Positions 1 to 64,000 of a stretch of DNA of 64,000 nucleotides are shown here, piece after piece (position 1 is the first letter of the stretch; every line of letters begins with the position of its first letter). The notes below the pieces were generated by a model. That model was not told where the DNA came from, did not search any database, and saw only the letters and a program-made list of their open reading frames with translations. The stretch spans positions 186,001 to 250,000 of the forward strand of contig NEEC01000017.1 in the NCBI GenBank assembly GCA_002189035.1, given 5' to 3'. A program made the position numbers and the translations under genes. The DNA comes from Utricularia gibba. Lineage: Eukaryota; Plantae; Magnoliophyta.

Positions 1-106
1 ACCCGAAGCACGGCTTCCGAGTGAATTATGGCGTCTGTCTGTCTGCGTTGCGAAGTGGCGAAGTATGTTGTGGTTGATGATGAGAAAAACGAAGAGGTGC
101 CGGCGG

Positions 107-142
107 ATTTTATAGGGATGCAGCGCATACTAAATCCACGTG
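107..142 (-). promoter_or_regulatory. Putative core promoter (TATA + G-box) of a gene transcribed leftwards out of the window
   Basis: Minus-strand CTATAAAAT at 107-115 with CACGTG at 137-142; no CDS visible in the window. Confidence 0.4.
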
Positions 143-3100
143 TCAGAATCAACACAACTCTTTGGGATGACTGGTCAGTCAGTCAGTCAGTCAGTCGCCC
201 TCTCTCTCTCTTACCTTACAAGGGAAAGCCGAATTATTACTGCAAGCTTTTCTATTCTAGACTTGTAGTGTAATGCAATCTAATCCCACCGGACGGACAC
301 CAAGCCTAGCATTCCAAATTGGGTTAGGAGCAGCAAGGGGAATGAACGAATACTTGTCATCTCTGTGTTATTTCACCACCAACTGGAGGAGGAAAGAGTG
401 TGTGGCCTCCTGGAAACACGTGGCACACCGGATGCCCGAGGCGCTGCGTCATCCGGTCGCCGGTCACCGGTCACCGGTCACCTCAGTAGATATTTTATTT
501 TACTCCCACTTTCCCCCCTCTATAGAAAATGTATTTTTTGGGGTGTAATTATAACTGAAGCCCGGGCGCCGGAGCTGCGTCACGTGACCCAGATAAGGGA
601 AGTGGCATATCCCATTCTCGTCCACCACCTCCATGTGACATCTTTAAAAGGAAGGTGTTGAATGTCGCTGATGCAGCAGAGCAGAGCACGGTATTTGTGC
701 TTTCTGTGTTTTAGGATGTGGTAAGATTAGTGAGTGATATTTGGCGTAATTAGTAGTCGGCTATGGAAATGGTTATGGAAATCGTCATCTGTGGTTGCCC
801 ATCCCAGGGAGGGAATTGGCGGGCCCCATCTCGAAGGAAACTGCACCGCCCACACTCCCACGTGCGCCGTACCGTGTCTTCTTTTTTTTGATGCCAAGTA
901 AGCGGAGGCCCGCGAGTATTAAATACTGATTTACCCGGAGGCAGGACCTGCGGCTCGGCTCTCCCGCATAGCATAGCGTAGCATAGCAGCCTAGAGAGAG
1001 TCTAGACTGGGGGATTCACTGAAACCGTGAACGGCCACGTCGACTGGATGACGTGTGCTGCGCGAAGCATCTATGACTCACTGCTCCTACTCGAGTGTGA
1101 AGTCAAGAAGGCAGGTTTAATGGTGATAACCCAACCCTGCCTCCCATTCCTGATGGTGATGATGATGATGATGATGCAGTAAAAAAAGTGCTGCGACTTG
1201 GTAGGAATCAGAAATCAACTCCGCTTCTTTTCTTTTCTTTTCTTTGTTTTTTTCTATTTCTGTTATATTAAGGGGCGTTGCCCAAGTGAGTGAAGTTGTG
1301 TAAGAGGGGCCATGGATGTGCTTTGGTGTCGTCAATTCTTACATCATCAGCAGGCAGCCAGTGTGTTTCCCCAGTCACCATCTATGGTGTTGTAGGGCTT
1401 GAATTCAAAGTTTGATATGGTGAAGCACACTTGGACGTCTAGCACATACCAGGGGCAATGGATTAATTACAGGTGGAAACCACGGACCAGAGCTTCTTAA
1501 GTTCTTGCAGGCTGGGAACTGTGCGGTACCACAACGACTACAGCCAGTAGCTGACGGACTCCAGGATGAATTCCCATTGGTTGCTTGACCAGACCTATTC
1601 CTCCCCTCAAAAAATCTTTTATGTAAGTCTTTGAATTAGAGCTCACCATGGGCATGGGGAGGAACTTTTTGCCCCCCGGGCTATGGTTTCATGGTTTAAA
1701 TGCCCTGGTCGTGGTCCGGTTGTTGTGGATGGATCAGATCCCTTGCTCCGCATTTTCTTACAGTCAAACAAACCAGTCATCCAATGCAGGTTTTGTCTGG
1801 TGGTTCGATCGCCTCGATGTCCCTTGTCCACTGTCCACCACCACCCCCCCCCCCCCCCCCTTAGAATTAGAGGGATGGATCATTCATTGAATGGCAGGAG
1901 GAGAGTACAAGCAGGAGCAGGAGATGGAGAAAGGTACAACTGGACCAGGAATATTTATTTTACTGAAATTAATGTCATATAAATTTCATCATCATGGCTA
2001 TTGATTAATCATCCGGGAAACTTCAGACACTTGTAATTATTGCCCGCATTAATAGTTCTAGGGCCACGTCACATATCGATTAGCACGTGTGACGGACACA
2101 GTAGCTTCTGCTACTCTCTCCTGTGTGTTTTCAAATGCATCAGCCGTTGGTACATGGGTGCACCTGGTACCAAAGATAGCCAGCGTAATTGCAGCTTCAC
2201 CGAGGGGGGGTTTTTCTGAGAGGAAGGTGTTTTGAAGGGCTAAAAGGCGATGTGATCATGGAATTTGGTCATCATTCAACCTGAACCCACCGCTTTACTA
2301 TTCTTTTGAAAGCACTCTCTCTTTGACGCTACTATCCTCCCACCAACGTCGCCAGCCAGAGTCATGCAAAATAAATCCAGTAAACAAGAAATTAGAACAG
2401 CGCATACACACACAGAGGAAAGCATTACTAATTAAAAAAGGAAGTTAGTCAGATGATGAGCAGTTGAGTAGGCACTTTGAAGGTGTTGGGGGTGGTGCAA
2501 GAAAGCGAGTCCCAACCGACAGATGCGGTTGGAGGGCAGGGCAGGGCAGGGCAGGCCCCTCCTCCCTGGCTTGGCTTGGCTTGGCTTGCCTGCAAACCAC
2601 ATTCCAACATTTGTACCTCTCCATATCCACACACATTTACTTGACATTAAATTAGTTGTGCATGAAACACACCACTCAATATGTCCTGAGTAGTTGGCAG
2701 TAGATAGATGTTATCTGCAACAAGTCCCTTTATACTACTACTGTGCATAAGAAGAAGAAGAAGTAGAAGAATTGATGTTATTAATCCCAAAAGGAGGGAG
2801 GGTCTGGCATGCCTTGTCCCTAGTAGGAGTAGGAGTGGTTGTGAATGCCAAGGCCGAAAGTTGGCGTCACCTGGGCCCGCCCTTGGGACAGCTGACACCC
2901 CCTGGTGTGGTGTCGGCAGAGTGCTCCCGCCCCCACCCAGTTCGTTGACCCAGTTTCAGCTGGACCTTGGTTGACTCTTTCCTCCCCAAAAGTGAAAATT
3001 CGATTCGGCATCGGTGCTCCACACAACACCGAAAGGGGATAAGACTTTGAATGACAATGAGGAGGATTAGGTGAACCAAACTGGGTCAGGGTGGCGGAAT

Positions 3101-3913
3101 TAGACATTTGGGTACCCATCGACTGTGGATTGATGGGAAAATGGACGGCAACTGCGTGTTGGAAGTATTGAGCCGGGGGCGAGTAACTTTGCATGAGACC
3201 TTTTTCTCTAGTCCTCGGGAGTGGGGGCAACGCCTCTCCTTCTTCTCTGACATCGACCATGAAGACAAAAAAACCAGACGACAAGCTACTGCGACTCCTC
3301 CACCACCGTGCACATGCTATATCATCCCTTCCCTTGTGTCGCGTCGCGTGGCGTGGGGTGGCGTGCGGAATAACTAATACGCTCGCTCGCCTCCTCCTTA
3401 GAGCTTGGAGGAGATCAAAGTGGCTGGCTGAAACCCATTTCGATTCACCTGCTTACGCTCATTCCTGTTACCTGTGTAATGCCCAGAGCAATCAGGTTGA
3501 CGCAATTATTCCTTTTGTGGAAGGGAGCAATTTAGGGGAGCATGCATGGGTTGGGTCACATCTAAGATACCTAAATTGCAAATATCAATATTGGCATATG
3601 GATATGGGTCGGGTCGGGTCAATCGGATATCTGATCCTCAATTTCAACATTCTAATTGTATCGTAACTGGAATATGAAGGCATCCATCCATAAAAAAATT
3701 GAATCTGATTTTTTGAAATAATTTGAATATTATAAAGGAACAAAAACAAATAAATATTATTAAATTTTAGGGGCTAATTTTATCAAATATATTAAAATTT
3801 GAAGATTAATAATATGGGTATATAAAACTTTAGGGATTGATTTTGTCCATGGGAACCGATTAGGCAATTTATATTAAAAAATGGAGATTAGTTTTCTCAT
3901 ATTGAATTGTTGG

Positions 3914-3984
3914 TGGGCTGGTCTACAAGCAGATTGGAAAGGTTGGGCTATTTAAAGATATATATTCGGCCCAACTATTGGGCT
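3914..3984. promoter_or_regulatory. Cluster of four site II (TGGGCY) elements upstream of the SCD2-like gene
   Basis: TGGGCT at 3914, 3944 and 3979; GGCCCA at 3968. Confidence 0.6.
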
Positions 3985-4332
3985 GGCCGGCTGTATCGTG
4001 GCTCCAGGATTCTCCTTTGCAGATTCCGGGTATGATGGATCGATCGGAATGCGCCAACGTTTTTGTTGGTTGGAAGCGGAGAACAAACGAAAGATGCGGA
4101 ATCAAAGGCCAGTTCTTCACTCTCTTCCTTCCGAACTCCGAATCCATCTCTAATTGCTTCATAACCGCCAAGTGCCACATGCTGGAAATATGGCTTCTTC
4201 TTCCATCATCACGGCTTGTTCTTGATTCTGCGACTACTGCTTCCGTTGCTGCTACTGAGGAGCCTAGGCTGCGCATCTCTTGCTGCACGGGTATCAAATC
4301 CCAAGCCATCGGGTTCCTCTACTGGTTTCATT

Positions 4333-7300
4333 ATGAAGAAACCACAAAACGCCAAGGCTGCAGCTCAGAGGCTGGCACAGATGATGGCTCATCAATCGCC
4401 TGACGACGATGAAAAGGATGATGACCTGTTGTACGACTTTGATGCTCCAGGTGTGGGGCTTGCAGGATCCAGGCCAGCCAGAAATCCTTCTCCCCTGGTG
4501 AGATTGCATTTTGTTTTTTTATCCATCTCCAATGCTTATCATCGCCCGATCCTAAATCTAGTCAGTTGCTTGCTATCTAGTCAGTTCGTAAGGCAACACC
4601 GCAGCAATCCGATAACAGGTCCAATTTGGGGCCTGCTAGAGCATCTCCAGTTGTTACTCCATTGGACCAACAACCTGTATCAGTCCGTAACTTGAATCTA
4701 GTGGAACAGAAGCCAACCCCAGCTCGTAACCAAAACCCAGTCGAACCACAGCCATTGTCGGCGCGCAGCAGAAATCCACTGGAGCAGCAGCCTCTGTCAG
4801 CTCGCACTCGACCATTGGCATCCAAACCTCTGATGTCCCTGCAATCAGATTCTCCTCCTGAAGCTATCGCTGTGGAGAAAGAACCTTTACATTCTCGTTC
4901 ATCTTTTTCCCGGCCATGCATAAATCCTCGGTCGTCTCAACTAATAGAGTCTGACGAAGAATCGCAGCCACTGTCTTCTCATTCGGTTGCTCCTGCTGAA
5001 ATATCATCATCTGCTCGCTTGTCTTCATTGGGGCGTCCAAGTTTAAGGATCAAGACTGTCGCTATGGCACCATCAGGTGCAGGGCCAACAGTTAAGCCCT
5101 TTCCTTCTGGAACTCCATCCGAGATTCAGATGGATAAAAGCATCAAGTATAAAAGGTCTATTTACTAATTTTCTTTGTTCCTTTAGCTGTATACCATGTG
5201 CTCGTTTATCTCAACTTCAAGGAATCTTCTCACTCAGGTCGTCTCTAGACTTCGGGACTTTCAAGTTCAAGGATCCACCCATTAGCCAGCAGTCTTCTTC
5301 TGCTCTACAGGATGAGGTCCAGTTCAAAAGATGTACTGTACATTGCTGTATCTATTTTGTTGCCTTATTTGAAATACATGGTGCTCTTCTTTTCAGCTCG
5401 ACATGCTTCAAGAAGAAAATGACAGTTTGTTGGAAAAGGTATGCCAGTCATCACTTTCTCGCATAGATCTGTTTCCTTCCCCAGATTCGGGATTGTGTAT
5501 ATATTGAGAGTGTGAACCATAATGAACCTTTACATTTTAGCTCCGTCTAGCAGAAGAACGGTGTGAGGAAGCAGAATCAAGAGCGGGGCAGCTTGAGAAA
5601 CAGGTAACATGGAAACTATGCTCCAAGTCTGCTATATCCCAGATTCTTTCTGCAATACCCCAGAGGTTCAAGGAGCTTTGCGTGCCAAAACATATAATAA
5701 AATAAAATAAAATGCTTGCTTTTGCCAAGATTCAGCTCTTTTTAAATTAAAAATAAATGCTCTTCGATTGATTTGTGGTCTTGAGCAATATTTGTTGTCA
5801 TTCTTATTAGATTGCATCACTAGGTGAAGGTGTATCACTAGAAGCTCGACTTTTGAGCAGGCAAGTGTGAAAATTTCTCCTTTATCATTAAGTACGGTAA
5901 ATTACCTGTCTCATTCGTTTTCTTGTGTTTGTATCAGGAAGGAAGCAGATCTTCAGAAAAGAGAGGTGTAGGATAATGTCTCACAGTTAGTAGTATCTTC
6001 GTCATGTTTCTAAACATTTAATTAATGAAGGCTGCTCTTAAAGTTGCTGCTGAGACATATGGCGGAAGCAGTGAAGAGATTGCTGCGCTTCGTGCAGAAG
6101 CGGAGGTGATTACACTAAAGCTCTGATCAAATAAACGGAGGTAGAGCGTTGTCATTGATCTGGTGATGTTTTTTTGGTATAATAGGCCGCGAGAGAGGAA
6201 GCAATGGCATCTTTAGAGCAGCTCCATGGTGTTGAAAGGGAAGTTAGATCACTTAGAATCGTGACTAAGAGAATGATACTCACTAAAGAAGAAATGGTAT
6301 ATTATCACCTCAAGCAAAACATTAGTTCCTTCCGATTTATCTCTGCTATTTGGAACATTATTTCCTAGGAAGAAGTTGTTCTTAAGAGGTCTTGGCTTGC
6401 CCGCTGCTGGGGTCTCTGTGTGCGCTATGGTAATTTCAGGCATACCGACATATCCTTTTTTGACATGCAATTTTCTCTTGGGGCAAGACCAAGATCGTCA
6501 GTTATATGGTGCAGGTATCCTTGGAGAGATTGCTTTCGCAAGAAATGAGTACTGGTCAGCTCTTGCCTCACATCCCGTTGACGTTATCCTGGCTGCAGGG
6601 AGAAAAGCAAAAGATGAAAATCTGTGGAGTGAGATAATCAATGAACGTCGATTCTGCCATAAGATGGTGATGTTCACACTCCCGTTTCTCTTGTTAATTT
6701 CATTCACAGTGAACACCGACTTGGATGAGAGGGATGATTCTCTGAAGGACATGGAAGAGACCTCACGTAAGCCTAACGTTGAAAGCATGTTGTTGGTTGA
6801 GAAAGGCCTTAGGGAACTCACTTCTCTTAAGGTTGAGGCGGCTATTGCTTTAGCAATGGCACAAACCCGCCGCCCGGTTGTACTGAAGTCCAGTGTATCA
6901 GGTATCATGCTAAAATTCATAACATCGAAGCCGAAAGGGACATGGCTTGGATTTCACACTACGATGTCTCTTTAGATGAACTGAAGCTTCCAGGTGAAGG
7001 CTCCGGTCTCACAGAAGTATTTGGTAAGCAGGCAATAATATTAAAACTTCCCTGCTGTCCGAAGCTTCTAAAAAATCATTCATCTTTCACAGAACTGACC
7101 CCGGACGAATCAGAGGACGTCCTTCTCAAACAGGTAAGCGTGAAGAAGCTTCTGTATCTTCCCAGCCAAATCGCAGCTCAGGTTACGTGGATTGAGCAGG
7201 CCTGGCTGACGTATTTCTGGAGAAGGGCCAAACTCCAGGACCTGGAACCAGATATAACGGATGAAAGACTGCAGTTCTGGATTCACCATGGCAACAGGCC

Positions 7301-7537
7301 ACCCACGTCCCTGGACGCCATCGATGGTAAAGGAGGTCAAGTTCAATTTTCATGCTGCTTTCCTCGTTCCAGTGACTTGAGTGTCCATCCCATCCCTTCC
7401 TGGCAGTGGAACGTGGCCTGGTAGAGCTTCACAAGCTGGGAGTAGAGACGAAGTTATGGGAAGAATGCCGGAAGCAAATCGACCCTGATTCTGGCGACAA
7501 CACACTCGCGGAAATGGAATACCAAATGCTGTCATAA
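4333..7537 (+). CDS. SCD2-like coiled-coil protein (multi-exon; start codon uncertain)
   Basis: Spliced peptides match the SCD2 family: [111 protein letters not shown]. Introns are GT-AG except one GC-AG (5861-5937). Stop TAA 7535-7537. Confidence 0.9.
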
Positions 7538-8965
7538 CCCGGAAGTCTATTTCTTGGTACATCTTGGGTCGATTCCACTGCATATGGTTTTTTCTAATAC
7601 AACGAGTATGCTTTCAATTTTTGCTTCAGATTATGTACAGGGTTTAGGGTTTAGAATTAGAGTTTGTGGTATGAATAGATTCAATTTTCAGATTGTAAAA
7701 TTATTTTTAAAATAATATAAAACTACATTATAGATTTCGATATATTAAATTATATATTATAAAATTTAATAATTTAAATTATTGCATAACTTAATGTGTT
7801 AATATAAATGTATTTTTGAAGTATACCATCCAACTAGATGAACAAAGTAGCAATTGAAATCCATTCCAATAACACTTTGAGAGTAAATATTATGATTTTT
7901 ATGATTATTTTTTTGTAAAATTTATCGTATGAATTTATGGTAAATAGAACACTAAAAAAAGAAAACAATCAAAACTTTAGGTACGTAATACATTGTCTTA
8001 AAGAACTTCTCAATCTTCTCAGATTTAAGAAGTTTTTCAAAAATACTCTATCAATATTAAAAATTAGTCAATACATATGTATCTAATTTTAATGGGGTTG
8101 AGACAAAATGAGACAAAACATGGTTTGGCCCGCACACACATGCGAGAAGCTTTTGAAGTCGGTTTTGTACCCCATGTCCACGTAGCTTTTTTGGATTTCA
8201 AGACCCTTCAGAAACCCAACACAATTTAATAAATTAGAATCATATGCACATGCAAGACCTAATTCATTCTCAATCCTATCAAAATTAATGAATTGATATA
8301 CCATATAACTAGTTGAAGAGAACTTCAACTAGCAATATGGGATAATTACCTCTTCTTCAATGTCTAATATTTCCAACAATCCTCCACATATTGGAGAAGG
8401 ATTAAGTCGTGTAGACTTTAATGTCTAGAAAATGGTATCTTTTGATTATAAACCAATTTCTTGATTACACTACACATGTAATATATTTTGTAATATAGAC
8501 ATATAGCCAATCATACCAAGCCCACCTATACAATTATCGACTGTTTAACGCTCAAGTGCACCCATAAACCGAATACAACTTCTATTGATTTATAAGTACT
8601 CTAGAGATCACATATATCTCATAGGAGCAGCTATCCTTCACATTTATATATGTGTCTTTGCTAGACACACGTTGCTTATATGTGTTATTGATTTTTATCA
8701 ACTACATAAACATTAAGAGTAAATGCTCATCTCCCACTTTGCAGGTAGAATACATATTTCATAGGAACGACCACTTGCCTAAAGTTGTATTCTCCGAATT
8801 AGTAGTGACTTATTATTACTCATATGAACATAATCAAGTGTTTTTACTATCATTGGTTGGGTTACCATCATTGCTGTTTACTTAATGACATTAGTCTCAT
8901 TCCTCTTGAAAGCTCAAAGATCTTCTCTCTATTGAAAGGTTTGCTAAGTGGATCGATCAAATTCA

Positions 8966-9228
8966 CTGATACTCTTAGGCCTCGTTTGTTAGGTGGGTTT
9001 AGCCCTCTAAACCCTTGGGTAAAAAGTGTTGTATGTGTTTGTTGGGGTGGTTTAGTAAAACACAAGGGTTTGTATTAAACCTGCAGCTGCTGATACTCTT
9101 AGGCCTCGTTTGTTAGGTGGGTTTAGCCCTCTAAACCCTTGGGTAAAAAGTGTTGTATGTGTTTGTTGGGGTGGTTTAGTAAAACACAAGGGTTTGTATT
9201 ATCCCAAATTAAACCTGCAGTTGCTGAT
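8966..9228 (+). repeat. Tandem duplication (124-bp period) of the left end of Harbinger copy 1 including 12 bp of flank
   Basis: CTGATACTCTTA-GGCCTCGTTTG... starts at both 8966 and 9090; the first copy lacks 10 bp (ATCCCAAATT). Confidence 0.95.
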
Positions 9229-9538
9229 TTCACAAAACCCACGTGTGAGGTGGGTTTTGAGAAACCCATCTCACACAAATACAACTTGGTCGATAATACC
9301 CTTCTACTCCATAAGCAAATTCGCAACAGTAAATCTGTATATTTGTTCATCCTCTTCAACACAAATCTGTTGGGTTTTTGCAGGTACATGGTGAGTGAAT
9401 TCGAATTCTGATATTTCAACGAAAACCCATACTTCAATTTAAGCCAAGAGTACTTATTTTTTGTTTCGCATATGATGGAGTCGGTTTTTTTTTTCTGAAA
9501 ATTGCAGTAGGTTGTGCGTTGCTTATTGAGGCTATTGC

Positions 9539-10896
9539 AATGGTTTCAAAGAAGATTATTTTGGCTGCCCTTGCTGCGGCACATTGCGTTGGTCAGCATC
9601 TATGTATTATGCGAGTTATGATTGTTATAATGTTGCATTTCTGTTGTACACCAACCGATAGGAGAATTCGATTCTCATATCGAGAAAAGATACCGCGAAA
9701 AATAGAGCATTTGACTACCTTGTTATCTGATTCAAGGAGTGCTTGTCTTGAAAACTTACGATTATGTGCAGATGTCTTCAACAAGTTATGTTATGTTCTT
9801 CGAAGTAATGGTAGACTAACCACTTCAAGGTATGTCGATGTTCCAGAGCAAGTTGCATTGTTTTTGGGTATTTTGGGTCATCACAGGAAAACAAGGCAAT
9901 AGAAATTTGAATTCATGCGAAGCAGCTGGACAGTGTCCAAATATTTCAATGTGGTATTGTCGGCGGTGCTGTCATTGCACCAAAATTTACTTAAGACAAC
10001 TATGCCAATTGATGTTTCTGATCCCAATTCTAGCTTCAGATTTTTCGAGGTATGCAAGAAGATTTTTCTTCGTAGTTGTGGATGTGCAACGTGTATTCTG
10101 CATGCTGTAACTTTTTGCTCTATTTTTCAGAATTGCTTGGGTGCATTGGATGGTTCATATTTTCAGGTGAAAGTCAAGAATCAGGATAAACCAAAGTGGA
10201 GGAATCGTAAATGAATCGTGTCCACTAATGTGCTAGGAGTGTGTGATGATAAGCTCATGTTCATCTATTTGTTGTCCGGTTGGGAGGGATCCGCTGCTGA
10301 TAGCAGGGTGCTGCGAGATGCAGTTTGTCGACAAAGAGTATTCACTGTACGCAAAGGTAGGTGCTTACAATGTGTAGAAGTCCATAGTTATGATTACCTT
10401 TCATGTATTCCATTTTTTTGTAGGGTATTATTACTTGTGTGATAATGGCTACACAAACGCAGAGGGATTTCTAGCACCCTACAGGGGTGTTCGATACCAT
10501 CTGAAAGAGTAGGGTGTCGGGTCCATTGCTCCACAGAATGCGAAGGAATATTTCAACATGCGGCATGCTTCTGCAAGGAATGTTATTGAGAGGGGATGGG
10601 GTCTAATGAAGATGAGGTAGGGCATTTTACGAAATTATAGTTTTTATCCTATTAAAACACAAACTCGTATCATACTCGCATGTGCCCTGCTTCACAATTT
10701 TATTCGGCGAGAAATGCCAACTGATCCATGGGAAGAGGTCATTCCGGAAGAGTACTGCAATCCGGATTCACAGGAATATGAAGATGATGAACATATTTCC
10801 TCCATAGGAAACTCAGAGGAGTGGACATAGTGGCGGGATTCAATGGCTGAGATAATGTTTGTGCAATGGAGAGAGACCACACGAAGAAGGGTATAA
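9539..10896 (+). pseudogene. Harbinger DDE transposase, pseudogenised
   Basis: Motifs EQVALFL, NCLGALDGS, GWEGSAADSRVL, YYLCDNGY, PYRGVRYHL, RNVIER, ACALLHNFIR. Introns near 10049-10130 and 10358-10423. In-frame stops at 9900, 10212, 10510, 10618 and 10828. Confidence 0.93.
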
Positions 10897-11348
10897 GGTG
10901 TACTAATGAAGCCTGATATTTTATTGGTTTGGCATAAAAACATTTTATTTCATTTTCCAATAGTTGATAAGCATGGCGTTGTGTTGTATTCATATTGTGC
11001 AAACACATCAGTTATTCCAGACAGGATTTGCTTCTTACATTGGGTTATTTCCCACGGTGAATTGCCTTATTTATCCTGGATTGTTGTCATAGCAAATGTG
11101 ATACAGTCACTGGAAACTAGAATTTGCAGTGGAAAGATATGATAGGGTTGAAGGATACTTCATGTTTCCACACACTGTTGACTCATACATCTGGGTGCAA
11201 CTATTGCATGCTCTACACTATCTACATGTACATTGGAAGAATTGCATTCTAGGTACTGTGAATATCTGCTCTCGGTGCCTGGATGAAATGTGTTCCTAGC
11301 ACCGCAATACGCCGCTATTGGTGCTTGGAAGTCCAGTGTACCAGACAC

Positions 11349-11737
11349 CGCAAAAGTTTTGTCTCGGTGTCTACAAGACACCCCTTTTAGGCACTGCAAA
11401 ACTCCGCTCTTAGTGTCTGAGAGACATGCGTCCCAGGCACTGCAGAATGCTGCTCTTGGTGTCTGGAAGACACGTTATTTTAATATTTTCATTAGCGTTC
11501 GATTCTTAGGTATACTTTGGATCGAGCATTAATATAAATTTAAAATAAAAAAATATCCACTCGATTCGAATGATACCTAAGGATCGAACGCTAATAAAAA
11601 TAATAAAATATCGTGTCTTCCACATACCGAGAGCGGCATTCTGCAGTGCCTGGGACGCATGTCTCTCAGACACTGAGAGCAGCGTTTTGCAGTGCCTACA
11701 AGGGGTGTCTTGTAGACACCGAGACAAAACTTTTGCG
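11349..11737. repeat. Internal fold-back inverted repeat (~165-bp arms) in Harbinger copy 1
   Basis: CGCAAAAGTTTTGTCTCGGTGTCTACAAGACACCCC... is mirrored by ...GGGGTGTCTTGTAGACACCGAGACAAAACTTTTGCG; ORFs 11290+ and 11506- give near-identical peptides. Confidence 0.93.
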
Positions 11738-12828
11738 ATGCATAGTACACCGAGACCAAAATTTAAGATTATGAATTACAGAATGTTTCCTTTATGGATT
11801 TAAATTAGTTCGAGATTACATAAGATTTTTTTAATCTTATGCATATGAATTTATTTAAAATCACCTACTTTTTTTACATTAATTAAGTTTGATTTTAATT
11901 TTATTAACTATTTTAATACCTAATTAATTGATATATATCATATTTATTTAAATTCAAGTAAAAGGCTGCTCTCAGTGTCTGGGAGACATGCGTTCCAGGC
12001 AATGCAGAATGCTGGTCTCGGTGCCTGGAAGACACACTGTAGACACCACGACCTTTGAAATAGGTGCCTTGAGCAATCACGAGCTAGAATGAATATTAGG
12101 CCTCGCGTATTTGGGCCTCATAACAAACCCTCCAGCCCAGTCCTCACCCTCCTTCACCACGCACCTAATCGCCGCACACTACAAAGCACGGCACACCGTC
12201 CCCACCTTAACCGCATGGTCCCTCCCCCATTTGCTTTCCTCTGATCTGTCTATCTCAAGAAATGCTTACTTCCAAGAAACTCCAACTTCGGTTCGCCATC
12301 CCAGAGATGTACAATCTATGGGACAAGGCAAGCGATGAGACAATTGACGGTGTGGTTCCACCCAGGGTGGGAGTAACCGGGTTTTCGGTGTCCACCAAAC
12401 AAGGGAACACGGGTGTGGTTTATGCATAAACCATGCCCGTATGCCCTTGTAAGGTATACACGATCCAAATAAATATCCACTCGACTCGAATCACACCTAA
12501 AGATCGAACGCGACACACATGCACTCAGTTGGCGCATCGATGCCAGGCACCGCAATTGCGGTGCCTGAAAAGATAGGATGCATGATAGACACTACAACCT
12601 TTCTTTGCAGTGTCTAGAAAGGGACGAGTTCTGATGTTCTGCTTTCTATAGGTTACAGGGGCTTGATAAATATATTTGGTTACACAAACTGAAATCAGAT
12701 ATCAGCTACCCATGGCAAACATGTAAAGCGTAATATTGTCACGCAAAGCAAAATGATTGTCATGATACATGGACATCATAAGTGGATATGATCAAAACAA
12801 CAAAGGAAAAACAGAGGTGTAACGAACA

Positions 12829-13909
12829 TCATAGACCTCTCACAATCCCATTCACCATAACCTCACGTTCTGCACTATTGCTGTCCAGAAAATGATGTAA
12901 CTTTATGGGGTTACTCAAGATGACTTCAGTTACTCCTAGACGCTGCATTGTAGTTAATTGTAATGGCTTCCCTTTGATGATGTCTGCAGAAGCATTTCGA
13001 CGTTCTCGTAGGTCATTGTTTTCAACAGTAAGTATTTCTCCCAGTTGTGCGATGGCAACATTTGTTCGCTTACTCATTTCTTTCAACTTCTCCACCAAGC
13101 TATCAAGTTCTAGACCTTACCTCCTCTTCTTCTTCCTAGGTTCATCACCACTGGTTGGTGTAGTGTGATTACTTGTGCGGCCTCTAGGAGTCCCTCCTGA
13201 TGAGGGATACTCTTCATATGTAGAGGATGCATCATGTGATCTTTGGTCACCATTTTTTTCCGAGTCAACCTCCACTTCAGGATACTCAAGAAGATGCAAT
13301 GGTTGTTCCAAACCGGCCATAGAGTCATCAGCATGTTGTGTTGCATCAGCAGCATCAAGGACACATTCTGCAAATTCTCCGGTGGCTCTATCTTTGCCAA
13401 AGATGATGCACCAATCTGGATAGTAAGGCCAACGCTTAAACCACAACAAATTGTACACCTTCTCATTGTGCTGTACATGTAATCCATAAGTGTACATTAA
13501 TAATCTCATAGGAACTACCTACTACATATATATTAGAACAACAATACCTGTTTGAACTCCACCCACAAATCCTCACTAGCATCTACCATGTTTGTTGAGT
13601 TATCATACCCGGTATCTGACTTATTGAGAAAGTCAGATAGGGCATTGTAATCTTTTTTCCAGTTATGAATCTTTGATTGCATGTGGGGAGTACCTCTGAT
13701 ATCTGAGCCGGGACACAATTTGAGGAACGCCTCCTCTAGTGCTTGAAGGTAATTACCTTTGAATCCATTCTATGCTTTCCATCCACCTTGAATGATATCC
13801 TTTAGAGTGTGGATTAGAAAGCGCTCTTTATCAGGTTTCCACTGTCTTTTGGTCTTAATGTTATCACCACTTCTCCCACGTTTTGTTGTAAGCACGCTTG
13901 CTCCAACCA
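12829..13909 (-). pseudogene. Harbinger Myb/SANT-like DNA-binding ORF (copy 1), pseudogenised
   Basis: KRQWKPDKERFLIHTL...GWKA*NGFKGNYL...SKIHNWKKDY; WPYYPDWCIIFGKDRATG; KKKRR NLS; one intron ~13510-13546; stops at 13770 and 13117. Confidence 0.9.
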
Positions 13910-16900
13910 TTTTTGCAACCAACACATAAGTGCGCAACCCATGACAAAACCACAATGCACGTGTAGCTCAATATGGCACAAGAAGTATAACAACATTATA
14001 TGGGTTTCAGGGGCACAATTCACAGCCATATTACTCAAAAAACATCACGCACACTAACACCTAGTCGCTCAATCCACGTGGTTAAGGTCATTCAACCGGC
14101 AAATGAAATAAATGCCTCAAATTCGAGAAAAAAATACCTAGTGCATCACCCAATACCCAATTTTTTGGTAAATCAAACTTGCTCCCAGAGTTGCATGAGC
14201 CGAAGATCCATGCACATCGCAACTCGAGGGTTTCGAATTCCTCAATTTGAATCTCACGTTTCTACATGTGGGGTCAAAATAGGATAATAAGATATTATAT
14301 TATACATAAAGGGTATATTAGAGAATTCATATTTTCGAGTATTGAGAACTTATGCATAAACCCTTCTAACAAACATATAAAATTGATAATCCCATATTAT
14401 TGAACCCTATCTACCAAACACATACTTCATTCTAAACCATTATTTATGAGATACAATAAACTAAAATTATCTAAACCCTTTTAATTTAAACCCACCTAAC
14501 AAACGAGGCCTTACATATTCAACAAATATCATACCAATTTTAGCAACTGTTTTAATGTTCCATGCCTTTGTCGCATGTGTATATTTCTTTCATCATAGGA
14601 TCGATTATTGACTATGGCAATTGCTGCTTGACAGTCACATTGCAGGACAAATGAGAAGGAACCATGTTGCTTGAGCGGGATTCCAATCACATAATTTGTC
14701 AACCACTTGGCTTCAATTTGTACTAGATCTAATGCAATGAACTTTGTTTTTATTGTTGATCTAGCTATCAAAGTTTGTTTAGTATATTTTCAGGACATAA
14801 CTCCTCTTCCCAATGTGAAAATCATTTCACTTGTGGCCTTTAGCTCTTCTGTCTCAAATACCCAACTAGCATTATTGTATCTCTCCAATATAGTGAGTTC
14901 TTTATGATATTGAATGTCATAGTCATCAGTCCCTTTAAGGTATGTTAGCAACCACTTCACAGCTTTCCAATCGTTCTCATTTAGATTGTGTGCATACCAA
15001 CTCAATCTACCAACTGCATACGCTATATCAGGTTAGGTGTGATTCATTAGGTACATCACACTTCTCATAATCTGAGTATATTCACTCTGAGATACAAGAT
15101 CATCTGTATTTTTCATTAAGCTAATATTGAGATCATACAGAGTCCTATTTGGTTTCACATCATGAAAACTAAACTTTTTTAAAAGTTTCTGAATATAATG
15201 ACTTTTAGTTAAGAGAAACTCTTCTTCATTTCTCATGATTTTGATTCCCAATATGTAGCTAGCTTCACCCATATCCATCATCTTGAATTTTGAGGTTAAG
15301 AATTTCTTGGCCTCTAGTAAAGTGTCTAGGTTTGGTCCAAAGAGCAGTATATCATCCACATAAAAATGGTTATGATCACACATTGATTATTAAAAGTCTT
15401 AGAATAAACATATCTCTCAACTATATTTGATTTGAAGCTTGATATTATGACTTCATCAAATTTTTTATGCCACTGTTTAGGTGTTTGTTTCAAGTCATAT
15501 AGAGACTTCTTTAGTTGACATACCTTATGTTCGTCTCCAACTTTTATACAACCCTTAGGCTGAAATATGTAGATTTTTTCTTCTAATTCACCATTTAAGA
15601 ATGCTATTTTGACATCTATTTGGTGAACTGTCCAATTGTCCACAGATGCCATTGCAAATAGTACTCGTAGTTGTATGGCAAAGAAGTGAACTATTGAGGC
15701 AAATGTCTCAAACTAGTCAACACCTGGTTTTTATGTGGAACCTTTTACTACAAGTTAAGCCTTGTATTTATTTACTTTACCATTTGTAAGGAGTTTTTTT
15801 TTAAGATGCGTTTGCTCTCGATCGACTTTGCTCCAAGGGGTAGGTCCACTACTTCCCATATATTGTTCTTATAGATTGAATCTATCTCATTGTCAATGGT
15901 CTTCATCCACAATATAGTATTTGGGGAAGTAATTGCATTAAGGCAAGTTAGAGGATCTCCAATGGTGAGATACACATAAAAGTCATCGCCGAAGCTAGAG
16001 TATGTCCTTTGAATTTTGTTTTGTCTTAGAGACACTTCTTCTAAGGGTTCACTAGTTTCAATAGTTTAATTGGTAGGTATCTCATCACCATCTAGTTGAT
16101 TTTTTGCTAAAGGAAATATATGCTCAAGGAATTTTGCATTCTTTGTTTCTAGTATCATATGATGATTAAGTACATTATGCTTGAGTATAAGAAATTGATA
16201 TGCAGCACTTCCTTGTGTGTATTATATAAATAGACAATCATATGTTTTGACTCAATCTTCCTTTTTTTAGAATAAGGTAATATCATTTTTGCTAAACATT
16301 TCCACACTCTTAAATATTTAAAATTTGGTATGTAACTTTTCTATATCTTATATAGAGTTTTACCTATTTTTTTGTGTGAGATTCAATTCTGAACATGCCA
16401 AGCTGTGAGAATCGCTTTGATAGCACACAAATTTTTATGTTTTAAGATATGATAATTATAGCTTTTTAATTATGCTTTCATTGTTATTTTATAGTTTTAA
16501 GTATTTTCTTTATATAACTTAGGTAATATATAAATCCTTTGATTTAGCCAATCCTGTGTTTCAACTCAATTGTGAGTCCAACAACAAGTCCCAAAATTAT
16601 ATAAAGACACAAATATTTCGTGAAAGTCACCATGTAGTAGGAGGAGCAGAAGGCAATGAGTACACTACTATGGCGGCAGTCTGCAAGTCAAGGACAAGAG
16701 TAACAGAGTTGTCAGAGATCGTACTAACCTTGGGAAAGGAGAGAGAGCAATAATTATGAAGGAGAGAGAGTCAAGAGGAGTTTGGAGAGTTTCAACACAC
16801 ACACGGATATGGGGCTTCTCCTCCAACACGACAAACACTGAAACAGAGGGGAGAACAAGGGTGATTTTCTAGAGAAGAAAATATTTTCTAGTTTCCAAGG

Positions 16901-19900
16901 CCTGAAAGCATTAATGATTAGGTTGAAATGAAGAAGTTTTGAATAATACATACTCTTCCCCTTTGTTAGGTCTGATTTTCTTTATTTTCTTATCAAGTTG
17001 ATTTTCTACATCAGCTTTAATTAGTAAAAACTTATCGAATAATTTGCATTTATGTTTCAATGGGTATAGATAAGCATATCTAGGGCAATCATTACAAAAA
17101 GTAATTATGAACTTATTTCCACTTGTAGATATGCACATTTTATAATTACATACATCCAAATGAATTAATGCAAGAAATTCAGATTCTCTATGCATAGAAA
17201 AAACATGATTTTTTTATTCATGATTTAGCAGGTAAATCATGCAATTTCAGAATTAAATCTAATTATTGCATTCTTTTCAAATAGGTAAAGTTAACATGAC
17301 TTAGTCTAGCATGTCAAATATTAAAAAAATACATCATGTAAACAAAATAAACTTTATTCTAAAAAATAATAGAAATATTTATCACATATAACTTTTTATT
17401 ATCGATGTATCCTTTCTTAACAAAGACATTGTTTTTTATCACCACAACAACCTTATTACCTAAATTGATATCTATGCCACATTTATCCATCTAGATTGTT
17501 GAAATGATATCGGTCTTTATGACAAGAGCATGTTACACATCCTTCAAAATGATAGTCTTCCTTGAGTTAAACTTCAGAGTTACTTATGACTTTTTAGGCA
17601 TTGATGGGGTAGACATATTAGAAAACTTGATCACATGATTGTTATCCTTGAGTGGACTATAGGAGGAGAAATACTTCTTCGAACAAACATGATAGTTAGT
17701 TTCTGAATTCATAATTCATTCACCACTTGCCTTGATTAAGTTCAAATAATCGAGCATGGTAACAATCAACTCATTATTATCATTTGTCTGAGCCATATTA
17801 ACATTGGCTTTGGGAGGCTCTTTTCCAGCTTTGTCAATCTTCCTGTGCTTGTATTGTATTTCATAGTGCTCTATCTTACCATACACAAAACAATGCCCAT
17901 TTTTCTTTTTGATACTATCGTTAGTCGGAGCTAAGACAATATGAGAACTAGAATTTTTCGAACGAGATTATTACCTTGTTTTCTTGAGGACATTCGCCTG
18001 ATACTCATGATTGATAAACTTTTTTCCAATTTTCCTCTGCCTCTCCTCAATTGCAATGTAATTGATTTTAAGTGATCCAACGTCATCTTACGATCAAATT
18101 GGTGACTTTGTGCCTTGTAATCATCCCATTCTCTTGATAACTTGTGAATCAGTGACAAACTCCAGAGGCACGTTAATTTTCTAAGAATCCATGTTATCCA
18201 AGAGACAATGGAATTCATTGATCAGTACTAACCACCTCCTTGTCATCAGACATCCTCTATTTTAGGAAATTGATGACTACAAATTGAGATGTAACGGTCT
18301 CCTCTGCAGTGTATTTTGCAATCATCAACTTCCATATCGAGACAACATGTTTGTAGATTACATACACATTGAAGAGACTATCAATAAGGGTGATAATTAT
18401 AGTGTGACAATACACCTGGTTAGCTCAATCTCAATCCACAACAAGGATCTTAGAGTCTGCCTCTTCTTGTTTGGTGACATTGAGGGCCCATACAATGCTA
18501 TGCATATCTAACAATTTAAAGATATGATTTTTCCGGCATCGGAAGTTCTTTCCATCAATAGGTTCAATCTTTGCAGTGTCAGGGAACTATTAACCAACAA
18601 CTGGATGATTAAGAGATTGATCGTGATCACTAAAGGTAACTCATGACAAATGGGTCAAGACATGTGGATTGTCGGAGGTGTTGTGACATCGAAAAGCAAT
18701 GCATGGGTAATTGGAGCTACGGATAATATAGGAGTAGGGTTTTTATAAGAGGTGGTGGCTGGATCCAACGAGATAACTCCTTTATATTTTTGTAATATGC
18801 TGTCCTAAAGGGTTTTTCGATTTTCTAGGATTCAAGAGGCTCTTAGAGAACACTCTTTCGGTATAAAAAATCAGTATATATGTGTCTAATCCTAATGGGC
18901 TCGAGAAAAAATGAGACAAAATGTGGGCTTGGCCCTCACACACACGTGAGAGGCTTTCGGGTTGGTTTTACACCCTCTTGTGCATGTAGTTTTTTTGAGT
19001 TTCAAAATCCTCCGGAAAACAAACCCAATCTAATAAATTAGAACCCTACACATTAATGACTCAATTCATTCTTAAGTTCATCAAAACTTATAGGTTGGTA
19101 TTTCATATAAATCAGTTGAAGAGGACTTCAATTAGCAACGTGAGATATTTAACTTTTCTCCAATATCCATTATTTCCAAAAGTATCTACAAATATATAGA
19201 AACCGTCAAAATAATAAATAAGATAATCACCATATGCAATTGATTATTTGGATTTTTTTAAAACGATTACTCAATGAGAATCGAAGACAAAACAAAAATA
19301 ATGGTTTTAAATCAATATAAAAAAATAGTTTTAAAAAGGGTTCACTTTTCTAAAATTCAACTATGTATGTTTGTGCATATCTTGAGAATTGATTCGTTTG
19401 CATTAGTTGTAGGGGTGTTATTTGAAAGTAATATAACTTATTAACTATTATATCATTATCTTTCGTTTAGTGGGATTATAGAATCAATTATGCCACCAAA
19501 ATAATTTCGCATCTTATGATAACTCATTTTTTCCTATATTCTATTTTAACTCCTTCATTTCACATTCTTGTTGTTATGACTTGCCCTCATCTTGCACGAT
19601 ATTATCTGCTTGGGAAACCCAACCCTTACTTCTTCTAGAGAAAAGATTTCATGCAAAATTAGGAGTATCTTTCTATTTTATCACATCTCCTTTCATGTCC
19701 TCAACTAATGTGAAATATCGTTACAAAACCTTTTGCCTTACATTCCTTCCCCCTCCTCTTAGATACTCAGTATTCTCGTTGAGTGCCTCCGCATCCCACC
19801 ATTGGCATGACATTTGATACCAAATGTCATAACTCACTCTTGCTTTGCACGATATTGTTTGTTTCAAACATCTACTTTTCACAGTTTTACATTCTTTCTC

Positions 19901-20250
19901 CTTTTGAGGAAAATACTTTATGTAAGATTAGGATGATCCTTTAATTAATGGAAATTTTAGTGTCATTGCAAAAGAAAATAAATCTTCATATCAAATAAAT
20001 TTATAATATCAAGTATTTAAAAAATATAAATTTAACACAATTTGCATAGTGAAATTTCAGAAATCACAAGGAGCAAGTTATTGTTATGCATTTTTCGTAA
20101 TCTCAAATTCAAAATACATTTTACTCTTAGTCCAAAGTAAAACTAATAACGCTACATAAATTCAATAAGTAAAATTAAGTAATCACGTAGAAAGTAACAA
20201 ATGTTGATTTTGTGCACAAATAACATCGAGATGTCTCAAGATAGTTTAGG

Positions 20251-22058
20251 TGATGTGATACTCAAGTTCGTAATATAATTTACGACTTGTCTATATGCAC
20301 ACTATAAACAATCAAAATCTATCCAGAGTTTTCTCATATTTTTGGCCTAGACAATCCTTTATATCATCACTCATTTTACACTTAGATCTATCCATATGCA
20401 AAATATGTGGAACTAGATCTATTCGGTTTTACTGGTTTTACTTAGAACTAATATTTACAATTGCATTCTTGATTCGTTGGTCTACATTTGAATCAATCTT
20501 TCGAGTTGCAATGTTGTTCACTCCCTCTCTTAGGTCTATCCGAGGATTGTTGAAAATAAATGCTAATGTACAATGAACACAATGGTAGATTATCTTATAA
20601 ATCCTAAACTAAATCACCTTTACACACCTCTAAAGTATCCCTAAATTTAACTACTCATATTTGATAAGTAAATCATGATCTCATTAAGATAAATTAAAGA
20701 AATTATTATAAACATTATGAGATAAACAAGCACAAAAACGAAATATTTACTAAACTAAAGAAAAAGTAAAATAAGTTCTATTTTTCATTTGCTACTGTTC
20801 ATAATTTGGAATAATAGTCCTTAACTGGGTTTTGATGCTTGTTTTTTACATTGGAGGTTTTTCTTCTGAAAATTGTCTTCTTCTTCTTTTGTTCTTTTAT
20901 TGGTTTTGTGTTGTCCATGTTCTCTCTTTGTTACCTCTCTTTTGTAGTTTCTATTCCCTCTAAAATATATTCTTCTCTTATTTTCCAATATAACTATGGT
21001 TTCTAGCAATTATACTATTCCTACCTTTTACTTTCAATTTGTTGTGGCAAAAGTTTCACTCATTGTCTCTTTCCTTTTGTTCTACAAGTTGCTACATGAA
21101 ATTCCTATCTTGCCCTTGATTTTAGGACCTTGTTGGACTCTAAATCCATTAGAACATAGAATGAGTCACATTAAAGGATTTAGCTCACATGCACACAAAA
21201 TTTTATCTATTCCTAAATGTTTGCAAAACATTTAAAATCATATAATAAATACTCATAGAATAATTAAAAAGTTACAATTTTTATATTCTAAAAATATAAA
21301 AATTCGTGTGTTATCACCCTTATATTTAAGTATGTCTCCTCCTTTATCTATAATTAATATTGGATACATGTAGATAGATTATGTCAAGTGTGTCTTATTA
21401 AAGATGTTCGATTAAACTCTTCTTCGTGATGTTTGAGGTCAATCTAAAACTTTTCCACACTCCATTAGGTTATGCAGTATTAAAAAGCACGATAGTAAAG
21501 AAAATATTATGAAAAATGAAATCAAATCCTAAATTAAATTTCAAAGAACATAATAAAATAATCTCACCCGTTGACATTTGCACAAGCAAGACTTCATCAC
21601 AAATTGTTAGCTATAAGCACCTACACGGGTATGTTCGACTCTAACTTATGAAAACTGATAAAAAATGAAAAGAAACTAAACCAACATACAGTGGACTCAA
21701 TTTTATACTCCTATACTAACTTAAAGATTTCGATACTTCCAACAGCTTGATATTCTAGCATATGGTGGAGATTTGCTAGATTTTTTTTGATGATGTTATA
21801 CCAATTTTTTTCTCTAAATCTTATAAGATATCGTTTAAATCTTCTAAGATGAATCTTATCTTAAACGAAAATTTTTAACTAAGTCTTTATCTAGATAATT
21901 CAAATTTTAACTCCGCCAACAATGAATCTAATTTTCATGGATTTAGAGTGAAATCAGCATGAAAAATCATAAAATATATTTTTCTTTCAAAAAGATATAA
22001 ATTTTATTTAAAAACATAGAAAAATTGAAATAAAATAAATGACAAAAATCATTTATCA
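20251..22058 (-). mobile_element. Possible decayed Athila-like LTR remnant
   Basis: Minus strand starts TGATAAATGATTTTTG at 22058 and shares a CATCTTAGAAGATT segment with the LTR at 45942; left boundary uncertain. Confidence 0.35.
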
Positions 22059-23204
22059 AAATCTAAATTTATAATTTTCTCATAACACAAGATAAAATTA
22101 AAATTTATAAAAATTAATTAGAATCGATTTAAAAGATTTAGTTTACAGATCCAATGGGCTAAATAACGTATAGACATGGAGTCATTGACTAATATTTGTT
22201 AACAAAATAAATGTGGGTCCCCCGTGAGTAGTGGATGAACTCACGCACACGGCACCCACAACAGGCTACAGGCCACATACATACGGATAGACGTGGATGG
22301 AGCCAGGGCATGGGGACCAAATTGCAAATCGGTAAAAGTTGGGGGCGGGTGTTGTGAATTGAATTATCCCCCCCCCCCCCCCCTCCTTTTTTTTCCATGT
22401 ATCTATTATGCCTTCTTCTCATTTGATTACACCGACGATTCTTTCCGGTTCAGTCACTCCACCTGCGTCTCCCACGCTCCGTGTCTTTCCGCTTATTTGA
22501 GGCACCCCAAATCCTTCCTGCGGATTCAACTCCTCCTCCTCCTCCTCGGAATTCTGTCTTTCTCTCTCTGGGTGCCATGATCCAACAAGCGTGATGCAGC
22601 TACCGAGCAAGGGAAGGGACACAGATTATGATAATTGCCTCCACCCTTCTTGTACATTTTTCTTCTTAACAAATATATATATATATAGATATTGACGTAT
22701 ATCTCATTTGAATTTATCGCCGCACACACGCAAGGAACACTGGCATCAACACGGGAGACTCCCGGGACTCCTGCTCTGCTCTTGTTCCCCACCTCTTCTC
22801 GCTTCCAAGATTAGCCGTCTCTCTCTCTCCCCTGCGTGGAGCTACTTATTTGTATGTGATGTGGGTGCCTCTGTAGCCTACCGTGCTGTTGCTTCACGAG
22901 AAACAATCTGAGCCGTGCTTTTTCTAGTCCAGTTCCTTGAATCCCAATCCCCGCTCTCTTTCGTTTTTCCATGGTGGGGTTTTTTTCTTTTCTCTACTTT
23001 GTCTAATTATTGGGATTCTCAAGTCTTCCTGAGGATTGATTGTTTTTATCCCGTTTATGCGTACGAGAAAGGGCTTCTTTCCGTGACTACCGCTAATTTT
23101 GTCAGTGCCTTTGCTGTCTCGGGGGAATTGGATTTACCTCTTCCAGAAACTTCTTATCAAACTGAAAAAACCAGATCTTTGTGGGAGTTGAGGTTTTCAT
23201 TTGG

Positions 23205-25550
23205 ATGGGGAATAAACTGGGGAGGAGGCACGCGGTGGATGAGAAGTTCACAAGACCTCAGGGTTTGTACCAGCACAAAGATGTGGATCATAAGAAGCTT
23301 AGGAAGTTGATTTTAGACTCAAAACTGGCACCTTGTTATCCTGGGGAGGATGATAATGCCAGCGACCTTGAGGAATGCCCCATTTGCTTCTTGGTTCGTC
23401 CTTTTATTGTCTTATTTTATTTTCTGAACAGATGCTCGCTGGCTAATTGCAGGAAATTGCTTTAAGATGATCGAACTGTTGTATGGCTTTTATTTTAATG
23501 AGATATGAGCACATGAAAGTTGATTAGGTCCGTTGATTGTATGAAAAATGAGATTCTTTGAGTGTATTTCATGAACTTTTAGTAGTTGCAGGCCCAACAA
23601 GAATAGAATATAGCAGTTGTCCTTTCTGATGTCCAAGATTGGAATATACAGTTTCTATGTATTTTCTCTTATGCCGTGTTGTTCTCTTATCAAACTGTTT
23701 TCTACTTTGTGAGGATGTTTTCAGTACTATCCAAGTCTAAATCGATCAAGATGTTGCATGAAAGGCATTTGCACAGGTACAGAGGTTGTTTTCTTCTTTC
23801 AGAATGAGTATCACTTTTTGTTTGCTGCGATGTTATATGAAATTCTTTTCATGTATATTCCTTTTGCAGAATGCTTTTTGCAGATGAAGACCCCAAATTC
23901 GAACCGACCTACACAGTTTCCTTTATTTTCTTATAATGTATTTGTTGTTTTCTTTGTTCATAAAAAATTAATGTTGCTTTTAAATTTATTTAGATACGTC
24001 CAAGTATCTGTTTTAACCTTAACCTCTAAAAGATGTCCCTTTTGCAAAACTTCAAATTATGCCGTGGAGTATCGAGGTGTTAAAACGAAAGAGGAGAAAG
24101 GCTTGGAGCAGCTTGTGAGATGATTTACTCTGCCTAAGGATTTTCTTGTCCTATATAGAATATCCTGTGTCTATTCTCATGTTCATGCCTATTTTATAAT
24201 TTACGATATAGGAAGAACAGAGGGTTATTGAGGCTAAGATAAGAATGAGGCAAAAAGAGATTGTCGATGATGAGGAAAGGATACTGAAACAAAGAGAAAT
24301 GAGTTCTAGTAGTAGAAGAGGACCAGCTGAGGTTGAGTATACATCAATTGCAGGTAACTGACATTTTCCTCGGGGATTCCCGCGGTTTCAGTAACAGCAT
24401 TTGCTTATTGCATGTTTTTTGCACAGCACCATCAGTTTCCTCACCTGTAGATGAGATAGTTGATGCACATGAATGGGATACTGCGGGATCCATAAGACCA
24501 TTGCCTTGGCAAAGGCAAAATAGGTGATGAAATTGTTGTTATATGGTGATTGGCTTTACCAACGTTTTCTAAATGGTTGATGAAACTCAACTTCGTCGCA
24601 TTTTTCGGTAGTTCTGATGTGCATGATGCACTTCATTTTCTTAATCCCCAGAGATTGACTTCATAGCTGCTCCCCTGCTTGTTTAAAACTATTCATATGC
24701 GGTCCCTTTTGTTGTTGTGAATGCTCGATGGCATGGAATGTGGAACAGCATTAGTTACCTGTCAGAGTTTGTTGCTTCAGTGACAGCGTATGCATATCAT
24801 ATTGGACTCACACCGCATTTGCGTTCAGGGAAAATGATTTTGACATTGATCTTGAGGACATTATGGTTATGGAAGCCGTTTGGCTGTCCATTCAGGTGCG
24901 CCTCTTGGAACAACCGAACGTCTTTTAAGCTTCTGTTGTGCGCTGCTTATTGTTGTTGTTTGCTAAGGTCATTTGCTTGACTCGTAGGAAAGCGGCAGGC
25001 ATCGGGATCCAGCATCTTGTGATGCAGCTCATTCAGAAGAAGATGTAGCTGATGATGGCAGATCGACAACGGTGATGACTCCGGCATCTGGACCTTCATC
25101 CTCGTCGCCATCCAGTGGGCTTGCTTGTGCTATAGCAGCTCTAGCTGAACGGCAGCAAATGAACGGAGAGACCTCCATTAAATACACAGGAGACGTTTCA
25201 TCCTACAGCACCCCCTGCTGCAGCCAGTATCGACAGGGACAAGAACCCGCCAACTACTTTCAGGCTGACGGCGCAGTAACCACGAGCAACGACCCTGGAC
25301 AGTGGATGGATCGCAGGTCGGAGGTAACTGAACTTGGAACCAGCTATGGGGGCTATGATGAGTCTGAGGATGCAACAAGTCAAGCTGAACCCCCCACCAA
25401 GGAAACGAGGGCCAGAGTGGTCTTCAAGCTCAACAGATTGAAAGTGCTATCGTACCTGAGAGCTTTGAGGAGCAGATGATGCTGGCCATGGCGGTGTCGC
25501 TTGCCGAGGCTCGGACCAGGAGTAGCACCCCTGGAATTGCCTGGCACTAA
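23205..25550 (+). CDS. DA2: RING-type E3 ubiquitin ligase DA2/GW2 (8 exons; -1 frameshift near 25390 as assembled)
   Basis: [22 protein letters not shown]; [36 protein letters not shown]; [16 protein letters not shown]; C-terminus [19 protein letters not shown]...AWH*. Exons 23205-23393, 23725-23776, 23870-23915, 24033-24114, 24212-24353, 24427-24523, 24829-24895, 24988-25550. Confidence 0.95.
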
Positions 25551-25893
25551 GCAGCTCGCCCACTTATACAGTCGAATGGCATATCCATACTCTCAGTTCA
25601 GTTTTCTAAGAATATCGCTTAGTGTCTCCAAAGGTCTGATGCTCTGCAAACTTGTGGCAGGTCTGTACATACACATGACTTCAAGATATTTTCTTTCAGG
25701 GATTTGTTGGGAGGACTGAAAACCAATTATCTCCTTGCATATTTTAAGTAAACAATGACCGATGAAATGTGGTTGTTCAAAAGTTTTCTGTTAAACGCAA
25801 ATCAAGCGATAATCGCAAATGAGACAAGAATACTCGATCTTAGTTTCCAACAACGAACATCAAAAGGCGACACAACCAACTCTGTAAAGACCA

Positions 25894-27901
25894 TCACCTG
25901 GTTACCTTGAACGACTGCACTCATGGAAATGGTGTAAACAAAATCAGCGAGGTGAACGTAAAACCAACCCCAAAGTAACCAAGTCAATAAGTTCAAGAAA
26001 GACATACCTTAACCCTTTTGATGAGCTCCTTTGCCTTCGGATCATTAGCAAAATGGTCACGCACTGGCTGCAAAACGTAATGCAAAGCATCCAAACATGT
26101 GTACCTTAAAAAAAAGCATTCAAGCATGTAACACAAGGATATGAAATTCCCGTACCTGCAGAATATGGTTCAGAGCCTTCGATAGAGCCGGCTTCAGATC
26201 CCCAGGGTGGAGCTCCCCGCTTTCATAATCTGCCACCAGCTCTTCAAAACACTTGAACGTCCTGACAAGAAGCAAAAAACGAGCAGAAGGTTGAAACTTG
26301 CAAATCTAAAAACCATTTTATATTAGGTAGCAATACTCACTTGTTGCCTCCATTCTCAGGCCTTCTCTCTACTGTAAATTCATGAAACCAAGGGAAAATG
26401 ATGAATTTAATGTACTCGAGGCATGGATTTTTTTCTACAACTTTCGGAGGGCAGAATGCTTTCTTTATCTTCAAATTCACCTCAGCCTATGAATGCCAAC
26501 ATCGTGGAAACAGACAGCAGAACCAGTTGAAGCAAAGATGGAGAGCAACTTAATGGAAGAAAATTAATCAGGATTCATGGCCTTAATTATTATCAGCGAA
26601 GTAGATGATACCTCCTCATCCTCCATGAAAATGGAGGAGGTTGGGTCACTCTTCGACATCTTTTCCTGCCCTTCTTGCAATCCGGGAAGCATATCTGGAC
26701 ATTAAGATTGATAATACACCAGTTCACAGAAGATAGAGATAAAATATTGAACAGTAGAAGTATTTACGATGAGACAATATTATAGGCTTGTTTTTCCGTT
26801 TGATGTCATCACAGTACTCCCTAGCAAGAACATTCACTTTTCTCTGGTCCATGCCCAACTGGCAGATATCAGCCTGTACAGACATAAGAAATAAACGCGT
26901 CTAAGATATGAGGCAACCACTTCTATGACAGAAACGAAAATCCTAGTTGGTCAGGATGAGAGTCGTGGTTCCTAATGATTAAATAATATCTACACATATA
27001 TAATAGAACACTCACTTTAAGAAAGAATATATCAGCACACTGCATGCATGGGTAGAAAATTTGAGCTGCCGTCAACTCATCTTGCTCTGATCGTCCCATG
27101 ATTTGACAACACCTATGAGGGACAAAGAAAAAAATTCTATTGACAATTCCATGAATTATCCAAAAAACCACTGTATTTCAAATGTGCACCTCATTATCCT
27201 TGGAAGCTTGTTCCTTCTTGCGATATCCATTACAAGAGGCCAGTACTCGTGAGCCCTGGTGTTGATCTCATCGGAAGACCACAAAAATTCCACTTTCCCA
27301 TCATCAAGATTCATTCCAACAGCCTTCCATATCTCAATCAGGTATTCACCCACAACTCTGATTTTCCTCAAGTCACCACCCATTTTGTTGTTCAGCTGAG
27401 CAAACCAATCAGCAATCCAAATTTTAACTTTACATCCAGCGGACGTTAGCTTGTTGACATTGATTGCTTTCATCACTCCCTGACAGAAAATACATTCCAG
27501 AAACACAGTTGACAAGGTTCAACAACCTGATTTCTTAGAAAATAGTGCCTCCAAAAAACACCACACATTTTGTAAGCATTCGACCTGTGCAATGTGCATT
27601 CTACCAGAAGGTTCAAATCCATCATAGCATATCGGTTGATTCTTGGATGCTAGCAACCGCTCCAGCTCATCTTCCTGAATACATTCCTCCCCTATACTCC
27701 TTATGATATCGAATCGCTCTTTTAAACTCATCCTATAACATCATACCCAAATTCAAAAACAAACTACAATCAACAATGACAGATTATAACTAAACATCCA
27801 TTTATTTTAGGATGAGATTACTCTGGCAGAGTAGAAATTGACAAAGAATCCAGCTGCTGTGCAGAAGGCGCATCGTCAGCAACGGCTTTCCAATCCGCCA
27901 T
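25894..27901 (-). CDS. Cytosolic tyrosyl-tRNA synthetase (multi-exon)
   Basis: YDGFEPSGRMHIAQ (HIGH-equivalent), KIWIADWFAQLNNKMGGDL, FYPCMQCADIFFLK, CQLGMDQRKVNVLARE, KMSKSDP, final exon SFKVTR*. Confidence 0.96.
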
Positions 27902-28291
27902 GAACACCTGAGGAGGTTAAGTTAGGGAAAAGATCAACACTTGAATTCAGCCGTCTATACCTCGAAATCCGAAAGTTAGAGGGTTTTGCACACGGGATTG
28001 TCCCCAGACAAACAAGAAACGACCACAGGCCCAAGGAACTTCCTATTTTTTTTTTTTTTTTTAGTCCTTTTCTTTTCTGAAGAAAGACCTGTGATTGGGC
28101 CTAATGAATTGGGTTGACGCAGAAATGTAGAAAACCCATTACGGTCCAGTTATCAAATAGAGAATACGCCCATAAATAATGGGGCGGAAATGAGGGAAAT
28201 TTTCAGTCGAGTCCGGGAAGAGTTTTCTCGATGGCCGTCGGCGACGACGCACCCGCCATTGCAGCTTTGTGACGGAAGATTTTTCTGAAGG
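27902..28291. promoter_or_regulatory. Short bidirectional promoter between TyrRS and PPR
   Basis: 390 bp between divergent ATGs; site II motifs GGCCCA at 28028 and TGGGCC at 28096. Confidence 0.55.
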
Positions 28292-29473
28292 ATGAAGGTG
28301 CTTTCCCATACATATAACCGCCGAGTTTTCCCGATTCTATTTCCGGGGCACGGTTTCTCAAAGCATTTCCATCAATTTGCCCCTCGTGGGGAGCCTCTGC
28401 ATGCTAAAGTCTCCCAGAGCAGTCAGGATCTTCTCTTTTACAAGGACTGGCTGAGCCAGCCGGAGGTAATCCGGGTTTTCCACAGTCTTAAAGACCCCAA
28501 TTTAGCGCTCCCGCTTTTGGACAAACTCTCGCTTCGTAAAGATTACTATCCTAACGAATCAATCTACTCCACCGTGATCGAAAAGCTCGCAGCCTCCAGA
28601 AACTTTGATGGAATCGAAGCCCTGATGCTGAAAATTAAGGGTGAGCGCAAATGCCGCCTTTCCGATAAGTTCTTCCGCAACGTGATTAAGATCTATGGGC
28701 ATTCAGCTGGAAGAATCAACATGGCGATACAAACCCTCTTCGATATGCCTGACTACAAATGTTGGCCGAGCACAGCAACATTCAATTTTCTGCTGAATTT
28801 GCTTGTGTCAAGCAAGCAATTTGACATCGTGCACGAGGTCTACTCCGCTGCTCCTAGACTTGGTGTTGAGATTGACGCCTGTTGTTTGAACATAGTCATC
28901 AAAGGCTTGTGTGAATGTGGCCGGATTGAGTCTGCCTTCAGAGTGCTCGACGAATTTCCTGAGCAGAACTGTAAACCAAATGTGAGGAGCTTCTCCACTA
29001 TCATGCATGGGCTCTGCCAAGCTGGGCGTGTAGATGAAGCTTTTGATTTATTGAAAAGGATGGAAACGGAGAGCGTGGAGCCAGATTCTGTTGTTTTCAA
29101 CATACTAATATCAGGGCTCAGGAAGCACGGCAGAGTGAAGGAGGCTATTGAGTTATTTGACAAGATTATGCTCAGTGGATGCTACCCCAACCCGGGTGCC
29201 CATCAAGAAGTTTTATATTGTTTGCTCGACGAAAAGAGGCTCAAAGAAGCCAAAGTTTTCATGGGAAGAATGATAGAGAGGCGCATGAATCCCAGCTTTG
29301 AGTCTTACAAGTTGCTTCTGCAAGGCTTCTGTCATGAGAGCCTTGTGGAAGATGCTGAATGGGCGTTGAACCAAATGGTTGCCAATGGCTTTGTTCCAAG
29401 GTGGGGTACATGGAACCACATCGTACGCTCTCTGGGGGGCCTTGCTGTGATTCCGGAACTCTCAGCTTTCTAG
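28292..29473 (+). CDS. P-class pentatricopeptide repeat protein, At3g14580-like, probably mitochondrial; intronless
   Basis: 393-aa ORF with tandem 35-aa repeats (DACCLNIVIKGLCECG, PNVRSFSTIMHGLCQAG, PDSVVFNILISGLRKHG) and N-terminal KDWLSQPEV. Confidence 0.95.
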   Translation: MKVLSHTYNRRVFPILFPGHGFSKHFHQFAPRGEPLHAKVSQSSQDLLFYKDWLSQPEVIRVFHSLKDPNLALPLLDKLSLRKDYYPNESIYSTVIEKLAASRNFDGIEALMLKIKGERKCRLSDKFFRNVIKIYGHSAGRINMAIQTLFDMPDYKCWPSTATFNFLLNLLVSSKQFDIVHEVYSAAPRLGVEIDACCLNIVIKGLCECGRIESAFRVLDEFPEQNCKPNVRSFSTIMHGLCQAGRVDEAFDLLKRMETESVEPDSVVFNILISGLRKHGRVKEAIELFDKIMLSGCYPNPGAHQEVLYCLLDEKRLKEAKVFMGRMIERRMNPSFESYKLLLQGFCHESLVEDAEWALNQMVANGFVPRWGTWNHIVRSLGGLAVIPELSAF

Positions 29474-29695
29474 GATCTACATTTCCTCAATCATTTACTT
29501 TATCTAACTTGGAAGCCATACAAGACCCAGTGCATGGTGCACAATCACAAAATTCACCTGTCAGAACAGCATTGAAAACCGAGGTGTACGCACTGAACAA
29601 GTGTATGTACAATCACACTAGCACATGAAAGACATGATTCCGTGTATATGATGTATGGTATAACTGGGAGCATCCAGCAGTCCCTCAAATAAAAA

Positions 29696-32600
29696 CTACC
29701 TTGCAGAACTGAAAGATACGGTCCCTGGAGTGAGAACAGGAGATGGCTGAGGAGATGATGATATCGGGGAAGCCAGAATGACCAGATGATTTCGTTCTCC
29801 CCCTGGCGGACGAGACTCCTCATCAGAAGATCCCTCGGTTGAAAGTCCTCCACCCTTTTCCGATGAGCCGGCTTCAGCATTGGACTTTGATGAAGACTTC
29901 CTCGAAAGCGCAACCCTCAAACCACGAGCAGACTTTCCAGCGTGTTTCAAAATGTCCTTGGCAGCATCCCTCTTCCGTTGACGTGGGCTCCCTGGTTCGT
30001 TTTCGTTCTCTACTTGCTCCTTGGGAGATGGAGCAGCTACGGATTCATCAATCATCAACTTGATACCACTTCCCTTTGAGTCTGACGACCTGATATTATC
30101 ACGAGGGGTGATGGCACATGAACCTTTCTGGGATTCTGTAAACGAGCGAGACTTCTCATCTCTTGAACTCCTGCGGCGGAAGGCTGAACCAAGCATTTTA
30201 AAACCCTCAAAAACTGGATTATCCGAACCCCGTTTATCATAGTCCATGGTTTCATCTGTACTGCTGCCTTCATTGTGACGAGGGGTCCGAGGTTTAAGAC
30301 TTCCATCCAAGTTGGGAGCATCCAAGCCCCTGCTTTTTCCCTTTCTTGGCTCCCAGGCTTGTGCTGTCTCACTACCCGGGTGATGAACCCAGACTCCAGT
30401 TTCTGCTTGCCCTTTCACGTCAATAGGCTCAAACTTATCCGCAACTCTGTGGGAATATTCTGACGATCTTGACGATAACGGGTCTGCCTGCGAAGAATCG
30501 TCTATAGAAGACGCTTTATTGTCTTCTTCAGGGCCTTCCGCATCATTTGAAGGATCAGAATCCTGCTTGAACATTCATGCTTATTACACTCAGGAAACAT
30601 AGGACAACTGACCATGAAGTCGTGCTAGCCCTGGAATTTTCTACAAGGTACCTTCAAATTTACTTCTGAAACCGTAATTGCGACATGCATTCTTCCCATT
30701 TTGATCTTCTGGAGAGCCAGCCACATATCGTGCCTCTCCCCACCCCTAAGCTCATTGATGTTTATACAGCAATCTCTGCACAGTTAGCCAAAGATTGTAG
30801 CGTTATGCAGCAGGAAAACTTACTTTCACCACGTGCTGCAAGTTAAGTCTCACATCAATCCATCCTTCCATCTAAAGAATAGCAGAGATATGCGTACCCC
30901 AACGTGTCATCATTCAGGAGATCCTTATCACGAACTTCCAAGACGAGTGTGTTCTGTGATTCCCACGAACAGATGGGGATCTTGAATTCCTCAAGCCATT
31001 TAGGAGCCAGTGTTTTCCTCTCAGTCTTGGTTCGAAATCTGTATGGCCCCATGCGCCCCTTCACATAGGGGTCGGCCAAACCTGAAAAGTGCATACCAGT
31101 TAAAAAACCAACGAGTTTGATGATGTCACCGTTTCATATCAAACTTACCGTTCATATCTGATGGCTTTATTTCTGCGGCTTCGAGAACTTCCACAGTAAC
31201 ATGGGCAATCGGATCCTTAGCATTGACAGAGAACCAATTTTCTGACATTGCAAAAAGGAACTAGCTTTTTCATGCCTCTGCTATGTTTGCAGCGTCTCAC
31301 AATAGTAAACGTGGAAGACTACAATCAAGAATGAGGTTGGTACCTTGTTGAGGTGAGACAAATTTTTCTACATCAACCACCAGCATATTGGGCTTTTGGA
31401 TCATAAAGGAAGAGAGGGATTGGTTAGCACAGCCAAATGCAAATTACAGGCGGTTTTCACATCCTCCTGAATAGAGCACAAAAATATTGAATCTCACCTC
31501 AACCAATGTTTGCTCAAAGACGAGAGCAAGAAGATTGTCCTATTAAAAAAGCAGGGAAATTTGGTAGTGATCAGAAATATTCAAGAGAAGAGGAAAACGC
31601 CACAGCATGAGATTGAGTTGGAGTGTGTTTGTGTCTGGTTAACGACTGATACATGAGCCAATGAGTGTACTCACTATCCAACCAGCGATCCCTGGGAGTT
31701 CTGTGACGTCGAGGCCTCGAGTGAAGATTGGCTTAACTGTCATCTGAAAATACGGTGGACCAACGAAACAAAGACGTAGACGGCTTATGTAGGGCCATTG
31801 ACGAAGAAATTTTACGCCAACCAACACCTACAGAAAAATTACATGAAGGATAGCTCTGAATATGCTGATGCAGGATTGTCAGTATATAAGATGGCACAGC
31901 AGTCATGCACAGGAAATTCATTGCGACACTGAAACGTCACTTTTACCTTCCCTTCAATATGCAAGCCCAACAAATGCAACTTTGTCAACACTCCAAAGCC
32001 TAACCTCTTCCTCAGTTTCACTGCAAGCACTGAGCTCATATCATCTGCCGTAAGAAAATTCATTCCTAGCTCCATGACCTGCAGTTTTCCCAGTCAAAGA
32101 ATGGCCAAGAAAAATTAGTGTAAAGAAATCTACATCGACTTAACTCTTGGGACCTCACTCACTTACCAAATGATCGTCACCACTGGCTTGTTGAACAATT
32201 CTCATATCAGTAAATGCGGGTGGGGATCTACCCAAGTAAAGATTCTGCATAGCAACATCTCCCTGTGCCAAGAAAAACTGGATCGTTAGAAATGGTGCAT
32301 TTGTCTGTATAGAATGCTACTTTTTTTAAAAAAAAAAAAAATTAAAGGTAGCGTCACGAGAACTCCAGTTACCGAGCCCCTTGAGTCAGAATGGGAGAAA
32401 AGAAAAGAAAAGAGGGGAAGTTGGTTGTTTCAATACCTACCACTGTCCAAGGTTTATATTTTTTCAAGAACCAGGGAGCGATAGGGAGAAGCATTTTCTG
32501 GGAAACAATCTCCTCCATGCAGATAGGCCACATCTTCTCTACAGCATAGTTTAGCCATCTTAAAGTTTCAGATTCCGAAAGTACCTGGAATACAGAAGTA

Positions 32601-33002
32601 AACGATACCTTATACACTAGGATTTATCTGTATAAACAAAAAAAGGGATACTTCATCATTATCTAACTATACGACATCAAAGATTAAAGGCCTTTTTCGT
32701 CATGAACTTATTTACCCGTCTTTGATTGGACTCTCGCTTTTCCTCGAACTGCAGTTTCTTCCTCAATTTCAGAACGTACCCTTCGTGAACCTTCAATTTG
32801 ACAAAATCCCATCAGTGAAACTCTAAGCACAAAGATCTCCAATACAAACATAGGACACAGAGGCGGAACTTACGAGAAAGAGATACACGAAGCAGAGAAG
32901 GTAAACGAAGGAGGAAGCATAGTTGAAAAAATTGAGACACCAAAGCACAAACAGAGCAATGCACACATGATGCAGGATTGTGGCTTCGGCTATACTACCC
33001 AT
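29696..33002 (-). CDS. NTMC2T6-like protein: N-terminal TM, SMP and C2 domains, long disordered C-terminus (At1g53590/At3g14590 family)
   Basis: MGSIAEATILHHVCIALF (TM), SESETLRWLNYAVEKMWPICME, LYLGRSPP, ELGMNFLTADDMS, GLADPYVKGRMGPYRFRTK (C2); canonical introns. Confidence 0.93.
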
Positions 33003-34097
33003 ATGAAACAAACGCAAAGATTGCACAAACTAGAGATATTCACAGTAATCGGAAACTGTCCCAACACACAGAGGAAAAAACTCCGCCCAACTCTAAACCG
33101 CTTAATAATATCCAAAAGGGATAATCTCCATCGAACTTTCTCATAGAAACTGCCCAAACTGGTTATAGCAACGACCCAGGCATCATAAATCCGACCCCAA
33201 CACGACCGACAGAGTTCCGGGTAAGTGTTGAGGGGGCCTGTATATCCCAGGTATCTTAGACGACAAGCGAAAGAACCAACGATTGCCGAGATCCTGGTTG
33301 CTGGAGATAACGGGTCCCCGTAAAATTTAGCGGCAAAATTCTCCACAACGATACATCTTTGCAACCGAAATTCTCCACTGTCACACCACCGAAGCAATCC
33401 TATTCCCGCCGGCTCCGCGTATAGAAATGATCGAAGTCAGGCTATCTCACAGGTAGGGGGTGGGGAAGGCTCGAAACGGTAGGTAACCGAGTTGAAAATT
33501 GAAAGTAAAGAATGCCGGCGAATTTAATTGCTTGTAGATCCTAGTAGAAGCGCTTCGACGACATCTCTGTCAACGCTCCAAACTCAGTAGAATGAACGGT
33601 CACCGTATCCCAAGGTTGTTGTTTTTTTTTTCTGGACTACAGAACAAAAATAGAAGGTTTTTCTTACTCATCTCTATCCAACCCTGGGAACGGCACAAAA
33701 AATGGAGCCTCCATGGAGTCATTCCAGAAAGTCTTGTTTCTTTTTCCACGCATATCTGGAATCGTGGTGGCTGGAAAGGTGAAAAAACGCGTAATGCGTA
33801 TCAAGCCGACGCCAAGGTACAATCCGAAAGACCGGATTATTCCTCCGATTCTTCCACGCGTAATACTTTATCCAATTGAGCTCGATAGCCTACCGCCATC
33901 CCCACTGTCGGCAGAACGAGATGTTTCTTTTCAATTTCCTATCAGCCAATCCAACGAAAAAGAAAAATTCATGAGTGGGCTTTTCTGGGTAGGCTAAAGT
34001 ACAACAATGGTGTGGGCAGAATCTAGTCGATCACAGCAGCTCAGGTTCATATTTGGGCCTGGTCCTGGGCCTAATTAGAGGAAATCTGGTATCCATC

Positions 34098-34167
34098 CAC
34101 GTGGCCGAAGTATAGCGTCCAGCAAAGCTAAGAAAATCTATTATTATCCAAAGAAGTGCGCCACGTG
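34098..34167 (+). promoter_or_regulatory. LHCA3 promoter: two G-boxes and a CCA1/evening-type AAAATCT motif
   Basis: CACGTGG at 34098 and 34162; AAAATCT at 34133, ~200 bp upstream of the ATG. Confidence 0.65.
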
Positions 34168-34345
34168 GAATGCTGGCATTGGAGTATGAGATCCCAAGTC
34201 TATCGATTGGCGTTGAATCTGCACCACATTTCTGCATCTGTCGTCTTGTTTGTTTATTTCATCCGGTTCAGTTCTTCTTCTTAATACGAAGTTGGGTACC
34301 CATTTTCGCAGCAAGAAACAGAAACAGAAGTGCCGTCCGTAAGAA

Positions 34346-35312
34346 ATGGCAGCTCAAGCTCTTGTCTCCTCTTCCTCCATCTGCTCTACGGCGGAGGCCA
34401 CCCGCCGCATCTTTGCTGCCCGGACGGTACAGTCTTCAAGAAAGGCATCGTTTGTCGTCAGGGCTGAAGCCACTCCTCCTGCAAAGGTATGCTGTTGCGA
34501 ATCAAAATCGCGCTCCGTTTTCTATGTCTGCGTACGCCATTGACGACGATTGACTGTGTTTGTCAGCAAGGAGCCGATAGGCAATTGTGGTTCGCTTCCA
34601 AGCAGAGCCTTTCCTATTTAGACGGAAGGTGACTGTTTCACTTCCTTCTTCTTACGTAACCCCGACTGAAAACTTAACGCTGCCATTCAACTTTCAGTCT
34701 CCCTGGTGATTTCGGGTTCGACCCTCTTGGTCTCTCAGACCCAGAAGGCACCGGAGGGTTCATCGAGCCCAGATGGCTAGCCTACGGCGAGATCATCAAC
34801 GGCCGTTTCGCCATGTTGGGTGCCGCCGGAGCCATCGCCCCAGAAATCCTTGGAAAAGCAGGGCTCATCCCCCGGAAACCGCACTCCCCTGGTTCCAAAC
34901 CGGTGTCATCCCACCTGCTGGAACATACAGCTACTGGGCGGATCCGTACACCCTGTTCGTGTTCGAATTAGCACTGATGGGTTTCGCGGAGCACAGGAGA
35001 TTCCAGGATTGGGCAAAGCCAGGATCGATGGGGAAACAGTACTTCTTAGGGCTGGAACAGGGACTGGGCGGATCCGGTGACCCAGCTTACCCCGGTGGTC
35101 CGTTCTTCAACCCGTTGGGATTCGGGAAAGACGAGAAATCGCTCAAGGATCTGAAGCTGAAGGAAGTTAAGAATGGGAGACTGGCGATGCTGGCCATCTT
35201 GGGTTACTTCATCCAGGGTATCTTCACCGGCGTCGGCCCCTTCCAGAACTTGTTGGATCACTTGGCGGATCCCGTCCACAACAACATCTTGACCAACCTC
35301 AAATTCCACTGA
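34346..35312 (+). CDS. LHCA3: Photosystem I chlorophyll a/b-binding protein 3 (3 exons; -1 frameshift at 34869-34873 as assembled)
   Basis: [109 protein letters not shown]. Exons 34346-34486, 34567-34628, 34698-35312. Confidence 0.97.
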
Positions 35313-38300
35313 GCGCACCTTTTCGTGCTTTCCATTGCTCATCGCTCTTCTGTGTAAATTGTGAAGCTTAAATGCACTACCAAATCTTAATTCTTATGAC
35401 CCTTGAAAAAATCCAAATGAAATACAAAAAAAGAAACCAAAATGGGTTGGTTTAAAGCGATCCATGAGGAAAATCTTCGAATGTTAATTTATATACATTC
35501 TTTTTAAATTGGCTATGTGCATAATCAATATAAATGTAATTAAATGTAATTATTGATTAAATAGATTTTAATTAATATATACTTTTTTAAAATAAATTTA
35601 AATATACAATCAATATTCAATATAACATAATTTAATATGATCAATATAACATACAAAGAATCAACTTATGTAGATTTATAGGTAAATTGTGTGTATCAAT
35701 TCAATATTCAATATAAATATAATTAAAAAATAAATTTATATTAAATTTTTATTTAATAAATTAAATATATTGATATTGAAAAATATTTAATGTTCACATT
35801 ATTTTTATATTTAAATAATTTGATAATTCGAATATTGATATTGTAAAATATCAATATAATAAAACATAATTAATTATTTTAATAAATAATAAAAACATAT
35901 TTTTTATGTTATTGATTATATCATTATGTGTTGAATGTCATTTTATAGAAAATGTAAAGCATTACATGGTGTTAACTTTCACAAGTGGTGTTAATTTGAC
36001 ACTTACACCCCTTGTGAAATTATTAACTTTAAAATATATATATATATATACTATTTTCAAATGATTTGTAAAATACATGATATTTTACAAATAATTTGAA
36101 ATTTTGCATATTAATATTAATTTTATATTTGTATATAATAGATATATATATATATATATATATTATTTTCATAATTATTATATTACAATTGTTTATACTT
36201 TAATAATTTGTAAAGAAACAAAATATTTTTTTTCTTATAAAAGTGTATTTGTGATATTATAATTTTTAAAATACTTTAATTCTACATTAAATAAAGAATT
36301 TACATTTATTTTCAAAAAAAATTTTAAATAATTATGGTACTATCGAAGATGTATGAACTCTCAATCTTAATAGCATATAAACAAATTTTTTTAAATATTT
36401 TTATATAAATCACGTTTTTAAGTTAATATAAATTGTACTATAAATCACACTTAACAAATTTGACGGAAATGGTATAATCTACATATACGTAAAACAATAA
36501 TATTATTTCTTATAATTTTACTGAAAAATACATATATGTTTAAACATTTTTAATTTACAAACTATATGTATTTTGTAAATGAATTTTTCCACATACATGG
36601 AAAAACCTGCCTTACCTTTATTCTTTGCTATTGTATATAAAAAAACAAATGAATCATGAGATTGGTTCATATAGTACATTGGCACGACTAATATTAGATA
36701 AACCAACAGGCCTTCATATAGTGACACTCAAACCATACTGTATTAGATAAATCAATCTGTTTAATATCTTAATGATGTGATTTAATAAGAAAGGGAGGAC
36801 GATTTTTGTCTAATTTTATTAAAAAGTGTGAAAAATGACATTGATACTACATTCAATATCTACGAGCAAACCTTATGAATAAATTTAAAACTAATATAAT
36901 TAAAGATTGATTTAACAAGATAATGTATATAAGTTACATTAACAAATTTGAGAAATGCATGAGTAACATTAAATATCTTATTATTAGAATATAAGAATAT
37001 TCGTAAACAATTCCTACATAAAAATAGATTTTGTCTAATGATTGTGATAATAGATATAACGTTATGATAATGAACAAAATAAAAGGAATGAATGGTGAAT
37101 TTTTGGATGCATAATTTTTTTTCATTAATAGTATTAATTTAGATACTACATTAATATTATTTTAAATGAAATGTTTTAATATATAATCCATATACTTCAT
37201 GCAAGTAATGTTCACACTTTTCAAAAAATATCTGTATGAATGGTTGGAATAGATTATAAATATGAAACGTTAATATAAAATCTTTAGTATAGAAGTTAAA
37301 GGCTACTTAAAACGAAATAATAGACTAATCTCAAATAAAAATGTCAAAATTTATGATTGTCGATAAAATGTAGTTCATATCATAAATTTTTGTAAAAATG
37401 AATTAGACAATGTGTATCTAAATAAAATCAATTAACTTGTATTTATATTAAATGGTAAAATTATGATATATTGTGTTCCCATATATAAAGATAATTCTTC
37501 AAATTAAAAATTATTTACTATTTTAAATAAAATATTAATAGTAAACAAATTATTTTGTATTGATATCCATGTAAGCATATTGGAAAAAATCACTAATATT
37601 AGTCAATCCTATTTATTTTTTACAATGTCTATTAAATGCATTTCAAAACTAATTTCAATTATTCTAAATTGAGAAATATCGGTCTTAACTATTAATGGTT
37701 TTTTTATATTTTCTCATAATGTGATAGTCATATTTATCATTGATGCTTTTGGTTTTCTATACATATGAATAGAAAAAAAGATATCTTTTAAATAAATATG
37801 GATAGAAAAAGATGTAATCATATGAACACAAGATTTATGTATATGGAAGAAAATACAACTTCAAGTTATTCATAATTACATAAATCATTGGATATATCAT
37901 GTGTACATAGCTTTAAATTAATTCCACAATCACCACATGACTTTATAGAATAATGATTGCAATACCTAAACTTCAATCCACTAGTATTATCAAATCAATA
38001 ATCATATAATAAAAATATATTTCAAATAATATTTTTTTTCATAAAATCATATAAATGTTCTATCCTATAGCATGTACTAGTTATATTGATTAACTACATT
38101 ATATTGAATATTGATTATATATTTAAATTTATTATAATAAATATATTAATTCAAATATATTTAATCATGAATTATATTTAATTACATTTATATTGTTTAT
38201 ACACATAATCAATTTAAAAAGAATACATATATATATTAACATTCATACTTGTTTGAAAATTTGAAATTTTTTTTATTATATTTACTAATTAATTATCGCA

Positions 38301-38672
38301 TATATCGATGATCAATGACGATGCAAGATTTTCAATTTTTTTAAAAAAACATAAAATACTTTTCCTAATTAAAAAAATCTACATTGACATCTATATGAAC
38401 AAAATGGATTTATATTTGTTTAATATAAGTTGAATGAAAGAAAATAAAAAAATTAAACTGGCCAAAGGAAGGCCCAATGCGACTGACACACGTGTGTGGG
38501 ACGGGACCTACTTGAAAGACATAAATCATGTGATTTTCAAACTAGCCGTTGTTGCATCGGCTCCTCAAGTTTGAAAGATCCCAAAATCTGCTTCCGTCGC
38601 CACTTCTCCAAAATAGGAGCAGGAAAATCTGGTGCCTTCTCCTCCTGAACTTAAAGATAAATTTATGCAGTG

Positions 38673-41600
38673 ATGTTTACTGAAGGGCTGGACGAGAGTG
38701 CCATTAACTGGGTAAAGAAGGTTAGGTTTGCTTGTTTGGGCATCTCTTCTTTAACAAATTGCAGCAGTGATTTGGTCCTTATCTTGATCTTTATGCGTGC
38801 TTCGATAAAGTTTGTTCTTCACCTTGAAGATATGGCCAATCTGTTTTTGCAGGGATCAGAAACGGAACAACGTCAAACAAGATCAACATTCGTAGAGAAG
38901 CTATCTGCCGATTACCCTGCTGCTAGATCCCCGTTACCGTGCAGTTCTAATCCGCGAATTCCTCCCCATGTTCTTCCCCCATTGAAATTTCACTCCAGTT
39001 TCCTGAAGCCGCTTAGCGTTGTGAGTCTAAGTGTGGAAAGTGATGGGGAGTCATCAGATTATTGCAATGATAATGCTGATGACACCGAGAGCGTGGGCTC
39101 CGTTCCAGTTGAAACTCGGCGTAGCCAATCGGATGAAGATACTTTCAGGAGATTCATGACTAGGGGTATTGAAGAAGAGATGCCGAGTGTTGACGCAAGC
39201 AAGAGATTCACCGATACGCCCCAGAAATTTACCATAAACAGAGGAGTGTTGAACGAGGATCTAAAAGTTGGTGTCCCAAGCTTCCAATTGCATGAAATTA
39301 CCCAGCCCCCAGTGCGTATGTAAGTATTTGTCTTGTAGAAGTACAATTGAATCACTTCAAGTGTTAAATAAAGCTTTGCCGTAAAGTTGGGAACTTTGGT
39401 CGCAGGGTACTCCTGTTGGCGTCTTGGCTGAAGCTTGGAGCATGGGTAATCCCAGTGCACCTCCCTTCGTTGATAATGGAATGTTTCCAGATATCAATGT
39501 CGAGGAGAGTTGTGATAGACTGAGCAGAATACCCGAGCATGCTCACTCGGCTGAGAAAGCAGACAACATCAGAATTTCTACGGGGAGTGAAACCGGTGCG
39601 ACGGGGAGGTAATGGTTATTGTTAGGAAAGAAGGTGTGAAAGAAACAGTTCTGTTGGCTGAAAGGATTTTAAGAGTGATATAAACTGAAAGTGGACACAA
39701 ATACTTGAAGGAGATTTTACACTAGAATTCTTGATATCCTTTGCTTTTTTTGCCTGTTCTGCGTTGTGTTCTCTATTGTTGTCCTTCCCTTGAATTCTTC
39801 CTTTTGTTTTTCAGGAACGAAGAAGAAGCTTCTGGAAATAGAGAATTGCCTGCATCTCTGGGATGCGAAAACTCAGTAAACAACATACCTCATTACTCCG
39901 CAAGGTTTATACACGCCTATGGAGACTGAATTTCACTAAAAGAGGCGGTCGCTTCACACGAATTCTCTCTTTGTCTTTTAACTCTTGTTGTGCATCTACA
40001 GTGGTCCGCATGCTTGGCAAGCACTTGTTGCATATGATGCCTGTGTCCGCTTATGCCTGAATTCATGGGCCAGAGGTTGTACAGAAGCACCGGAGTTCTT
40101 GCGTGATGAGTGCCTGCTCCTTCGTCATGCTTTTGGGTATCTGTGACATTTTAAAAATTCCTGAAAGTGGTCATAATTTAGTCACTGAGTGAGGACTCTT
40201 TATGTGTAGGCTACACGAGCTCTTGCTGCAGCCACGGGGTTTGAAACAAAAAGAAGCGCATAAAAACTCCAGTGAACAAGTCAGGTCACAAGTGAGGAGG
40301 GAAGTAGGGAAGATCCGTCTTGAAGGTTCAGTGAACTTGCCATATCTGCATTGAATATAATAGCGCCTGAATGTTTCATTCATTTTCTTGAGTCGCTTTG
40401 TAGTCAAGAAGCTTCGCATAATACCTAGAAGAAAATTAAAGAGCACAAGCTCAATGAGAAGTTTAATTTACCAAGTTGGCGCGGAATATGTTCGTCAAGT
40501 ATCCTCAGTTGTGAAACATCAAATAAATTCTTTCAAGCTCAGTTCCTTTTCATGTCCAACGGAAGGTGTGTATTTTTTTTTTTTTTTTTTTTTGTGGACT
40601 GTCGACCTTCAGGGGCCTTAGAAAAGTTTCTCACTGGATTTCATGTTGTTTCCAGATTCACTACAGTGCATGATTTCTTTGAAGAGTTTAGCCATTGATA
40701 ATGAAGTTGATCCAAGTTCATTCATCATACTACATCCTGGATCCGGTGAATATCATGACTTGTAAGTTTTACTGTTTCATATTCTAGTTAATGTTAAGTT
40801 GATTCCGAATTTGCTCATGATTACATTATTGGACGCCTGGTTGCCACTATTTGCATTATTGGATGTTTACTTGTTAGTCATTTTGTAACAATCGTAGTCA
40901 TCCCGAGAGCCAAGGAGATGCACTTTTACTGCAAGTCCAGGATTCAGTTAAAAATGTTCATGGGGTTGCTACAATTCCAGTTTCTTCTCTAATTGAAAGC
41001 CAAGTTAGTGTTTATTCTATTGTATGAATTTTGTGTTCATGATGCATTTTTGTTCATTTGAAACCAACATCTACTCAACTCTGCAGAATGACAGAGTTCG
41101 GTGGTGGCCGATCTATCGTGATGAGGATGAATGTGTAGGGAAGCTCTTGCTGTCTGTAGGAAGCACATTTACAAACGATGAGATTATAACCGTGAAGGTC
41201 TATCCATAAGCGCGCACCAATAGTTTCACTTATTTACTTTTCAACGTTTTTTGGTTTGCAGCTGCCACTTTTACCACCAGTTACTTAGCCATAAACAGTT
41301 TCTCTCGTGTACAAGTGATGTATAAATTCAATGAGTTCCAGCAAGAACTTTGATGTTATTTTAAAACTATGGTTTATCTCTTGTGTGGCACAGAATGGAA
41401 CTATAGTGGAGACCCTAGCATATGATTTGTTGACGGAAGCTGCCATGAGGGCACAGCATTTTAATGCAAGAAATTTGCATATTGTCGGTCCGTGGAAATG
41501 GCTTATGACGGAATTTGCTGATTATTATGAAGTTTCAGACTGTTATACTAAATTAAGGTGTCCATCTGCATGACTTCGATTTTCATGGCTTTGAAGTTGA

Positions 41601-44222
41601 TGATTGTATTAATGTATTGAACACTGGATCTTACTACAGGTACCTCTCCTACATCTTGAACGTTGCTACACCAACAAAGGATTGCCTAGAGCTTGTGCAC
41701 GAGTTTCTTGTCCCTGTCTTGAAGTCTAGAAACCAGAAACAGTTAACAAGACAAGAGGTTTGTCAACTGTCAAATATGTTTTTTTGGAACCTCAGGTTCT
41801 AGTATTTGTTATCTTAACAACTGCAAAGTTTTCATTTACAGAAAAGTATTTTTCTGGAATGCGAGATACAAGTTGAAAGGCTTCTTGTGGAGGTGTTTCA
41901 GAATTATAAATGTCTTGATGAATCATCAAATACCGGCCTAGCTGATATGTCTAGACTTGTATCTGAAAATGTGGCGCCAGCTCTTGCGTCTGCTGTGCAA
42001 CTGTACACTCTTCTACATGATATACTAGCACAAGATGCCCAGACCTTGCTGAGAAGTTATCTTCAGGTAAATATTTTTAAATTTTTCGCTATCTCTGCAG
42101 CTTTGCCATAAGAAACGTTACATCATATGGTTCCTTTTTAGACTGCAGCAATGAAGAGGTGCCGCTTTCACATGCTTGAAACAGACGAGCTTGTTGCAAG
42201 CAACTCTGATGTTTGCATCATGGATTCAGAAGCAATCTCCAAAGCCTACATGAAAATGAAGAATCTCTGCATCAGCTTGAGAAAGGAGATAGATATTGAC
42301 ATCAAGATCCACAACAAGCATATTTTTCCCAGGTACATTTTAGTTTTATATGTAAAAAAAATTACCTGTTTTTCATTCTAATGATGGGCTTTTTTTTTTT
42401 TTTCTCTTGTGCTTTCAGCTCAATAGACTTGTCAACCATAACCTCAGATGTATACAGCAGTGAACTGCGAAAAAGGCTAATAAATTTCCTTTCTGTGTGG
42501 CCTCCATCAAGTCCCATGCCACATGTGAATGAACTTCTAATAGCAATGGCTGATTTTGAGAGGAGTTTGAAGCTTTGGAATATCAGGTGAGCCATGCTTC
42601 AAGGCCTGTGTTGTATTTCCATGCTAACTCTGAAAGTTCAGTTCTTGGACTTTATTCTGAGTTATTTGTGTTCTCATACTTCAGTCCTCCCCAAGGCGGC
42701 ATCAATGCCAGAGATACTTTCCATGGTTATATCATGGTCTGGATACAAGACATTCAGCTAACTGTCCTTGAATTGTGCAAAGCCGAAAAGGTAGCTTCTG
42801 CTCTATTAAAGCAATCTGCAGAAATCATGGCTGTCACAACCGCTCAGGGGTGAAGAAATTTCATCTTGCAGGTACCTTGGTCAGGGGTTGTCACAAAATA
42901 CTCAACCTCTCCCTTCGCTGAGGACATATTTGAAAGGCTGACGAGAATGTTAAATGAATATGAGGTGGTTATCAGCCTCTGGCCGGAATACACATTGATT
43001 TTGGAGAATGTGAGTATTTCCTCAGTAGAGTTAGTGCCAACGGTTCAGTTTCTTGAATGTTTTTAAAATCAATCTTGCTTTGGGGAACTCAAGGCTGCGG
43101 CAAACATGGAAAGAGCAATTATTAAGGCATTGGAACGGCAATATCATGACATACTCGAGCCTCTCAGAGACAGCATACAAAAAAAAATTGGCAAGCAGGT
43201 TCAGAAGTTGGCAAGAAGGCAGTCAACAAGCCAGTATTCCATACAAAACCAGGTTTGGTTGCATTTGGCGCTGTTGAATAACAGTTATAAGTATTCATCA
43301 ACCACGGCTGACTTTTTATGCTTCCTTTCTCTCTATTATTGGCAGCTGGGGATTTTTCTGAACACAATGAAGAGAATTCTCGACGTTCTTCATTGTAGGA
43401 TTGAGGAGAAACTCAAATCCTGGGCAACATACATGCCAAAAAACGAAGAAAATAAATCTACCTTTGGGGAACAAATGAATGCTGTGACCGTCCTCTTGCG
43501 GACCAAGTACAAGAACTACATTCAAGCGATCGTGGTCAAGCTTTCTAGCAATGTACTGAATACTCAATTCACCAAGTCCTTCCTGCCCTGGATACAGCGT
43601 ATTTGATTTATGCATTTGTGTTCATCTTCAGTTGCAATCGAACCGGAACACTCGCTTGCAGAGACTCTTGGAGGACACCAATGAAGCGGATGGAGAACCA
43701 CAGATTCGGGAAAGAATGCAGCTGCTGAGCACACAGTTGGGTGACTACATATCCAGCTTGCACGAAAAATTCGCCAGCCAAATATTTGTTGCGATCTGTC
43801 GTGCCTTTTGGGACAAAATGGGACAGGTAAACTCAAAGCAGCTTATCTTAACTTCAGATCTCTTCATGCTTCTTCTGACATGCTTTCCTTTGATCAGATC
43901 GTACTCAGATTTCTGGAGGGGAGAAAGGAGAACAGGATTTGGTACACTGGATCCTACCATGCCCTTGGAGTAAAACTCTTAGTCCAATCCCTTTTCCTAC
44001 TCCGAAACCGAACACAGGATAACTGATGCTGATGATATAAAGATGTATGTATGCTGATGTTTTCAGGTTCTGGACGATATATTTGCCTCGCAGATGCAGA
44101 GATTGTTGGGAAACGCATTGCAGGAGAAGGAGCTGGAGCCCCCAAGGTCCATAACCGAAGCTCGGTCCATTCTTTCAAGAGATAATACAAACACCAACGA
44201 GGCATCCTACGTACGCTTCTAG
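38673..44222 (+). CDS. Uncharacterised plant protein of the At5g48310/At4g24610 family (many exons)
   Basis: Family start MFTEGLDESAINWV; WQALVAYDACVRLCLNSWARGCTEAPEFL; YDLLTEAAMRAQHF; WKWLMTEFADYYEVS; LGIFLNTMKRILDVLH; end LQEKELEPPRSITEARSIL...RF*. Confidence 0.88.
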
Positions 44223-45941
44223 CCTTTCATGGAACCCATACATCTCCCAGATCTCTCTCTTTGCCACCAAGGGAACGGAGGAGCTTCTACGTCTGTGGTT
44301 GAAATAAAACAATGGTGGCATGTGATAAATATTTTCAGGTGACATGCAAAAATCCATACCCCACACGTGCGTCATGTAACAGTATTTTTTGGATTATAGT
44401 AAAAAAAAAAAGGGAAAAAGTTTTTTATATGATATTTAGTTAATAAAATTAAATAATATTTAAATAAACTTTTTTTCATAATTTTTTTTACGAAAATTCT
44501 CTCAATTTCATGTTTATTTAAATTCATTAATCAAAGGCAGTATACTTTATTATCTTCATGTTAAGTCTATTCAATTTCATTAAAGAAATACTCCGCATTA
44601 AAAGGGATAGTGTGAGTTGTGGCTTATTGATATTTATGGAGTTTGAGGCTTATTTACTTCATATGATTAATTTCATTAATTTATTAATTCATATTTCATA
44701 ACCCATTTCAAAGCTTGTTTAGTTTGAATTATTTAACCGGACGTGTTGGTTATTTGAATATTAAAAATTATTTTTAAATATTAATTCATATTTCGTTTGT
44801 GTTTTTTTATTAAAAACTAAATAAAAATTTATATAAATGCATATAACTTCATCAAGATAATTTTCTAATAATTTATTATATATTATTCTTTGGAAATTAA
44901 TTATACACTAATTTCCTAAAATGTCATACAAAAAATATATAAATTAATGAAATCTTACGTGATATTTAATGAATAACAACTGATGGTATGTAAATACAAT
45001 GGGGATTGGGGATGGCTTCATTGGAGAATGTAATCTTGTTAACATATATAGAAAATATTTTAAATAATCTTTTACGAGATTAAATAGGAAGCCATACCCA
45101 TAAAAGTAAATAATTATGGGTATTAAGTAATATAATTTAAATAATATTATTTTAAAATTAGAAAGTGTTATGAGTCATGAAGTATGAATGAGAATTCATT
45201 AAGAATACTCACACCCACCTTATCCCACTACGAATTACGAATTTTAAACCATCAACTTTTATAAATCCTTAATCCATAAAAAAATTCCTACCTTTGCAGG
45301 TTGGGCAAGATTGAGAACATCTATCGGGTTGGATTTTCTTTTTTATAACAACTAAAATGTAGGATTCTATCAATAATATTAATAATAAATTTTACTTTCT
45401 TGATAATTTGCGTTACTAATAATTATAATAATAATTATGTTAGTGCAATTAGGTATATTTTTTACAAGTTTACTGAAATTTTGTATTTAATTTTTTTTAA
45501 AAATATAAGTAATTATTAATTAATGATGAAATACATTTTTGTAATAATAATAATAATAATAATAATGAGCTATATAATTTTTTAATGTATTCAAGACAGT
45601 AGTTAAAAAAAGGATGATCAATTAGAAAATTATCCTTCATTTTAGTATAAATTATTATAATACCTTACTTTTGAGTTAATATTATAAAATACCTGCATTT
45701 TTAGGATTAATTAGAAATGCAGTCATTATCAAAAAAATATTTTAGAAAATTAGGTAATTATGTATATTATGTGAGAAAATTAGATTTTTTTTTATTTTTA
45801 ATTTAATTTTATTGAATTAGTTTTATTTTAATTGTATTTATTAAATGTATTTAGAATAGACTTGGACACCGATTGTGACTCGATGGGTTGATACCTTCTG
45901 ACCCCCAACTCATATCGTATTAGATTTGACTCATTACTTGT

Positions 45942-48165
45942 TGATAAGTAATTTTATGTTATTTATATTTGTGTTTTTTAGGAGTTATTTAGGTTGATTT
46001 TGTATTCTTTTATTTCACTTTCTTTATTTTTTAGATTTTTTATATTACTTTGATCTTTCTAAAGAGAAATTGTGTTTTATGAATTTTCAAGATGCTTGTG
46101 GCCTAATTTAGAGGAAATTCGAGGTGACCTTAGTGGAGATAAAGATTTGATCTATTTGAATAAATACTCGATCAAAAATTTTAGGATAAGATAAAATGCA
46201 AATCTTATCTTAAAAGATTTAGATATTGTCTTAAAAGATTTACATCTCATCTTAGAAGATTCAAATAGAAGATTTGATATGAACCTATTAAGATAACCCG
46301 ACAAATTCCTATCATTATATAAAGATTAGAGCCCGAAGTCCGGAGGATGGGAGTGAGTTTAGGTCTAGAGTTGAGTTCAGCATGTTTGAGATTCTTTTAT
46401 TTTCATTTTTCATCAACTTTTTTTTGTTTAGAGTCGAGCATGCAGATGTGAGCACTTGCAGTTAAGAATCTACAATAAAGCCTTACTTACATAAGTTCTG
46501 CACGTGTAACCGTCTTACGATATTCTTCAGTATTTAATTTGAAGTTTAATTTTATTTTTCGCAATGTTTTCTTTACCAATATACTTTTTAGTAGCATATA
46601 ATCCTAAAGAAGTATGAGAATATAAAAAATTAGTCTCAATTACCTAATGAGAAGAGTTCAATCAAATATTATTGATAAGATATATTCTGTTTAATCTATC
46701 CATGAGGTGTGATGTGTAGAAGTTAGTTTTGAGTATGATGAAAACATAAGTTATTCCAAGAGGTGAAATGACTCTGATGATATGGTTAATTTCATAATCT
46801 CACTAAACGAGGGTCGGGTGTTATAACGGTCACCGAGTAGTATTATTTTAAAATAACATTATTAGAACGAGTGGGTCAATCATATGAGTTTACACACACA
46901 AATTTGGATGAGTTTTGAGTAAGGTGGATCCTAGATCTGAAGCCATTTTTTTTATAAGTTTAAAATTAATTTTTCATTTTGTTTTCGATCTTTTTGAGTC
47001 TTTATTTGAAAAGAAAAATTTCAGTAACAATTCTTCTTAAATATAATATTATTTTATTACTTCAATGGTTTTTGTACACTTATATAATTACCATCAGGTT
47101 TTTAGCGTTGTTACTTCAATTCTTTTTTGATTTCGTTTTTGATTATTTCTTATTTTTCTGTTATTTTTGAGACATTCTATTTAGCATACTTGCACAAGTA
47201 GTAGTTGCTTTTAATTAGTGTTGCATGTGCATGCACAAGGCTTCAATCGAGCTTTATCCGCTTGACCTGGAAATTGATTGTACTTGTTGGAGAATTAGGT
47301 TGGAAAATCATCAAGCGCAAGCGCATCATAGGGAAAACATGTCTAGGAGGCATTTTAGGTATGAGGAGAACTATTTGGTAACATTTGAACCAGATACAGG
47401 AACAAATGCCAAGACATCAATCGAACAAGGCAACTGGATCAGCCTTACTGACAAATGAAAGAATAAACATAGGCAGGTCTTCTGCCAATCATGAAAGTGC
47501 AGGGGCATATCGAAGACGTAGTGATGGATCTGATCAAGAGCCTGGACAGAACGAACAACAGCAAGGTTGAGATGAAATCAAGGTGTGGGACTTTTCCAAG
47601 GACCCACAGGTGCATTATCAGACCCAAGATAAATTATCTAGGCGCTAGAACATGGTCTAGAAAGGCACAGGCGTGCAAGAGTGAATGAAAATAGTTTGCA
47701 ATTAGTGCTTACACAAGGGTGGCATGAGAACAAGGATTTTGAACTTCAACAACATGAAGAGCAGAAGAGCAACTCATGAACACCAAGGTGAAGGGTGAAT
47801 CCTCCTCCAAGATGGGAAGGAGAAGACAGTTGAGTATGGAGAAAACATGGATTATCACAAAAGGTGAAATAACTTTAGTGGCGGATTGATTCTATAATCC
47901 TATAAACAAGGGATGATGTTATAACGATTATTGGGTAGCATTATTTTAAAATAACACTCCCAAAACTTGCATAAGTAGGTCAGTTCTCAAGGTTTACACG
48001 TATAAGTTTGGACGAGTTTTGAGAAAGGTGGATTCTAGATATGAAGTCACTTTTCTTTATAGTTTTAAATCAATCTTTCACTTTGTGTTCGGTTTTTTTG
48101 AATTTTTGTTTGAAAAAAAAATTTCAATAACAATTCACTATAAATACGATTTTATTTTATTACTT
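45942..48165 (+). mobile_element. Athila-like Ty3/gypsy remnant (5' LTR, degenerate PBS, gag start, truncated second LTR)
   Basis: TGATAAG start; ...CCATCA (47096) followed by GGTTTTTAGCGTTGTT, resembling the Athila PBS; gag-like LYPLDLEIDCTCWRIR; direct repeat at ~46815-47050 and ~47915-48140. Confidence 0.6.
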
Positions 48166-48473
48166 CGAGAAGTAGACACCATGGCATAGAAGTCCTCTGA
48201 TCCACTTGGAGCATATGAATCCATCTCTGTTCTAGTGCTTGAGCCATCAAACTCAATCTCAAATAAATCATATAAATGATTCAAAGTACTAATAGCTAAA
48301 TCATACATAAGCAAAGCATTAGGCTCAATATTCGGAAGTGTAAAAGAAATAACATAATCACAATATCTTTTTAAATTTGCTTGCAAACCGGAAACCTTCA
48401 CCTTCGGATTAAGAATGCTAGACACAAGAAATAAAATATGAATATTTTGAAAATATTTTTCAAATTTTGTCAA
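48138..48473 (-). pseudogene. hAT transposase fragment (DUF4413-like region)
   Basis: MTKFEKYFQNIHILFLVSSILNPKVK resembles the hAT motif MxxKFDKYW...AxILDPRxK. Confidence 0.6.
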
Positions 48474-48659
48474 CCTTCTGTAAAAAATTCTGGATTAAGA
48501 CATTTTTGAAAAGCTATAGAGATACTAACTAAAATAGGTAACACTAAATTAGTAGGATAGTATGATCTACTAAGCGAATATGTAAATTTTCAAAGGTAGA
48601 TTACAAATCACATAAACAATCAAGTTTAGTAAAAATCATAGAATCTAACTCAATCATAG

Positions 48660-48798
48660 GATCAACATGCATCGATATAAAAGATGGAATAATATCAAGT
48701 TTAGTGACATCCTTTTTCATGCCTTTCTAATAAAAATAGGACTTTAATTGATAGTAGGTAGTATTCTGCATGCTGTAACTTTCTGCTCTAAACCTTAA
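48660..48798 (-). pseudogene. Ty3/gypsy integrase zinc-binding (H2C2) fragment
   Basis: QNTTYYQLKSYFY*KGMKKDV matches TYxRLKxxFYWxGMKKDV. Confidence 0.7.
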
Positions 48799-48924
48799 GG
48801 CCTCGTTTGTTAGGCGGGTTTAGCCCTCTAAACCCTTAGGTAAAAAGTATTGTATGTGTTTGTTGGGGTGGTTTAGTAAAACACTAGGGTTTGTATTATC
48901 CTGAATTAAATCTGCAACCACTGG

Positions 48925-49590
48925 TAAAATTTTGGTCTCAGTGTCTACAAGACACCCCTTCTAGGCATTGCAAAAGGTTGCTCTCAGTGTCTAGGAGACA
49001 TGCGTCCCAGGCACTACAGAATGCCGCTCTCGGTGTCTGGAAGACACGTTATTTTAATATTTTTATCAGTATTCGATCCTTAGGTATGATTCAGATCGAA
49101 TGTATATTTTTAATTTAAAATTTTTATTGGCATTCGATCCTAGGTATACTTTGGATCGAGTTGATATTCATCTATTTTAAATTTTCATTAGCATTCGACC
49201 CTTAGGAGCAATTTAGATTGTGTATATATGACAACCCACAAGTGCGTGGTTTATGCACAACCCACGTCCGTGTGTCCTTGTCATGTATACACAATCCAAA
49301 TTGCTCTTAAGAGTTGAGCGTGAATATAAATTTAAAATAAATAAATATCCACTCGATTCGAAAATATACCTAAAAAACGAATGCTAATTAAAATATTAAA
49401 ATTAAAAATATACGCTCAATCCGAATCATACCTAAGGATCGAATGTTGATAAAAATATTAAAATAACGTGTCTTCCAGACACCGAGAGCAGCATTCTGTA
49501 GTGCTTGGGATGCATGTCTCCCAGACACTGAGAGCAGCCTTTTGCAGTGCCTAGAAGGGGTGTCTTGTAGACATCGAGACCAAAATTTAA
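48925..49590. repeat. ~660-bp near-complete fold-back palindrome centred at ~49255
   Basis: AAATTTTGGTCTCAGTGTCTACAAGACACCCC... is mirrored by ...GGGGTGTCTTGTAGACATCGAGACCAAAATTT; centre GTGGTTTATGCACAACCCAC. Confidence 0.9.
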
Positions 49591-49664
49591 GATTATAAAT
49601 TATAGAATGTTTACTATATGGGTTTAAATTAGTTCGAGATTACATAAGATTTTTTTAATCTTAT

Positions 49665-51007
49665 TGATGCGTGTCGTTTCCACAATAAATTTTAATACTT
49701 TTAAAACTCGTAAAACACAAGCGTAGTACGGGTGTTGAACATAGGGAGTTGTTTTTGAGTGAAAGGTGAGGCACCCCGAATACAACTGTCACGATTTGTA
49801 AACGGTTTTGATGGTAAAAGGTGCGAGAAACGTTGATGATGAAACTTGAGTAAGGAAATGAGAGGGTTTTTGAGCAAACAACTAAAATGAACGTAAGCGA
49901 TGAACCTTAAATAAAGTAAATGTTCCTGGGTTTGGAATCCTATCTAGCTATGTTCGTTGCGTCTTCACTCTTCTCTGGTCCTCTTGAGTACTCGGTTATA
50001 GGAGCAAGGAATTGACTACCCTCCCTTAAACTCTCTTGCAAGAAGGCACGGGAATAGCCCGATGTTGCTCCTCCTTGGACGAACATGAGAATAAGAGGTC
50101 TTGCCAGCGTACCCTTACGGCTGAATTGCACGCGTGTGCCCGAGTGTTGCCAATGACCCAATGAGTCCAGATACGAGGTCACTACCTGTCTATTGATCCT
50201 GAGGTACGACCACATACAAAATGTTGTCTTCCTCCTGCCAAAAGGGCTTGAGTTGGTGCTTTCCACCTTGCTCCTCTCCAAAATCCGCGGGTAGTGATCA
50301 ACTAACCATGAACCTTAAATAAAGGGACTGTTGCAGAAAGACTGCAACATAGTCGCGCGAAGACATACGAAACCCGTTCGGATTCAGAGAAAATGTGAAG
50401 ATAAGCTAACGATACATAGATCTGGGGGTGTTCCAACCCAGAAACGTAAGTTTCTAGCCGCGAACGGCCATCAAACTAAAGAAAACGAAACAAAGTTCTA
50501 GAGAGAAGCTAGAGGAAAATTCCTCTAGAGAGAGAAACAAAAGGGAAAACTAAACTAACTACTCCCTCTTTCGTCTGAACAGAACTCCCACTTCAATGAG
50601 GGTCTGAGATTTCGTGTCCTTGTGATTCTGCTGAACTTGGGATGACTTGCAAGCAACGTCTGACACTGGTACGCTAATGATGTCGCCTGTCAGAGACTCC
50701 CGTGTTCCGCACGTCAAGGCTCATGATTAAGCGTCTGCAGTCTTCCGAAAATCAAGGAATGTCAGCTCGGGAAGATCTAATTTGTCGCCATCTGATACCC
50801 TCTTTCTCTCACTTCCTACCACGTGTGCACCTCTAGAAAAACTCAATTAAAATTAATAAAATTATTACATAAAATTCAAGATTTAAGATAATTACCCTAA
50901 ACTAGATAAAAACTTAAATTTCATATTATAGATCCCTAATTAGACACTTCTAATCACAATTAAACATAAAAACAACTTAAGAAATAGTAAGAAAATGACA
51001 CTTAACA
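49665..51007 (-). mobile_element. Athila-like solo LTR inserted in Harbinger copy 2
   Basis: 1343-bp insertion absent from copy 1; TG...CA ends; flanks CTTAT/CATAT (5-bp TSD, one mismatch); minus strand starts TGTTAAGTGTCATTTT. Confidence 0.8.
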
Positions 51008-51434
51008 CATATATATATATGAATTTATTTAAAATCACCTACCTTTTTACCTTAATTAAGATCTATTTTAATTTTATTAACTAAATAATACCTAATTAAT
51101 TGATATATATCATATTTATTTAAATTCACTGCATAAAGCTGCTTTCAGTGTCTGGGAGACATGCATCCTAGGCACTGCAGAATGCCGCTCTCGGTGTTTG
51201 AAAGACAAGTTGTAGACACTGCAACCTTTGTTCGCGGTGCCTGGAGCAATCACTGGCAGGAATGAATATCGGGCCTCGCGTATCTGGGCCTCATAACAAA
51301 CCCTCCGGCCCAATCCTCACCTTCCTTCACCATGCACCTAATCGCCGCACACTACAAAGCACGGCACACCGTCCCCACCATAACTGCATGGTCCCTCCCT
51401 CATTTGCTTCCCTCTGATCTGTCTATCTCAAGAA

Positions 51435-53245
51435 ATGCTTACTTCCAAGAAACTCCAAGTTCGGTTTACAATCCCAGAGACGTACAATCAATGGGACAAG
51501 GCAAGCGATGAGACAATTGACGGTGTGGTTCCACCCAGGGTGGGAGTAACCGGATTTTCGGTGTCCATCGAACACTTTCGGGGTGGACTTCGCTTGCCAC
51601 CACCACCATTCATATGTGAGTTGCTGGCATGTTTGGAGGTCCCATTGTCCCACCTGACACCCCGCTCAATCGCTCATGTGCTGACCTTTTTGAGTGTGTG
51701 CATGGAGGAACAAATTACTTTGGCCCTACCAGTTTTTTTTGCCATAAGTGTGTGTATTCAAAACCGGAAAACTAATCATTTCTCGTTGAAGTGTAAGCTA
51801 GGTATTGCACTTGTGAATTCTATTCGAAGTGGATATGATGCATGGTGGACAAGCTTCATTTGGGTGTGTCCACCGGAAGACCTCCGAATTTCAACTACTC
51901 TCGGCTCCTTCAAGAAAATTGAAAAGGCAAAGGGTAATGTGTAATGTAGTATGGTTGCATGGCTAGTGTACTATGATTTATGATATTCGATTATCCATAT
52001 TGTAGGATTTGATAAACTATCGAAGGAAGGGGTGGATGCCTTGTTGACTATGTTTAGTGAAAAGAGTAAGGCTTTGAGTGACATAGTACCCCCCGTGGTG
52101 GACGCTGCCGGTACTCGCCACTTCTGGTGTGGTCAGGGAAGAGTGATACGTGAGCGACCAAAGCCTGACGACATGATCATTGAGGAAGAGATGTCACTAG
52201 CATTTGCATCTGATCGACAGCGGGATGTAGGGAGCAATGTGGAGGAAGACAACCCGCAACCAACTACTAGTGTGGATGTGGACTGAATTATGGAAGAGAA
52301 TGCCCATCTTTGTGCAAGGCTAGATTGGTATGAAAGTAGGTGGGCATACACTAGCCCCAGTTCATTGCCCCAGCAACAAGTGCGCAAGCTCCTTGTGTTA
52401 GACGTTAATGGAGTGCTAGCAGACATTGTCTTCAAAGCCAAGTACCAAAGGTTGCATCGGAAACCAGAATGTGTGATATATGGGCGAAATAGTAAGACAA
52501 CTTAACATTGTCTCATGGCTGTGTCATGTTCAACCAATCCATTAGTTTTTCTCGCTTGGCAGTCTTCCTCAGGCCCTTCGCTCGTGAGTTCATCTAATGG
52601 TGTCTTGTAAACTTTGATGTAGACATATGGTCTTCAAGGGACGCGTAAGTCCCACTCCACGAAATCTACAGTGCATGTGCTGCTATCTAATGCTCTAACA
52701 TGTGTCTATGTTCTATAGTGCACAACTACATGAGATCATCAAGTGGGTGTTTGGGCCAAATGCAGACACCTCACTGGCTTTCATATGGGATGTATCCAAG
52801 ACCACTGAAACGCATGTATGTGTGCATGATGATAGGTCAAAAGCTGCTGTGTTGAAGGAGTTGTTGCGGGTTTGGGGGGAAGATGAAGGATTCTTGGGTC
52901 GGTATGATGAAACCGACACCTTACTTATTGGCGACTCCCCATTCAAGTCCATCAGAAACCCAGTTAAGTCAATCTGTGATCATATGGACTGGTACGCATG
53001 TTTCCTACTAACACTTAGGCCATGGTCTTATTGTGCCACACCATGGCAATGCTATCTTCCCGACGCCATACCAGTACATGGATGTAAGAGATGTTGCGTT
53101 AGTTGAGTGTGGAGAAATACGCATATTCCTTCAAGGTCTACTAGAAGCAAATGATGTACCAAGTTTCATGAAGCATGTACGAATTGGATAGCCTCCGTTA
53201 GATGCTAATAACCCACTATGGGATTATTACAAAGTTCTTGCTTGA
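51435..53245 (+). pseudogene. Harbinger-borne third gene: Transposase_28-like domain fused to an FCP1/NIF-like HAD phosphatase domain
   Basis: Exons 51435-51933, 52006-52491, 52563-52644, 52719-52962 and 53042-53245 splice in frame (1515 nt; the last acceptor reads AC, so exon 5 is inferred). Motifs HFRGGLRLPPPPFICELL...SHLTPRS, RKLLVLDVNGVLADIV, IFLRPF...FDVDIWSS, TLLIGDSPFKSIRNP, NAIFP. Three nonsense codons. Confidence 0.85.
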
Positions 53246-53409
53246 ACATTCATAGCATGTAACAATGGTTTGAATTTCGAAACATTATGATGTTACTCAC
53301 TCTACTTTAATCATGGATTTGTCAATATACATTTGATAAATTAAAGTAAGTAAATATATGTTCTCAAATAATATATTTGAGAACATATTATATGCATACT
53401 TTAAAATAG

Positions 53410-53850
53410 ATGATAATATATATGATGTTACTCACTCTACTTTAAAATAATACCTTGAATTAATATTTTTATTAGCATACGATCCTTAGGTATACTTTGG
53501 ATCGAGTGCATATTCATTTATTTTAAATCTTAATTAGCGTTCGACCCTTAAGAGCAATTTGAATTGTGTATACCTAACAAGGGCACATGGGCGTGGTTTA
53601 TGCGCACGCCTGTATGCATATACAGCAGCACCACAAGGTCACACGGGCGTGGTTTATGCATAAACCACGTCCGTGTGCCCTTGTTAGGTATACACGATCC
53701 AAATTACCCCTAAGGGTCGAGCGTTAATATTTATTTAAAATAAATAAATATCCACTCGACTCGAATCACACCTAAAGATTGAATGATAATAAAAATATTA
53801 AAATAAAAAATATACGCTCAATCCGAATCATACCTATGGATCGAATGCCA
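53410..53850. repeat. Second fold-back module downstream of the cargo gene, with a perfect 22-bp palindrome
   Basis: CGTGGTTTATGCATAAACCACG at 53648-53669; arms homologous to the inner part of the 48925-49590 palindrome. Confidence 0.85.
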
Positions 53851-54250
53851 CACACATGCAGTCAGATGGTGCATCGATGCCAGGCATCGGAAGTGCATAT
53901 TTGCGGTGCCTAGAAAGATTGGATGCATGCCTTTGAAAGGGCAATCCAGTGTAGTCAATACTTCACACCTAACAAGCGGGAGGTCGGGCTGAGTGTCACA
54001 CACATGCAGTCAGATGGTGCATCGATGCCAGGCACTGGAAGCGCATATTTGCGGTGCCTGGAAAGATTGGATGCATGCCTCCGAAGGGCAATCCAGTGCA
54101 ATCAATACTTCACACCTAACAAGTGGGAGGTCGGGCTGAGTGGCACGCCACACACATGCACTCAGTTGGCGCATCGATGCCAAGCACCGCAAGCGCATAT
54201 TTGCAGTGCCTGGAAAGATAGGATGCATGATAGGCACTGCAACCTTTATT
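53851..54250 (+). repeat. Tandem repeat, ~150-bp unit, about 2.6 copies
   Basis: CACACATGCA-x-TCAG-x-TGG units start at 53851, 53999 and 54151. Confidence 0.92.
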
Positions 54251-54483
54251 TGCGGTGCCTAGAAAGGGACGAGTCCTGCTGTTCTGCTTTCTATAGGTTA
54301 CACCTCTTGATAAAGATATTTGGTTACACAAACTGAAATCAGATATCAACTACTCATGGCAAACATGTAAAGCGTAATATTTTCACTCAAAGCAAAATGA
54401 TCGTCATGATACATGGACATCATAAGTGGATATGATCAAAACAATAAAGGAAAAAAGGAGGTGTAACAAACATCATAGACCAA

Positions 54484-55550
54484 TCACAATCTCATCCACC
54501 AAACCTCACGTTCTGCACTATTGCTGTCCAAAAAATGCTGTAACTTTATGGGGTTACTCAAGATGACTTTAGTTACTCCTAGACACTGCATTGTAGTTAA
54601 TTGTAATGACATCCCTTTGATGATGTTTGCAGAAGCATTTCGACATTCCCGTAGGTCATTGTTTTCAGCAGTCAGAATTTCTCCCGATTGTGCGATGGCA
54701 TCATTTGTTCGCTTACTCATTTCTTTCAACTCCTCCACCAAGGTATCAAGTTTTGGACCTTGCCTCCTCTTCTTCTTCCTAGGTTCATTACCACTGATCG
54801 GTGTAGCGTGATTACCTATGCGGCCTCCAGGAGTCCCTCTTGATGAGGGATACTCTTCATATGTAGAGGATGCATCATGTGATCGTTGGTCACCATTTTT
54901 TTCTGAGTTAATTTCCACTTCAGGATACTCAAGAAGATGCACTGGTTGTTCCAAACCAACCACAGAGTCATCAGCCTGCTGTGTTGCATCAGCAGCATCA
55001 GGGACACATTCTGCAAATTCTCCAATGGCTTTATCTTTACCGAAGATGATGCACCAATTTGGATAGTAAGGCCAACACTTAAACCACAACAAATTGTAAA
55101 CCTTTTTATTGTGTTGTACATGTAATCCATAAGTGTACATTAATAATCTCACAGGAACTACCTACTACATATACATTAGAACAACAATACCTGTTTGAAC
55201 TCCACCCACAAATCCTCACTAGCATCTACCATGTTTGTTGAGTTATCATACCTGGTACCTGACTTGTTGAGAAAGGCATATAGGGCATTGTAATCTTGTT
55301 TCTAATTATGAATCTTTCATTACATGTGAGGAGTGCCTCTTATATTTGAGTTGGGACACAATTTGAGGAACGCTTCCTCTAGTGCTTGAAGGTAATTACC
55401 TTTGAATCCGTCCTCTGCTTTCCACCCATCTTGAATGATATCCTTTAGAGCGTGGATTAGAAAGCGCTCTTCATCAGGTTTCCACTGTCTTTTGGTCTTA
55501 ATGTTATCATCACTTCTCCCACGTTTTGTTGTAGGCACGTTTGCTCCAAC
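54484..55550 (-). pseudogene. Harbinger Myb/SANT-like ORF (copy 2), pseudogenised
   Basis: KRQWKPDEERFLIHALKDIIQDGWKAEDGFKGNYL; WPYYPNWCIIFGKDKA; stops near 55311-55322; C-terminal frameshift relative to copy 1. Confidence 0.9.
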
Positions 55551-56160
55551 CATTTCTGCAACCAACATATAAGTGTGCAACCCATGACAAAACCATGACG
55601 CACGTGTAGCTCAATATGGCACCGGAAATATAACAACATTATATGTGTTTCAGGGGCACAATTCACAACCATATTACTCAAAAAACATCACGCACACTAA
55701 CACCCAGTCGTTCAATCCATGTGGTTAAGGTCATTCAAGTGGCAAATGAAATAAACGCCACAAATTCGAGAAAAAAATACCTGGTGCATCACCCAATACC
55801 CAATTTTTCGGTAGATCAAACTTGTTCCCAGAGTTACATGAGTCGAAGATCCATGGATATTACATCGCAGATCGAGGGTTTTGAATTCCCCAATCTGTGA
55901 GTCTCATGTTTCTACATGTGAGGTCAAAATAGGATAATATGATATTATATTATACATATATGGTATGTTAGAGAATTCATCTTTTCTAATATTGAGAAAC
56001 TATATATAAACCCTTCTAACAAATATAGAAAATTAATAATCCCACATTATTGAACCCTATCTATTAAATACATACTTCATTCTAAATCATTATTTATGAG
56101 ATACAATAAACTAAAATAATCTAAATCCTTTTAATTTAAACCCATCTAACAAACGAGGCC

Positions 56161-56312
56161 TTAAGGTTTCGAAAGCCTGTTAGGTATCATCATTCTATGA
56201 GAAATTATCCTTTTTGAAGAGCTTAGTAAATGGCTTGCTTATATTACCATAATTCTTGATGAATTTCTAATAATAACACACAAGACTAGAAAACCTCTTA
56301 AAGCCTTAACAG
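56161..56312 (-). pseudogene. Ty3/gypsy RT-RNase H connection fragment
   Basis: VKALRGFL...YY*KFIKNYGNISKPFTKLFKKDNFS*NDDT*QAFETL matches GFLGLTGYYRKFIKNY...AFExLK. Confidence 0.8.
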
Positions 56313-56925
56313 AAAAATTTAAATTATTAAAAATCAATTTGAATAAAATAAATTTAAATTATAAATTAAATATATTTTTTAGTGAATATTAATTATGTGA
56401 AATTATTTTTTCGAAAACAATTGATAAAAAGTTACAGATTATACATGTATAATAAAAAAAAGTTTGGATTACATGTATATTAATTATGTAAAAAGTTTGG
56501 ATTACATGTATAATAAAAAAAATAATTTAAATGAAAATATAATATCCTATTTTAACACACGTATTTTGTATATTGATTTCAAGTAGGTATTTTGGGGGAA
56601 AAAAGTAATTGACAGGATTATTATGTCAAATGCACCCAAAAAATTCCAAATTATTTTAACTGCTCTGGGTGGTCCGAAAACCGAACATTTGACCCCTCGA
56701 AGAAACGAGGAAACCCTAACTTCCCAGAGTTTGACCTGGCGATTGCTTCCGATCGGTAAGGATCCTAGGATTTCAAGCGCATATGATAAGAAAATTTGAA
56801 TTTCACTCTGGAATTAAGAATTTCTGTAATCTCGAAGTGGGTGCTCGATTTTTCCCCTTTTTGTCTTCCTGCATCGTGTTCTCATTGATGCCAGCAAGAA
56901 AGTCGAGATCTTGACGTGTTGAAGC

Positions 56926-58386
56926 ATGGACGAGATTGAAAGGTGGATGGATGTGGGTTCAGTAAACAATTTATGCGTGAAATGCAGTGAAGGGGAAGAT
57001 TTGTTGATCTGTAGCTCCACAAAATGCCCTATAGTTGTTCACAAAAGATGTTTGGGATGTCCTGCTTCATTTGATGGTGATGGAAACTTCCGTTGCCCCT
57101 ATTGTGTGGCCGTGTTAGCGGAGGAAGATTTACTTCGAGCAAGAAGAGAATGTATTTCTAAAAGGGACGCTCTTGTGACTTTTATTAGGCTACAAGCGGT
57201 CGGAGGCACAAAGGATTCCGAAGAATATCACATGGATGAATCCAATAATAGGCCCAAGCATTCAGAAAATGGTTCAGAAAAGATAAATGGTTCATTATCC
57301 GATGGCAGTAAGGGTAGAGACCATAGCGTTGAAGGTGAAGAATCTTTACGTAAGAAACAAAGGACTAGGAATGATGTGGAAGGAAGAACTCGGGAGGATG
57401 AACCTGGAACTTCTTTGGGTCATGTCTACTCGGCTGAGGTGACAAAACATAAAGCTATTTATGCAGATGTAGCGAATTCACAAGAAAAGGAAATTCCTGT
57501 TTCTAGATGTGAAACCATCCCAGAAGACAAAAACATCACCTATCCAGCTTCTGAAGATCAAGGATCTTCACTCAAGAACAGCAAGGATCAAAGTATCAGC
57601 AAACACCCCGGTCAAGACCTTTCGATTATTGTGTACAGTACTCCTCTAAATCCCCAAAAAATATCCTTCAGGGCACCAGCTTCTGTAGAAAATGAAAATG
57701 TTTCTAGCTACAGGTTTGATCCATCGGCAAGTGCAGAACAACAGCCCACTTCCTCATTGTAAGTTGCTGAATATTACAGAACGTGCTTCAATTGCTGATC
57801 TGACAATTTGGGCTTATAATCACCTTGCAGAGATACTGATTTTTTGGTAACACGGAAATCCAAGAGAGTTATGTGGAGATTGGAAGAAGTAGAAATGTTA
57901 AAGGTGAATTTTTATACACTGGTTTGCTTGAACTGACGTATTTTTGTATTACAAGGAGTCTTATTCTACTTTTCCTTCTTATGTCAAGCATTTTAGGGCT
58001 AATACGCATTTTACGTGCTAATAGGAGCTAGGAGCTTCACGTCATTTTTCTTTGTGTTGTGAGTGCAGAAAGGAGTGCAGGAATTTTCTAGAGAACACAG
58101 AAATATTCCGTGGAGGAAAATATTGGAATATGGACATGAAGTGTTTGATGTGAATCGTACTCCAAGCGATCTCAAAGAAAAATGGAAGAAGGTTTCAAGT
58201 AAGCTTCCAATATCAGAACCAGAATATACCGACATTGATGAAGCCGAGCACATTCAGAACTTTAGTATCATGCCTGATCTTGTGACACAGTTTAATGATG
58301 CTTCTTTTGAATTGTATTGTGAGGCTGGCCTTTTCATCTTACAACCTTCCTGTTTACACGCATCTGCATCACTGCATTGCCCATGA
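56926..58386 (+). CDS. PHD-finger + C-terminal TRF-like Myb/SANT protein (At1g01150/TRFL10-like family)
   Basis: CVKCSEGEDLLICSSTKCPIVVHKRCLG...FRCPYC (PHD); WRLEEVEMLK-KGVQEF...IPWRKILEYG...RTPSDLKEKWK (Myb). Exons 56926-57713, 57831-57903, 58069-58386. Confidence 0.85.
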
Positions 58387-59442
58387 TCTTGTCGTGCTCA
58401 TTGAGTTCGCATTATGTTCGAAATATTTTATATTGAGGCCTAAATCTCTTTTTTTGTAGAGGCATAGCGGTAGAATGATTCGCACCCTCGTGCATTCTCT
58501 GAGTTCAGCTAACCGATGGTGGATCCTCGTGGTGAAATAGGGCGAGCATGAACGCTTGTTGCATTGGGAATCAAACGTAAGCTAGGATCCTTGAGAAGTC
58601 TAAACCATTGTGCCTGTTCTTTGTTTGGCGCCATAGCTGTGGAGTTTTTGTAGACTGCATTTCGTATACATGATGAGGCCTGCGTGTACTTAAACAACCT
58701 GATGTCCTTATCCATTAGATTAAGCATGTGAACATTTGTTCTGTCCTCTTGTCTGAGGGAGGTGCTTCTGTTTATAAATGAATTTAAGAACATCTACCAC
58801 ATGCTCTGATAACACATTCTGCCCTCCGAAATGTTCCATTTAATTTAACTTTTTGTGAGAAGGTAACATCAAAATCAAGTATCTATTCCAGTGTAATTCT
58901 GTGCGCAAGCGACGTATGCTACCCACCTTAGAATATTTTTTGGGCTTAAATTGTTCAACATTACGACTTCTAACCAACCTCTTTCTCTGTTTCTCAAAAA
59001 TATTATACTACTGGAACCACCTGCAACAGACCTGATTGCAGTATGGATCAGCATTCAACCGCTAACAAATCTTGAAATTTTGGTTTTCTTGCAACGTATT
59101 CTTGGGCACCCACACCCTACAGATGCATATGAACGGTATACCTACCGTTTGTTGGTAGTTGCGTCAACTGTCATTGGGGTTGGAAGTGGAGTAAGGGTGA
59201 TTACTCACCAACCCCCACCGGAAGGTAAAGGAAACGGAAGAAAAAAAAAAAGGGATTCACTAGCCACCGTTCTTGGGGCAATCCCACTTGCAATTTTGCT
59301 CTTTAGGTTTTGATGATTTTTGTAAAAATGCATAAGCTTTTCACTTGATTTGTACCTCCAAATTTGTAAAGATTCGAGCTTTTTGATTCCCAGATTCTCT
59401 TTGAAGTCGTCGACTTTGTGATCTCTAGGTGTTTAGTGGTAA

Positions 59443-61824
59443 ATGGCGGGTGGCGTACCGCACACAGATGAACAGGTGGTTCTGAGTCCTGAGAATTCAT
59501 TCAGCTCCTGTGTATGTTCATGTCGAGCATTTTTTTTCATCTTCTCTTCACTGGGTTCTCTTTGTCTCAGGTTATTGTTACTGAGGAAAAGGGTCATGTG
59601 AGAATCCTGGTGCTGAATCAGCCACGAAGGCTGAATGTCATTACTTTCGATGTGGTACCGTGATCGGTTCTGGTTCTAGTTTTGTGAAGATCATGCTCCA
59701 ATCTTTTCACTGTTTAATAAGTTTCCCAAGCCGTGAAATAGGTCGCTTTGCTAGCAAAGCATCTGGAGGTCTGGGAAAAGGATGATGATGCTAAACTTGT
59801 AGTGATCAAGGTGAATTATTCACCTTCGTTGTCTAAATTAGCCTCCAACGATACTTGTTTCTGTGAAACTGCACAATTTTGCAGGCTGCACCCGGTCGTG
59901 CTTTTTCAGCCGGCGGTGACCTGAAAATGTTTTATGATGGAAGGGACTCAAGTAGGTGGACTAGAGCTGAAAGAATTGAACTTTCTTCTTTGAAGCTTAC
60001 GTAATTCTGATTCTCATCTCTCAGAGGATTCAAACCTTGAAGTGGTTTACAGAATGTACTGGCTCTGCTACCACATCCACACTTACAAGAAAACTCAGGC
60101 AAACTCCCAGCGACTTGCACCTTCAGCAGGGATGAAATAAGTCCTTGTCAATCAGCTAACCAATTTCCTGTGTTCAGGTTACTCTTGCTAATGGAATTGC
60201 CATGGGCGGTGGTGCATCGCTGTTGGTCCCAATGAAATTTTCAGTTGTCACAGAAAAAACGGTAAGCCACTCTGCATTTGTATGTTCTGTTCAGAGCGTC
60301 CCTCCCTCCTGATATATTAACATTGTGAGGCAAGGTTTTCGCAACACCAGAGGTGAGCGTTGGATTTCATACTGACTGCAGTTTTTCATATATCTATAAT
60401 CAGCTCCCCGGGAGCCTAGGTAACCTCTTCAACCAACTCCCAACTCCAGAGATTGTATATGCATATTATTGAAGGCAAATACAATCTGTGTATGTGAAGC
60501 TTGCTCGTGAATTGTGTGGCCTAATAAGAACACCTTGTCTGAACACAGGGGAGTTTTTGAGCCTAACAGGGGCGAGGTTGAATGGTGCAGAATTAGTGGC
60601 AGCAGGGCTTGCTACTCATTTCGTCCCGTCTGAGGTAAAGAAACTGAGCATATCTGTCTCTCATGCATCCCAAATCATTCATGTGATTGCTTTGTCCTAT
60701 CTTCTCTGCTAGAAATTACAAGAACTGGAGAACTGTCTCCTCAGTTTGGACAGTGGTGATGAAGAAGTCGTCAAAGCTGCCATCGAGCAGTTCTCTGAAA
60801 AAGCTGAGACAGACGAAAACAGCATCCTCACCAAGTAATGTTCTCCTTCTTTCAAATGAAATACATACACGCAGAACCTACGACGAATCTCATGGCATGC
60901 ACACAAAGCTATGCGATTTCCGTAGGCGATGGGTCTGATTCCTTAAGATGGGCATCTTGTTTTTACATGCAGGAGGGCAGTAGTTGATGAATGCTTCTCC
61001 AAGGATACTGTGGAGGAAATCTTGGCATCCCTTGTGAGCTGACTCCCAAGAAAAATTCATTTTTTCGACAACCTCTGCACTCCAAGCAATGATGTTTCTG
61101 TTTCAGGAAGCCGAGGGGAGCAAAGAGGGAAATGGATGGATCGCTCCCATTCTTAAAGGTTTAAAACGTTCATCTCCAACAGCGCTCAAGATTACTTTAC
61201 AGTCGGTAATGGCTTTCCCAGACATGCTGAACCTAAGATCCATCTTTTCTTCATGAATCTTAGATGTGAAATGTGTATAAACAGATTCGTGAAGGAAGAA
61301 AACAGAACCTGGGAGAGTGCCTCAAGAAAGAGTTCAGGATCACAATCAATATTCTTCGTTCCTTGATCTCGACTGATGTTTACGAGGTGCTCATTAAGCT
61401 AAGTGCAGGGTTGAGGTCTCGTGTGTTTTCATTCTTGTTTTGGTTTCATTTTGTAAGGGTATTAGAGCCGTGATGATTGACAAGGTCAATGCACCCAAAG
61501 TCAGCCCTCCTCCATCCCTCCTCTTTCTCAAGATGTGACGATGCATTGTAAGTAGTAAAAACTGTTACTGCAGTGGAAACCAGGTAGCCTTGAAGCTGTA
61601 GAGGCACTCAAGATAAAACAAGTGCTGGAGCCGTTTGAAGAAGAGCTGGAGGAGCTTAAGATTCCAGCAGGAGATGAATTCAGGTGGGATTTTCCTCATC
61701 TCAACACATGCATTTAAAGCGACTGGGATGTGATGCTGCCTGAATTTACAAACTTGCTCCGCTGATTCACAGGTGGGAAGGAAAATACGAAGACACTCCA
61801 CATGCAGCAGCAGCAGCCAAGTGA
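59443..61824 (+). CDS. 3-hydroxyisobutyryl-CoA hydrolase-like protein (crotonase family, At1g06550-like; multi-exon)
   Basis: LNQPRRLNVI, RAFSAGGDLKMFY, NGIAMGGGASL, VFATPEVSVGFHTDCSFS, GEFLSLTGARLNG, SSPTALKITL, DVYEGIRAVMIDK; end WEGKYEDTPHAAAAAK*; one GC-AG intron. Confidence 0.93.
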
Positions 61825-62869
61825 AGATGGAAGTTTGCGGAGACTTACTGCATTTCTTTCAACCTACTGCTGAACGCCCTTCTGGTTTCGATTCCATCTC
61901 CACTGCTGGTTCTGTAGCATTAACAGGGCACCATAACGTCTAATAGTAAAAATGATTTTCCAAAGCAGTCGGTTAACTGAAAGTTAAAAACCAAAGTGAA
62001 GCCTACTTTTAAGATTAAATTGTGAAATTGGATTCATTCTCAATCAATCATTTAGATAATGAACAATGCCAATGATTGGTCAAGATTATTTGACAAATTT
62101 TAATGACTGGTTGAGAATATCAAAAATTCTAGCTGATTAGTCGAAAATGCCAAAGAGTCTTGCGTAGTCATCAAGAATTTTGAACGTTCTCGATCATTAA
62201 TTGAGATTGTTAGAGAACATGATTTAAAATACAAAAAAGAAGATATAAATGAATTTTTAATTTTAAATGCATCTATTGAATGTAAATATAAATAAATAAT
62301 TCTATAAAAAAAATTATAAATAGAGAAGTGTGTTAGTATACGAGTCTGATTGTTCAACTTTTGAATCAAAATCCAAGCCTATATCAACCAAAAAATTACA
62401 AATGTAGAAGTATTTATATGAGCTATGATCATAATAATCCTATCTTAAAAGTTAGATTGAGATTTAAATTCAAAAAAGAAGCTTATTTTTGTATTTGTCA
62501 TTGGCACATTAATAATCATTTTTAGTTTTGTGTGAATGAAATTAAATCAAAGCATTTAATACTGAAATGCTACTCTACTCCAGCTATGCAATGTAACTTT
62601 CACATTCGTTTCTATGAATCGAATAAAGACGGGATTCAACAATTCAAAGTTTTTTTAGCCACTGTAGAAGTGGAATAGAGAAAAATAAACATAGAAACAT
62701 TTTGATAAGTTTCATTGGATGAGAATTAGTAAACTAAATCTGAAATTTACAAGGTAATATTTTTATAGTATTTTGTAATATTTTTTTCATTTTTTATTAA
62801 TATAAATTAAAATTTTAAACATATTTACGTATGTTAGAATTGATGTAATTAAAGTAATAACTAAGATAC

Positions 62870-64000
62870 AAATCATGTATGATTATATTATTGATTATAA
62901 TAAAACATGGTTTGATGTGTATTTGAACTTATACATGAGTTTTGAGAATCTTCAATGAATAAATTACCATATCATATATTGGTCATTCAAGTAATAAATC
63001 CCAATACAACTATAGAGTTGTCTGTTTTGATTCATAATTAGGATTTAATCATAAAATATTTCATTATATATTTTAGACTTTTAAGCCTCATCTTTATATA
63101 AGATAATGTTTTTAATTTTAGAATTTTGATTTATATATTTTATGATATCTAATTTACACTTTTATGCATATGTATGATAATAAATTGTTAATTGTTGTTT
63201 GTAGCGATTCTACTGGGCATATAATACCAATAGTATATGCTATTGTTGATGATGAAAATTAAGAATCGTATTATTGGTTCATTGAGAAACTAGATTGTCA
63301 TGCTAGTATATCTTGATGTTAGTATATCTTGAGAAAATTGAGAATCGTATTCGACTACAAGTATGTACAATCATCTAAGATTGTCATGCTAGTATATATT
63401 GATGCTAGTTATATTGAGACATTTATAAATCGTAGCCTCATCATTGGTGTCTACGATATTTTGTTTCCAATTTTTACTAATCTGTAAAATATAAGGAATC
63501 AAAAGAGCATTTATATGCGACTGGTGCTACATTAAATAAAGTAAAATTTGAAGTATACAAGAAGAAAATTTTTATTCATCATATAGCAATGCAATGGCTG
63601 AATCGTCCCGAGGTTTTGAATAATACCAACAAATGAACGCATTTGACAATGGTAAGTATCACACATATTTGACTACAAATTAGGTTGAATGTATGAATAG
63701 AGTTTTTATAAGAGTATGAAGATATTTGTAGCATCTTGGATTTTAATTTCTATTGGATGCACACAATGTTTATTACAAGACATTAAGAAATAATTAATTT
63801 TAATGATAACATAGAGGTATATTATTTCAAATTGTTTTATATTGAAATTCATAAATGATTCATATTTAATGTATTTGCTAATAATAAAGATTTTCAAAAA
63901 CAAATGTATAATTTAAGAAAGAACAACAAAAAGCAAGACGATTTCTACTATATAAATGGGATCCTGATCATCTTACATACGTTGTTTCATAAAACTGCAC
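62870..64000 (+). mobile_element. Highly decayed Mutator (MULE) transposase remnant
   Basis: DSTGHIIPIVYAIVDDEN*ESYYWFIEKL at 63206-63292 matches the MULE DDE core (DxNxxIxPxAxAxVxxE...WF); weaker similarity on either side. Confidence 0.65.

Follow-up and report, generated by a model that had tools for sequence, protein, structure and literature searches.

The 64,000-nucleotide stretch of Utricularia gibba DNA analysed here (the window) contains two collinear copies of a PIF/Harbinger transposon. Copy 2 (48799-56160, + strand; 7362 bp) is non-autonomous, as it lacks a transposase while carrying a five-exon gene, hereafter gene 3 (51435-53245, +), and a Myb-like gene. Its ends are perfect 15-bp terminal inverted repeats (TIRs), GGCCTCGTTTGTTAG, at 48799-48813 (+) and 56146-56160 (-), and the flanking triplets are TAA (left) and TTA (right), making the target duplication imperfect. 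Taking both copies together, the perfect 15-bp TIR has six matches in the window against 0.9 expected. Copy 1 (8978-14510, +) holds transposase remnants, a gene 3 stub and a Myb-like gene, with TIRs at 8978 and 9102 (+) and at 14496-14510 (-) and TTA on both flanks.

The DDE transposase remnants of copy 1 (9519-10830, +) include introns and several in-frame stops. Two collinear partial matches to DDE_Tnp_4 (PF13359), at 10218-10439 (profile positions 29-67) and 10513-10617 (104-130), scored 17.3 and 17.2 bits, below the cut-off of 24.8 bits, each with an E-value of about 0.004; the blocks ALDGS, CDNGY and NVIERGWG are recognisable, interrupted by stops. The Myb/SANT-like gene of copy 1 (12829-13955, -) carries Myb_DNA-bind_3 (PF12776) at 13536-13769 (-), with 31 bits against a cut-off of 23.6. 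Its counterpart in copy 2 (54484-55600, -) is convergent with gene 3 and 91% identical to the copy 1 gene, and it has degenerated, the Myb domain region containing three stops. The TIRs, the TTA duplication, the partial DDE_Tnp_4 matches and Myb_DNA-bind_3 support the original prediction that this is a PIF/Harbinger element.

Copy 2 is interrupted at 49666-51012 by an unrelated high-copy repeat that is missing from copy 1, which runs continuously from the equivalent of 49664 to that of 51017. Contigs over this repeat have a summed depth 5-10 times as high as over the element, and 51007 is where many contigs end. Between the repeat and gene 3 lies a putative promoter region (51017-51434, +), common to copy 1 (11843-12261) at 89-93% identity and containing TGGGCC, AAACCCT and GGCCCA motifs at about 51285-51315. 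On the 3' side of gene 3 are a foldback repeat with 144-nt arms (53460-53801) and three tandem units of about 148 bp (53843-54290), each with the 20-mer TATTTGCGGTGCCTRGAAAG. Related copies of the foldback occupy 49071-49466 and, within copy 1, 11353-11840.

Copy 1 keeps 420 nt upstream and the first 140 nt of gene 3 (ATG at 12262) at 89-94% identity, in agreement with what had been predicted. The stub itself (12262-12401, +) comprises the first 46 codons and is 94% identical to 51423-51574. Beyond it, a deletion of about 2 kb joins the equivalents of 51574 and approximately 53632, with AACA microhomology. The differences between the copies in the common 46 codons are mostly non-synonymous, which fits neutral decay and is silent on selection.

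Exon structure and reading frame of gene 3

All five exons of gene 3 are on the + strand. Exon 1 (51435-51933; codons 1-166) has no in-frame stop, compared with eight and seven in the other frames. Exon 2 (52006-52491) encodes a linker, a TGA at 52284-52286, and then the start of an NIF domain with motif I, LLVLDVNGVL. Exon 3 (52563-52644) contains an in-frame TAA at 52595-52597 and motif II, IWSS. The NIF core is found in exon 4 (52719-52962), with the motif III Lys at codon 402 and motif IV as G-D-S-P, and the domain ends at 53176 in exon 5 (53042-53245), where a TAG follows at 53189-53191 and the frame continues to a TGA at 53243-53245. The first three introns were predicted to be canonical GT-AG introns, and their splice sites are so: GTAATG..TTGTAG (72 nt), GTAAGA..TGGCAG (71 nt) and GTAAGT..CTATAG (74 nt).

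Intron 4 (52963-53041, +; 79 nt) begins with a donor GT at 52963, and AC replaces AG at 53040-53041, the position at which an acceptor change had been proposed. No canonical in-frame AG acceptor that would give a plant-sized intron was found for it. A GT-AG intron at 52976-53018 was considered in its place and rejected, because 43 nt falls short of the length of a plant intron and the family alignment is broken. With the acceptor repaired, the alignment to the NIF family shows no gap at the exon 4/5 junction (DSPYKAIRNPANTAIHP, aligned with DSPFKSIRNP before and HGNAIFP after the junction), and the family HMM aligns without gaps over every exon junction, that of the repaired intron 4 included.

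The spliced frame was expected to have about 504 codons, and we count 505 with four stops, while the other two frames contain 27 and 36. Shuffled sequences gave 28.6 ± 5.0 stops, none of 5000 having four or fewer, and flanking non-coding controls gave 22-34. In the computational analysis, the spliced protein was given an X at each stop. The three stops inside the frame are TGA 52284 (codon 260), TAA 52595 (codon 340) and TAG 53189 (codon 487), exactly where they had been placed. That all three are premature is less certain, since TAG 53189 lies five codons past the end of the NIF alignment and may be the native stop rather than a lesion. It is plausible that the stops derive by C>T from CGA, CAA and CAG, as C>T and G>A dominate the best 40 of 1615 copy differences. 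The NIF family column at codon 340 holds mostly E, L or R.

The TGA at 52284 falls between a Transposase_28 (TRP28) part and the NIF part, so one may ask whether two adjacent genes are present, a TRP28 protein that ends there and a separate NIF protein that begins at ATG 52290. This ATG is 3 nt past the TGA and opens a 71-codon ORF (52290-52505); as a weaker point, T>C at 52284 is absent among the best 40 of 1615 copy differences. Even so, we regard two genes as very unlikely. Both parts occupy one exon in the same frame, the 3-nt spacer leaves no space for a second eukaryotic promoter, and the TGA is a single CpG transition from CGA, in keeping with the excess of C>T and G>A given above. On the evidence of this one copy, a TRP28-NIF fusion is the likelier of the two readings.

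Gene 3 within the transposon family

In the same-species DNA, the summed contig depth, which is not equal to copy number, was 390-760 for gene 3 and 425-920 for the Myb arm in run X12, and 80-157 and 45-128, respectively, in run X8. Thousands of same-species contigs match at 80-99% identity, and some of those at about 80% span gene 3 exons. Because gene 3 has a depth similar to that of the Myb arm and occurs in contigs that are only about 80% identical, it is family-borne. Together with the gene start kept in copy 1, these contigs uphold the earlier view of gene 3 as part of the element family and not a local insertion. The Harbinger family appears to be abundant in the U. gibba genome, and intact members should therefore be easily recovered.

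The N-terminal Transposase_28 domain

Exon 1 passes the Pfam model PF04195 (Transposase_28) with 35.4 bits against a cut-off of 26.2, over residues 44-102 (51564-51740), so that the proposed resemblance of the N-terminus to this domain holds in an HMM search. A search of 1.84 billion representative proteins with exon 1 returned 16 weak matches of at most 37% identity; in the best 10 of these 16 the NIF domain was absent, and Pfam gave TRP28 alone. Exon 1 had no relative in a metagenome scan, and the N-terminal 259 residues of gene 3 had no match within the NIF loci described below. TRP28 is confined to flowering-plant transposons, and its function is unknown, with DNA binding predicted (PMC11963269).

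The nearest TRP28 relatives of exon 1 are antisense to, and adjoin, Gypsy pol/integrase genes, and NIF sequence was not found in the loci of the exon 1 relatives (L001-L007). These Gypsy neighbours, and the fact that copy 2 already holds one unrelated insertion, could be taken to mean that the TRP28-NIF gene came from another transposon, for example as a Gypsy fragment nested inside one Harbinger element. We consider this extremely improbable, as gene 3 is not surrounded by LTR, reverse transcriptase or integrase remnants or by insertion boundaries, its upstream junction and promoter are common to copy 1, and its depth is that of the Harbinger arms rather than that of a separate high-copy family.

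The C-terminal NIF/FCP1-homology domain

The comparison family for the C-terminus consisted of 42 metagenome ORFs (loci L008-L049) chosen by their D-x-N-G motif, and all seven of the ORFs tested pass PF03031 at 53-65 bits. The HMM of this family matches gene 3 with 167.5 bits over a full-length domain, and tblastn of the gene 3 NIF domain against the same loci gave up to 112 bits (E 2.5e-30). Over the whole window, the HMM matches only three gene 3 fragments, in order, and shuffled sequence gave none. Its first domain spans residues 275-319 (exon 2), while the stop-free fragment of exon 4 alone scores 63 bits and that of exon 5 alone 27.5 bits. In the ESM Atlas, 70 of the 100 nearest clusters for exon 2 are PF03031, and 95 of 100 clusters for exon 4 are NIF (top score 0.91, 191 shared features). 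The C-terminus is thus FCP1/NIF-like, as originally predicted. The expected direct match to PF03031 was not obtained, with the stop-free NIF pieces (49-81 aa) remaining unmatched in Pfam even at E 10, and the assignment comes through homology to PF03031-positive ORFs. A phmmer search of the NIF pieces against PDB sequences returned chance matches only, and word-indexed protein searches with the exon 4 ORF, the exon 2b piece and the Myb ORF returned no match.

Motif I of gene 3 reads D-V-N-G-V and not the catalytic D-x-D-x-T/V. D-x-N-G is found in the comparison subfamily as well, which was selected by this motif, and the D-L-N-G host subfamily named in the original prediction does exist. Gene 3 and this D-x-N-G subfamily have in common LLVLD-x-NG-x-L, WSS, the motif III Lys, DSP-x-K...NP...AI-x-P and a plant-type short spacing after motif I. 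What sets gene 3 apart is that it is transposon-borne, has an N-terminal TRP28 domain and, in this copy, carries Gly where the family invariably has the first motif IV Asp. Motif II W-S-S and motif III Lys402 are kept, both being present in 42 of 42 family members; at motif IV, the D-D of the family (42/42 and 41/42) is replaced by G-D, the Gly being encoded by GGC at 52930-52932 (codon 427).

The transposon inherited D-x-N-G from a naturally occurring NIF subfamily and did not invent it. Since it is the ancestral state of this subfamily, the argument that DVNGV marks a pseudo-phosphatase is weakened. Gly427 in copy 2 is a stronger deviation than D-x-N-G, and with the D-x-N motif I and Gly at the first motif IV Asp, the catalytic set of this copy is predicted to be incomplete.

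The NIF domain is 39% identical to its nearest plant-like homologue and 30-39% identical to the D-x-N-G subfamily, forming a long branch, yet 31 of the 57 columns that are highly conserved in the family are retained, together with the invariant W-S-S, the Lys and the second Asp. In the comparison, it groups with plant-like host-type sequences (L041 and L042 being plant-like), and it may have been captured from a divergent host paralogue. This grouping is also what would be expected if gene 3 were passive cargo, that is, a TRP28 piece and host NIF exons captured once in the Pack-type manner and amplified in non-autonomous copies. The two copies of the window are both dead, non-autonomous elements, gene 3 has kept its introns as captured pieces of a genome do, none of the RNA runs was listed as containing gene 3, and run X1 gave no match. 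Passive cargo nevertheless seems unlikely to us. The frame is nearly clean, only one of the four splice site pairs is defective, and the NIF domain is full length rather than a fragment. Moreover, 39% identity to the nearest plant-like homologue with the core residues kept needs long coding constraint. The gene is still present in contigs at about 80% identity, and no host source is known for the TRP28 half (PMC11963269).

Discussion

The best explanation of the locus, with a probability of about 0.68, is that gene 3 is a third, lineage-specific gene of a PIF/Harbinger transposon family and that copy 2 carries it in a dead form. Against this stands the fact that a single near-complete gene 3 copy was read, and it is a pseudogene. 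When copy 1 and copy 2 are added together, the complete element would be about 7.5 kb long and would consist of a TIR, a DDE transposase (+), gene 3 (+), the Myb-like gene (-) and a second TIR. The predicted product of gene 3 has approximately 486-504 residues, with TRP28 followed by about 100 linker residues and then by a D-x-N-G NIF/FCP1-homology HAD domain. In copy 2, which is transposase-deleted and non-autonomous, two or three in-frame stops and the loss of a splice acceptor have inactivated the gene. Copy 1 lost most of gene 3 through the 2-kb internal deletion, probably by abortive gap repair, of which the microhomology is typical.

In active elements, the gene 3 protein is probably a transposon accessory factor. 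It is possible that TRP28 tethers the phosphatase-fold module, either catalytically altered or merely binding phospho-sites, to chromatin, RNA polymerase II, or the transposase/Myb complex of the element itself, which are the likely targets. Expression, silencing or transposition might be modulated as an outcome. A further step would be that this Harbinger lineage has acquired, and maintains under selection, a dedicated protein coupling TRP28 to a catalytically altered FCP1-like module, which acts on Pol II, chromatin or the transposase complex and so promotes expression of the element or escape from silencing, and we put this forward only as a tentative and rather doubtful extension.

Within the papers that could be searched, no description was found of a Harbinger element with FCP1/NIF, a CTD phosphatase, Transposase_28 or a third ORF or gene. 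A TRP28-NIF Harbinger would give TRP28 a second, independent transposon context, and the fused NIF partner would hint at a function for TRP28, possibly in phospho-dependent control of transcription, silencing or the transposition complex. If the tentative extension above is true, gene 3 would be the first phosphatase-fold accessory gene in a DNA transposon, and it would provide the first evidence of TRP28 exchange between retrotransposons and DNA transposons.

Known PIF elements are described with two genes (PMC9710019). The family described here resembles maize PIF and rice Ping/Pong in its short TIRs starting with GGCC, the 3-bp TTA duplication, a Myb/SANT-like gene of its own and non-autonomous derivatives with internal deletions, and the partial matches to DDE_Tnp_4 point to the transposase type of those elements. 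What distinguishes it from canonical PIF/Harbinger elements is a third gene, of five exons, with the transposase on one side and the convergent Myb gene on the other. The antisense TRP28 ORFs of Retand (Ty3/Gypsy) share PF04195 with exon 1 of gene 3 (PMC11963269), whereas the TRP28 domain of gene 3 is in a DNA transposon, is N-terminal and is fused to an NIF domain.

Pack-MULEs and similar elements likewise enclose host-like exons, introns included, between TIRs, as copy 2 does. Pack-type captures tend to be fragments acquired recently and still very similar to a host gene, whereas the domain in gene 3 is full, deeply diverged, fused to a transposon-specific domain and kept in diverged copies. 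VANC, an additional gene of VANDAL transposons, acts on host silencing, and gene 3 would join it among the few accessory genes of DNA transposons. The likeness of gene 3 to VANC, as an extra transposon gene, is one of analogy only, with no homology claimed. MAIN and MAIL1, which are PMD proteins, act with PP7L on transposon silencing, and MAIL3 is a PMD-PP7 fusion (PMC7156037). MAIL3 thus combines a transposon-type domain with a phosphatase-fold domain as gene 3 does, again by analogy and with no homology claimed; PP7 is a PPP-type phosphatase while the gene 3 domain is of the HAD type, and MAIL3 is a host gene.

Gene structure and domain content

The third gene of this PIF/Harbinger family (gene 3) had been predicted to comprise five exons joining in one frame of about 504 codons, with canonical introns 1-3, and the spliced reading bears this out. 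Spliced from 50400-54600, the exons (51435-51933, 52006-52491, 52563-52644, 52719-52962, and 53042-53245) yield a single 505-codon frame with four stops (TGA 52284, TAA 52595, TAG 53189, and a terminal TGA), against 27 and 36 stops in the other two frames. Shuffled sequences of matched composition contained 28.6 +/- 5.0 stops, with four or fewer in 0 of 5000, and equal-length flanking non-coding stretches contained 22-34. The frame was coding until recently. Introns 1-3 (72, 71, and 74 nt) all have GT..AG ends, while intron 4 (79 nt) has a donor GT at 52963 and AC instead of the acceptor AG at 53040-41. The three internal stops, originally read as lesions, are all in frame, but TAG 53189 may be the native stop: it is codon 487, the alignment to the FCP1-homology domain (NIF, PF03031) stops at residue 482, and the 17 open codons that follow are not significant.

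The predicted Transposase_28 (TRP28, PF04195) N-terminus is confirmed, as exon 1 scores 35.4 bits against the Pfam profile (cut-off 26.2). Queried exhaustively with exon 1, a set of 1.84 billion representative proteins returned only 16 relatives, all weak (at most 37% identity), and TRP28 was the sole domain seen in the 10 of these scanned with Pfam. Three relatives on long contigs lie antisense to and adjoin Gypsy RT/integrase genes, an arrangement shared with Retand (PMC11963269). Similarity to TRP28 is confined to transposons, and its function is unknown, possibly DNA binding (PMC11963269). At locus L007, on a plant chromosome (GCA_054771495.1), three tandem TRP28-like segments occur within 3.5 kb (10151-13612).

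Stop-free NIF pieces of gene 3 were too short for Pfam or PDB sequence search. Of the 100 ESM Atlas clusters closest to each of two independent pieces, 70 and 95 were NIF; the best score reached 0.91, with 191 features in common. We also collected 42 loci from metagenome contigs using a degenerate DNA pattern encoding K-L-L-V-L-D-[LV]-N-G-[LV]-L-x-D, and compared their ORFs with a C-terminal query assembled from the window with X at every stop. Matches reached 112 bits (E 2.5e-30), with 30-38% identity across 150-244 residues that lie mostly beyond the selecting motif. An HMM trained on the 42 ORFs, of which 7 of 7 tested pass PF03031 (53-65 bits), scores 167.5 bits against the gene-3 protein, establishing the predicted FCP1/NIF-like C-terminus. 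This HMM found no match in 200 shuffles or the reversed gene-3 sequence, and when the whole window was translated in six frames it recovered only the three gene-3 fragments, in the correct order. The alignment is gapless over the junctions of exons 2/3, 3/4, and 4/5, the family block DSPYKAIRNPANTAIHP falling over DSPFKSIRNP|HGNAIFP; because the exon 4/5 junction is gapless, the proposed AG to AC change of the intron-4 acceptor is independently supported.

We place the probability that TRP28 and NIF form one fusion gene at roughly 85-90%. The alternative is two adjacent genes split at TGA 52284, and an ATG does sit 3 nt past this stop. However, the two halves share one exon and one frame, a 3-nt spacer is too small for a promoter, and the TGA is a single CpG transition away from CGA, all of which favor a fusion.

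Motif I of gene 3 does read D-V-N-G-V as predicted, but its value as a sign of a pseudo-phosphatase is weakened. The D-x-N-G state is common to gene 3 and a natural NIF subfamily with PF03031 membership, so the missing second Asp is inherited and not a transposon innovation; the frequency of D-x-N-G in our comparison set is uninformative, since that set was picked by this very motif. Gene 3 keeps the family-invariant W-S-S (motif II), Lys402, and Asp428, and at the family-invariant first Asp of motif IV copy 2 of the element has Gly427. On metagenome contigs L009, L010, L015, L019, L022, L024, L032-L037, L039, and L043-L047, many of which come from a single group of related samples, intron-less NIF genes of the D-x-N-G type lie near one another as two or three paralogs.

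In a tree, the gene-3 NIF domain groups on a long branch with the plant-like loci L041 and L042 (39% identity), and 31 of the 57 highly conserved columns of the family are preserved in it. Divergence this deep combined with a nearly clean frame needs long coding constraint, which, on a comparison with metagenome loci, argues against a recent Pack-type capture as the source of gene 3.

The element and its family

Perfect matches to the 15-mer GGCCTCGTTTGTTAG bound copy 2, at 48799 (+) and 56146-56160 (-), and copy 1, at 8978 and 9102 (+) and 14496-14510 (-); the flanks are TAA and TTA for copy 2 and TTA for copy 1. At 9519-10830, copy 1 retains probable remnants of a PIF-type transposase (two collinear partial DDE_Tnp_4 matches, each under the Pfam cut-off, with recognisable catalytic blocks interrupted by stops) and a minus-strand Myb_DNA-bind_3 gene (31 bits). 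In copy 2, the transposase region is missing and the Myb gene is degenerate, and an unrelated high-copy repeat is inserted at 49666-51012, with 5-10x the summed depth of the Harbinger in DNA runs and many contigs ending at 51007. Copy 2 is non-autonomous, and the gene 3 that it carries is a pseudogene.

As predicted, copy 1 retains 420 nt upstream of gene 3 together with the initial 140 nt of the gene (ATG 12262), at 89-94% identity to copy 2. Past this stub it joins the equivalent of ~53632 with AACA microhomology, and copy 1 therefore derives by deletion from an element that already carried gene 3. With the deleted 2.06 kb restored, copy 1 would correspond to a complete element of ~7.5 kb.

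Several further features were observed. The left end of copy 1 (8960-9220) is tandemly duplicated, with the TIR and ~100 bp of terminal sequence at 8978 and 9102, each preceded by CTGATACTCTTA. A foldback repeat with 144-nt arms, centered on a near-perfect 26-nt palindrome (53633-53684), flanks gene 3 on either side and recurs in copy 1 (53460-53801, 49071-49466, and 11353-11840); it could represent either a structural repeat internal to the family or a nested MITE. Three tandem ~148-bp units at 53843-54290 hold four occurrences of the 20-mer TATTTGCGGTGCCTRGAAAG, and the related motif GCGGTGCCTGGAG lies upstream of gene 3 (51225-51250); either the Myb-like protein or TRP28 may bind at these sites. 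Also upstream (51285-51315; 12110-12140 in copy 1) are TGGGCC, AAACCCT, and GGCCCA, the first two conserved in copy 1; these motifs resemble the site II and telo-box promoter elements of plant genes active in dividing cells. Starting ~770 bp outside the right TIR (56926-57762, +), an ORF of 278 codons with a Cys/His pattern like that of PHD fingers is probably a host gene.

Contigs of three Utricularia gibba DNA runs (X8, X12, and X14), mapped to 50400-56200 at at least 80% identity, gave thousands of matches. Summed contig depth, which does not equal copy number, was similar over gene 3 (390-760 in X12, 80-157 in X8) and the Myb arm (425-920 and 45-128). Long contigs of ~80% identity span exons 1-2, exon 2, and exons 4-5, and several contig joints reveal deletion derivatives, one lacking the whole gene. 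Gene 3 clearly exists in multiple copies, diverged ones among them; together with the copy-1 stub, this upholds its assignment to the element family rather than to a local insertion. In X14, C>T (235) and G>A (225) make up nearly all differences, against 7-76 for each other type; this run resembles bisulfite-converted DNA and could thus serve for reading methylation of the family.

Novelty and proposed function

Every known PIF element, plant or animal, carries two genes (PMC9710019), in agreement with the original prediction. Full-text literature searches gave no description of Harbinger combined with FCP1, NIF, CTD phosphatase, Transposase_28, or a third ORF or gene. The TRP28-NIF architecture in a Harbinger is verified, and its function is a proposal: TRP28 would target the protein, the phosphatase-fold module may be altered or bind substrate only, and the protein might act on transcription, silencing, or the transposition complex. 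No RNA run was listed for gene 3, which fits a dead copy in a species with few RNA data. A conceptual precedent for such a pairing is the PMD-PP7 module (MAIL3; MAIN/MAIL1 with PP7L), in which a transposon-type domain and a phosphatase domain take part in transposon silencing (PMC7156037).
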